The notes under the pieces were generated by a model, which was not told the origin of the DNA, did no database searches, and saw nothing but the letters and a program-made list of their open reading frames with translations. From Spizellomyces punctatus DAOM BR117 (Eukaryota): a DNA stretch of 64,000 nucleotides. Both the position numbers and the translations under genes were made by a program. Of the stretch, positions 1 through 64,000 are shown one piece after another. Every line of letters begins with the position of its first letter. Positions within the stretch are counted from its first letter, which is position 1. The stretch lies in the NCBI GenBank assembly GCA_000182565.2, contig KQ257466.1, one strand, 5' to 3'.

Positions 1-555
1 CATTGTCAGATCCAGACGAGACATAAATAGCTTCTAATGGTCTTTTCTCGCCGAGAGAGACTTCTTTTGACGGTGGAATATAGGTTGGGTCACCTTCGCC
101 GTGAACAACGTACTGTGCCAGGTCGATCGTAGCATGGGAGGCAAGCACAATCTCCTTAACATTGTCGTTGCCGATATACCGACACAGCCAATCCGCAGAA
201 ACCACCGGTATATTAAACTGAATAATGGAGAAGTGTGATTCACTGCACACAATAGAATGGAAATGACTCCAGTTTCCCTACCTCGCGCATGTCCAAGTGT
301 TTTGCTATTCGTGCTGGAGAAGTAAGCCCCGTTACAACTAGCTCAGCCTCATTTGCCCTCTTCACCACTTGTGCCCCTAATATATGTGCCTTAACATCAG
401 CCAAAATGTCGTCGGGGTGACAAGGGTATAATGGAACCTTTCCCGCCAAGAAGCTCACGCAACTTCTGAAGACGCTTTTCGGACATTTTGGTTTCAATGA
501 TGTGCACTCTTAGTCCACTGAGACAGAGTGGATGCTGCCCTGCAGATACTGACAT
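1..555 (-). CDS. N-terminal BRCT-domain protein, partial (continues off the left edge); possibly an X-family DNA polymerase (Pol mu/lambda/Pol4-like)
   Basis: Manual splicing of three exons gives MSVSAGQHPLCLSGLRVHIIETKMSEKRLQKLRELLGGKGAQVVKRANEAELVVTGLTSPARIAKHLDMRE-FNIPVVSADWLCRYIG. This has BRCT hallmarks (L..L+...GA.V, a VVT strand, IPVVs.dWL). The catalytic domain is not in the window. Confidence 0.55.
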
Positions 556-1035
556 TGCACGACCGGTGATGGACAGAGATCGCGAGAGGGGTTCATTGCA
601 TGTCACTCCGGAGCATTGCGTAAGCAGCTCATGACTCGACTCGCAGCGAACCGCAAATACGTTAAAAAAAGCGACTGCTATTAATTCACGCAGCAACAAG
701 AACAAAGCATCATCCTCTTTTTTGAACGCACTCCGGTGCTTGTCATTGTCTAACTTGTGAATTTCAAAATCACAAGTGAGAACAAGAAAGTTTTCCACAT
801 TGTTTGAGCAAGCTATGGGCATATGAACCAGCACATTTCAGTGAGTTCTGCCATTATGGAAAGCTTATTCGGCACTATCCACTTACAAGAGCAGAGAGGA
901 GGAAGTTAGGATTAGGCGGTAGAAAGCCACTTGCTGTGCTACGTAAAACGATATACTAATCGCATCGCGTCATAAAATGCTGTGGATTTTAAGATAACTT
1001 CCTAGTAGTTCTGTTGAGGTATCGTGCCAAAAATC

Positions 1036-2139
1036 ATGCCAGACAGGAGGGGAAATTGGTCCATCGCGCTCGTACGGCACGGGGCAACGGAATGGACTGC
1101 TACTGGTAGCATAATTGAACTCCTATTGAAACGACTCAAAGCCTGACCTTCTTGAGAAACAGGCCAGCATACGGGCGCCACTGACATCCCGCTCTCTGAC
1201 GGTATGCTCCCATAACCAGTGCTTATTTTTCACTCTCAACTGGGACCGACTGAGAATGGTGCAGTGGGGGTTAAACAGGCTCAATGTCTGGGTCGCCACT
1301 TTGCTCGGACTTTCCACGGTGACCTAACCCGCCAGTATGCCTACGCATTTGTGAGCCCAAAGGAACGGGCAAAGCAAACCTGCGACGTAGTGCTCAAACT
1401 TGCAGGCGGAAAAACTCTAAAAGTGATTGAAGACCGTGATCTTGCAGGTCAGTCAATGAGATCTCTCCATGTGTTCTTTTCATGGGATATCAATGTTCAT
1501 CTGTTGTCTTGTAGAGTGGAACTATGGAGAGTACGAGGGATTGACGTCAGCAGAGATTCGGAAACGAGATCCAGCAGGTGAAGATTGGAACGTCTTCATT
1601 CATGGCTGTCCGGGTGGGGAGACAGCAGCAGATGGTGAGTGACTACTCCTGAGAGTATGTTATTTCATTGAAAAAACAGGCCTGCTGAATTAGCTTTCAT
1701 TCAGTGGGCAAAAGGGTAGACAGGTTTCTGCAGAGAGCGAGGGAACTTGCCCTCAGCCTGGACAACCCGAAGAACATTCTGGCATTCTCCCATGGGCATG
1801 TTCTGAGAGTTCTAGGTCCGCATGGAATCAAATGAAGTCGGTGAGATTATCACACTGCAATGCTGAAGCAACATTGCAATGTAGGGGCGCGATGGATAGG
1901 ATTGCCTCCAGATCACGGTCGATTCCTCGCGTATAACACTGCAGCGGTGTCATATTTGGCCTTTGAGCACAACAATCTCAATGAGCCGGTCCTTCAGGCA
2001 AGCATCCCATGGACGCAGAAGGCAATGTGCATGGTGTATAACCTCGCGTTTCTTATTCATTTGACGTTAGGAATGGAATTCGGTTACCCACCTCGTTGTG
2101 GAGGACTGCTTGCAGCATGAGTTTGAATGTTCCTTCTGA
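1036..2139 (+). CDS. Histidine phosphatase / phosphoglycerate mutase family protein (SHB17-like), multi-exon
   Basis: Spliced motifs: LVRHGATEW (RHG), GQHTGATDIPL, VSPKERAKQT, EWNYGEYEGLT, GCPGGET, AFSHGHVLRVLGARWIGL and LQEWNSVTHL. Confidence 0.88.
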
Positions 2140-2717
2140 TGCATTAAGGGTAGGCGCGTAGCTTTCTAGTCGAACGCCGAATGATCTACTGCTGGTTATC
2201 GGTATTTTGTAGATTCCTTCGTCGATTTAGTAATGCTGCGTATAGACACTTCCTTTTGATCTACTTTGTAGTGTAGGAAAAATGTGCAACGGCATGTTTC
2301 TCTGAATTGTCATGTACTTTCCGCAGCAGATCGCGACCCTGCTGTAGGTTAGTTCGGAACAGAAGCAAGGCAATACACATGCCGTAGCGCTTGCTATTTG
2401 GTTCCTGTAAAGAGTAGTTGCATAGCAGGTTCATTTAGTAAAACAAGCTGATCTCGTGGAGGACCTGGTTCACCCACCTTCGCTCCCAATGTCTTCAAAT
2501 ACCGTATTCGCAGTTTCTTCATGTTCTTCACGGGTGCTTTCCCTAATCAGGAGGTTCAGGAGGATATACCCTTCGATTGAGATTGGTGAACCCTAGGGTT
2601 TCTTTCGGTTGTCCTATGATGAGTCAGAGATGGTGTACTGACATCCCGCATTCAAGCGGTCGGAGCATTCCAATGGAGCCGGCGTGCTGTTGGCGTCGGC
2701 TGCAGTGGTCTTGATAA

Positions 2718-3146
2718 ATGATGGGCTGCATCTCTGCGACATGTCATTCTCACATGTCAAATGGCGGTAAGGAAAATGATAGGAATCCGCCGTGAGGACC
2801 ACTGTTGATGGTTTCCAGGCGAACTCTAATGTGTTAGTGCAGAAATGGCCTACGTGTTTCTACTCAAATGCGACGCAGAAGACATCTTGCGAACTCAGGT
2901 CAGACTGTCGTTTCGACGACTGTCCGGTGGATAAGAAAGGAGATTTCTGTCTCTATCACTCAAATTCAACTCATCCATGGTGGACTAATTGGCAGGCTGG
3001 TGGAAAACCATTTGGTCCCCACTGCAATAAAAAAGGATGCAATGTAGAAATCAATGAATCATGTTGAACCATATCATTTGAAGCAAAACTACCTTACCAC
3101 TCCACAGTGTGCTGGTCTTGGACCAAGCAAATCCGTGGATCATTGA
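2718..3146 (+). CDS. Possible small cysteine-rich protein (tentative 3-exon model)
   Basis: ORF 2792-3067 contains CFYSN..CELRSDCRFDDC..FC..HCNKKGC and is flanked by plausible GT/AG sites. No recognisable family. Confidence 0.25.
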
Positions 3147-3990
3147 CGATTGCACCTATCCGACAAGTTTTGTCCATACGGATCACAATGCTTTCCCCTG
3201 CGCAGAAGTGCCTTGGCAGCAATATATGCCACGCAGTTTGAATGAGATAGGTTCCTTGCTACTACTGGTGGGACGGCTGAAGCTCTGGCATGCAAGAGGT
3301 TGCATATACGCTGCAGGAATCAAGTAAGATAATTCCCCATGTCCATCATATCGACGCAGCTATCAAATAGTCTGCAGATATGCCTTCAAAATCCTCCCTC
3401 CCATAGCGGGCATTAGCCTTTGCTCACTTCGCACACTGATACACTGATGCTATTACGGGATACAGTCAACGTCTCCCTGCAACGCAAATTGCCAACGTAA
3501 CGCATCCTTCGTCATGCTGCCACATCAAAGACAGGCGTCCTAGGACATTTCCATAGAAAGATGGCCTTTCATTTGGGGATCGAGAAGTCTGTGTAGATAA
3601 GGCGATATAACATTTGCAGTTGCTTTCCTAGTAGGACAAGTCTACTACAAGGATATTTGTCCATCCATCGACCTTTGAACCCGCATGTTAAAATTCTCCG
3701 ATATGAAATCCTTAGGCCTTTTCAAGGAATGAATAACCCTAATGTCTCCCTTACTATTTTTTCTTGTTTTAGTAGGGGGCCATGTCGCGCTGGTTTAGGG
3801 TCCATTGTTACTGAATAGTGGTAGGCTATCAGACTTAACGGGTGAAGAAGGGTCTTTACAAGGTGAACATATCGAAGAACAACGTAATTACCATCCCAGC
3901 GGGTTTGTCCTTTGACCATAACCGTAACCACAGTTTATACAAAATATATCCCCTTCCCATTGCCCTTTCATACGTCCACATCTCCTTTCA

Positions 3991-4821
3991 ATGGTCCCGG
4001 CCCATACCCAACACCATACTGGTTCTTTACATCTATCAAACCTTCATTCATTACCATCCAGCGGGATGGAGGACCTAGCACGCCGAGACCTGGCAGGAAG
4101 AAACGTGCCGAGGTCCCCTTCCAGCCCAAAGCATACAAGTCGAATATCAAAACTGTCGGCAGGGACCGTACGACCCAACAATGCTGCCGACACTACGTCG
4201 TCATGGATGTACTCTGTCAATGCCATCACCCATTTCCCATCTCGTACCCGATGGTCTTATAGACAATCTAGCCCGGAGCACGCCAACAAGCTACCCCAGC
4301 TGATGAGTCCCGGACGCAGGACCAGCGAAGGAAGCAAGCGTCATGTATCAAACTCCCCTACAGGAAGACAGCACAGTTCCAAATCTAATCGACAAAGTCT
4401 CCCACCATTGCAACCGTCGGGAAGAATACATGGTTCGTTTCAATCGCAAAACCAACAATTCCACTCGACCCATGGACGATCCTTTCCACACACCCCACAC
4501 AGTAGCTCTCGTCCCGCAAGTACTGCCCGCAATCATATGTGTATTGACCTCGCAAACTCTTCCCATTCGCATCGCCCTGTTCCTCTCGCCCCCTCTACTT
4601 CACATGACCGCAGGAAATCATCAGCAAAAGAGCCAAGACAAAGCCGTTACGCTTCGTATTTGGATACGTTTGTCGTAGATACTACGTTTCCGGATGCCAC
4701 GGGGTTGACGTTACCGCCTGTCACAGGGGTGCTGTCACCTGAGACGAGGCCTCCACCTACAACTAGAAGGCTCAGTCAGGTGAAGCTTCCACCAGTGCAT
4801 GAGAGCAAAAGAAAGAGATGA
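3991..4821 (+). CDS. Hypothetical Ser/His/Pro/Arg-rich, probably disordered protein (5' end uncertain)
   Basis: 276-codon ORF with low-complexity composition and no recognisable domain. Confidence 0.45.
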   Translation: MVPAHTQHHTGSLHLSNLHSLPSSGMEDLARRDLAGRNVPRSPSSPKHTSRISKLSAGTVRPNNAADTTSSWMYSVNAITHFPSRTRWSYRQSSPEHANKLPQLMSPGRRTSEGSKRHVSNSPTGRQHSSKSNRQSLPPLQPSGRIHGSFQSQNQQFHSTHGRSFPHTPHSSSRPASTARNHMCIDLANSSHSHRPVPLAPSTSHDRRKSSAKEPRQSRYASYLDTFVVDTTFPDATGLTLPPVTGVLSPETRPPPTTRRLSQVKLPPVHESKRKR

Positions 4822-5318
4822 CAGTTGCTTGCGCCTCAGACTGCTTATGTGTGGTGCCACTTATAGTCAGAGGTTGCAGTTGATAGGTTGGATTGGAATA
4901 TCCGTGCTGGCACGGATGGCGGAGCAAGTGGATCGCTAGCTTGTATTTTGGGAAGAAGGAGGGCATATGCCATGCTGCCTTAATTGGCCAATTTACATCT
5001 TTTGTTCAACGAATGATACTACATTCTTAAACCTGAGCAAAGTCCACTATACGCTACTTTGTAATACTATCCTTTGTTACTACTCGTAGCACCTCCCCGG
5101 TTGCGAGATAAAGAAAAAGGACAATGTGTTCTGCGTCCGTAGTCAAAAAGTTCATCTGTATTTTGGCCAGCGCTTAACCGATTTTCGAGACGCGGATAGT
5201 AGCAAAAGGAATCTGAAACTGGGCAAGATTCCTGGGCCGACCACCCTTCTCAAACCAAGGAAAGACTAGTCGACATGAAAATGACTTGGGCTGTCTCGCT
5301 TTGCAAACTCTCTCCTCT

Positions 5319-6815
5319 ATGGAATTGGAGGACCCAACCGTCATGTACTATCCCGATCATCACAAACTACGAAATCTCTTAGACCTACCAACAGACATCC
5401 TTCTTTATATTTGTTTGCATCTTGATGCGTTATGTATTCTACGCATTGAACAGACCTGTAAGACGCTCGCATCTATCTCTCGAGGAAATCGGGGAACGAT
5501 ATGGCGACCTCTTTTGTTAGATATCTGGAGGAGGTCAACTCCGGCTAACGTCCGTATCAATTTGCGCGGGCAGCAATGGAGGGATCTTTTCCGAGAGTGG
5601 CATTTGTGGGGCATTCAATTGAGTGCTGCTGCAAACCAACGGGCAAAGGGTGAACGATTATTGATTCCCGCAGAACTTCCTTCGGATGAAGGGGGACACA
5701 GGACCATAACTTATTTAGCGGCAATTCCGGCGGCGGGACCTGCAATTGGTCTCACATGTCAATTGGTAGGAGATGCCAAAGTGTGCATCTCTTCGCCAAT
5801 GGTGTCTATTGTGGATCTTTCGGGAGAAACAAAGGAACAGGATTGCGAGCGAAGCAGGACCATTAACGCTCTGCTTAAAGAAGTCAAGGCAAAGTGGATA
5901 GATGTTCCTAGTCCAGCTAGCGATACAAGGGAAAGTCTGGTGACCATAAACGAATGGGAAGGTCAATGGGAAGGAGGATGGACTTCTGTTTGGAATGTGG
6001 AAACCACAAGCGAGCGACAACCACGATTGCTCACCCGGTTCAGGTCGATGTCGACAGCACATGTGGCGATGAGATACAACAATCTTCAAGCATCGTGCAC
6101 TGCGTGGTGGGTTCAACCAGATCCAAACACGATCGGAATGAGCACTAGCGATGACAGAGCTGAGATACGCCTATGGCGTCTGCCTCCCTCTCCGGAATTA
6201 AAGCCAGAACTCCTATGGTGTAAGCAGCTAGCTCCAAAGACTCGGGCAAGATCGCTCGCTCTATCGTCCCTCTACTTGGCGTGTCTCGTCGAAGACGGAT
6301 CTGGGTATCACATCCAACTCTTCGACGTGTCCAACGGAGCGCTACTTGCACGAATCGGCGAAGCAGCAACTTTTCGGGAAGGAGGGCAAACTCTCTTTGC
6401 CGCGTCCCCTAGCAGCCTATTATTAGGAACACCGTTTGATGATACCACTGGGATTCAATCCATTCACCTCCTTCCATCTGGTACCCTTCTGGTACAAGCT
6501 GCTGGAATGGTCCATATCTATTCGATCATTCCCATACATCCCGACAGCACCCACGGAAACGTAGTAGTTGGTCTAATAGCTCGGGTCAATATCGGAGACG
6601 TCACACCCCTTCATATTGTCTTACGCTCCTCACACGACCCAATTTTAGTTATACGTGACTTTCAAAGCCCAGATAGAGTATGTGTCATACGCCCTGCGTA
6701 CATCGCGAAGAAATGGTTTGTTAGTCGCCGGTCTTCTGGAGAAATGGGCATGTGGGTGGTGTACGAAAAGGAGTCTGCTGCACTGGACGTTTTGTGGAAG
6801 GCAGTTTACTATTGA
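5319..6815 (+). CDS. F-box protein with a beta-rich C-terminus, single exon
   Basis: N-terminal LLDLPTDILLYICLHLDALCILRIEQTCKTLASIS...IWRPL F-box consensus within an ORF of about 500 aa. Confidence 0.82.
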   Translation: MELEDPTVMYYPDHHKLRNLLDLPTDILLYICLHLDALCILRIEQTCKTLASISRGNRGTIWRPLLLDIWRRSTPANVRINLRGQQWRDLFREWHLWGIQLSAAANQRAKGERLLIPAELPSDEGGHRTITYLAAIPAAGPAIGLTCQLVGDAKVCISSPMVSIVDLSGETKEQDCERSRTINALLKEVKAKWIDVPSPASDTRESLVTINEWEGQWEGGWTSVWNVETTSERQPRLLTRFRSMSTAHVAMRYNNLQASCTAWWVQPDPNTIGMSTSDDRAEIRLWRLPPSPELKPELLWCKQLAPKTRARSLALSSLYLACLVEDGSGYHIQLFDVSNGALLARIGEAATFREGGQTLFAASPSSLLLGTPFDDTTGIQSIHLLPSGTLLVQAAGMVHIYSIIPIHPDSTHGNVVVGLIARVNIGDVTPLHIVLRSSHDPILVIRDFQSPDRVCVIRPAYIAKKWFVSRRSSGEMGMWVVYEKESAALDVLWKAVYY

Positions 6816-7167
6816 TATTTAAATTTTAAATAGACCAAAATGACAACAATAATGGACCCATTTGAGGATCAGTCAGGCGTCTTCAGTACTAAAGTATCAT
6901 TCATTAGTTTTCGATAAGAAAAACCAACACCGATCTGTTGGAAACACCAGGGTTGGTCCATATGAATCAGGGTAGGGCTTCCAGCTCTGGTATGGTATCG
7001 GCAGATCCGCATGCTTCTTAGAAGCATGAACTTTATGGCGAATTAACGGAGATTAGGTCTGAATTGAATCGATTTGCACATGTAGTGGAGTGTGAAACTA
7101 AATCATAACCTTACCAAGACGGACACCGGCTGCTTCAGCATCCTTGTAAATTGAATATTGGAGGCAT

Positions 7168-9120
7168 ATGGCCGTGCCAGTATCCAACTGTGGTTCCTTG
7201 AGAACCTCCGAAGGAACAAGCTCGTACATCATACTAGGAACACATAATACGGATGATACTGCAGGATTGCATGGAATTGACGATACATGGGCAGGAATCT
7301 TGTCAAGACGGGCCTCGTTGGGAAGGGTTGCCTCTACGACAACACAGGACCTTGATTTTGCCTCCTATTCACCACCTGATAGAAGCAGTAGCATTCGCCG
7401 CATCATCGCTGTCGGCATTCCCGCTCACCGGACAGCGGACAATCCAACTCTGCTTCGAATTGTGGTTGCATATGCACAGTGCTTGCTTGTCAGCTTTGTG
7501 ATCGCCTTGGGAGGAAACCTGCTCGCGTTCGCTCTAAGTCTACTTAAATGGGAGCCGCGGGAACCACAAGGCGGCGGATCACGCAATCCTGGACACATGG
7601 ACAGCCTTGCTTTTGCGATAATTGGCATGCTGATGTTCGTTTGCGCCTTGCCTATTTTTACTGCGGTGCAGTTTATTGTTGTTCACGGTTTCAAGAGATG
7701 GAAGGCGACGAGCATGATTTGGGTGACTTTAGCTGTTTCTATCTCTGCGGCTGCACTCTCTATTGGATTGTGGCGGTCAGGTATTTCCGTCATTCCAGTG
7801 GTGGATCTATAAGGAATCTTGTTTAACGTCCGCTTTATAGGTTGGCCATGGTGGTTCTACTATGTTGACGTATTTATTATAGCTTCCCATTTCGGTGTCT
7901 GTACATTTTTCAGCGGATATTACGGCCAACGAAGAGAGATTCCAGGCTCACAACCACCGGACTGGCGTGAACGTACCAGAGACGGCATCATGTTCATGGT
8001 CATTGAATTTGTTGTTGCGGTGTCCGCCTTAGCGTATGGAATATGGCTTATACCCATTTACATGGGCTTGTCAAATGAGATGCGGATGCTCTGGCGTTTT
8101 ACAGTCCATCCGATTTATTGGGGTGGGTCTCGCGCTTGCAACGTCTGCGATCTGCGCGTGAGCTCACCACATGTCTACTGATGCACAGAGGCCATCGTCA
8201 AGCTTGCAGCCCGACATCTTCTGATCAGCAAGGCTGGTGATAAGCTGAGCGTCCTGGATACTCTTGCAATGGCACATGGTAAAGTGATATCTGCTGTTTT
8301 GCTGCTAGCGGATCACAACCAATTAAACGATTGAATACGAAATAGCACAGTCCCATCTTATCATAATGCAAGCGAGCATGGTTACTACCGTAAACACGTT
8401 TCTAAATACATTGACCACCATTTTGACGGTTCATGTCGGTAAGGCTCATTTTCTGGTGAAGTTAACTCACAATACCTCCAGCACCAACAAAGTTTTGCGC
8501 GGATGATAGGGCGGGTTTTTTGGCGTTCAACCGATGTTGCTCGTACTCGGATTTTTTATCGGCTGTTCCTTCGGTTCGTCGCGACCACCGAGGACAAGAA
8601 GGACGTACCGCATACCGAAAAAGGATATCTGGAGGTATACAAGTATCTTTTGGCCGTCGAGACTATGGTGCGTCCCTGCAGTTCCTTGATTCCTGTTTAT
8701 AACACTTTGTTTAACAATATTGTATTTCAGACCGAGATTCTTCTGGAAAACAGTGCAGTCATGTTTCTATCCACAACTGGCCTTTTGTTCCGCAACTATA
8801 CAAACGCATTTTGGTTTAACCAAAGCGAAATCGTGTTTGAGTGGTATCACGCACCGCTGGTCGTCACTATCCAAATTGTCGGAGCCTTTATCTTTGATCT
8901 CATTACCATATACATTAACTCGCGATACACCATCGGATACAGAAACGGGTCTAATATACCTCTGTTACGTTCATGGAGGGAGATTTGGGCTTACAAGTGG
9001 CGGTTCATTGGGTTTTCTGGTACAGTGTTTTTATGACATTTGGGCGTATGACTTTGGCTAACAGTTACAGGATGTAGCTTACTCTTTATTGACAATGGGA
9101 TTTATTGCTCAGGTAGATGA
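7168..9120 (+). CDS. Uncharacterised multi-pass membrane protein, multi-exon (3' end uncertain)
   Basis: ORFs 7168-7812, 7819-8181 and 8503-9036 plus small exons join via GT-AG introns. There are many hydrophobic helices (e.g. CLLVSFVIALGGNLLAFAL, IMFMVIEFVVAVSALAYGIWLI, LVVTIQIVGAFIFDLITIYI). Confidence 0.7.
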
Positions 9121-9780
9121 GCATACGTCGTCTCCCAGCGTTCTGTTTCTCATTTAGTCTTTTCGTAGGTCTATATGATGTCACGAGTCCCACGGGCGAT
9201 ATTTTGTTCAAGTCCATGGGACATCTGTTCATGCACATTCAAGGACGTGCACATGCGTGCTATGTGCCCACCGTAGGGGTGCACCATGCCGCTCATCCCT
9301 GGAATTCATCTGGGGATGCGTGTATATTCTTTCAAACATTTTGCTGTTCTTTCATTTTTTATTTATAATTTGAAGACGAGAGAGTTAACATTGGTGGATC
9401 GAGGAGATGCCTTGGCGCTGGAGCTTGAAGGATCAGAGGTAGTGATCACATTTTCGTTTCCTAAAGGTCCGCAATGTGCAATGGAGTATATCAATAGTAT
9501 TTATTGGAAGATGTTATAGCAGTGATCTTTAACAATATCTCGTTTAAATTCAATTCAAGCTGATTTCCAATTATAGCACTGCCGCGGTCAGTCTTCCCAT
9601 TTATAGTCTGCAGACTGACTACTTCAGGATATGCGTCTTTTTTTGGGATGCCTCATGCATGTTCGCGTTCGCGTTAACTGGTCGCTGCGACGAGGCGTTC
9701 GAGTATGTAAGGACGAGGGACCAGGTTGGATTGCACTACCCGTTGCAATTTCTTTAGAAAGGGACTTTTGATACCTGTAA

Positions 9781-11013
9781 ATGGTGAATGCAGTTCATCG
9801 TCAGCCTTGTCCTTTTCATAGCCGCCTTGTGGATTCCACGCTCGGCCCTTGGCTTGGGCACACGAACGTTTCGAGTCTCGATGGAGAACATGTGGCAATG
9901 GAGGAAGGAGAAGCTGAGGATTCTTCACCATCTTCTGTGATGATCCGTGACACGCTTTTTGAACCGCCAGCTCACGCATTGCATTCGACCCGAGTTTCTG
10001 ATGTTTGGCGCCCTTCTACTTCTCACACATATGATAATGGCCGTCCTAGAACAAGTACTGCCTGGGCCTCTCTTTTCGGCGGGGAAATTGGAATGGATGA
10101 TGTTGAAAATGACGGAGATAATGATGTGCAGGTCAATAGCGGCTTACAGCATGACCTACAGCTTACCGACGAAATCACGGTGTACTTGGGCGGCCAACTC
10201 GACGACGATACTAGCGAAGAGGAAGATTTGAGAGACACCAGTGAACGCATCCAACAAGACTTGTCCATAATCCGATGGGAAATCGACAACCTTCAGACTT
10301 GGTATGAAGAGTACTTTCAAAGAGTGGCAGCAACTGTATTAAGCGTGCTTGTCGACGAGGATGCAGTAGGATTGAATGAGACTGAGGAAGAGTTGCATCA
10401 GGATTCACTTGGCAACCCTGAAGACAGCACCGCGCGCTACGTTCGCCGTCGAGGCGAATTAGCCCACATCCTGATGGCCAATTTATTCCACGAGCGGACA
10501 GACGAGCAGTCGTCGGACGAAGAAGGCGAGCTGGCCGGCATGGAAGATGTGGCCTCATCTGTTTCGGATTTACGTTGGGATACCACTGATGATCATCAAC
10601 CTACATCCCCATTACGCTCTGTAGCGCGGCCAATTTTGGATGTGGAGTGGGATTCTTTGGCCAATATACCCTTTCGATCGTTCAGAGCGCCACAAACCTT
10701 TCCGCTCACCAGCGTTGATAATACTGTTTTTCAGAGTACCGCAGGAGCACGACACATGGTATTGAACGCCGATGCTAACTATGTTGAATCCATCATCGAA
10801 TGTGAGGATGAGGCTCTGGATTGCGATCTAGAATTGGGTTTGGGGCATCCAGAGCCTAAAGAAGACCTTGTGATGGGAGAAGGTGTGGATGCAAATGGGA
10901 ACAAAACGGGTATAGCAAGCGAGGTCAGGCATGCTTGCGGTCAACAGTTGATAGTGACCCATTTGGTGAAACCAGACTGGATAGATATGTCGGGAGCCTA
11001 TGTAGGAAGATAG
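9781..11013 (+). CDS. Hypothetical highly acidic protein, single exon
   Basis: 410-codon Asp/Glu-rich ORF with a short predicted coiled segment (LRDTSERIQQDLSIIRWEIDNLQ). The start could be the ATG near 9898. Confidence 0.6.
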   Translation: MVNAVHRQPCPFHSRLVDSTLGPWLGHTNVSSLDGEHVAMEEGEAEDSSPSSVMIRDTLFEPPAHALHSTRVSDVWRPSTSHTYDNGRPRTSTAWASLFGGEIGMDDVENDGDNDVQVNSGLQHDLQLTDEITVYLGGQLDDDTSEEEDLRDTSERIQQDLSIIRWEIDNLQTWYEEYFQRVAATVLSVLVDEDAVGLNETEEELHQDSLGNPEDSTARYVRRRGELAHILMANLFHERTDEQSSDEEGELAGMEDVASSVSDLRWDTTDDHQPTSPLRSVARPILDVEWDSLANIPFRSFRAPQTFPLTSVDNTVFQSTAGARHMVLNADANYVESIIECEDEALDCDLELGLGHPEPKEDLVMGEGVDANGNKTGIASEVRHACGQQLIVTHLVKPDWIDMSGAYVGR

Positions 11014-11420
11014 CTAGATTAGGTTTTTAGCGTTGCGCAAACTTTAAAAAAAAAAAAAAGATACAAAGCAATCCACGATCATTTTTACATGAAAGTGAGC
11101 AGACGCGCAGACTTTTGTGCACCCGTGGCTATAGTGTTCCGATCACGATTCTTTCCACTGTGGACGAGAATTATCTCGCTTTTGCTCATCGTCTGGTGTT
11201 TATTTTCGTCCAGTTTTTCCAATCTGGGCAGGTTTCCATGCGTTTTGGACAATTGAAAGGTCACTCTGCGCGCTGTTTTTACAGCGCCATCCTTGTGCCA
11301 ATTCAAGGCCATCGGAATTTGACTTTGGGACATTGGTCGCTAGTCTTAGTATGACGAGAGTTAAAAAGGGACGATGGACGTTTCCTCTCCCCACATTGAC
11401 CATAACCTCATCTCGCAATC

Positions 11421-13705
11421 ATGAGGGTGAAATCTGCATTCCTGGCCCTTTCTGCACTCTTGGCTTCCGGCTCTGCTCTTCCTCAGGGAACCCGTCCAGC
11501 CCCATCCACCAAATTTGCCACAACGGCGGAGTGGCTCAAGGACGTTGATCGGCGACTCACTGCAGAGTCAACGCTTTCTAGTGAAGGTAGGCGCGCCGAT
11601 GCGCTACGGGCAACAAGTTGTGATTGTTTGCTGTATTAACCTTAATCCAGCCCAGTGGAGATTTGACACGAACCTTACGGATGCCAACGAAGCAATCGCC
11701 AATGCTGCGTCGTTGAGATACAACCAAGTGAGCATCAGTAACCGTCCTTGTTCCAGAAGCGTAATGGTTAACATTTAAGCATTTGCGTTCCGATCAGCTC
11801 ATGACAACCATCTTGGCGGAGTCGACACAATATCAGGGAACGACTGAAGATGAAAAACGTCAACTCGACCTCATAAAGCTAAATGGCGGCATTCCCAAGG
11901 ATGTCGCAGCACAAAAAGAGCTCACGGAAGCATTGAGCAAAATGAGCAGCATTTATTCCACAGCAAAGGCAAACGGGAAGCCGCTTGATCCTGACTTGAC
12001 TGAAATCCTTGCCACCAGTCGGGATTACAATACCCTACTAGATGCGTACATTTCGTGGAGGAATGCAACTGGGCCTTTGATAAAGCCGATCTATACCCGA
12101 TTTGTAGAGCTGAGCAACAAGGGTGCCGTTGACGGTGGCTTTAAGGATACTAGTGTGCTTTGGAGAGCCGGTTACGACATGAGACAAGACGACTTTACCG
12201 CCATGATGGAAAAGGCCCTGCAGCAGGTGACCCCACTTTATGAGCAGCTCCATTGCTACGCTCGTTCAAAGCTCTCAGAGATCTATGGAAAAGACAAAGT
12301 CGAACTGGACGGCGGCTACATGCCGGCACACATTTTGGGTAACATGTGGTAAATAGGGCCTCCTTTCAGCAGCTTGCCGTCAACCCTTTGACTAAATTTT
12401 GTTCAGGTCTCAAGAATGGGGTGGTATCTACGATCTCTTGATCCCCTACCCGGCCGTGCAGCCTATTGACACCACCGCGGAACTCAAGAGGCAAGGATAT
12501 GATGCTGTCAAAATGCACGAGCTGTCAGAGTCCTTCTACACCTCCCTTGGAATGGATGGTACGTGATCTCGGATTAGCCATGATCTCTGGCGTAAGCTTA
12601 ACGTCGAGATGCTGATCTGTCGTCCGATTTACCGTTAGAACTTCCGGAAAGTTTCTGGACAAAGTCAATGCTGACCAAGCCCACCGATCGTGAAGCCGTT
12701 TGTCATGCCTCAGCATGGGACTTCAACAATGACGATCTACGGATCAAGATGTGCACTGTTGTTTCGCACAGCGATTTGATGACAGTGCATCACGAGCAAG
12801 GGCATCTCTACTACGACCATTATTACCGCAAGCAACCTTACCTCTTCCGCAGCGGCGCCGCAGACTTTTTCCACGAGGCTATCGGGGACACAATGCAACT
12901 GTCTGTCGTCACTGCATCTCATCTCAAAAAGGTTGGCCTCATCACAGGCAACGTCACAACCTCACCTGAGCAAGTGATCAATGCTCAGATGGCGGTGGCC
13001 CTTGATAAGATTGTGAGCTTGCCGTGGACTTATCTGGTTGATCAATGGCGATGGAGGGTATTCGCTGGCGAAATACAACCCGATAAATACCAGCAGGAAT
13101 GGTAAGAGCAACACCGCTGTTTGCTCACATGCTGTATCCAACATCAGTCCGTTTCCAGGGAGAATCTTATTGAAAGATACCAAGGCGTTAAGCGCCCCGT
13201 TTCCTCAGGCGCAAACGATTTTGACCCGGGAGCAAAATACCACATTCCGGCAAATACCCCCTACATTCGCTACTTTGGAGCCAACGTGATTCAATTCTCT
13301 TTCCACAAGGCTCTCTGCAAGACCGCAGGACATACAGGACCTTTGCACGAGTGTGATATCTTCGGCAGCAAGGAAGCGGGTGAGCAATTCACGAGAATGC
13401 TTTCACTAGGTCAGTCGAAACCCTGGCAAGAGGCCATGAAGATAGGGACAAACGGCATGTTTGACACCGTAGATGGGAGTGCCATTATTGAATATTTTGC
13501 CCCGTTGTTGGAATGGCTGAGAGAGCAGAATGCGGGAAAGAAGTGTGGTTGGGGTTCCTCTAGGCAACCAGGCGGGTCGAAACCGGGCAATGGTGACAAG
13601 CCTGGCAACGGCGGCAAACCTGGCCAGGGTGGCAAACCTGGCAATCCTGGCAGCCCGGGCTCGGGAAAGCCGGGGCACGGAAAGTGTCCTTCCAAAAAGT
13701 ACTAA
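11421..13705 (+). CDS. Secreted angiotensin-converting-enzyme-like peptidyl-dipeptidase (peptidase M2), 6 exons
   Basis: Signal peptide MRVKSAFLALSALLASGSA; PLYEQLHCYAR, MPAHILGNMWSQEW, VCHASAWDF, zinc motif HHEQGH, FHEAIGD, DFDPGAKYH and YIRYF; C-terminal GKPG repeats. Confidence 0.93.
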
Positions 13706-14029
13706 ATCTGTTGGCGCAAGTATTCATAGAGTAGATAGATTAGAGTGTACCGCAGTTCTGCCTGGGCATGTTGGAGAGTCGAAGATTACAATGTTAGAGG
13801 CCCAGCGGACATACATTAAAATATCAAGCACGCATCTCTTAGTGCACTCTCTACCCGTAAACTACCCTATTGGGATGTGACTTCTCTGATTGGACGTTAT
13901 AGTATGAGCAGTAACGGCCTTAACCATGACGGTCCAGGGTGTGAAGAAATGCATTGCGAGATTGCGAGTGAAGCTGTGGCCCACTGCTGATTGTCAGGTG
14001 ACATCCCCCTTGCCTCTGCGGATCTTGAA

Positions 14030-15106
14030 ATGACGAAACAGAACTACTCAACAAGCATGCAACAATCAGATGTGACCACTCTGACCATAGCCCTCGTATC
14101 GCTCCTCATTATTCTCGTTTACCATGGCTGGCTATGGATTGCCACTCGAATCAATCCAAATAGAACTGTTATCGGTCTCACACGGGCTGCCAGGCGAGCT
14201 TGGTGCAGAGTCGTTGTAGAAAAGAAGGATGGCATCTTAACAGTGCAAACGCTGAGGAACTGGTGATTGCCCTTGGTTAAAGGCGGAGAAAAAGCATTTG
14301 ACCACTAATCTCTCTGCGGTTTGTTGACAGGCTGATGACGTCTTCCCTTCTCGCAACTGCTTCCGTTACGATCACCATTGGGTTGACCGCTTTCGTCAGC
14401 AACTTGAGCAAAAGCAACAATGCCAATCTTTTGAGTTTGGATATTTATCAATGGAAATTTGGTAAATTTGATTACATTGTATGTTTTAAGTCTTGGTCAT
14501 TAATAGTGCGTTCAGTTATTCTGATTAGCTTTTACGCGGGCGCGTTCTTCAGCTTCACCCAAGCCATGAGGTATTTTACCCACATTGGATTCCTCATCAC
14601 GGCATCAGCGGGAATGCGGGAAACCAATGAGATCAGGCAACAAAGAAGAGCCAGTGCTCAGTCGAGCCAATATAACATCAACGGTGCAGAGTCCTCTCAA
14701 GTAGTCTCACAGGAAATAGAAAATGAGGAGGAGAGAAAGGACAGACAACTTTTGGATGCTATGCTTGTTGAGGGACATTTGGATTTCGATGTGATTTGCG
14801 AATTGTTAAACCGAGGGGCCATGTTTCATACCTTCGGGGTCAGTAACGGATTGTTCTGTCTTTTTGACAATGTGTATCGTATTCTGATAACCATACATGC
14901 ACACATAGTTGCGCGGGTTTTACCTAACGTTTCCCCTGATATTGTGGCTGTTTTCGGACTGGCTATTGCTGGTAGGGACAGGTGCACTCATTTTAATTTT
15001 GACGTACCTAGACATGAACGTAGGGCATTGGAAAAGAAGGCCGGTGAAGCGAAGACAAAGGAGTTTCCATTTGACGGACCTGCATATAAGAAGTGCGGGG
15101 CCCTGA
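14030..15106 (+). CDS. DUF599 family membrane protein, multi-exon
   Basis: YHGWL...RTVIG...RRAW...GILTVQTLRNWLMTSSLLAT, FFSFTQAMRYFTH, LNRGAMFHTFG-LRGFYLTFPLILWLF. Confidence 0.88.
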
Positions 15107-15955
15107 TTGTACCCTCTAGCCGAGACTAGGACTTCTATAATGCAACACATAGCATTAGAGACTTTTATATTATACATCGCTCATCTAGCGAATGGCGGCA
15201 ATAGCGACAAGAGTCTTGAAATGTCATGTTCTGGTTCTCTAATATGATCGGCTTGTATTCGCCCGGTGGTTTTAATCGCTTTAGACGAATGCTCAACTCT
15301 CGCATCTATCCATATTAGGCGTTAACGGGTGGCACAGTTCATACCCAGCGGCCGTGGCTTAGTAGGAAGCCGACGTAGCAACAAAGCCCTAAGTTGTGTC
15401 GCGTGGGTCGCCGACGTCGTGGGTTTTGGAATTTCCGTCCCTCCACCTTCTGCTCCGGTCGTTTTGGGGTGTATTGACGGTATCTTCACTGCCTGGTGTA
15501 TTCGTCTCCGAACACCTCCAAGAGCGTATTCAGCAAAGGATCGCTGAATCAAACGGTAGACGGTCATTCCACCGACAGGCTCCGAACTTCCCTCGGATTG
15601 GTCACCTCGTCGACCATCGCAGCTGCTAGTGTTTCTTCTATTCGGATATCTCGAGCGCTTTCTTTGGAGTGGTCTCCGTTTTGAGTAGCTCGACGGATTC
15701 ACGATTGAGAAAAAGGTACGCACGCGATTGTGTGGTGATAAACGTCAATGCAGCAGAGGGAGGAGGAGATGTGTGATGTCAATGCGACTAAACAGGATAG
15801 GGGATGAGATATCTCTGTCCTGCAGGATTTTGTGGCCATCGCTAAGATCATATTATGAGGCGGATTGTCCTCTTTACCTACAAGCCGCTCAGCTCGTCCG
15901 CAACTAACAACCATTATTTCTAAGGCGCACGTATTTTCCATACGACATTGTAACC

Positions 15956-18900
15956 ATGGACCTTGATGCGGGTGGTTCGCTTTTGGACCAACTCCAAAAT
16001 CAGCTCCATCCAGACACGACCCCTCAGGTTCGCGACAATGTTTACCTGATATTCACAATTTGTTATGATTTACGCTTATCGGTCCAGCAGGCATCGGCAG
16101 CGCCATTGTCGATATACGAGGAGGAGCCAGTGCCGGAGACTGATAGTGCAATTGAGGCGCCACCAGCAGTGAAGCGCGACCTTGATATCAGTAGCGAAGA
16201 GCTTTTTCCTGCTTTACCAGCTGCTGCCCCTGGGAAGTCACCCATTGGTGCCTGGGCGACTAAGGGCATAAATGGACACGCTCGTGCAGCTTCCGCATCC
16301 TCTGGATCCTCTCGTGGTGCCACCCCATCAGGCGGGATTGGTAGGCCAAAGAAGATCACGGAACGGTTCGAGATCCCCGCACAATTGCAGGTTGGTCAAC
16401 AAATGGTTCTGAATGTCAGCTATATATACTTGTTATTCATCGAATTGTGTAGGCAAACTTGCAAAATGAAAAGGGAAAGCCTATAACAGCCGCATATGTG
16501 TGCAAGCAGATCATGTCGCGTTTGGGAACATCTATCGATCTATCCAGCAACAGTAGAACGGGCGTCCTTACCGTGCTTATTAACGGCAAACCAGAAGCAG
16601 TAAAGCAAACGAAGCGTGAAGTAATTAGCGCCCTTACACTTCAGGTGAGCGAACGTATGTTACCAAGATCGGCGGAATACCGACTGATATTCGTGCATAG
16701 GTTAAAGAGGTTATCACGATTCCGGCGTCAGTTCGGCCCCATCTCGTGGGCAAAGCGGGTGCAAATATCAAAGCACTGATGGCCCGAACCTTAACCAAGA
16801 TTGATATTCCGCGCAACTCCGATGAGGATCGCAATGCCCCTGTTTCCGATAATTTGATGGAAGAGGAGCCGGAACAGGATGTTGTGATTATCGGCGATTA
16901 TGAGGGTGTGGAAGAGGCAAAAAAGGCAATTGAAACCCTAGTTTCGCAACGGGTGTGTCTTCCTTTTCTGTCCACCGCGCGTAAACATAAAAACTAACAA
17001 GTCGCAATCGTGTAGACGAGTAAGCGCACTCTGCGAGTGAGCATCGAACGTTCATATCACCCGTTCATAGCAGGGCCCAATGGCTCTCAAGTACAGCTCC
17101 TACAATTGGAAACAGATACACGCATTCACATCCCGCCCGTAGTGCCTACATTACAAGATAAGGGATCCAGTGATATCCTCATTGTAGGCGAACGCACCGC
17201 GGTTCTGGCTGCTGAAGAGCGCTTGAGGGCTATTTATGAAGAAGTGGTAGGTTCCTAGTATCCTTGTACTTTTGCAGCGCTGCATTATTGACACTTGATG
17301 GTATCAGAAACGTACCACGCGTACATTGCAGATTCCCGTCAAAAAGCGTCAGCACCGCTTCATCATCGGTCAGAAAGGGGCAGCTCTACAGGAAGTAATG
17401 GAGCAAACTGGATGTCATGTCGAACTCCCACCGCCATCAGATCCGTCTGAGACCATTACCATCAGGGGGCCCGAGAACATGCTAAGTCAAGCTTTGCAGC
17501 TGGTTATTGAAAAGGTAAATGACCCTGTTATGCAGTGAGTTGGCCGCGATGACTTAATCGACTTCATCTATAGTCAAATTCTATTGTGATCGATGAGATT
17601 GATGTCGTTGCAACAATCTCGCCATCTACTGACCCTGAATTATTTTTGCGGTATGTATACACCAAGGAGCGCAATCAGCTGAAAGCCATCGAAAGCGCGC
17701 ACAATGCTACGATATTGCAGCAAAAGTCGACTGAGGGGAACTCGATTTTGGAAATTCAGTCCAAGACAAAGATGGACACCGATGCTGCACGGGCGGCATT
17801 GTATGCGTTGGTCAAAGAGTGGGGTAGCTTGCTGTCCTTTGGCGTAGTGGAGATTCCAAGCGGGTTGCACAAGTTTGTGGTTGGCAAAGGCGGACAGAAT
17901 ATTACAAAGGTCCGGGCGAAAAAGGAATGGGACGGCCGACTAGTCGATGTTATTGTGCCACACGAGAGCGATGAATCAGATGAAGTTTTAATTGTTGTAA
18001 AGCGCATACCCGGCGCGAAAGGCGGGCTGGCTGCCAGCGACAAGGAAAGTTCTACATTGATCGAGAAAGTTAAAGAGGAGCTTGAATCGCAAGCGACAGC
18101 ATTAGCCGACCTCGTCACGCAAACAATAAGCATTGACCCTAAGTACCACGGTCGTTTGATTGGCGCAGGAGGTGCTGCACTGAAGGAGCTGCTTTCTCCA
18201 TACGGAAATGCCGTGACCGTGAAATTCCCCAAAAACGTGGAACAAAGTGCAAAGGAGTCCAAAGCGAATGGCAAGGAAAGCGATCCCAGCGCGGTCGTTA
18301 TCCGCGGTCCCAAGAAGGAGGCTATGGAGGTGGCGGACAAAATTAGCAAACAGGTGGCCGAATGGCGACATGTAGAGCTCATGAGCAGCTTTTCTGAGGT
18401 CATAACTGTTCCAAAAGGACTGGGCCGACGGCTGGTTGGTAGCGGGAAAGACCTAAAGTGGATTGTTAGTGCTGTCCGAGAAAAGGTTGCGTCCGGCGAA
18501 GTCCACAAAAGCAAAATCAGTGAGAAGGAATTGACTCCTCCTAATCTAAATTTGCGAGCAGAAGTAGATGTGGGAGTGGACCAGGATACTCTTACTTTGT
18601 ACGGACCCAAGACCATTGTCGCATTGGCGAAAGCTGTCGTCGCTGAGCGGGCTCAGAAGCTGGCCGACACGGTCACCGAAGAAGTTGATCTCTTTAATGC
18701 CGTGTCTGGAACAACACGTAAATCACTGCATGAAATTGGCGGAGATATCCGTCGCAAAGTTCTACGCAGGATCATCGGGAAAGAAGGCAAGGGCATCAAA
18801 CGAATAAGCGAGAAACACAGCATCTATGTCAAGTTTGCAGACCGTAACCGTACGACCGTTCGGGAAGACGATGAAGACGAGAATGCATCGGTTGAGGACT

Positions 18901-21387
18901 TAGAAGCCAGCGAAGAAGCCACTGGATCGGTATCCATCAAGGGCAGTGTTGCCGATGTCGCGGCTGCGCGAAAGGAGTTAGTTGAGCTGGTCGAACACGA
19001 GATTCTCCATTCCTTTGTTGCCACCTTCCTGTTCGCGAAGGCATGTCTGCCTCATATTGTTGGTCGCGCTGGTGCAAAGGTCCAGAAGTTGAAGGACGAG
19101 TGCGACGTGAGAATTGATTTCAGGGATATGGACGATGACGATGAAAACGTTGAGTGCATCATTGAGGGTACAAAGGAAGGGTGCGCCGACGCTAGACAAA
19201 AGATCCTGGAGGCTGTGGATGACATGGTGCGTACCGAAGTATTCTCAAATCCTGACATTGGTATCTGTAATGGCTCGGCTTACATATATATTACAGGTGA
19301 ATACCCAGTCCGTTGAGATGCAAATTCCATCGTATCTCCATAAACACATCATCGGCCCGGGAGGGTCGAAGATTCGATCTGTTATCGACAACTTCGGCGG
19401 ACCAGACAAGCTCAAAGTACAGTTCCCTCGAGCACATGTCGACCCTGCTTCCGCTCAGGATACGGTGACGATTAAGGCCCATCTACGAGTGGTTCCTGAG
19501 GTGCAAAAGGAGCTTGAACGCCTTGTCCACGAAGCCCTGAGTAGCGAGGAAGGTGAGACTCGCGAAGTGGAATTGGTTGGCCGCTCTGGAGACTCGAATG
19601 TGGTAGAGAAGATCATCAGTATACCGAAAGCAGATAGTAACCGAGTTGCAGGTCGAAGCGGTGAGGGATTGATGGATGTAATGAAGAGGTTCGGTGTGAC
19701 TGTATGGTACGAGGAGGGAAGTGAGCAGGACGATTTTGTGAAGATCAGGATCGCTGCCAGAATTGGTAAGGAAAGCGATGTGCACGAGGCGCGAAATGAG
19801 CTTTTGGTACGTTGAGAGACTTATGTAGCAGTGACTCGAACATCTTATTAACATGGATAATCCATGCAGTCAAGAGTTCGCATCTCCCAGTCAGTGCCGA
19901 TTCCACACAACATTCTAGAAGCTATTCAGGCCGCCACTGGAGCAGAGCGGGACATGCATTTGGCTGCACTTCAAGATATAGCAAAGCGGGTACGACAGGA
20001 ATCTGGAGTGTTCCCGGAATTGAGCAGCGGTGCAACCAAAGGTTCAGAAGGTGCATGCTTTGTAGTGCGTGGAGATACAAAAGCTGTGGATAAGGGCGTC
20101 AAAAGCTGTGAAAAATTTTTGGACGAACTGGTATGTTCCGGCGTGTCATTTTTCTCCATATTCGATGTGTACCTTATCCGAGCGGTCGTCTAGACGAAGT
20201 ACACACATTCCCACCGGATACAGTTGGATTCCGACCTCCGCCCGCATCTCATCGGCCGTCAAGGGTTCACGATCAATAGGCTCCGCTCCGAGAGCGGTGC
20301 TGAAATTGACATAATTCGTGGCGCTCAGAAGGGAACCAAAGATACTGTGGTCATTCGAGGGATATCAGAAGCTAGCGTTGAGAAGGCGCGGCAGATGATT
20401 GAGGGCATTGTGCACGATCAGGAAGAGCGCCTACGACGCGATAGAGAGCGTGAGGAGCGGGACCGCGAGCGAGAAAGAGAACTAGAGTCCAGGAGAGTTC
20501 AAGCCAGGATTGATGATGATGATGCTGACCATAAGGTACAGGCTACCGAATCTTCGGACCAGCCTTCTGTACCCGGCTGGAGTGGGCGGGCGCATGTACA
20601 TCGCCCGAGTAGAAATAAGAAGAAACGAGTCGACGAGACAGCCACTCCAAGTCCACCGCCACTCAGCCGTGAAAGCTCCACAGCTTCCTATTGGAGCTAT
20701 GTGGAAGGCGTAGCAAGCAAAAAGGATGAAAGTGGCTGGAAGGAAGTAGGCGGAGGAAAGAAGGCCATCAAAGGGAATAAGGAAAAGGCAGATGACGCAA
20801 AGCAGCCCAGGGAACCCGAACCCAAACCTGAGGTAGATGAAGTACAGGTGGAAGGTGGAGCTACTGCTGCCAAGAAGAAAAAGAAGAAGAAGGGTGCAGC
20901 AGCAGGTCCGGAGGCAGCTCCCCCACTGACAGGCCCAGTCCCTGTATCCCCAAGTGCTAGACCCCCTTCCCCGGTGAAACAAGAGCCTGTTGCACAACCC
21001 AAGGTGCAAGAGACTGCAAGGCCCCCATCCCCTGCGAAAGCTGCCGCCTTTGAAAAGCCCCTCACCAAGCAAACTGCCGTCCGGCCAGTCTCACCGGCAC
21101 CATCCGCTTCGGCCGTCCGCGAAGAAATTAAACAAGTGCCAACACTACCGGAATTCGAGGTCGAAGACGTTGAGGCACAACCGGAAAACGACGGTTGGCA
21201 GACTGTAAACAGCGTCAAAAAGTTCAAGCAGGCAAAACTAGCAGCGCAGAACAGTACCACGGGGATTGGCAGTGTGCCAACCATGCCCGGAGGTGACGAG
21301 GAGGCGGCGAAAAAGAAGAAGAAAAATAAGAAAAAGAAGAAGAAGGCTGGAAACGATGGAGCAGCAATGCCTGGAGATGGTGAATGA
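15956..21387 (+). CDS. SCP160: Vigilin/Scp160-like multi-KH-domain RNA-binding protein, multi-exon
   Basis: N-terminal ELFPALP motif. More than ten KH GxxG loops (LVGKAG, IAGPNG, IIGQKG, VVGKGG, LIGAGG, IIGKEG, IVGRAG, IIGPGG, LIGRQG). Lys/Pro-rich tail. Confidence 0.9.
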
Positions 21388-21817
21388 GGACTGGCAGCTT
21401 TTTGTGCTTGAGTTGTTACTCCACGTGAGGGCATCAAGCGGTATCGAATATGATTGATGACCTCTTCTTGGTGAAGTCTTCGTTACGGGTTAGCGTATCT
21501 TAGCATGTTCGCTGTTGTATTCTCACTATGAGTGAACTGTGCTGATGATGGAAGGCAAGGTTTGAGCATTTGTATGTGCCTTGTGTGTGATTTAGATTGC
21601 GGGATTTCATTTGGGGGTATAATATATTTGAGGAACACACATTTCTACCTAGTTTCGGTCTCTATATGACGCATTCAACCTTGGCTTCCAAATTCGAAAA
21701 ATAGCATAGGGAGAGAAATGGTGCTGGCTCTTCAAGGGGCTTACGAACTCCAAGACAAGATCATAATATTATTCGACCACACCTATATACATTTGCAGCA
21801 GATACCCCAGCTTCAGT

Positions 21818-24800
21818 CTAAGAGTCAGTTAATTGGAGCTGAGAAAAGAAAAAGCAAATTAGGACACTGCGCAGAATAAACATTGCAAACCATGCTCCAC
21901 CAACTCACCACCATTGCGACTCCTCTAATAATCCAATGTCTTTGTGGTTGGTCCGTCGGCAAGAACATGGTCAACACATAATTTGTTGAATGTCCCGTGG
22001 TGCTAAGTGTCCCTCTTCTCATACTTGTCTTATATACCGGGCATTCATACGCTGTTTCCCTCAATCTCTGCAGTTGGGGATCGTCTTGATTTACCGGCGT
22101 GATAAGAATAATTGGCATTGTGTCGGTGAGCTGCTTTGGGTATTGCTCGCCGAGTAGGTTTGTTTTTCTGTCCCATCGTGCACCTTCAATAAATAGACCC
22201 CTGACATAGACTCCGTCTTCAGGAGCTGTGGTTGGCAGAACGTCGGTGAGGACGGTAAATGACATAGTGAGAAGGTCAATCGGGATGGAATATTTGCGAG
22301 CGTAGTTTTGAAGGGTGCCTGGCAAAGGGACGGTTAAGAAAGGGTATGGAATGGGTCATGCCTATTACACCAGATAACCACCTGTTAAGAAAGATTGCGT
22401 GAAGAAAAATCCAGAAATCCAGAAGACGGTTGGTGTGCCTTTGTCTATCCAGTCCTGAAAGAATTTTAGACGTGCTATGAAGTCAGACACATATGCGCCC
22501 TGAACATAAACTCAGTGAGTGCATGAGGATGGGAAGGAGTTGTAACTGATGCTTTTGACCTACCAAAGGCTTCAAGGAAGGATAACTCTTTCCTGCCCAC
22601 AGTTCCGGGATTTTCCCCAAGGTCAGACTAGTGGCGACATCCTCTAGTTCCTTATTCATCACAACCAACCCCTTCAAAGCTTTGATCACGTTCTGCAAGC
22701 TCTCTCGGATGACCTTCAGTAGCCGGTTGAACCTAACGAGCTCTTGCACCAGCACTGTATTCATACTTTCTTCGTATTTGACTGGATACGCCTTGGACGC
22801 TGCCGCCACATCGAAATCACTTGGAAGGTTCGCCAATATCCCACTAGCAATCTCGCTCGTCGCATCCTCTTTGCTCTTCCCTCCAGTGCCTCCACCACCA
22901 CTTCGCGCTTGCGTGACGAGAACCGAAGAAATGAGAAGATTTGTGTCCGCTAGATCTTTGGCGATGTCTGCGTTCTCATGCATGCCGTAGACTTCTGGGT
23001 GCGCGGTTAAAGGGAAGGACTTGATGTGATGAAGATATGATTCATAGGAGCCCTTTGATGGTGCGGTGTATGTGCCTGAAGGGGATAGTTTGTGGGAATC
23101 GTCCAGTATCTCAGGTGTGTAATATAGAGACATGATATTCATCAAGGTACGTCGATCTCGATCGTCCGTTACGCGACCACCGTAGTTACACTCCCCGGCA
23201 AGGTACGCCAATGCTTTCCAGGGAACTTCGTCATAGTCATTAAGGAACTAGTGTTCGTGCAAGTGTGTAACAGTTAGCCTCACACGTCCGCCATCTATCA
23301 CAACATAGTTACTTTACCTTCTGCAGCTGTCTGGTGCTGATACGCAAGTCACTTTCGTTGAACTCATAAGGAATATTCCATCCGAGAGGTCCAAAGTTTC
23401 TTCGTTCCTGGACCAGTGCGTGAAGAAGCACAGCCCAAAGAGCAACTTTTCCCATGTAGCCTCGGCACTCTTTTTGACGCCTTTGAAAAAGGACTCATCG
23501 CTAATGGGGTCACTAGTGTAGCTTCTCAAAAGATTCGCTCGAAGCCCCGCGGGTGGCTCGTTCGTCATCTTCACCCCATTTTGTAGGAGGGCGACTGGGA
23601 AGCGGTCGGAGGGGTAAGACGTGAGCCACAGTCGGAAATCGTGATGAGTAGTTTCAGGGGTGAGCTCCTCGCACATTTTTTCCAACGTCGGAAGCCATGA
23701 CACGGCAAGGTGACAGTTTTGAAGAACGACCCAGCCTCCTGATTTGATGCCAGCTCTTATCATGGATGCTGCCACTGGTCCCTGGCCTTGCCCGAGGGAA
23801 ATTGCGCTCAGCTTATTCCCTCCAAAGCCTTTCGATTCAGCAAATTTGAGCAACCTATCAGCACAAATCATTGTGTCAGTTCAGTACTCTGAAATTCACC
23901 AGTTACCGGCTACTTACCCCGCCATCGGATCTGCGCCGGGTGACAAAATGAAAATGAGAGGGGCACAGTTATTAGAATCTATGTAACTAGCAGCCAGGTC
24001 AAACTGCGGTGGTTCAATGAACTTTTGGCCCATCTTGGCTTTGACAAAGTCCATAATGCCGGGTACTAGCTTATCAGGTCGAATTATTCTCAGCACAACG
24101 AGCTTCTGGAATGAACTCAACCGCTGATCCCAGCCAGCAGGGTAAGGTTCTTTATGGGGTTCTCCGGAGTCATAAATTTCCTTCCAAGCCGTTACGGACT
24201 CTTTGAATGTATTACTGAAGCCTTTGAACGCAGGGAGGGCAGATAGCCGACACACTTCACCCCAGCTCTTGTCACTTAGCCATTCAGACGCCGGGTTCGG
24301 TGGAAGCCCCGAATCCATGCCAACACCGCCGGTCAAAAGGAACATCCACTCATCACTGTCCACCTCGCCTCTTCCACGCATTAGACCAATGCAAAGAAGG
24401 AAGGAGAAGAGAAGCTTATCTTTCTTGAATAAGGAACGACAAACATTGCAGTATAGACTGTAAGTGAAATGGGAGCGTAGGTTTTCGAGACGAGTCTCGA
24501 CTACTTCAGACTTCTCAGAATCTGAAATAGACTGAAGAAAAATGTTGATGAACCAGAGGAGGGAATACTGGTACATAGGCTCAATCTATGAAGGAATAAC
24601 AATAAGATTCCTTTGTGGAGCATTACGAAGGACGGCAAAGACAAAACTTACATTGGCTAATTCTGCAATCACAAAGAACAACACTGAAGAATGCGTTGCA
24701 ATAGGCCGATAACCTTGACGTGTCAGATCTATCTGCTTTTCTGTTTCTTCTGCCACACGCTGCTTCTGAGCGATGTCATCCGAAAGCACCTTTGAGCTCG

Positions 24801-27800
24801 TCAGAGCGTTAATGGCCGTCTCATCCTCCAACAAGTTGCCTTGACTGCTGCTTAAAATTGCCAGGATTTTGTCTTCAATCTCTTTCAATTGCTTCTTGTT
24901 ATTCGCGCTGGCAACGACCAAGCGATTTTTCTCCTCTTCAAGTTCGGGTCGTTCCTTTGCCGCGACAATGCCCAATAACTGGTCTTCTAGACCTTCCGGG
25001 GTGATCATAAAGTTGACTATCGTGACCTTAGTTGACAACTCGGGTAGGTAGTGGGGATTGCGCAACTTTGTAGTGATGTAAAACCTGAAGTCCGGGGAAT
25101 ACTCTATGACGGCTTCGCCGAGGCGTAGACACATGACCCCGCTTTGCTTAAAGATCTGCTTGGTGAGCAGTGGTTCCAACACGGAATCCACCTCCTCGCC
25201 AATATTCTCAAGAAGCACAGGTGTACCAAATTGTATGGCATTCTCAAGAGTGCGCACGTAATCTGCATCTGATAACTTGATCACAGCCAAGCGATTATTC
25301 TTCTCCATGTTTTTGATCCACTTATTTGCTTGACCTTGCGGATCAATAAATAGTGGCCATCGGCGGGTCTTGGTCGCGATGATACCATTGTCACCGGAAA
25401 AGCTATCGTTGGGTAAACCAGCCAGACTCCACGCTCGAAGTTGGATCGGGTCGCCCAATGTCGACACGAGGGAGAAAGTTGACGAACAAGGAATGCCGCT
25501 AGCAACACATAGCTGGTTCCATTCTCCGAGGCATACCTGCCTATAGGCCGACGTGAATGCTCCAAGATAAGCGATCACCGCGGCGGCCAAAAGGACATCA
25601 CCGGTCAGATTGTTATAAATGGCTGAGAGCGAACTGGCGGCTTCCGTCCATCGATCCTTCTCCCCTCCAAGCCCACCAATAAGTTGCTCGGCTCTGATTA
25701 GTTTTTTGCCGCAAAGATCAACTTGTTTTTCGAGATCAATTTTCTTCGCCGTCATAGCCTGAAACTGTGACTGAAGCGCAGCCATTTTATCTTCAACCTC
25801 CTTTAACTCCGCCTGTTTTTCATTCAGCTTGGCCATTTCGACGGCCAACTCCCCTTCCGCTTTCGCCAACGCCTGTTTCTTTGGTGCAACAACCTTAGCA
25901 ACGACGTCATATTTGTCCAGCGCTCTCACCCATTTGCAAAGACCCTCTGCCGCACCAGATGAGTTTTTCACAACATTGGGATCGAAATCTGGATTTGGCA
26001 TGTACGTCCGGCGGATTTTCTCCATTATTTTCGGGTCAATATTATCCTTGTCGTACGTTTTCAAACTCTGCAAAAAGTGAGAGTCACCCAGCACTTTCTG
26101 GGCCGGTCCCCAATAGTCCTCAACCATTTTGCCACTACCACCAGGATCTTTAATGCGCGCTGGTTTGATTCCTTTCATGATACAGATGGCTTCCATGACA
26201 AGTTTGACGGCTCCAGGCGGGTTCTTCATACTTTTCACGAGGGTAATATCTTGCGGCTTGAGAGTATCCAAAGCCTCAAGAGCACTTTCAAGAGCCGGAA
26301 TGGCTTCCGCTAAATCAGCTTCGCAATCATCTTTGATTGCTTTTGCTTCGCCTGCTTTTTTGTTAGCGGCCTCCTCATCCACTTTGACGACAGATCTCTT
26401 CTTTTCCACCTCGACACTTTCTCGTTTGATGACCTCCATTATCTTGTCAGTGTCAGCTTGCGTCTGGACTAACTGCGGTTGCAACTCATTAAGCTCTTTT
26501 TGCATTGTTCCGACTTGGCTAGCAGCACTGGCGAGTTGATCGAGTCCAGTTACATATCGACTTTTGAGTCCGTCGACTTCTCGACGTTTAGCTTCCAACA
26601 GTGTTTTATAGGTCTGAATGAGCTCAAGATAGCTCGTAGGAGTAACGTAGTTATGCCTCCGTAAGCCTTCGTAAAACTTTTGGGAAAGAACTCGACTACC
26701 GGTGTGGAATGCTTTGCACATTTTTACCACAGCAGGACGAACTTCAGGAGTTAGTTCTACATCCTCCAAAAATCGTGTGGCAACAATTTCGAGCGCATCC
26801 TCTGGCCAAGCCTGGAACCAGTCGATTGTGCAACAATTTACTAGCGATGGGAACATGCGCAACCGATTTCTGAACGCATCCCCAATGGGAGACATGCACA
26901 GAACGATATGAAGGTTTTCTTTGCACCGGGCAATAAACTGACTATATAATGCTGCTGGCGAGGCATCAAGTTTCGGATTATCCTTTGCTAGAGCTGCACG
27001 CACTTGCTCGATCACAGCGGCTTTTTCATCCGACGGGAAGATGTTCGGGACTTCTCCGGCATTGAGCATGTTGTTAATGTCCTCTAAGAACGATTCCAAT
27101 TGCAATTGGGTGTCACTGAACAAGAAGACAGAGGGTTTCCCTTGTGCGCCTGCGGCAATTAAAATCTTTTTCAAATCGTCTCTCCATTCGTTCATTCCGT
27201 ACGATTTTGAGATCTCGACCTGAAATAACTGATACTCGGCCATATACGCAGCGAGTTTGGTAAGACTTTGTCGCCCACTCCCACCAACACCCACTAAAAG
27301 GGCGTGTCCAGCGGGTTGCTTGAGGATTCGAGCAATGCGAGACACATGCTCAATGGCGAACCGGAAAATGACGAGATTCATTGGTGCTTTGCTCATCTGG
27401 TTGTATTCGTCCAGCCGAAGTTTAATGACTTCCGAGATTTTTGCCACATCGGTGACCTCTTCATAATACCTCACCGCAGCATCTGGCTGCGTGTAGTCTC
27501 CAAACATGAGCGATCGCATATCGTCATCTTCCACTTTTCCATCCTTGTTGGCGTCCAAGTGTGCAAATACTTCTTCAAACCGAACATCGAAATGCCGGAA
27601 TGTCAAATCTTTAACTGTGGTGAAAAACCAAGAGCGATCCGTATCGTCAACCAGTCGATCGTAGAAAACTCTGTATACTTCATGACACCATAAACGAATG
27701 ACTTTTGCAGGATCCTGAAAACGCTCAGGTGTGGCAAGCAAGAGCCCCTGAACAACTCTGGAGAAATCTCGCAAATTGAATACGTAATGTGACTTTGCCG

Positions 27801-30800
27801 GAGTCGGTAGTAAACTCGCAATTGCCGTATTGTACACTTCCAAAGTTGAAGAAATAAGTTTATCCTTCAGCGATACGACGGAAGGTTGGAAACCGTTGGT
27901 TGTTAAATGCCATTCGACAATTGTAGCAAAGATTTGTTTCATAGTTGTTTCCTCAAAGGTCGTGATTCCAACTGTGTTGAAGTGCCTCAGGAATCTGGAG
28001 GTAACAGGGTTCCGCCCACCGCCAGGCGGCCCCATCGCCGTAACAAACTGAATATCTACTAGTTGCATCGCAGAAGTATCTTTAAGATCGTACCATTGTC
28101 CATGATCCATCCACTGGCGCAACAACTCGATGGGAGGTTGCGCACCATACTTTTCGCGAGCTGGCATATTCAAGTCATCCACGAATATCACACACCGTTG
28201 ACCATGAACCGGGCCAAATACACCACGACGGCGTTTATCGAGCTTACTGAGGATGATATCCTGCGTCTGATTGGCGCTTGTTTGGGCCGAGAAATTGATG
28301 AAGACAGGTGTATACTTGTTTTGTGGTAAGCCAGACAGCAGCTTATTGTTGACGTAAACGGTCTTCCCTGTTCCCGTAGGTCCAACAAACAAAACTTGCT
28401 TTCCATGAGTGATGTATAGATCCAAAAGATGGCCATACCGAGCCGTATCTACTGTAGGAACTGTGATGGAGTTGAACTTCGCTTTAGCCGGAATTTCAAA
28501 CTTTGGAATCGTGTCTACCCAGAGCTTCCAAGAGCCTCCAAACTTTCGCTCTTTTTCAAATACATAATCGTATATAAGGCCATCTGCCGGGATGGGTTTA
28601 TCAATCTTGACGTTCCGCGGTGGTGAGTGTTCCGAATTATTCCCGTCGACGAGCGTCCTGAAAAAGCGATCAAACTTCTTCCGTGACTCCCCATCAATGG
28701 TTCCACCTAGGGACCAAGTGGCAGAAAAGAGGAATATGCAGTGCAACCACAGATTTTGAATATTAGGAGGCAGATTTTCCTCCGGTGACTTCTTCTCCGC
28801 GCTGAATTCGTCCATTTGGCACGAAATTAAGGTCATGAGCGAAACCACTAGATTAATGGGACTTGTGGGCACAAACTCGCGACAGCTTGTTCTCACAAAT
28901 TCCAACGTCGGTGGTACAACCCAGTCAAATAATGATTCCAAAAGCTGCTTCTGCTCCGGTCCTAGTGAAGGGGGCATGGTGGCTATCCACGATACCATCA
29001 ACGGACGCCAGCCTAAGGCATCAGGCTCCATGTAAATCATACCACATCGAGATACAGTAGCAGGAGAGGCTACAGCCAGATCAGCAACCTCAAACTGCAT
29101 ACTCATAGTAGGGGACATTGTCATGATCTCTCCACTGGTCAAACACAACTTTTTGTTGTCATCTAGCACGGTGTTCATGTTCTCAATCCAGATAGCATCA
29201 ACAGGCCCGTCAAAAATAATCCAGCGTCGTTCAGCCGCTCCTTTGACAGCAAACTCTCGAAATGTGTTTGCAAGAACTCCGTCGGTCCATTCGTGGGTGA
29301 CCGGGTCAAACTGTCCGTACAGCTGACCCATTGTGATAGATTTCGGATTGATAACCCGATACTCTACCTTTTTCTCACCACCTAAACCGTTTTCCGCCAT
29401 TTCATTCAGCGCAGCGGCCAGCACCCTGTAAGCCACGGTTTTGCCAGACCATGGTTGCCCTACCATCATGTATCCGTGACGAATACACATCATTTCGTAC
29501 GTCTGGATAATCTTTTCCAAGGCATTATCAACGGGCTGGAGGTTCATCTTTGCCATGGTGCCCGTGATAGCCGCCAAAAGGTGTCTGTAATCTGGGGTTG
29601 GAAGTTCCACTTTTGGGAACAAGTCAGCCGAGATGGCTTTAAACAAAGGAATATCTTGGGTCAAGAACTTCGGGAGGTTAACATCGTTGATAGATCGAAG
29701 CATGATGATGTGCTCATTTTCCCCAGGATATTTCAGTTTGAGATTTCCAGCGGCCGTGAGGACAGCTTTCACTGCTCTCATACCGTAATCATAGTGGTCT
29801 TGCGAGGATAGCTGTTCGGAGCATAGTTTATACGTGGCAACAATTTTACGAGCAAGTGTGCGTGCCTCGACAAATCCGTACGAATAAAGTGATATCTCTG
29901 CAATCAAAGCGTAGTCGGGTACCTATATTGACACAAATACGGGTAACTATATTATATCGTTTCATGTGACTGCGTTCATCCTCACCATCATAGCCACCGG
30001 CCTGAACAACGCTTTCAAGTTATCTGGCAACTCAGATCGCCCAGCATATCCCGGGTTCATCGTAATAAACACTGAGCAGCCTCTGTTCAATGAAATAGTT
30101 GTGCCTTCAAAAACAAACTTATCCATCTTAGCAACAACCGCTCTTTGAATAGTCAAGATTTGTTGTGCGACCACTGAGAGCACTTCCAAGTCAATTCGAT
30201 TGAACTCATCGAAACATGCCCAAGCTCCCGACGATGCGAGTCCTTTGAAAAATTTCCCCATGGCAATGTAATCGAGGCCATCTGAACAGTTGAAGACAAC
30301 ACATGCTTTCGCAATTGCTTTTGCGAGATCCTTGACGGACTCTGTTTTGCCGGTACCAGCGGGTCCTTCTGGAGCGCCGCCAAGATTAAGATCCAGAGCA
30401 CCAATGAGAGTACGGTAGCAACGATCAGTGAGGGGAGTAATAACGAGTCGAGGGCAGTTACCCAAGTATTCGTGGCCGTATTTGATTGTAGCGTTGATCA
30501 TGCGTACTTGAACGTCATCTTGTTCCCAGTAATAACGCAATTGAGATAGCCACCCAAAATCATTCTCCTGCGTCACTTCTTGCATCTCCAATTCTCCTAC
30601 CACATCTCGTGCATGGACGTCGATTACCACCAATGCGGATAGAGTCATTCGAGCCATAGGACTCAAGTCTCCACGAACGAGAGCGACAGTTTCTTCCAAT
30701 TGCTTTGTGCAAAGCTCCTTGTACGCACGGAGTCCTTGGACACCACCTTGTCGAATGGCCTCAGTAACCTCCTTCGTCCAAAATATCTGGCTAACGCAAA

Positions 30801-33800
30801 TGACAACTTGTCCAGGCCACTCGAGTACCCATTTCGACCGCGGCGTTTCAACGTACGCTTTCAATGCATTGCCAACCTGCTGGTGTACAGACGCTTGCAT
30901 TACTTTTTCTACTTGTAGCAGCCACTTTTCCACAGCACCCTTTGCCAAAGCAGGTTCAATAACCTCCTTGAGGCGAACTCGTTCACCCTCGCTGGAACAC
31001 ATGGCAATAATGCGCGTATTGTCTTGAAACGTAAGACTTGCAATGCCTTCGAAACATTTCTTTAGGTGAGGTTGGACTCGGAGGGGATCCTTTGTTTCCG
31101 CCAGGATTTCCAACAGCTCATCATTTGATAAGAAAAAGAAACGTGGGAAGAAGAGACGTTTCTTTTCCAGGTAATCATTGAGTCCTTTTTGAATGTCATC
31201 TAGCAAGACATTGCTGTCGTTGAGACGGTTCAACATTCCTGGCACGTGTGCCACAGAGAGGATTTTTGGATTCTCGGCTGTATTGGCCATTATGTCTCTC
31301 CACGTCTTGTCGACGACGCGGAACTTTTTACCCTCAGTGGGCATGGCTGCCATAATGTCTTCGCTCGTGAATATTGGCTCAAGATATAACCATGTAGCTT
31401 GAACCTTGAGCCAAGCATCAATAATCTCTTGAATGGTGATCAGCGTCGTTTCCCAATTCTTGACCTCCTCTTCGATAGGCTTCACAAATGGCGATCCACG
31501 CATGGTCTGCACTTTGACAATTTGATCGTCTAATAACGCTTGGACCTCTTCCAAGGACGACAAAATTCTCGTGCCAGTCTCTTTGTACTCAAGGCAGTTG
31601 AACACTAGCGGTTCCCACTCCTCCCGCATTTTACTCAGCGTCTTTTGAAGCGAGAACTCCTTCGACGCCGCATCTGAAATAGATTCAAACTGCCCGAGGT
31701 ATTGCTCTAGGTTCAGATCTAAAATCTTCGTTAAACTGGTCGATTCGTCGGGATGAATGGGTTGACCAACAATTTCAGCCATTTGCTCCCAGTGACGGTC
31801 CCGAAGGCCGGGATTTCGAAGAATGGTGATAAGCGGTAGGTGACCCTTGAACCTGTCAAGACGATTTTTGACGCTTTCGGCAACTTTCCGTGGAACAGGA
31901 AGCTCTGAAAATGTTTTTGTTAACTTGAACATAATGCGGAACATGCTCTGCACATTTTCTTCGACCGTCTCCGCATTTAATTCCCGGAACGATCCGTTCA
32001 TCCATTTCGAGTATTCGGTTTGGAAAGATGAAGTAGTTCCCCACAGTTGCTTATAGGGGTTGAGAAGGTCCAATGTCTGCTGAAGCTTCCCGAAAGGCGT
32101 CTTCTCCCATTCGAGTAGCTCCTCTTCAACATTTATACGACGAATTGTTTCATCTAACTCGTGCAATTTAGTTTCCAGAGCTTTAATCTTTTTAAGGTAC
32201 TCAGGTAGTTCTGACATTATACCGTAATCCTAAAATGAACAGAAGATGAGAAAAGAGGTCGCAGGTCCAGGACATGGTGCACAATACCTGGAACTTTTGC
32301 ACTTGCTCAAAGCACTCATCCAATTCGTCATTTGTTGTTCCAATCTTAGCCTTCAGATCTTCCTGAGCTTTCGCCTTCTTTTGCAACATCCTCTTCTTGC
32401 TTAATTCAAAGATCGGAAGAATTCTCCCAGGCCATGTGAAGGTCACACCGTTCAGCTTGATGTCTTCCTCGCTCATAAATGCATAACTCAGTAAGAAGTC
32501 TAGCCGCCTCTTTCCCCTTGTTATTTCATCTCGCAAGGCAACAATGTCTCGCTGTTTGGCGTTATCGACGTATTTCATCAGTTCAACAAGTTCCTCGGTG
32601 TCTGCGGGAGCTTTCATGGCTTTTGCAGATATCTTTTCGTAGGATTCACAAATACTGATTGAGGGTTGTGTGTGAGGTCAAGTTGAGTCGGCGGACGAAA
32701 TACGGGACTCATACCCAAGATTGATCTTCCGATTCATATCAGCCACCTGATCCACTAGGCGTTGAACGAGTTGTTGCGCTTTCGCGGATAGTTCAGTTTT
32801 CAACGCATCACATTCAAGGTAAATCATGCTAAAACGAACTATAGATGGTGAGCTGGCAATCTCCTCAATAATCTTGTTCAGCTTTTTGATTTCCTATCCA
32901 TTTCAATGAGATAAGCCTGTGCGGTTGAGGCTGTCAACATGTCTTGTGTCTCGTACCGTCTCATAGTCATCCAAATCGTGCTTCTCCCTCAGAAAGTCCT
33001 CTATCCTCTTCTCCGCCTTTGTCGTTAAAAGAGCCTTGTACTTGTCGTAACTCATCAAATGCTTTTGCGGTGCAACCGTGTTCTTGGACACGATGTTGCG
33101 GACGTATCTTCCTTCGCCAATACGATCATCGTCCAAAGTCATGGCTGGAAGGTAAAGATGCTCATGGGTCAGGCTCGAAAACAATTTTGTTTCCACGCGA
33201 GGAATGTCCCGTAGTGCTGTGACCATTTCGTCCAGGATCGAGACGATCATATTCTCGAGATCGCTCAGCGGTGGATCAAACCGAATCTGGGCACCAGAGA
33301 TGACCAGCCGGACAGTGAACACCGACGTGTCAGAATTACAGCTCGCAAATTGCGTGAAGAACCTCTCGAACTCGTCCAAAGAGGCATACATAATGGCCCA
33401 AAGCTGGTTCGACATTAGCGCACACACGGATTTGAAAAAACAATCCAAGCGGCGAAATCCCACATCCGGATCTTGGCACGACGTGGCGATACTATACCAT
33501 TGGTCCTTTGTGTTGAAGAACGTGCTGGCAACCAACGGTATCCACTCATTTAGCATTTTGTTCTTAAATGCCTGGCATTGGTTTTTCAGGATCGCCTGAA
33601 ACTCTTCCATTGTCATAGGAAGCACCGCCGGTGAGAACACACTCATATCCGCAACCCTTGAGTGCTTGAATTGCTCAAATATGGCCAGCACATCCAGCAT
33701 GACAGGATTTGTGACAAAGAGATTTTCGTCCATGTATCCCTTCGCACTGACCACACTCTCATGCCATGGTACTGGCGCTCGTGCAATTCGGGGACTGTAG

Positions 33801-35084
33801 GGTGTAAAGAAAGGTGGTATGCATAGACGTTCTTGTTCCGCTGGGTCTAACAAGATGTAGTCTACGATGCTGCGTTTGAGCGCCGTGGTGTATTCATCGC
33901 GAATTTCCTGCGTCACCACATTCCGCGTAGAAACTAACGAATCCGATGAAAGAAGCGTCGATGGAATAAGACTCCGCACGGCCTCCATGTTTGAGCGATC
34001 CATTGGCGCTATCGCATCATCTGGGATTCCCTTCTCCACGTAATACCAATACCGGTGCTCTGCCGTCAATTGTTTAGCAATATTGTCAGATTCGAGGTCA
34101 TAAGGATCCAATGCAGGTGGTGCCATTTGCGGGATTTCACCAAGGTCTTTCAAAGGTGGACAAGCAGTCGCAAGACGAGAGTATGGAGAAAGTGGTCTGC
34201 TTTCAACGTGGATGGGAGGCTTTTCGTGGCGCCGATCTAAACTGACAGTCCTGTATAATTTGTCAAATTTAAGGGAATCCCCCATCAACCTATCGAAAGA
34301 GCAACGCTCAACGAACCTCCTTTCACGACCTGATCTTGGACGCTTTGCTCGATCATTATCTATCCCTATGGAGGGCAACGAATTAGAACTATAGCCTGCC
34401 CACGTTTACTTTTAGGTGCAAGCTACCTCGCTCTCTATCACGCTTGGGTGGCAATGGTGGTATGCTCGGCATCTGCTTGATGTTCAGATCCGCAGCGTGT
34501 GGGCTGTAGTTGTTTCCGATCGTATCGGACACTGATCGGGCATACTTTTCCTCTTTGAATGGGGCTGCGCGGGTCCACGAAAAATGCTTTAAAAGAGGCG
34601 GTAGATTGGCATGAGACATGTCAATCGCAAATGGGAGGTTCTGTAGGAAAGGTCATTAGGAACAAAGAGCTCCAAGTGGGTTTTCAAGATGTACCAACCT
34701 CCTCGGATCCAGCTCCAGAGTCTCGACGTGGCTCAGGTTGGACGGGCTGAAATCGCTCAGGCAGGGCTTTCGGCTTTTGCGGAGTCTCTGCCTTCTTTGC
34801 ACCGACCATGATGCCGATGAGATCCGCAAAATTAAACTTGGATTCCTGTAGATTGACATCGATGGTAAAAAGATCCACTTGTTCATCGTAATCCATATTG
34901 AGCGTGAACACTCAAAAAAACGTACTTTGATCTCACTGTGGAGGGTCTCTCCATTGCTGAGCATATCCTGCCTTACGCCAGCAAGTCCCGAACCGGAGTT
35001 GACCCGAGATGTCGGCTGTATTGAAGCCTGTGTCACTGGGGGGGCAGCAGGAGGATTTCCGTCCGGCAAAAGAGGATCCTCCAT
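21818..35084 (-). CDS. DNAH7: Axonemal inner-arm (single-headed, DNAH3/7/12-type) dynein heavy chain, multi-exon; 1-nt frameshift near 23423
   Basis: Linker [20 protein letters not shown]-loops [24 protein letters not shown] and GVGGSGRQS; stalk/MTBD; C-terminal [37 protein letters not shown]. The short tail is typical of monomeric inner-arm dyneins. The paralog assignment is tentative. Confidence 0.95.
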
Positions 35085-36147
35085 GCTTGCACTGCTGCTT
35101 GAAGCCGAATCCTGCCGCTTTCGTAAAACAGTATGTGTTAGGAAGTCGTAGATAAGGAACTTGCAGCAGATGAGCAGGCTGTGTTTATGGTATATGGCCT
35201 TTACAGCTCCGCCGATCTAACACAGAGAAAGCGTGACTTGGAATGTCCGGTAGGTAGCTTACGAGATTAAAAAGTCCGGACTATATATAACAACATGGAT
35301 AACGTCGATGGAATATCACAGTCATCTTGTCAATAATGTCAGGATCGGAGTATCTCCAGTCACCGATTAGTAAGCAATCACACATCCAGTTCTCGAATCT
35401 GGTAATGACTACAAGCGGATTCACCCATAAATGCGAGCTCTCTGGGGTGAAGGATCGGTCTCCCGCTCGCTGTTTGCCCAAAAGGTGAAAACACCGCACA
35501 CATACACACATGCATATCGATTAAACCCGCACTCTGTAACGGCCTGTATCAACTGTGGCAAGTGTGCTGGAAATTATTCTGCTGCAAAAGACAAGGGAAA
35601 AATGTAAATCTGCTGCTAGTTGCGGACAACTCAGCCCCTGCCACATTGTTTAACTAAAAGGCCAAGTCCAAGCAAGTTGACAAGACGCGAGAGACTTGCA
35701 TAGCGCATGCCATCTTCATCCCATGTGCGCTACTTGCATCATGACCTAATGATTTCCCAATATGGATAAATGAATTCATTACGTTATCGTCAGTATCTGT
35801 CAGATCCTTTCTATTTTACTAGTTCTGGTCCAAGTACCTTTTTTTCTTGTTCGAATTTCCTGCTGGATGCAACGTACTCGGGACATCTTTCTTTTTAAAG
35901 CAGAAAGAAAGAAACTGGCAGCAGTAAAGCAAGCAAGTAGCAGCAGCATGTCCCATTTCAAGAATGAGTCAAAAGAAAAAGAAGAACTTGCTTGGCGGGG
36001 GAGTGGGGGGGAAGGAGATGCAATGGAGGGAAAAAAAAAAAGACCAGCCATAGCCACGGCTGGGAATGTTTCTCCTTTCTTATCTTCCCCTTCTTCCACA
36101 TATGCCAATGACATCGATTTGCCAGTGACCTCACCTACGTTGCAATG

Positions 36148-36156
36148 TATATAAAA
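36148..36156 (+). promoter_or_regulatory. TATA box upstream of the GH26 gene
   Basis: TATATAAAA about 90 nt upstream of the ATG at 36246. Confidence 0.55.
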
Positions 36157-36245
36157 GTAACCCCCCACAATGGCCCCCTCTCCCTGACACATACTGTCTG
36201 CCGTTGGACTTTCTACATAACGTGTGCACTTGCACTTTGAAAGCA

Positions 36246-37959
36246 ATGTTTCCGTCATTTCGCAATTTCATACTGCTGTCGTCCTGCTTGTCTGCTCTCG
36301 CTGCCCCTCTAGAACCACCATCGGGAGTGCTCTTTGGTGCCTGGTTGGGTGAGTTTTCCACATGATTGCTGTTCCCATCTCGGTAGCATTCTGATCCAGA
36401 TAGGGGTCGGTAGACACGTCACCAGGAAGAGGCGATTCACCGCTATTGTTCAACAAGAGACTCGGCCAGAATGCTTCTCTCTTTCAAATGGCCCTCGACA
36501 TTCCTCTCAACCAATCCGCGCTTCCACCAACCCACTTTGTCGATGAGACAAATACAGATGCCATTCTATACTTGACCGTCTATCCTCAGAAGCTCCCTAC
36601 TTTCACGCCAACTGGAAATGAAGTGTATCAAGTTCTTGCGCCAGACCAAGTCGTGAATGACTTTGCAAAACAGATTGCTGATTGGGTCAAGAATGGACGT
36701 AGAACATTGATTCGGTTAGCGCCTGAGATGAACGGTACGCGTTAAAACATGACAATGCGCAGCCCTTTCTGACTGCGCAGCCCGTTCTGACCTCCACCCT
36801 GTAAAATTATAGGCGGCTGGAACGCCTATGGGCAACGTCCTGTCCAATACATCAATCTCTGGCGTCGTGTTGTAACTGCCGTCAGGAACGCAGTTGCACA
36901 GTATCCAAACTCTGTAGCGTTCATCTGGTCACCAAACATTGGCAGCGGATACCCATTTCCAAATGGCGGCTTCAATCCTTTTACTGCTCAGCCGTATAGT
37001 GCAGCAAATGCTGTCGATGCCGCGGAATTTGCCGCATTGGACACTAACAAGGACGGTGTGCTGGATAACAAGGATGATCCGTATCTCCCGTACTGGCCGG
37101 GAACAGAGTAAGAGGGGATGTTGATCAAGGGACTTTAGGCAGACGCTAAATTCATCTGCTTCCTTTTCAGATATGTCGATTGGGTTGGCATATCCATATA
37201 CTACTATGGATTGTAAGTGACTAAGCTGGCGCATGTGTCTAGTCTCTACCCTAGGCCTAATCTTTCCCCTTGACCCGTTTTCGCAGAACATTTCCATGGC
37301 AGGAGAATGCTATCCCACCCGCAGGCTTCTTTCAAGCCAGCATTGAAGGCCAATTCAATGGCGTCCAAGGATCCCTTCAAGGTGTAAATTTTTATCAGAC
37401 ATATTCGGGAGCCACAAGTCAGTTCAAAAAGCCAATGATCATTTCAGAGGTGAACCGTCATCACTCTTTGTTTGCAGAATCGATCGTTTGCTGACATGGC
37501 TGTGCTGTAAATTTCAAGACGGGTGCTGCGTTTCACACCTACCTCATCGCAAACAATGCGCCCGTTCCAGCAGGAGCGGGGAACCTCCCTGTCAAGCAAG
37601 CCTTTTGGCGGCAATTCATGACCAATGCCACATTCCTTGCCGCCCATCCCAACCTGAAAGGCATCTGCCTATTTGAATTCGAAAAGGCGGAGGAAACAAC
37701 CTGGCGCGACTTCCGAATTACCAACGACACAAACATTCTGTCGGCTTTTGTCCAAGACATCAATCAGCCAGACATTCGAAATTTGTACGTATTTGCAAAT
37801 AGGACTGAGAAGAAGATCGTCACGGATCCAAAGAACGGTGGACAGACGAGTCCCGGTGGCACTGCAGGCACGAGCGCAAGCGCAGCTGTGCAACTGGGTC
37901 GTAATGTAGGAATGGTTGTGATGCTTGCCATCTTAGGTGCCCTCTTCACAACGCTGTAG
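36246..37959 (+). CDS. Secreted, probably GPI-anchored glycoside hydrolase family 26 protein, multi-exon
   Basis: Signal peptide MFPSFRNFILLSSCLSALA; LIRLAPEMNGGWNAYG (acid/base Glu), FIWSPNIG, DPYLPYWPG..YVDWVGISIY, KPMIISETG (nucleophile); G/S/T-rich spacer plus hydrophobic C-terminus. Confidence 0.88.
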
Positions 37960-38094
37960 ATACTCGAGCTATAATGATACTTTAGAACTTAATCTGCATG
38001 TATTTAGAAAGAGTAGCCGCTCTAGAAAAGGACATGAGCACCAGATAATATTACAAACTACCACGCAAAAGTATACCAGAGGGAGCCAAAAGGG

Positions 38095-39240
38095 TTATGT
38101 AGCGATATTCCCTCCATCTCCTTGCTCCCCCTCCTCAGCGCCACCCAAAACATCTGGCCCATCGAGTTGCAAATTGGCAAAGCCCGCCTGTAAAGCTTCC
38201 ACAATCCTATCCTGTTCTACATGATGATGAACCATGGAAAAATTCCTCCTCCACAGAGCCCGATGAGCCAAACATGTTACCTTGCGAATTCCACCCACAA
38301 AACCTAAATCGCCTGTATCACGAGGGTTTGGTTCCTGACTTCCATGCACACCCACCACAACGGAATACCAGGGCGAATGCGCGGGGTAATGGGGAAACGC
38401 GACCGTTATTCCTTCTTCGTCCTCCATGTCATCCTCGCCGTCCCCGCTTGCCGACATCCGGCTCACATACCCTCTCCACCAAGCCCACTGTTCGCGGGTA
38501 CCAAACCTCCATTGAATCTCCACTTCATCCCCGATTTCAAACCCCGGCCTTCCATCTGGACGAAGAGAGGTGAAGAATTCTCGAAAGTTTAGTTCTCTCG
38601 AGTCCCATTCCAATAGATCCTCTGGTATTCTTCGAAATCGATGACGCTCCGAGATAGGTATTCGCTCATCTACAAACTCTGGCAAATGGCTAACCTCTTC
38701 CGTTTCCTCGATTGGGCGATCTAATAGCCGAATCTTTCGACCTCGTCTCCACTGACTAATGATCAGTGGATTATAGGATATGCAAAACGTTTGGCTGCGT
38801 TTATCATACGTAGCAATTCCAGCAAACGCGGACATTTGGCGATCCACCAGGGACCCAAGTACTTGGAGACATCCGGAGTATCGTCCCCCGGCTATTAGCC
38901 TGTAAGCCTCCTTGTAGTCATTTGGTAAAAAGAACTGCCCGTGGTCAAGTACTTTGTGTGGATATGGGCACACATGTTCGTTACTGTTACTCCGTTCTTT
39001 ACCCTCCACAACACACTGCACAGGATCTGGTACTTCCACAAGTGGGATACTATGTTCGCATGTCCCGTCGTAGAAGAACCACGGCCAATCGGTTAGACAG
39101 AGGCGTTTCCAGTAGGTTTGAGAAGATGCGAGGCGATAAAAGAAATGTGAGGTTTGGGAAAGAAGGGCTAAGGATTGTGCAGGAAGGTATTCGAGAATGA
39201 GCAATAGCAGGGGGAAGGGATAATCGCTTAGCGATTGCAT
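38095..39240 (-). CDS. F-box protein with a plant At2g32560-like (Tudor/Agenet-like) C-terminal region, single exon
   Basis: F-box LSDYPFPLLLLILEYLPAQSLALLSQTSHFFYRLASSQTYWKRLC; C-terminal GDEVEIQWR...WAWWRG and GFVGGIRKV. Confidence 0.82.
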   Translation of the reverse strand: MQSLSDYPFPLLLLILEYLPAQSLALLSQTSHFFYRLASSQTYWKRLCLTDWPWFFYDGTCEHSIPLVEVPDPVQCVVEGKERSNSNEHVCPYPHKVLDHGQFFLPNDYKEAYRLIAGGRYSGCLQVLGSLVDRQMSAFAGIATYDKRSQTFCISYNPLIISQWRRGRKIRLLDRPIEETEEVSHLPEFVDERIPISERHRFRRIPEDLLEWDSRELNFREFFTSLRPDGRPGFEIGDEVEIQWRFGTREQWAWWRGYVSRMSASGDGEDDMEDEEGITVAFPHYPAHSPWYSVVVGVHGSQEPNPRDTGDLGFVGGIRKVTCLAHRALWRRNFSMVHHHVEQDRIVEALQAGFANLQLDGPDVLGGAEEGEQGDGGNIAT

Positions 39241-39516
39241 CTGGGTATGGGAGCTATCTCCCGCACGCAGTGACAGGCATGGGGGCTGAATCAGACGCCG
39301 AGTCACACAGCTCGTGCGCAGCAGCGGACACAGGTTCGAATCTGAAGAACAGATCTGGTAGTTATCCCATTGGTAGATCCACGATCCAACTGTAAACGGG
39401 ATTCTGCACTCATTGTAGGATAGCAAGTCTTATCGATTCAAAACAATGGGATACCATATATTTATATCACAGAAACGTCCAAAATCATTAGTTTTACACA
39501 ATTCAATTCCATCCTT

Positions 39517-40513
39517 TCAAAACGGGTTTGGATCATCAGGTCTCAATCCAGCCAACGTGTGATTGACATCCCGATGCTCTGCCTCATCTGCCCTCACAGC
39601 AGCTACTACGTCCCTCAATGTTGCATTTTCCTTTAGCCTCCAGTATTCTTTTGCAATGTCGGGTGCAGGGGTCGTTCCCCAGTGCTGGATCTTCCCTACT
39701 TCAATATCCTTCAAGCAGTTGGTGTAGGTGTGAACAGCTTCCTCTTCGAGGTATCCAACAAACCGATGGCAGGCACGAGGTGAGAGTATGTATGAGGCGA
39801 AGAAGAGGTTGAAAAAGACGCCTTGGCCCATGAGGACCATTGCTCGGAACAAAATGGAGGGCTGTTTCAATTTCATAAAAGTGAGGAGGTGCATCCGTTC
39901 ATTTTCTGCTTCCTCGAGGAGAGTGTGGACCCAGCCATTGTCGCGACGGAGCAGGCGGAGGGAGCGAAGGTGGCGCATCATGCCGCCAACCATGCCAGGA
40001 ACACCAGCGACGGTTTCGAGGAACACTGCTCAGAAGGAGGATTAATACATATTACCCTAGTTCAATATCAAAGATTGAAAACTCACCGATTCTATTCAAC
40101 CACTGCTTTTCAGTCATAACACCAATCTTATCCGAGTAATTCGTCGCGGTATCAAATCCGAACCTCATCAGCCGAACCAGGGCAAATGCAATCTGATCCC
40201 TCACCCCTGCCAGCTCTTTATGGGTGAATTTAACCGCTTCCAGTTCCTGTGGGGTATAAACCGGATGGCGAAGCATGTAAGTTTTCTTTTTTACGATATC
40301 CGGTTCCTGCTTCTGTTCCATTTTTCTCCATGTTGCAGCGTTGGGATCGGTGCCGAGCTTTGGATGAGGGCCGGTGACTGTTGGTGAGGCTGATACAGAT
40401 GCAGGAGTTGTGCTTTGGGTGCGGACTGGGCTCAGAAACGCAGAAGCAAGGAGACGGGACGAAGGGCGTAGGATGCTAGGATGAATGACAAGAGGACGTG
40501 ATAATGTCAACAT
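39517..40513 (-). CDS. AOX: Mitochondrial alternative oxidase, 2 exons
   Basis: [37 protein letters not shown] and [12 protein letters not shown] diiron motifs; Arg/Ser-rich presequence. Confidence 0.97.
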
Positions 40514-40912
40514 TATGGTGGTAGTTGACAATGTATTTAAAAAGAAAAAAGTTATCTAATTCTTTAAAATGCTTTGAAAAGCGTTTTGCAGCACACTGTT
40601 TATATAACCATTCACCATCCGAAAATACCCGACGACAACAAAATGCAATACAATACCTGGAAAACATTGCAAGTCAAAAATAGGTGAGTCACCGCGCTTA
40701 ACTCTGTTGAATGACTCCGCTTGAACAGCCACATTTGTGAACCCGCATGCACGTACGCGTCTCGGACCCAACGGGACCAGATACACTTTGAATATTTGAT
40801 GACTTCTCGGAGGTTTAAAGAAAATAAATTGTCCAGCAATCCTTATTATAAAACTTTAAACGGACAATATCCGAAAAGATATCCAAACGATAGAATGTAC
40901 TCTCGGTTAGGT

Positions 40913-41889
40913 TTACACCTTGAGGTCTTCTGTCATGTTGGGCCTGGCCTTTTGGTGAACGTAAGCACCGACTGGTAAGACCTCTTTTCCGTGGGCAGTG
41001 TTGATGACTACGGCTGCGGAAGAGTACCACGCACAAAACGCAGTGATCAGTCCGAACCAGCCGCCAGCTCGGGTCGTTCCTTCGCTTGGTCTAAAGTCGA
41101 ACGATATAGATATGGGATGAACGCTGGATAATTCACAATGCTACAATCATAAATACGTACGCAAGTGCTCCAATGGTGAGAAGAAGAAATGTCATGGAAA
41201 GAAAGAAAAAGACAGAGAAAACCGCCTTGGATACTCGATACGCAGCGAACGTCATGTAAACGGTAAAGACAGTCCATCCAAGTAGGTAGAGACCAGTTGC
41301 ATCTGACACGTTGAGAGAGCTTGCTGCCAATGTGGGCACAATCAAGTATACATATGCACTAAACACCATTCGAGTTAGACCATGATTGTGATCATTGCTA
41401 ACAGAATGAGATCATTGCACTCACGCAAAGCTCATCCAAAAGCACCCGTACGAAGTGAACGCGGTTGCACCAAACGTGTTACTGCAAATGTAAACGAACA
41501 TGAGCACTGTACTTCCCACGAGTACATGTTAAAGCAAGAGTTTCAACCAACCTCGTCTGAAACTCCCACATTCCCGCCGCAAACTGCGCGATTCCACCAT
41601 AAAACAACGCCAAGGGCAATACAACAGGCTCCAAACGCTTATCAATAAAGACTCCAGCATTAAAGCAGGACAGCACAAAGGTAGTCAAGGCAAAGGACCC
41701 CAATCCAAGCGGACCAGGATTGCCGAGACCGGAAGCAGGCGCCGGAGGCGGTGGAGGAGCGGCAATGCGATTAAGTAGCTCCTCGAATTGCTCATGTGTA
41801 AAGTTGTATGGACGGTTCAGAGTGTTGGAGTCCATTTCGACAATAGTATCGTGCCTTGGGTTGGCCTTGTTGTACATTGTATCGGTCAT
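40913..41889 (-). CDS. GPR1/FUN34/YaaH (Ato/SatP) acetate/ammonium transporter family protein, multi-exon
   Basis: NPGPLGLGSFALTTF signature, ALFYGGIAQFAAGMWEF, NTFGATAFTSYGCFWMSF, AGGWFGLITAFCAWY..LPVG. Confidence 0.93.
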
Positions 41890-42946
41890 TGTAACGTGCA
41901 AACTAGAGGACAGACGCACACACACACAAAGAGGAAGACTGGCAGGAATCAAAGTGGAATGTATTGGAACAGGCAGTCAACAGCGAGAGGGAAACAGCCA
42001 AACGCTTGCTCCTCTTTATATCGCGATGCTCTCCATCCTGATTCTGAATTGGATGCCCTCCCTTACTCCCTTTTCCTTGGCTTCACCTTCACCGCAGAAA
42101 TGGGAAAATCCCAACCAACACCAAACAAACCTTTTTTTTTCACGCCTCCCTCCAACATCTCCCCTGCACACACAACACTCAGACATCCATCCCCCATCGA
42201 CCCCCGCGGAGGGTGAAGGGCGCCTTTACTCCTACTCGCAGCGATCGTCACTATTCCCTAGTTTTCCAACACTTTTCCAAAATAAACGCACTTAGACGCA
42301 ATCTAAAAGCAAAAGACACTCCAAAGGATGTGTCACACCAAATAATGTCATCTTGGTCGCGTGAGGTGTGACATAAGTGAGACAACATCCAAGACACAAT
42401 AAAGTGGGTATTTGTTTATGACTGGATGAGGTGGAACGCAGGCACATATTTGGCTTATTGCTTATGGCCTTACGTTATGGCATTGCTTAACACATCATTT
42501 TTACCTTGGAGACCTGCCAGCTCATCCATCTAGGGAGCCTTTGTAATAAGAAGATGACATCCTTTGTAATGTGTGAGATGGATACTGTAATACAGCGCAA
42601 AATGAGATGGAGAAAGTCGTCCTTCCTGTTAGACCGTCATCACTGTAACTAATGCATGAGTGATGTTGTCTAACGAACTCGATGGATGTTTCCTGATATT
42701 GGCTCTATCACTATGAGGACCAGTTTGGGGCCTAATAGGAAACAATGCGATTGAGATGGTGGGACTCACATTCAGACAGGGTAGCTGCTCATTACAGGGG
42801 CGATCACTAAATATACTGGTTGTTGGTGGGATCACATTTCTTGTTAGATATATATGTCGGCCATGAATGCTATTAACAGCAGCGCAAAAAAAACTATACA
42901 AAAAGGGCAGGCAAATTCACCGCCCCCACATAGCAGCTACATACAA

Positions 42947-43891
42947 TCATTCTTGGGGAATGCGTCTCTCGGCAAATTTACGGGTTTGATCACGAAGTTT
43001 GTCAATAGGTGCGACAGGGAGCCCAGCTATGAAATAGATTGAAGAATTAGAAAAAGGTTGCCGCGCATGCAAAAGAAGACAGGAGAACGTTGTGCCAAAG
43101 AGGAACTCACCAAGGACTTCCAATGTAGGTGGCTTGTCGGGTGCATGGGGATGAGGATGAGTGGGGGAAATCGCTTTCCGACGCAAAAATGCTTTGGACA
43201 AGTCGATCCGTTCCGGTTCTGGGATAACCTTTGCGATTTCGGGTAATTCCTTGGTCTCTTCCTCAGTAGCATGCTCCTTCAGCACTCGCATAACGTTATT
43301 GAGCGTCTCATCAAACCCCTTGTCACCAACCCGCATTTTGTCGAGTTTCAACAAGAGTTTTTTGACTTCAAAGTGATCTTGACGGAGATGATCTGCAATG
43401 TGTTCGCCACTTCCTAGAATATTTCTTTCTTCGATCAACTATATAGAGTGCATGTCAGATACAGAATATCCAAGTGGTTCACAACTGTCGACGATTGCTG
43501 GCTCCTACCGGATAGACAACGGTCTCCTCCGCAATAGAGTGCTGGGCTACTTCACGGATCAGCTCATTGATAATTGCCTATGTGTGTTGTCATTCCAATT
43601 AAGAACAACTGTTCGAATATTATTGATAGAACGCTTAATTTTCTGTACCTGTTGTTCTTCAGCATTGCCTGCATTCTTTTTATACCGATCATACAGCTCT
43701 TCAAATGACCTATGATCGTTCTTGATCAAGACCTCAACAGGTTTACGGGCGGTAAAACTCTCTGCTGCCTGATTCTTTTGGGGAAATGTGGTATTGAACC
43801 GAACTGTTGCTGCAGCGGTTGGACGCAAGATGTGTGCGGGGATGCGTAATACACTTGGACGAGCTGTGAGGATGAAGCGCCTGGAAAGCAT
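42947..43891 (-). CDS. Hemerythrin/HHE-domain protein with a mitochondrial presequence, 4 exons
   Basis: LIKNDHR, QHSIAEETVVYP, RQDHFEV, KEHATEEETKELP, PTHPHPHAPDKPP...APIDKLRD; N-terminus MLSRRFILTARPSVLR has no acidic residues. Confidence 0.9.
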
Positions 43892-44297
43892 TGCTATGTT
43901 CGTTGTTTGAAAAGAAGTGAGTGCGATGGAGAAGGGGGATATTGTCAAAGTGTGAAGGGTTTTATATCATTTGAACTGTTTTGTTACGCGATCATCTTGA
44001 CGCGGATGCAACGTCATTGATTTGCAACTCGCGCGTATTCAGTCGCATCAATTCACGCAGCATTCCTGGTAGCGGCTATCCATCACTGTTGAGCAAAAGG
44101 CCCCAACTTTAACATCAGCCTGCAAAGGTTTTGTGACTACAGCCGGGAGCCGACAAGAAAGTATACATCGAGTATCTGATATGGCACATGTAGTACTTAG
44201 TATGCATCTGGGCTGATGTGTATTACTTTTAAAAACATAGTGAAATCTCTGATGTTGCTCCCGGGCCCAAATGGCCCTTCATTTGTTCTTTTCAATT

Positions 44298-47200
44298 TTA
44301 CAGTCTTCCTGTAACAATGGCCTCAACATAATCGCTGATAAACTGCCTCTTCTCACTCAAATCAGTTCCAAAGAAGCTGCCTAATTCTTCTCTTACTTTC
44401 CGTTTTGTGAGCGTGTGCAGATCGGATATGGCAATGATGTACCGAATGCGCTCGACAATATCCTCGTCTGTAGGGAATCCTCCAGTCCAGGTACCACTAT
44501 CTTGAATGGTCTCTGCTGATTTACTCTTACTCAATAGCTGATCTGACGATTGAGTTGCATCAGGAATGATTAATTGACTAGGAGGACAAGACGGCGGGAT
44601 ATCGACAGCAATGCCAGGCAGACGATCGAGAGCCATGTCGGAACGGAAGAGCGCAGAGTTCCGGAGGTTGTTAATTGCGCGCGGTGCGGGAGGGCGAGGT
44701 TCACCTTCCGAACCAGAGCTGGAGGCGGCATAGTAACTTGGGGCATACTGAGAAGGTTCATAGTATGACATTGGGCCTTGCTGTAATCCGTCGAGCGAAC
44801 GCCTGGCCTCGATATGGGGGATGTATGAGCGGCGGTGGTCCCCGGCGTATGACGGCTCATAGGGCGACGCCGGACCCACACTGGAACCATACATCCCCCC
44901 CGGCCCACCATACGCAGAAGAAGGACGGGTATAATGAGCAGGACCCTGCGAGAACTGCGAATTTGCCGATCGCACAGACGCTCTCCTCCTAACATTTCCT
45001 TGCCCTTGACCCACGGCAACATTGGAAATGCTGTAAGCTGACACTGGGCGTCCATTAGGTCGGCCGTTCTGTGAATGTGGTGCACTGTTGTATCCTCCAT
45101 ATGCAACACTGTATCCATTTTCAGAAGCACCGTACTCGGACATGCCCATCGCAGCCTCGTCCTCTTGAGCCTTTTGCATCAAAATACCTTCATAGTCCTC
45201 CCACTTCATAAGTGGAATGATGCTAGGATCAAATGTCTCACCATCGCCACCGTGTGAGTCTTTTCCGCTTGCTCCAGCGATACGACGCGTATTTCCCCAC
45301 GAGAAATCATCAAAATGCCAGAAAGAATACAGCGGTAGCCAAAACGAAAAGACTGGCATGGCCAAAATGTTGATGATCATCCACCCAACATGTTGGTACT
45401 CTCGTTTTATGATAAAAATGATCGCCTGAAGTCCGTACGCGACACCCAGCATGATGAGGGAAATGATCGGGGGTTCCTGTGCCTCAATGGCAGCATAGAT
45501 GAGGTAGACAAGGTAGCCAGTCGTAGCAGGCATAATCAGCGTCGCGAACAAATCGAGGAACACCACAAAGCGCATGGAAAAGATCATACAACCGCAAAGC
45601 TGCGGCAGGAACAATAGCTCAAAGAGATTGTGAATCGTAGAATTGATCCATCGACGACGCTGGGAGAGAAGAATGGACATTTGGTCCGGAACGATTGTCA
45701 AACATTTCGCATCTGCCGTGAACTTTGTCCTGTACTCGGGGAAATATTTGAGCATCAGCGTTGTCAAGTACCGATCTTCCCCCAATGACAGTAGATTCTT
45801 TTTGTGAAGCGTGTCGACCTTGTTCTCCTCATAATCGTGGATAATATCGTTGCTAATCAGTAGAGGAATCTTTTTCTCAGGTGTTCGAATACGGTACATG
45901 GAAAAACAACCAGGAAGACAAGTGACACTTCCGAACAATGATTCGAAAGCCTTTGCCATGTGGTGACTGATGTAGTATTCGTACACTTGCATCATGGTCA
46001 CCCAGGATTGTTTCTCGTTGGCAATTTTCGTTTCACCACAGATGCCCATGATCTTTCCATCGTGTATCATGCAAGCCACCAACCGGTTAAGAGAGTCCGG
46101 AACGACCTCGGTGTCAGCGTCGACCATGAGGATATATTCGTACAGGTAAGGGTGAACACCGATAATGTTTTTCATATGGTGATACATTTCAAGGTCCAGA
46201 GGTGTCATGGGGGATCGATAGTGCACCTTGTTCAAGAACTTCATCAAAATCATTTGAGAGTCTCGTTTACCGCGATTACCAGGCTTTGTAGTTTCCGTTT
46301 CTTTGCCGCATTTGACAACAACAATGAAGGGAATCGCCCGAGCTTGAATGTGATACAGACCGGAATAGATCTTTGCCTTATTGTGACCTTTGGATCCTTC
46401 TGCGATGGCAACGTAATCTTTAGTTTCTGGCTGTTGAACGTTCCTGTCCACACCGAGGATGTCGAGAACAAGGTCTGGGGTGGGACGATCGTTCCCAGCA
46501 CCCTGTACAATACCATCCGCCACAATAAACAACAATTTACGTGTGTCATCATACTCCAGTAGCGAGAGGGAATTGATCGTCTTCTTTAGTGAATCCTCGC
46601 CTTCCGTATAACAAGGCACCTGCATGATGACGAACCTGTCGTGGTTTTCGGGTTGTCGCTTCGAACCGAGTTGTAGAGCAGCCAAGAACTTTATCACAAG
46701 GATAAATACCATGACACCTGTACATCCGTAGAGAATGTACTCTGATGCATGACAAGCAGCGGCCGATATACGATCGTCAACGACTCCCACAAAAAACTGG
46801 TTGTCAAGACATTTCATCCAGCTAGGGTCGATACGATTTGCAATCAGAGAGGCATCTTTGCCTCGGTAGTACGCTAGATAATCAAGGAGATCCGAAGGGA
46901 ATAGAGAACGTATCCAGGAATCTGCTTTCAACAGTTCAGTCACATCGTAGAACCTCCCGTTGATGAGTATCCATGCGTCCGTGTCTTTAGCATGATCGTA
47001 TACGGTATTTCTGTTATAGGCAAGAGAAGCGACTCGATATATGGGGAATGTGACCGTTTCCTTATACACATTGACGCTATCGTCCAACTTCCATGTGTCA
47101 TGACAATAACCAGTCGTGAAGCCTGTCTTGAGGCATGTCGTGTTGGTTGGAAGGTCTGGAGGAGTGCCCGATGGCTGCGGACAACTCTTGTGCAAAGCAC

Positions 47201-47804
47201 CTGTCTTTGCGTTGATCCGTGGAAACCACTCGGAAGCATCCTTACCCGCCACCGTTAAGAGCGTGAACGCCGGATCAGGATGTCTGTCAGCGTATGAGTT
47301 GACATCGTAAACGTATCCGTTCCAACTGATAAAAAGGTGATTCCTGGAGCTAATTGTATTGTGTTGGGCGACTTCGGATGGGGACATGATGTTGGCATTT
47401 GGACACAGGAATTTACTGAAGAATTGGACGAAGAAGATCATGACACCGCAAAGGAACAAGATAATGACGCAAAGGGCAACTTTTTCTCTCCATGCCATGC
47501 GGACATCGGGGCTTTTCATGCCGCCGATGGATTTCAGCAGAAAGCTCGGTATCCACCAAGTAGTCAACCAAGTGAATCGCACCCACCACCGTCGTGCGGC
47601 AGTTTGAGGGACTTTGGGCTTCTTTATTTTGGCTTTCTTGGCAGCTTTCGTGTCCTTGGCCGTTTCCTCATCACCCACTTTCTTGTCGTCTGATGGACCA
47701 TCCCCATCGGGAGAGATACTTGGTGGGAGCTCAACACCAATTTTATTGGATTTGACCACACTGGCCTGACGAGACCGTGATAAAGCGTTTTCTGACTCGT
47801 GCAT
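44298..47804 (-). CDS. Division-2 chitin synthase (cytochrome-b5-like domains, C-terminal DEK_C-like domain, no myosin motor), single coding exon
   Basis: AWREKVALC, VPCYTEG, GNRGKRDSQ, VDADT, CLPGCFSMYR, LGEDRYLTTL, QRRRWINST, WHFDDFSWGNTR; C-terminal PTDEDIVERIRYII..DL..LTKRKVREEL. Confidence 0.95.
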   Translation of the reverse strand: MHESENALSRSRQASVVKSNKIGVELPPSISPDGDGPSDDKKVGDEETAKDTKAAKKAKIKKPKVPQTAARRWWVRFTWLTTWWIPSFLLKSIGGMKSPDVRMAWREKVALCVIILFLCGVMIFFVQFFSKFLCPNANIMSPSEVAQHNTISSRNHLFISWNGYVYDVNSYADRHPDPAFTLLTVAGKDASEWFPRINAKTGALHKSCPQPSGTPPDLPTNTTCLKTGFTTGYCHDTWKLDDSVNVYKETVTFPIYRVASLAYNRNTVYDHAKDTDAWILINGRFYDVTELLKADSWIRSLFPSDLLDYLAYYRGKDASLIANRIDPSWMKCLDNQFFVGVVDDRISAAACHASEYILYGCTGVMVFILVIKFLAALQLGSKRQPENHDRFVIMQVPCYTEGEDSLKKTINSLSLLEYDDTRKLLFIVADGIVQGAGNDRPTPDLVLDILGVDRNVQQPETKDYVAIAEGSKGHNKAKIYSGLYHIQARAIPFIVVVKCGKETETTKPGNRGKRDSQMILMKFLNKVHYRSPMTPLDLEMYHHMKNIIGVHPYLYEYILMVDADTEVVPDSLNRLVACMIHDGKIMGICGETKIANEKQSWVTMMQVYEYYISHHMAKAFESLFGSVTCLPGCFSMYRIRTPEKKIPLLISNDIIHDYEENKVDTLHKKNLLSLGEDRYLTTLMLKYFPEYRTKFTADAKCLTIVPDQMSILLSQRRRWINSTIHNLFELLFLPQLCGCMIFSMRFVVFLDLFATLIMPATTGYLVYLIYAAIEAQEPPIISLIMLGVAYGLQAIIFIIKREYQHVGWMIINILAMPVFSFWLPLYSFWHFDDFSWGNTRRIAGASGKDSHGGDGETFDPSIIPLMKWEDYEGILMQKAQEDEAAMGMSEYGASENGYSVAYGGYNSAPHSQNGRPNGRPVSAYSISNVAVGQGQGNVRRRASVRSANSQFSQGPAHYTRPSSAYGGPGGMYGSSVGPASPYEPSYAGDHRRSYIPHIEARRSLDGLQQGPMSYYEPSQYAPSYYAASSSGSEGEPRPPAPRAINNLRNSALFRSDMALDRLPGIAVDIPPSCPPSQLIIPDATQSSDQLLSKSKSAETIQDSGTWTGGFPTDEDIVERIRYIIAISDLHTLTKRKVREELGSFFGTDLSEKRQFISDYVEAIVTGRL

Positions 47805-48903
47805 TATAATGAAACCCGTTCGCAAACTGTTACAATCAAGGATCTTCTTGTGAGAAACCAAGCAACGCAAACTCATCCAACACAATATGTACTCACCAAG
47901 GACAACCAGAACGATTTACCAAAATGTGCCCAGCACTCCGTCTACAGTGAAAGCAATGTAGAACAGGCGAAAGAGAGTTGGTTGGCAACCTTTTGCTATA
48001 TTCAGATGTTCATTCTGACTAATGCTAAAAAAAATAGGCATAGAGGGGTTCATATTCAGATCTTTGAACTCATGGCTATTTTTAGAGCAGGTTATTTCTT
48101 GGTAGCTGTTCGCGTGTTCGCGTGTCGCTGAGGGACGGCTCCCGGACCGCTCAAGATATCATCCCTGGTACATACATCGATATTAGAACTATGAATGAGA
48201 AGAAAACACCATCACAGTTGGGTGAATTATTGAGCGTTGTTGGTTCCTTGCAATGGAACGATCTATTTTGCACTGTTTTTGAAGACGGCATCGAAGGAAG
48301 CCTTTGAGCACTCTCCTCATCATAACCAGCTTCATAAGTATAACCTATCATATTCCGTTCAATGAATGAACCCACAGTTTGCCAGGCACCCGAGAAGATC
48401 ATTCTCTATCGATTGACGGGGCATATAAGCTCAACTTTCATGTAGAACTTTGATCAAGGTTATGCTGGTGCTTAGCTCTTAGTGCTTCAAATCACGCTAA
48501 AACGCTCGGTGGATCTACTGTAACATGTCAGTGTAAAACGTAAGTAAGAAGCGATAAATTGGCAATAGTCGCAACCCGTTTGACAATGCACTGTCTGATC
48601 CACATGCAAGGATACCATCGAAGGGCAATGTTACGCACATTCTGGACGATCATAGTCTTACGGAATGGACGAGATCATAATCGTTTGCGCGATCATCCCA
48701 AGCATTTGCTACCTGCTTGGTATCAGAGAGTGCGGGCAAAAGGAGAGTCAGTGACTTCACAGATCCCATCACCATCATAAACCCCATGTGCATTAAAAAT
48801 TCTTTCTGCCAAAGCGATGTTTTCCCAATTCTATTGAACTTTCCTGCAGAACGATCAAAGCAGCAGTGAGATACCAGCACTGCAAGATAGTAGCTAGCCA
48901 CTG

Positions 48904-48978
48904 TTCTACTACAGAATCTGAATTGAGCGCAAGCTTGTTCTGCTTGCTCTTCTACTACAGAATCTGAATTGAGCGCAA
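48904..48978. repeat. Perfect 29-bp direct repeat (two copies, 17-bp spacer)
   Basis: TTCTACTACAGAATCTGAATTGAGCGCAA at 48904-48932 and 48950-48978. Confidence 0.9.
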
Positions 48979-49527
48979 TCTTGTACTGCATTTTGGTTGT
49001 CACCGGGCCTATGCGATTAAAGGGGACTTTTTAGAAAACTGCAAACTGAATAACACACACAGTTTTCGTTGTGTTCAATGTTAATGCAACCTGTTGTTTT
49101 AGGTATACTATCATTGTTAATGTCATGATCTTAGTCGTATCTATAGAAAATTGGATTTCCAATTACTCAATCCGCTATGCCTCCTCATCTATCTACATAG
49201 CCGTCAATATTGCTGTCATTGCAATGAAGCGCAACCTCCCTCATCAATGGCTTCGGCACAGAGAAGCAAGCCGAGTTACTAACAATTTGCCTGAATTGGG
49301 CAATCCGTCAAGTTCTGCATACAACGAAATCAGCCTCTCAACAGAAGATTGCAAATAACGCAAGATCAGCGATGACATTGACAGGTCTGTTTTAAAAAAA
49401 AAAAACGATGTAAAAACTATACAAGGGAGAATCAGAAACTTCTAAGGTCCTACAACGCCCAGATCCCCTTTACAAACAAAATCCCCAAAAATGGTCCGTA
49501 TTACAGGAATTACACATATACTTTAAA

Positions 49528-50511
49528 CTAGTATCCGTACCCAGAAGCGAAGATGGCCCTGTTGCAGATACCATCGTCAACGAAACGAGCCACTTCAACC
49601 CCGCGCGGTCCCTCACAAGACCTGCTGGCGCACAGCAGGTTTCCGCGAACAGCACCGTCAGGGTGAGCAGCATTGTGAAGGTTAACGTAGAGCAGACCCT
49701 GGGCAAGCCACTTGTGTTGATCGTCGTTCAACACAATCTTTTGGGGGTTACGAACAGGGTTTTCTTGCGTTGAAAATTTTGGTTGAGGGAAAAGATCAAA
49801 CAGGACGGACGCATTCTTGTTGGGAGGTGCGGGGCCGTGGATGTGGATCTTTGTCAGAGGGGCAATGTTGAAGTGGGTCGCGGCAAACTTGATCTCCTTG
49901 GTATGCCTGTCCAAAAGGACCAATCCATGACCAAAGCCGGCTTCACCCTTGACTACAAAAGGGACTTCCTTTTCGCCGCACATGACAGCCTTGTAAACAT
50001 CGTACTTGCCCTCATCGTAGTACTCGTTGTATTCGTGGTACTCTTCTTCGCGGTACTCTTCTTCGTGGTGGGGAGGCTCCTGGTAGGTAGCACCCGCGTA
50101 AGGGCGGGCAGCATAGTAGCCTTTACGGGGTGAGTCTCCGTAACCATTGCTGATAAAACTCTTGTGCTTTGACTCTCCATAACCGTTGTGGTACGATTCG
50201 TGGCCATTGTTGTAGTGGGATCCGTACTGGCCCTCCTCGGAAATCAAGCACCACTGGCCATTCTCGTAGCCCCAACCGCGGCCCTCGTTATCGTAGGTTG
50301 GCTTGTGAACGTAGCCGTGGCAGTAGCGGTCGTAGTTGTCTTGGTGGTAAGAGACTTTGTTGTAATCGTCTTTGTAGTATTCATTGTCGTATTTGCTGTC
50401 TTCGTAATAGTCGTTGTGACCCCCATGGTTGTAATAGCTGGGCGCAGCAATAGCAGCCGATGCCAAAAGAACAGCGCCAGCAATCGAAGCGAGGAATGTT
50501 TTTGGTGCCAT
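49528..50511 (-). CDS. Secreted Tyr/His-rich protein with a CBM10/dockerin-like module and a C-terminal CHRD domain
   Basis: Signal peptide; YC..YDNEGRGWGYENGQWCLI; CHRD motifs IHIHGPAPP..NASVLFDL and GLLYVNLHNAAHPDGAVRGNL. Confidence 0.88.
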   Translation of the reverse strand: MAPKTFLASIAGAVLLASAAIAAPSYYNHGGHNDYYEDSKYDNEYYKDDYNKVSYHQDNYDRYCHGYVHKPTYDNEGRGWGYENGQWCLISEEGQYGSHYNNGHESYHNGYGESKHKSFISNGYGDSPRKGYYAARPYAGATYQEPPHHEEEYREEEYHEYNEYYDEGKYDVYKAVMCGEKEVPFVVKGEAGFGHGLVLLDRHTKEIKFAATHFNIAPLTKIHIHGPAPPNKNASVLFDLFPQPKFSTQENPVRNPQKIVLNDDQHKWLAQGLLYVNLHNAAHPDGAVRGNLLCASRSCEGPRGVEVARFVDDGICNRAIFASGYGY

Positions 50512-52787
50512 TTCTAAAACGATGTGATGTGTTTATTGGTAAATGATCAAAGGCGATGGAGGAAGGCTGGTAAGGGGCCTTTGCTTTTGTAGTTGCACTG
50601 GTAGTGGTGGTGATGTGTGTTCTGATGTGTTCAAGCAAGCCCAAGGTAACCTGCCCTTTTATAAAATAGATATGGCACCGCCGCTGGTCGTCGGCTTTTG
50701 GACCTAAAGAAAAGCACAGGAGAGCTGGCTGAAAATCCGGCTGAGGAATGCATTTTGGGAATCCGCCCCCTCTCCGTTGATGGTAACACTAGGCAAAAAG
50801 GCCCACACGAGGAAGGAATTCAACACAAGTTTGTCCGGTTGGCTTATCGGACAAAACTAACAAAGTGTGCATTTTTGGGCTGAAGATCACTGAGGCTTAG
50901 CAACGCGTCGCTTTTTTGGCGTTGCTTTTGGGGGCCTTTTTTCAGGGCTTCAGCCCAACTTGACCGTTTTTGCTGTGAGCGATTGACGAGTTCCGCAGCA
51001 ACAAAAAAGTTTTATTTTCCAAGCAGGTGTTTGGTTTCGCTTTGCGCAGGGTACAAATGTGGCTAGAGACCAGACATCAGCAGCTGTCTAATGACTTGCA
51101 AGCTGTGCTCAAAGGGACTACCCATGCATGATGGACCAGTCTGATCGAATTGCGCACGTAGTTTAGACAGCCCATTGCTCTTAAGGCTTTCCAGGGATTT
51201 GCCCATCATATCAAAACGAACGCATGTGGTTCATCGGTCCGTGCGCATATGAATGGCTCCCTTGAAAACTCATACCTGCTCGGTTACCAGCGGTTCCCGA
51301 CACTGTCATGTGCACCTTATCCCGCCTTGGTTTTTAAAGCAGGTCTTTGTCCAATCCCTAATGATGGTGCTGTCATTCATGAAGGATTGCTTGCAATCTG
51401 GTCGCCACTTGTTTTTTTTTCCTACAGCCTACAGGACTCGACCGTGAACAACACGCAAAACAAGAAAAAAAAGGAACACCTTTTTGGTCTAACGTGCGCC
51501 ATCAATGATTATAAATGGATACGGTGCGGTGTTAAATGATGGATTATCAAATTATGGAAATTCCTGGCCAAACGCGTAGGGGAAGAAGGTCTCACCTTTT
51601 TTACCACTTGTTGGAACACCCCCATTCTGTTCTGGCCATTTGGTGTCAGACTTGATCTTTTGGGACAGTCTTTTTATTTTTTATTTTGACGTTCGACTAT
51701 TTACATACAAGAACATTGTGAGTTGTTGTTCTGGGAGCGAGCGTCTGTAGATCTGTCTAACCTAGGGCTTCATTTACTCAAGTACCTCTGGTCTTTATTT
51801 TTTTTTTTTCGGCACACTTTTTCCCGAGTGGTTTCTGTCTTTGAAACTCTGCACCAATTTAGGGTGAGTAGCAAAGAAACACCAAAGAACAAGCTGGGAT
51901 TGAGGGGAGAGATGGACTCTGGAGAGGAGAGACATTTGGACACTGCTTGCGACGGACGTGTGTGGCATTGTGGAACGGCCGTTCTTTGACGTTGGAGTTA
52001 ACGAAGCAAGGTGCTTGGGCCCTCTTATCGGTCAAACGTCGCAAGCGGGAGGACAATTGTCTGCGACAAATGTTGCGTTCCACTAGTTGGCGGAATTAGC
52101 TTTTTGCCAGAGGCCGGCATAGGGGCCCTAGGAGCCTTAGGGAGGCTTGGGAATTCGTGCATGTGCAGAATGAACGTGCCTAGTGACTGAAAATCCCTCC
52201 ATTTGGTACCCCTTATAGGTTTTATCCCAGCAGCCTTGCAAACCTCCCTTATCCACTGAAGGCTCCTTTCGGTATGTGTGCAGTTTCGGTCGTCTGTGTT
52301 GCCCCACCCGTACTCATAGAGTATGCTAGATCTTTTGTCGTCGAATACTGCTTAACTATACGTGAGGCGAACGCTACGAGTTGTCATAAATCGCAGAATT
52401 GGTCTACATTTAAATAATCGATGGTAAGCGCCGGTGTTGGTTTTCGTTCAAAATGGTCGGAGATTGATTTTGTCTGTGCAATTGCAGGCTAGGGATCACC
52501 CTCTGCTGAAATTGATCTCTTCTTTTGAAACGCGACAGCCTTTGCACCTGGAAGTCCCGCCGTTCTTGAAGCGGTTGTTGGATTGTATGTATATCGTCCG
52601 ATGAACGTCCCTCTCACAGTCCTTGCTAAATTGTGAAAACCATTAGATGGTCAAAAGACCGGCGTCCGGAAACCAATCCTGTGATTGCTGAAACCTGCAG
52701 ATCAAAGTATTCTCCTTCCCTCTCTGTTTTGCCGTCGGCAGACGACCGCCCCTTCCGTTGCTTGATTCGGCAAAATCATCTTTTATC

Positions 52788-55632
52788 ATGTCTGGAAGCG
52801 AATATCGTATAAGCGGAGGGAGCCAGCAGTCTGACGAAGAGGATGAAGACAACCGCGTTATTGAAGTACGTGTTCCAATGACAAGGCGTACGTGTCATAC
52901 ATCAATTCGCTGTACTAAACATGTCCATCTTTGCAGACGGATCCAACAGGACGATTCGAGCGCTATGCCGAGTGTCTCGGCAAAGGGGCATATAAAGAGG
53001 TGTTCAAGGCGTTTGACACCGAAGAGGGCGTCGAAGTTGCGTGGAATCAACTGCGCATTGACCACCTACTGAAGCGTGAAGCCCAACGAATTCTCTCTGA
53101 GATCCAAATTCTAGAATCTTTGCGAAATGATAGTATCATTGTAAGTTGCCGCGCGCCAAATATGCATTCCACATATGGATTCCATTATATGCTCACGGAT
53201 CACTTGTAGAATATGTATCACAGTTGGATTGCCAAAGGCAAAGATGGAAAAGATAAAGTGTATTTTATCACCGAGCTCATGACCTCGGGAACCTTGAAGA
53301 GCTATATCCGCAAGACGAAAGGAGCTGTTAAGCCAAAGGTCTTGAAAAGCTGGTGCCGCCAGATTTTATCGGGTTTGCATTATCTGCATACAAGAGATCC
53401 TCCGATTATTCACAGGTTAGTTTTTGATATACTCTCTCTGATGTTTGTGCACGTTCTGATGGTTGCGGTGTATCCAGAGACTTGAAGTGCGAAAACGTAT
53501 TCATCAATGGAAACAATGGACAAGCGAAAATTGGCGATCTAGGACTCGCTGTTGTGAAACACCGAGACCATGTCTCATCAGTCCTTGGGTGAGTCCATAC
53601 TGCTTGGGCCTTTTAAAATGAACTAGGATACTCATAAAACTGGATTAGTACCCCGGAATTCATGGCTCCTGAACTGTACGACGAGAAGTACGATGAGAAA
53701 GTGGATATTTACGCATTTGGCATGGTATGTTGCAGTGTGCGTGACATTTGGTGGTTGCAGGTTGGCAACATATGAAGCTCACACATTTTTACCTAGATGA
53801 TGCTTGAAATTATTACCAAAGAGTACCCATACAGCGAATGTACGAACCAAGCGCAAATCTACAAAAAAGTCTCTTCAGGGATCAAACCACGAGCTCTACA
53901 AAAGATCGAAGACGATGAAACGAGAAGATTTGTCGAACTTTGCATCGCCTTTAACCCTTACCAGCGACCCACTGCCGAAGAACTGTTACGGCACCCTTTC
54001 TTGATACCCACCCAAGGGTCGATGGTGTCTGTCAATAGCTTGGAAGGATCAACGGAGATGGTCAAGGAGCCACGTGGCGCAAAGCACGAACACCATGGAT
54101 CTGTGACGTCCGCGTCGTCGTTTGAATCACCGGTCAATGGGGACAGTGGTAGCTCCGCCTGGCATTCCGATCGACAGCCAGCTACGCAACCGGCACTGAC
54201 GAATGCAGTGCCAGTTATGGTGGATGCGGAGAACCATACTTTTGAAATCCTTAAACGTGGGCATCCTGCAAACTTGCCACCCCACGGATCGGGCACGGTG
54301 TGTTCAGTGGAGGTTGTCGAGCGGCTTAATGATGAGGAGGTGCAAGTCAAAATGATCTATACCATGTCAGGACGACCCAGTCAAGAGATCAAGTTTCCGT
54401 TCAGCATTGCAGCAGACACTTCCAGAGACGTCGTGGGTGAGATGGTGCGAGAAGGGATTATTGATACTGGAGATGAACCCGTTGCTGTGGAGCGGCTGGA
54501 GAGTGCTGTGCGGGCAGTTATCAGCGGCGAGGCGTCATCTTCCGAGGGTGGGTCAGTTGAACTGAGACGGGTGACTAATGGACGACGGGGTGAGAGTTAT
54601 GAGCGTGGGGTGTCAGCAGAGCGGTATGGTTCCCTTTATCCCTCTGCACATTCTTCTCCGCCATTGTCTCCAGCGACATTCCCGCGGTATCGGCACGCAA
54701 GTGAGCCTGAAGCCCCTGTCTCCACGCTAGTGAGGCACAATACCATGCCAAGGTCTGTGTCAAATGCCTCCATTGGGCATGCCAATACGCGATTGGCGCA
54801 GGTTTATTCTGTTAGTCCGGGCTCGAGCCCGGTCCCGAGTCCCATCACAACGTCCCCGACGATGCGAAAAGCCGACACGTCCGATGTGCGCATGGGACAT
54901 GGCCATTCACTCTCGATTGAGAGTGTTGCCAGCGGAGCTGAGAGTTTGAGCACGAGTTCTTCCTCGCGGCCCGTTACGCCACTTGGAGGCGAGTGGTTTA
55001 CGGAACGTCCTAGTGGAGAGGACGGAATCAAGGATGCTGTTGCCGTACAAGTCATCGATGGTGACATGTCCGCCCTCCCAGCTGTGCACGACTGGCCTCT
55101 TGAAGGCGGAGCACTTTTGCCACCGCATGTCGTGATACCCCACTCCACCACCGCCGTCATCCCCGCACCCCTCACGTCCTCTCACCCACCCATCCGCGTC
55201 GACACAGCCGTCCACAAAAAACTCGCGGAACTCCAAGAACTCAATCTCCGAGGCTTTGGCAACCTTGCCTCGCATGCTAAACCCTCATCAGCCCTCGTCT
55301 CTTCCTTCCCTACTCTTCCCCCCTCATCTGTCGTGGGCGGTTTCATGAGTCTTGGCCAGATGGCCGGCGGTCAACCCCGCAGCGCACCGATTGGAGGACA
55401 CCGACCCCCCATTTCGTTTGGGAGTCAACCAAGCGGGTTCACATCTGGGTTCTATTCCACTGCACCAACGACAGATCGTCCACCACAAAAGTTTGTACCG
55501 TCTTCTTCTCAACCACCCGCGAACGGGAATGGGACGGGAAGACCGCGTGGACTTGAAGAATGGACGCGTGGAGAAACGAATGGGGCGGTGCAGGCGCCGT
55601 CTAGAGATGATGGGGTGAATTTGATGGATTGA
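52788..55632 (+). CDS. WNK: WNK (With-No-Lysine) family Ser/Thr protein kinase, multi-exon
   Basis: [25 protein letters not shown] (catalytic Lys in subdomain I, absent from beta3), [62 protein letters not shown]-like [13 protein letters not shown]. Confidence 0.95.
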
Positions 55633-56248
55633 TGAATACTATGGGGTTTTTGTTGAAGCCCCTTGTCTTTTGTGTGTGTGTGATTGCATTTCCTTTTTTT
55701 TTATTTGTTGTGCTCGTTTTTTTTGCATAGACTATTTTCTTTGTTTTGTGTGGATAGTATTTTTTTGGGGGGGTTTTGGGTGGAGTTTTGACTTTTGCTT
55801 CTTCAAGAGTTGCTTTTTGGTGGTTTGGTGGTGGGAATGTGGGGGATGGGAGTTTTTCTTTGCAATTTGATGATACCAGTGTTTTTTTGTGATGATTGTT
55901 GTGATGTTGTTGGCAGGCCCTCCCTATTTTTTTTGGTTTGGTTTGTGCGTTTTTACAAGTAAATTAAGATGTTTTTTTTTTGTTTTGAAGGGATATGTAC
56001 TTTTGATGATGCTTTGCTCACTCGCAGCTGACGGCCCTTTAGCAACAACTGTTGAATTGGCACAAAAAACACATTGCGAGAGAAAAGACATTGTATATTT
56101 CTCAAAGACGCAAGCTCTCAAGACCATTATACACACATCCTGCTTTGTACAAAAAAAATACACCCAACCACCACCGCTGTACACACCCACACACACACTC
56201 TCCAAAAACTCGTCAAATGGTATATCCCAAAACGATATATATACAAAA

Positions 56249-56437
56249 TCAAGTATCCACCCTACGAACCCACTCCAACATCCTCTTGCGCCTCACAAGG
56301 ACATCCCGTCGTTGCGATTTCTTGAAATGTTGTTTCGGCTTTCCAAGGGATTTCGAAAGGGTTTGGACGGTTTGTGTTAGGGATTTTAGGAGGGCTTTTC
56401 GTTGGGATTTTAGGTGGGTTTGGGGGGATGATGGTTC

Positions 56438-56469
<32 letters not shown>

Positions 56470-56935
56470 CTTGTTGAGGTTTAGATGGGGAGGTTAGGGT
56501 TGTTGTTGAGCGTGTGAGGGATGGAGTGTCGGAAGAACGAGTGTCAGAGAGAACAAGAGGAGTTGGAGGAGTGAGAAGAGTGTCGGAGGGAGTGTCGATG
56601 GTTTGAGGGGAAACTCCACCCTCGGCGGGCGCAACACTCGACTCGACAGATTCCTTTTTATGGCGAGTTCCGAACCGGTTTTTGACGAGGGTGCGGATGA
56701 GGGGTGTTGGTTTTGTGCGTTTTGTGGTGCGGAATTTTAGTTCTGTTTGGCGTTTTCGTTTTTGCGTCGTTTGTTGTGTTTGTGGTGGTGGTGGTGGTTG
56801 AGTGGACGGCGAGCATGATGGTGTTGTTGTTGTTGTTGATGTTGTTGGTGTGGAAGGTGATGGTTCGAAAAAGAGGTTATGGGGTATCATTGCATGTGTT
56901 GACGAAGGAGGAGGGGATGCGTGTCGAAGGAGCAT
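56249..56935 (-). CDS. Hypothetical low-complexity Thr/Pro/Gln-rich basic protein
   Basis: Long ORF with poly-T/P/Q tracts and basic clusters (KRKRQ, RRKRM); no domain recognised. Confidence 0.45.
56438..56469. repeat. (TTG)n/(CAA)n microsatellite encoding poly-Gln
   Basis: Directly visible trinucleotide run. Confidence 0.9.
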
Positions 56936-58982
56936 CGTCACAAAGTGGTATGGTTTTTTTACAAAAGGGATTTTTTTGAGAGTCAAGCTGTAGTTTGTTG
57001 TTTTTGAAAGCGGGGATAACCGTTGCTCAGTTTGTTTGTTGCAATGGCAGGTTTGGCGTTGAGCACAGCACACTAGTTTGAAAAAAACTGTGTGTGTGTG
57101 TGTTGCAAGTTTACCAAAGGAAAACGTCGTGTGTGTTCGTGTGTGTGTGCGTTCGTGTGTGTGCGTGTGTAGTTGCTGTGTCCAACCAAAATAGTTTCTT
57201 CCAGCAAGTATTGTCGAAATGGTGGAAATGTCTCGAGTATTGAACGAACGAAATGTCGTAAGAAAGAAAAAAAAAAAACGGAATGCACAGTCTTACGTCT
57301 TGCCCTTCCCGTCCCTCCCTCCCTCCCCGTCCCCTCGCCATCGCAACAAAAAACAACACGCCCACGCCGCCCCGCATCCCGTAATTACTTAGTATTTTGT
57401 CAAAAGGGCAACCAACATAAGTTGGAAGAAACACGCGTTAGAAAATGGGATTCAACCAAAAGTAGTGTTTGGAGAGAGAGAGAGCGCGTGTTCAAACGGA
57501 GCAATCAAAAGGGTTATCTTTTTTGAATGACACAAGTTACTACTATATCAACGGAATTGTTCAAAGACTAGATAGATGTGCTTTGAATAGCGGTATTTTA
57601 ACTTTACTGAGCGATAATGAACTGACATTTCCCACAGGTTTCGCTTTTGTCATGGCGAGATGTGAAAATGAATGGGGCATATACAAGAAAAAAACGGTCA
57701 ACTATCCATTGAGTTTGAGCAAAAATGCTGATGCGGTATTCGTATCCACAGGCGAGATCTATTTGGCGATCTTGTCGCAAAGGTTTGTCCGACAAAGCGA
57801 CACCAGATTGTCTGGTGGGGTTGGTCAATAAGAAACAAACTACCGTACATGGTCCCAAGTCGTTTTTTCTGTGGGTTCATGGTCAACGATCTTTGAGTCT
57901 CTATGATACGAGTTTTTTGAGAAATGGTTGGTGGGGATGGGGTTGTCGGTGCTCGTTGGCTAGTCGCGCAAAAGGCAAGTCTGAGCGCACTCTCGCATCC
58001 AACTATAGAGGCGTTAATAGCCTGTTGATGGGGTGACCATTTGCAAATCGTGGTTTGCACAAGTAGGTAGTATCGTAGAGGTTTCTGTTAAACAAAACTT
58101 TTTGTGTAAATGCCAGCGTCAAGTTATAGCGAAACGTTCGTGTCGCCGTTTCGATTAGGGAACAAGCTTGACAAGAGTAGTAGTCCTTCATTCTGACACT
58201 CTGGTGTGCTCTTTTTTCGATACCTGTCAAACTAACACACTTGCAGATACAACCAGAAGCTAGAGTTTAGATCCTCTATTTAACAATTCTAACCCGCAAC
58301 GAACTCTTTACGAGTTCAAGTAGATCAGACGCATCGCAGAATCATGTTCCTCTACACACTGCCAATGTTCGCGCAATATTCAATCTAAACAAATCAGGAC
58401 GCAGCGTGAACGTAAAGCTCATAGTGTTCCCGTTGTCTTCTGCGACTACCTACTGCCCGTATCACGCAATGTTGAATGTAAACAAATCAGGATGCAGATC
58501 AAGAGATTGGTAAAGAAATATAAAGCACTACTCTTTTTTCTTCTGGGCAGTACCAACACGCCCATCACTGTCCATACACACTGGATACACATGGGCACAC
58601 ACAAGTCCATCGTAAACAAAAAAAATATCCAAGTCAATATCCAAAAATCATGAAATAATAAACAACATTTTTTTTTAAAGTCTATAACAGTCCCACAGTC
58701 CCACCCACCCATCCAACATCCAAAAAGAAAAAAGACATAGAGAGAGAGAGAAGCAAAAAAAAAGGGGAGGGAACAAAAAAAATAAAACCAAAAAAAAAAA
58801 AAGACGAGCAACACACACAACAACAAAAAGAAAACGCCGCATTAAACACCAAACCAAACATTCCACCTAATAGCCAACCCTTCCAACCACTCTCGTTCCT
58901 TAATAACCAAACGCATCCCTAGGCACTCCTCCTCTACGATTCCAACGACAATAAGCACACACCACCCGATACATACGTTTTC

Positions 58983-59869
58983 TTATTCATGCGCAAAACG
59001 ACAATGTGGACCAGCCCAACACCGTCCTTGCGCAAAATACCGGCACTTGACCTTGTTATGTGTCGGAGCTGTACCCGGGTGCGCCGAAAACGCCGTCCCA
59101 CCCGTCGAAGTCTACATTCCCAAAGCAACAATCAATTTTCCGTTATGCAAGACTATATATATATATCGAGTTTTACGTACGGGGTAGGCAGCGATATAAG
59201 GTCCAGGCCCAATGTAATGGCTAAATCGACAATTTTGTCCCGCCCAGCAGCGACCTTGTTGAAAGTATCTACACACTGGAATAATTTGCTAAAAAAAAAA
59301 AAAAAACAAAACAAAGACGTGGTAAACATGTGTGTGCTTGTGAGAGAGAGTGCTCTTGCCATTCGGGGCCCGGGACGTTCACCGTACCTGAGGATACATA
59401 GGAACCGGATATCCAGGAACCATCCCATACGACGCATTCGGAGGTGGAGACCCGATAGCGGGAATCGGGGGTAAACCATAGACTTGAAGCGGCGATGTCA
59501 CGGAATACGCGTGTGGAGAGGTGGGAGCTGTGGGAAGGGTGGCAGGGAACGCATCAAAAAAGAGTCCTGGAGGTTTGGACGGGTCATAGGAAAAGAATTC
59601 GGGTGGTGTCGTTGTTGTGCTTGTTGTGCTGGTGGTCGTGCGTTTCTTTGTAGACGACTGCTGTTGTTGTTGTTGCTCTTGGTGTGCTTGTTGTTGTTGT
59701 TGTTGTTGTGTGCGTGGGCGGGGAGTAGGTGTGGCAGAGAGTAGCAGACCGCTATTGGTATTGCTGTTGGCTGGTGGTTGTTGTGGCGGGTGTGGGAGGT
59801 AAAGCATGGCGTGCTCGGGAGAGACTGCATAGTCGCCGCTGTAATAGTACGCGGACGCGAGGTTTTGTA

Positions 59870-59903
<34 letters not shown>

Positions 59904-60380
59904 TTGTTGTTGTTGTTGTAGGTGCTGTGGCTGTTGTTGGTGGTGGTTGGGAAGGAGGTGATGATGGACAGGGTGCTGGTGCAATGGCAGTGCATGTTGA
60001 CCACCATTTTGTTGTTGCTGTAGTTCATCTTTTCCTTCCGCCCCATTGTCCTCCTCCAGTCCGACTGCTACTCCTGTTGTTCCTGCTGGTGGGGCGTGGG
60101 ATTTGACCCAAGAAGCGGACAAGGTCGTAGGATACATGATTTCCTGTTCTGCACCGGGCGCGACCTGCGGCGGCGGTGGCGGCAAATGCCGTTGTGAATC
60201 CTTATCCTGTTGCTGTTGCTGTGTATCATCTCCAATGACTTTGAGAGGGGAAGTCGCTGCACTGGAAGCGGATTTGAGAGCAGGCGTGGATGGACGTGAA
60301 CCCGACTCTTGTACTGTCATTTGACAGAGAGCCGTAATGAGCTCTGCCGTTCCATCGAGTGTGTCAGTTGTTGACATCAT
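58983..60380 (-). CDS. Gln-rich protein with two C-terminal CCCH zinc fingers, 3 exons
   Basis: Splicing gives CRYFQQGRCWAGQNCRFSH and CRYFAQGRCWAGPHCRFAHE* (C-x7-C-x5-C-x3-H). These exons are missed by the ORF track. The N-terminus carries poly-Q tracts. Confidence 0.88.
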
Positions 60381-61017
60381 TTGCGACTAGGGAGAGTGGT
60401 GGAGGGGGGGCAGAGCGGGCGAGCCAAAAGGGAGGAAACGAGAGGAAACAAAAAGGGTGGTGGTGGGGGACCGCGCGCAAAAACAAAAGGAAAACTCGCA
60501 AGTCCGACCACTGGCAGACAGAGAGAAAGAAATACTCGTAGGAGGAGAAAGAGTTGCAAAGAGACGCAAACGTTCAGGAATGCGTTGGTCCCCAAAATTG
60601 CCCGTATATACTCTTTCCAAAACAAAACTCGTTTGTAAACAAATAAACTAGTAGTAGGACTCGTTCCCGACTAGAAAACACATGCGATCGTGGCTCAAAG
60701 ACAAGAGTTGCGCGCGCGCGAGAGAGAGACGGAGGGGGAGGAGGTAACAAGAAGCAAAGAGGTGGGAGGGAAGAGAGAGCGCGCGCGAGGGATAAAATAG
60801 GTGAAGAATTCAAGAAATGAAAGAAGAAAGAAGGGGGGAGGGAATAATAAACTCCTTTTAATAAACAAAAGAAGGAGAGAGAGAGATACTAATGAATAAA
60901 AAAGGGATAAACAATGTGATATAACTTGTCACTTACTGCGTATGAATGTGTTGAATAGATGAATGAATTGCTCTTGTCTTCCTTTCTTGTTTTCCCGTGT
61001 AGTTGTTGTTCCTAGTA

Positions 61018-61196
61018 TCTCTCTCTCTCTCTCTCTCTCTCTCAACTGCGCAGTGTGAATTGTTGGAAAAGAGTGTGGGAATATTCACTCTTCTTCTCAC
61101 AGAGTGCGTGGGAAATAAAAGGGGTAAAAAGGGGAAAGAGCAACAAATGAAAATGGGCGGGAAATTGTATTCTTCTTCGTTCTTGTTCTCTCTCTT

Positions 61197-61229
<33 letters not shown>
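61018..61229. repeat. Two (CT)n/(GA)n microsatellites (about 61018-61043 and 61201-61229)
   Basis: Directly visible dinucleotide runs. Confidence 0.9.
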
Positions 61230-61231
<2 letters not shown>

Positions 61232-62534
61232 GCGTCTCCTGATTCGTACAAACCCATGATGACATCACATGAACACATTTGTCTTGATTAGGCAATGATT
61301 CCATCTTTTGCACCAATAAAGTTTATTATAACAAATTTCAAACACAATGCATTTTGCATTATTCCCTCCATTACACACTCATATCTCTCATTTAATCACG
61401 GCTTGATGGATTCACTCGAGAATCTCCAGGGCGTGCATTGGATGGCACACTGGATTTTTCTATACTCGGTGCATTCGTATCTCTTAGAGGGGTTGGTCCA
61501 AAGCCTTGTGTCAGTCGGGATTCATGACTCGCTGTTTTGGGTTCACTTGTTGGCTTGTCCAGTACAACCTATCAAAGAAATGATTTTGGCATATGCACAC
61601 ATGCACACATACATGTTTAATAGTTTTCATGTTTTACCTCTTTGAATTGCTGCAGGATGGGCTTTTCGCGTTCATCAATGTCTGGCATTCTGAAAATGTG
61701 TGAGAGAGAGAGAAAGAAACTAGGAAAGATTTGGTCTGTCTGCGCAAATGTGTTTGCCTGTACAAAAAACCACTGTGGGGTGTGTATTGAGGTTACCTCT
61801 CGCTTTAAATAGTTGCGACGCTCTCAGTGATGTCATGCACGTGGTATAAGTGGGTGGGAAATGGGTAGGTAATGACGATTGTGTATTAGCGGGTCATCTA
61901 GAGTGGGCTTTTACAAGAAGGGACATGACGAGGTGTGAAATCGAGTCATCAAGAATACCCATCAGATGAACGACAGCCTTTAGCGCGTCACGGAAATTCC
62001 AAAGTATATCACTTTTGACACTGTTTATCACTCGTCACCCCCCGTGGGGGGCCTCACCCTCTAGGGCCTAGACTCTAATCATGCAAACTAATGCAACGGA
62101 TGAAACTGGATTGATGAGCAGAGTACGAGTGGTCTTTCACTTTTATTAAAACTAGCTCTGTATCAAAACACCCCACACCCCAAAGGCCCAGACCCTCTCT
62201 CATCCCAAACCCAAGCTCGTAACATTTCAACAATGTAGTGTTCCAAAACGGGGGGAGGCATCTTACACAGGGCTTTGACATGGAACAAATACCAAAATGG
62301 AATGGAGAGTGCGTTCTTGTTATTCTTGAAATATGTACATCATGTTTTTGTAAAAAAAAAAAAAAGGGCAACAATACCCTCCAGTCTCCCCCTCAACTAA
62401 ATACACACACACACGTACAGAGATACAAATATTCCTTTGTCCGCTCCGAATCAATAAAATATCGCATTCACCATCTTTGCTCATGTACAATGTCAACCCG
62501 ATTCCTCTACCCTTAGCTCACGATATGCATTGCT

Positions 62535-63454
62535 TCATTTCTTGCTCGTGTTCGTGTTGGTGTTCACGGGTTGGCCAGTCCCCTCAGCCTTCTTTCTCGA
62601 CGCCCAATAGTTTTGCCCATACGACACAGTCAACTCTTCTCCTGGGTACAGAGGCTTGATCGACACGTAGATCGGTCTCCACAGATTATTCCACGGAACG
62701 TAAACAACATCACAGTTGGGATCATCATCATGGTTTACAAATCTCGCAATGTTGCCGATAAATTGGGAATCAACACCCAAGGCCATGATATTCCCATTCT
62801 CATCACGAATCCGACTGTAATAATGCCATTCGTAATCCGTTGATCGCGACGAATTCACCAGCATGCCAGAATACTCGGTAATGAACGCATAGGGAGGGAT
62901 ATACGCATCGGTAAACACTCCAAACTTTTTAGCTTCCCCCGTCCATTGAACGTAAAACCGTCTATCGTTGGTAATAAACTTATCCAGAATAGGTCCAAAC
63001 ACACGGGCATAATTATCGTATAATTCCTTTTCGGCGACGTAGTACTCGTCTTTTGTCAAGTCGTGGGATTCAATGTACGGTTTGAGAGAATCGGGGATAA
63101 TAAGGTTGTGAGTGTGTCGGAGGCCGAACCATGTTTCGAAATCTTCGGGGTAGAACCGACGGGTTTTCCAGGCTTCGACCGCGGGTGCGGCTGTTTCCAC
63201 TGTACCCGCAGTGGATGGGAACAGTGTTTGGATCTTTTCCAATTTCAGTGCCTAAGATTTTTGACAAACAGCAAAATTGCAATGAGCATCTTTTGCTCAT
63301 TTCCGCCCCTTGGTTCTCTAAACTCCTGTTCTTTTACCTGACTCCCCAACAAGATTCCAGCAATAAAAGTAATCGACAAGACAAAGTACCGCTTGGCACT
63401 CGACGACCCTTGCGAAATGGGCTTGTACCCCTTTTGTGTATGCGCTTGACCCAT
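62535..63454 (-). CDS. SET-domain lysine methyltransferase with an N-terminal signal anchor, 2 exons
   Basis: Exon 1 MGQAHTQ...KRYFVLSITFIAGILLGSQ joins through a phase-0 GT-AG intron to ALKLEKIQT. SET motifs: FGVFT, FITEYSG, GNIARFVNHDDDPNC, GEELTVSYG..YW. Confidence 0.88.
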
Positions 63455-64000
63455 CCTTGTTAATATGTGTAAAAGAAGGAAACTGGGATATGGAAGAGAG
63501 AGGAGGGAATCACTCATAAGTTTCCTTTAAATACTCGCCATTGTCTTTCTACCCAAAAAGATTGGGTTCCCCATCCAATATGAAAGTCAACGATCCAGAT
63601 TAGTTTTTGAAACAACGTTTCATTTAAGGTTACTCGTTGTGCAGCGCCACTGGGCCGCGTACCATGACTGTGCCATGGATGGGACCATATGGCCGGGGGG
63701 TAAATCAATTGATGAGTGGCTTATTAGCAATGCGAGAGGGGAGTACAAGGCGGCGGTTACTGTGGGTGGATCCGACGGTAACTTTGCGAGTGGACAAAGA
63801 AACCCCCGCGGCAAGTTGACAAACGAAAGAAGTTTGCAAATAAAGAGAACAAAACTCGCAATACCAGCCGTTTACTGTACAGTGTGGAAATGGATGGCAA
63901 GGGCAATAGCCGTCATGTTTTGAAATATAGGACACTCCCACTTTTCCATCCAATTTGATTTTTTCATTGTCTCATTAGCCGCACTCGGAATGACTCGGCA

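Follow-up and report, generated by a model that had tools for sequence, protein, structure and literature searches.

A fungal family of minimal SET-domain proteins with an N-terminal hydrophobic helix and a bacterial-type catalytic module, possibly sent into the secretory pathway

To our knowledge SET enzymes are regarded as nuclear or cytosolic modifiers of chromatin and other proteins. In a stretch of 64,000 nucleotides from Spizellomyces punctatus DAOM BR117 (contig KQ257466.1; hereafter the window) the gene at positions 62,535 to 63,454 encodes a SET domain preceded by a single hydrophobic helix, which raises the questions of where such an enzyme acts and where its catalytic module came from. 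The reading we favour, with a probability of roughly 0.5, is a minimal SET lysine methyltransferase that is sent into the secretory pathway by a signal-anchor or signal peptide, has its SET domain in the lumen or outside the cell, and belongs to an old fungal family with a module of bacterial type.

The gene is a real two-exon chytrid gene on the minus strand and encodes a protein of 277 aa; all features given below lie on this strand. Exon 1 (63454-63338) has 117 nt or 39 codons (MGQAHTQ...GILLGSQ) and begins with the ATG at 63454-63452. It is followed by a phase-0 GT..AG intron of 86 nt (63337-63252) and by exon 2 (63251-62535) with 238 codons and the TGA stop codon at 62535..62537. A preliminary description of this DNA had proposed a first exon spliced in frame onto a bare SET domain, and the junction is in phase 0. 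It had placed the intron at about 63252-63340; the upper boundary had to be moved to 63337. If the intron is retained, a stop is reached after 33 codons (86 nt is not divisible by 3), and the earliest Met of exon 2 falls within the SET domain. Thus exon 1 is needed for a complete protein, and without it there is no start codon 5' of the conserved pre-SET region. The residues at the exon junction, GSQ|AL or GSH|AL, recur in annotated proteins from five further species or isolates, which belong to Spizellomyces 'palustris', Powellomyces and Geranomyces.

For RNA run X13, which carries the same species label, we obtained 330 reads, of which 311 overlap the window only partly; in these 330 reads the intron has a depth of 0-3 and no reads across the splice junction are listed. 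Runs X1 and X7 gave single contigs with no junction and run X14 gave no reads on the window. The minus-oriented first mates of X13 span 62268-62736, and four reads have loose ends with a run of Ts before 62298. The probable 3' UTR covers 62298..62534, with a poly(A) site near 62298. Over exon 1 the first mates are plus-oriented, i.e. opposite to those at the 3' end, and may belong to another transcript. Both the missing splice reads and the possible foreign origin of the exon-1 reads count against the favoured reading.

Exon 2 encodes a family-specific helical pre-SET region (aa 67-140, 62949..63170; W..R.FYP.DFE..FG ... YDNYARVFGP) and the SET domain itself (aa 149-251, 62616..62924). The Pfam SET profile PF00856 matched with 64.9 bits against a cut-off of 22.4 (E=1e-17) over positions 2-105 of its 105, and no match to the AWS, pre-SET or post-SET Pfam families was seen at E<=1. 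With only one Cys in the 277 aa (aa 219), the domain has no disulfides, and the Cys-rich zinc clusters of SUV39, SET2 or EZH-type enzymes are lacking. The architecture of a helix and a bare SET domain, as first described, is real. The motif GNIARFVNH (aa 205-213, 62730..62756), the SAM-binding NH motif of SET domains, has near-invariant G, N, R, F and N across the fungal and bacterial rows of the family, and the motifs Y..W.Y and YW are conserved as well. Tyr250 in EELTVSYG (62619..62621) stands at the catalytic-tyrosine position of SET enzymes and is aligned with the FDY tyrosine of EHMT1; its column has Y in 101 fungal-clade rows and in 90/90 bacterial rows. In the GxG-like motif the first G is replaced by K, a residue shared by 10 fungal-clade rows altogether, and this counts against the favoured reading. 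The protein is probably an active SET-domain lysine methyltransferase.

The AF2 model has a pLDDT of 90.6, and its pre-SET region is helical with values above 94. This region is conserved in the fungal and in many bacterial members, with profile matches beginning at about position 60-80. A structure search with VIA-align returned 43 chains at Z>=8, and the chains listed are SET or PR domains; ATXR5, NSD2 and SETD2 lie at Z 14.8-16.2 with ATXR5 on top. The best Foldseek matches were G9a/GLP with E about 4e-11. The protein is a Cys-poor minimal SET enzyme with the SET fold. For ATXR5 (4o30_A) the match has Z 16.2 and an rmsd of 3.0 over 178 residues (model residues 31-220), and the nSET helices before its SET core superpose on the chytrid pre-SET region; sequence identity is 18% and ATXR5 has no membrane anchor. 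ATXR5 and ATXR6 are plant H3K27 monomethyltransferases; ATXR5 acts on chromatin in the nucleus and carries different N-terminal modules. G9a/GLP (EHMT2/EHMT1) gave the best sequence match among solved structures, with 61 bits for the profile and 44 bits for the single sequence. The alignment includes the NH motif and the catalytic Tyr but is limited to the SET core (profile positions 146-260), and G9a/GLP carry Cys-rich pre- and post-SET Zn clusters where the chytrid protein has its one Cys.

We then consider the N terminus. The start codon opens a basic tail (aa 1-22, 63389..63454) with a net charge of +4 and zero acidic residues; the tail is rich in Ser, Gly and Ala, and the start reads MG or MA in 6/9 Spizellomycetales orthologues. 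Over 19 residues, the hydrophobic stretch YFVLSITFIAGILLGSQAL (aa 23-41) averages 1.80 on the Kyte-Doolittle scale. Its larger part, aa 23-39, is encoded by exon 1 (63338..63388), and exon 2 supplies the end of the helix and then a linker or stalk rich in Ala, Thr and Pro (aa 40-66, 63171..63251; pLDDT 51-59) which varies in length and sequence between homologues. In the full-length AF2 model of P0001, an orthologue with 89% identity, residues 21-42 form an isolated, free helix of 22 residues, with a linker of low confidence between it and the domain. The hydrophobicity and this model both indicate a single helix long enough to cross a bilayer, as in type II proteins. Read from the sequence, the small residues at -3 and -1 of GSQA|L are permissive for cleavage; the site is not kept in the family, with GCQQ in P0005 and GSQI in P0007. 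A C-terminal retrieval signal of the KKXX or HDEL type is lacking, and the C-terminal tails are unconserved.

Other chytrids also keep the helix: it is retained in 8/9 Spizellomycetales homologues, and an N-terminal hydrophobic segment was found in 74/118 fungal-clade rows. The other rows comprise 20 without an N-terminal extension, 8 partial ones and 16 which are extended but have no hydrophobic segment; the last group counts against the favoured reading. All relatives with an organism name are fungal and come from Chytridiomycota, Blastocladiomycota, Hyaloraphidium and Basidiobolus. A one-off acquisition by S. punctatus, as had been suggested, does not agree with a family spread over Chytridiomycota, Blastocladiomycota and Basidiobolus. 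Judged by this distribution, the family is old and belongs to early-diverging fungi, with members in at least two phyla and Basidiobolus, and it is neither lone nor recently acquired. A word-index search with a 40-sequence alignment found 13 proteins and no further named taxon. The family is undescribed, in that no description of such proteins was found within the limited body of literature searched.

On which side of the membrane would the SET domain lie? Flank charges and the position of the hydrophobic core were counted with a crude script. Among the 74 rows with the segment, the N flank is the more positive one in 49 and the C flank in 9, and the two are equal in 16. The chytrid helix itself has +4 on the N side and +1 on the C side. 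According to the positive-inside rule the more positive flank stays cytosolic, so that the N terminus would lie in the cytosol, as expected of type II proteins. In 21/74 rows the hydrophobic core begins no later than residue 12, which resembles a signal peptide. Another indication is the sequon N172-S-S in the loop after a beta strand (62847..62855). The N-x-S/T pattern occurs at this column in 45/97 fungal-clade rows and in 0/79 bacterial rows. When a fungal row has N at the column, S or T follows at +2 in 45/52 cases, compared to a background frequency of 10.9% for S and T together, and the middle position is taken by 10 different residues. N172 might be glycosylated. However, the overall sequon density per 100 aa is 0.53 in the fungal domains and 0.88 in the bacterial ones, i.e. 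it is not raised in fungi, which counts against the favoured reading, as does the single Cys without disulfides. The charge bias, the signal-peptide-like members and the fungal-only sequon together favour a SET domain which is non-cytosolic, that is, lumenal or facing outside. In one further member, P0019, three LIM domains are followed by one hydrophobic segment and this in turn by the SET module; if this putative gene model is real, the order would place the SET module on the side opposite a cytosolic domain.

In the favoured reading an N-terminal signal-anchor, or possibly a cleavable signal peptide ending ...GSQA|L, would direct the protein to the secretory pathway. The short basic tail would remain cytosolic, and everything beyond the helix (linker, helical pre-SET region, SET domain) would be found in the lumen of the ER or Golgi, at the cell surface or outside it. 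Type II Golgi enzymes are built in this way, and the substrates would probably be lysines of secretory or cell-surface proteins. Plant Golgi methyltransferases, which depend on SAM transporters of the Golgi, have a type II architecture. They share the same predicted layout of tail, helix, stalk and lumenal SAM-dependent domain, but they have a class I fold and polysaccharide substrates and are not homologous to the chytrid SET protein. A source of SAM in the secretory lumen of fungi is not known to us, which counts against the favoured reading. Plant Golgi SAM transporters (10.1101/2021.07.06.451061) provide a precedent for lumenal SAM-dependent methylation. If the favoured reading is true, the fungal secretory pathway would have to import SAM, and secretory or cell-wall proteins would be methylated on lysines within it. 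A conserved SET family aimed at this pathway would add a compartment that is new for lysine methylation and would raise the concrete question of how SAM enters the ER or Golgi of fungi.

To place the catalytic module we compared profile scores and trees. The bacterial loci were searched with a 7-sequence subset of the alignment; the 18 weakest (L056-L073) match the SET core only and were excluded from every tree, and the trees are unrooted and contain no canonical eukaryotic SETs. The chytrid profile scored 217 bits for Bacteriovoracaceae, 120 for Myxococcota, 111 for Dependentiae and 104 for Bacteroidota; with the same profile the Chlamydiota MAG proteins reached 43-90 bits and human G9a 61. 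A Bacteriovoracaceae protein is 40% identical to the chytrid protein over 193 aa. In the unrooted tree Chlamydiota were the nearest named bacterial group after Bacteriovoracaceae, with a support of only 85, and by ESM Atlas features the nearest clusters no. 1 and 3 are mostly Chlamydiota. The closest kin outside fungi are bacterial SET proteins and not canonical eukaryotic ones. The preliminary description had likened the protein to bacterial, NUE-type enzymes. The bacterial half of this comparison holds, since four bacterial groups (104-217 bits) outscore human G9a with one profile, whereas the likeness to NUE is only weakly reflected in the 43-90 bits of Chlamydiota. On these scores the catalytic module, which combines a helical pre-SET region with a Cys-poor SET domain, is of bacterial type.

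Stand-alone bacterial SET proteins of ~200 aa have the same helical pre-SET region and a Cys-poor SET domain ending in YG..YW. We found them in Bacteriovoracaceae, Myxococcota, Dependentiae, Bacteroidota, Spirochaetales, Desulfobacterales and Chlamydiota. They have no introns and no fungal sequon. Most have no hydrophobic N terminus, and many are simple soluble proteins that measure about 205 aa and carry no signal. Some carry lipoboxes or are OmpH-SET fusions, and such exported kin count in favour of the SET domain of the chytrid protein being sent into the secretory pathway. The Legionella effector LegAS4/RomA is more remote: its NCBIfam model matched with E=5e-4 and 18.9 bits, far below the cut-off of 550, it is not in the family profile's best 60 PDB sequence matches, and its structure (8swi) was matched at Z 12.3. 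By its model name it has ankyrin repeats and type IV secretion. It is possible, if short of probable, that these undescribed early-fungal SET lysine methyltransferases act non-cytosolically, either within the ER or Golgi lumen or on the cell surface, and that their module goes back to an ancient exchange between the fungal stem and bacteria, with a Bacteriovoracaceae lineage as the closest living bacterial partner, be it donor or recipient. The family is a clear example of how a SET module of bacterial type became fixed early in the evolution of fungi, with a striking close relative in the predatory Bacteriovoracaceae.

There are several other possible explanations for a helix in front of a SET domain. 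The most serious one, which we nevertheless consider unlikely, is that the helix is a membrane tether and the SET domain stays cytosolic, at the surface of the ER, nuclear envelope or another organelle, where it would methylate cytosolic or nuclear proteins. SET enzymes and SAM are normally cytosolic or nuclear, SAM is plentiful there, and membrane-bound COMT is an N-terminally anchored methyltransferase with a cytosolic catalytic domain. The single Cys, the lack of a general sequon excess, the many soluble bacterial kin of about 205 aa and the rows whose C flank is more positive (9/74) or equally charged (16/74) fit such a tether. It is harder to reconcile with the more positive N flank in 49/74 rows and in the chytrid protein (+4 vs +1), the 21/74 signal-peptide-like rows, the co-conserved N-x-S/T peculiar to the fungal clade, and the order of LIM domains, hydrophobic segment and SET module in P0019. 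A mitochondrial protein would also combine an N-in, C-out anchor with this charge bias: the basic N terminus would be the presequence, the helix a stop-transfer segment of the inner membrane, and the SET domain would reside in the SAM-accessible intermembrane space. The acid-free, Ser/Gly/Ala-rich first 22 residues with their +4 would suit a presequence. Yet 21/74 members begin directly with the hydrophobic core, in others the N-terminal part is long or acidic (EEEDEG precedes the helix of P0014, for example), and the conserved sequon would have no role in mitochondria, so we consider this location very improbable.

The preliminary description had also considered an effector, namely a secreted NUE-type nucleomodulin, possibly obtained from an intracellular bacterium. 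Directed at a host or at prey, it would be released by signal-peptide cleavage and act on the histones of another cell. NUE (CT737) and cpnSET are, like the chytrid protein, small SET enzymes without Zn-cluster modules, and NUE is reported to be secreted and to methylate histones (PMC2904774). Among the bacterial kin, many belong to groups with a predatory or intracellular way of life (Bacteriovoracaceae, Myxococcota, Babeliales, Chlamydiota), the ESM Atlas clusters no. 1 and 3 are mostly Chlamydiota, and GSQA|L would allow cleavage. On the other hand NUE reaches the host nucleus by type III secretion and has two basic NLS-like stretches (PMC3980110), whereas the chytrid protein has a hydrophobic anchor instead and no evident NLS of this kind, SRKK being the sole basic cluster near its C terminus; the kinship was gauged by environmental Chlamydiota proteins within the same broad family. 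These reach only 43-90 bits vs 61 for G9a, and the cleavage site is not conserved in P0005 and P0007. Many genera with family members are saprobes. A host-directed role fits poorly with conservation in so many saprobic genera across at least two phyla and Basidiobolus, for which a cell-autonomous role is the better fit, and we regard the effector as improbable. We give the slimmest chance to the idea that exon 1 is not part of the mRNA and the helix is an annotation artefact, or that the gene is not expressed as modelled. The missing junction reads in X13 (intron depth 0-3) and the opposite orientation of the first mates over exon 1 would be explained. However, the pre-SET region would be left with no upstream start codon, genera whose genomes were annotated independently share the helix and the junction residues, and 74/118 clade rows have the hydrophobic segment.

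A few minor observations concern the ends and the size of the family members. The MGQAHT start of the chytrid protein fits the N-myristoylation motif; as a family trait N-myristoylation was dropped, since P0004, P0005, P0008 and P0009 do not match the motif. No longer fused forms were seen among 915 candidates, which is weak evidence, and Pfam found SET alone and no other domain in 10 long family members. The LIM domains of P0019 are the sole informative extra domain.

The SET gene lies on the minus strand in two exons. Exon 1 begins with the ATG at 63454 (63454-63338, 117 nt, 39 codons) and is followed by a predicted 86-nt intron with canonical GT..AG borders (63337-63252) and by exon 2 (63251-62535, 238 codons) with a TGA stop at 62537-62535. 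The junction is in phase 0 and translation of the predicted splice gives a product of 277 aa; reading through the intron leads to a stop after 33 codons. Exon 1 is needed because exon 2 offers no Met until the middle of the SET domain. The preliminary description had placed the intron at about 63252-63340, which is right for its position, while the limit at 63340 has to be moved to 63337 by sequence. We took 63454 as the start codon because the orthologues begin at MG or MA. An in-frame upstream ATG at 63515-63517 would put 21 residues (MSDSLLSLPYPSFLLLHILTR) ahead of MGQ. The same junction residues occur in proteins annotated in five further species or isolates: GSQ/AL (the slash marks the junction) in Spizellomyces 'palustris' and Powellomyces and GSH/AL in two Geranomyces variabilis proteins. 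The support for the predicted gene model is comparative, resting on conserved junction residues in annotated relatives.

The first 22 residues contain four Lys/Arg and no acidic residue. This basic N terminus is followed by the hydrophobic segment YFVLSITFIAGILLGSQAL (19-residue Kyte-Doolittle mean 1.80), with a net charge of +1 over the 15 residues on its C-terminal side. For exon 2, SET was the sole Pfam family above its threshold (E=1e-17), and the architecture described earlier, a hydrophobic exon spliced in frame to a bare SET domain, agrees with both the sequence and Pfam. The gene is real, and so is its N-terminal hydrophobic segment, which is conserved.

AF2 models the exon-2 product with a pLDDT of 90.6 and predicts that residues 27-90 are helical and packed ahead of a standard SET core. 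The best Foldseek matches were G9a/GLP (E ~4e-11 over ~135-145 columns). An exhaustive structural aligner ranked ATXR5 first (4o30, Z 16.2, rmsd 3.0, 178 residues, model 31-220), followed by NSD2 (Z 15.8) and SETD2 (Z 14.8), with LegAS4 at Z 12.3. The full-length model of P0001, an 89%-identical orthologue, shows residues 21-42 as a free-standing helix joined to the domain by a linker of pLDDT 51-56, and the helix would therefore lie outside the globular fold. The family retains the catalytic hallmarks, namely the motifs G-N-x-x-R-F-x-N-H, Y..W.Y and YW together with Tyr250. In the GxG-like SAM-pocket motif (KFGVF; aa 148, window 62805-62810 region) the first G is Lys, as in 10 fungal-clade rows including the window protein; 92 rows have Gly.

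A word-index search returned 10 proteins at E<=1e-3 among 166 candidates, nine from Spizellomycetales (54-89% identity) and one from Nowakowskiella (37%). The hydrophobic helix is kept in eight of the nine Spizellomycetales proteins (KD means 1.56-1.90); its absence from Phlyctochytrium arcticum P0003 may be a gene-model fault. A profile built on this set (11 sequences) was then searched against 1.84 billion representatives and matched 8421 proteins at E<=1e-3, 1013 at E<=1e-10 and 81 at E<=1e-30, and the majority of the best 150 matches cover the pre-SET region and SET, from profile position ~60-80 to 260. When 30 representatives were looked up, all 11 that carried an organism name were fungal: Chytridium lagenaria, Zopfochytrium, Phlyctochytrium bullatum, Cladochytrium, Nowakowskiella, Gorgonomyces, Quaeritorhiza, Hyaloraphidium, Paraphysoderma and Sorochytrium (Blastocladiomycota), and Basidiobolus meristosporus. 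Representatives further down the ranking have lipoboxes and an AT-rich composition and appear bacterial. A full-text search of a limited literature collection found no description of such SET proteins; within the literature searched, the window protein is an enzyme of known kind in an undescribed fungal family of bacterial type.

Scanning prokaryotic genomes with seven of the representatives gave 73 loci in Myxococcota, Desulfobacterales, Spirochaetales, Bacteroidota, Dependentiae (Babeliales, Chromulinivoraceae), Chlamydiota, Bacteriovoracaceae and others. Bit scores are comparable between groups because one chytrid profile was used for all: Bacteriovoracaceae scored 217 bits, Myxococcota 120, Chromulinivoraceae 111, Bacteroidota 104 and Desulfobacterales 66-79. 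The likeness to chlamydial NUE that had been proposed appears weak, judged from Chlamydiota proteins, which scored 43-90 bits compared to 61 for human G9a, the best solved canonical eukaryotic SET (SET core only). LegAS4 was absent from the best 60 PDB matches of the profile. NUE is described as a type III-secreted nuclear histone methyltransferase whose SET domain shares 14-28% identity with those of eukaryotes (PMC2904774); PMC3980110 reports two basic NLS-like stretches in NUE and a debate about the origin of bacterial SET genes.

The Bacteriovoracaceae genes come from two MAG loci (L036:2779-3387 and L038:461-1063) and encode proteins of 200-202 aa without a hydrophobic N terminus. The L038 product shares 40% identity with the window protein over 193 aa; for P0026, which is the complete product of L036, identity to the chytrid protein is 37%. 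The L036 contig (608 kb) has a uniform GC of ~0.36, dense ORFs and bacterial-type neighbours (trypsin-like peptidase, DUF2279 lipoprotein, FGE-sulfatase, flavin reductase). The pair may reflect a gene transfer that linked fungi and predatory bacteria, in either direction.

FastTree was run on 206 rows after dropping nine: the truncated L036 ORF, the duplicate cluster members P0158 and P0159, P0109, and all proteins >600 aa (P0015, P0019, P0118, P0149, P0155). Every named fungus and the Bacteriovoracaceae pair fell into one 118-row clade (support 90). In an unrooted IQ-TREE analysis of 84 chosen rows (LG+C20 PMSF, quick search) all fungal rows and the pair formed a 46-row clade (SH-aLRT 99) with the other bacteria outside; the nearest outside group, Chlamydiota with Elusimicrobia, had a support of only 85. 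A 44-row fungal clade without Bacteriovoracaceae was not rejected by the AU test (p-AU 0.573), which leaves two placements for the pair, as sister to the fungi or inside them. On this unrooted tree the fungal family can be said to form one clade, lying within or next to a diverse bacterial family; any direction of transfer between fungi and bacteria is one that we infer. ESM Atlas features point the same way as the trees: Chlamydiota make up most of the first and third nearest clusters, and the second is 60% eukaryotic with Oomycota as the commonest phylum (only 5 records).

Across the 118 fungal-clade rows, a hydrophobic N-terminal segment (KD mean >=1.4) was scored in 74, no N-terminal extension in 20 (two bacterial rows among them) and an extension without such a segment in 16; eight were partial. 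Of the 74 rows with the segment, 49 carry more positive charge on the N flank, 9 on the C flank and 16 the same charge on both. In 21/74 the core starts in the first 12 residues and is signal-peptide-like. Members with a core starting at residue 1-12 do not fit a mitochondrial location. At the N172 loop column 52 of 97 fungal rows have N, 45 of these 52 with S/T at +2 (background S+T frequency 10.9%) and ten different middle residues; the sequon occurs in 0/79 bacterial rows. This pattern is the signature of a used, though predicted, N-glycosylation site. A structural Asx motif is a possible explanation, and overall sequon density shows no fungal rise (0.53 vs 0.88 per 100 aa in bacteria). P0019 (1007 aa, Gly/Pro-rich) runs from three LIM domains through one hydrophobic segment (~724-752) to the SET module of this family, which bears a TNNT sequon. 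P0019 is either a genuine fusion, informative on topology, or a merged gene model; in the first case SET and a cytosolic domain would be on opposite sides of the membrane.

The best-supported reading, to which we give a probability of roughly 0.5, makes the protein a secretory-pathway enzyme, either type II-like or released by cleavage. Its tail would lie in the cytosol, and the stalk and SET domain would be lumenal or extracellular. The main rival is a membrane tether with the SET domain facing the cytosol, which is favoured by SAM supply, by the single Cys of the window protein and by the soluble bacterial kin. Plant Golgi SAM transporters are a reported precedent for the use of SAM in a lumen (10.1101/2021.07.06.451061). 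Bacterial members that are exported also occur, with lipoboxes in Myxococcota-like proteins and OmpH-SET fusions in Dependentiae (Chromulinivoraceae, Babeliales; L003:2461-3564, identical to P0115, and L008:431-1597). These fusions consist of a signal or lipobox, an OmpH/Skp-like domain (Pfam OmpH E=4e-9 in P0115) and the SET module, which suggests periplasmic or exported SET proteins in intracellular parasites of protists. A secreted, host-directed nucleomodulin, as the preliminary description had envisaged as one option, is less likely given the apparently weak chlamydial link and a family that is kept across many genera and phyla, saprobes among the genera. As it shares a non-cytosolic SET domain with the secretory-pathway enzyme, that orientation as such is favoured at even to slightly better than even odds.

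RNA evidence came from one run of the same species label mapped on 62000-64000. All 30 bins had some depth, which was low within the SET gene, and no splice joints were listed for the gene in this run. First mates in minus orientation span 62268-62736, and a T-run loose end before 62298 in 4 reads fits a poly(A) site there and a 3' UTR of ~237 nt. First mates in plus orientation span 62804-63607 (depth 0.2-8.6), the 5' two-thirds of the gene, and could reflect antisense transcription that stops near 63607 or a library quirk. Plus-oriented reads also cover 62000-62468 (depth up to 35) with an A-run loose end behind 62396 in 10 reads. No convincing ORF was seen in 62000-62468, and the reads suggest a convergent plus-strand transcript whose 3' end would overlap the 3' UTR of the SET gene. 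Three long ORFs neighbour the gene: 49528-50532 (-), 53797-55632 (+) and 59379-60386 (-). One has a signal-peptide-like start, one resembles the C-terminal region of a protein kinase and one is very Gln-rich.
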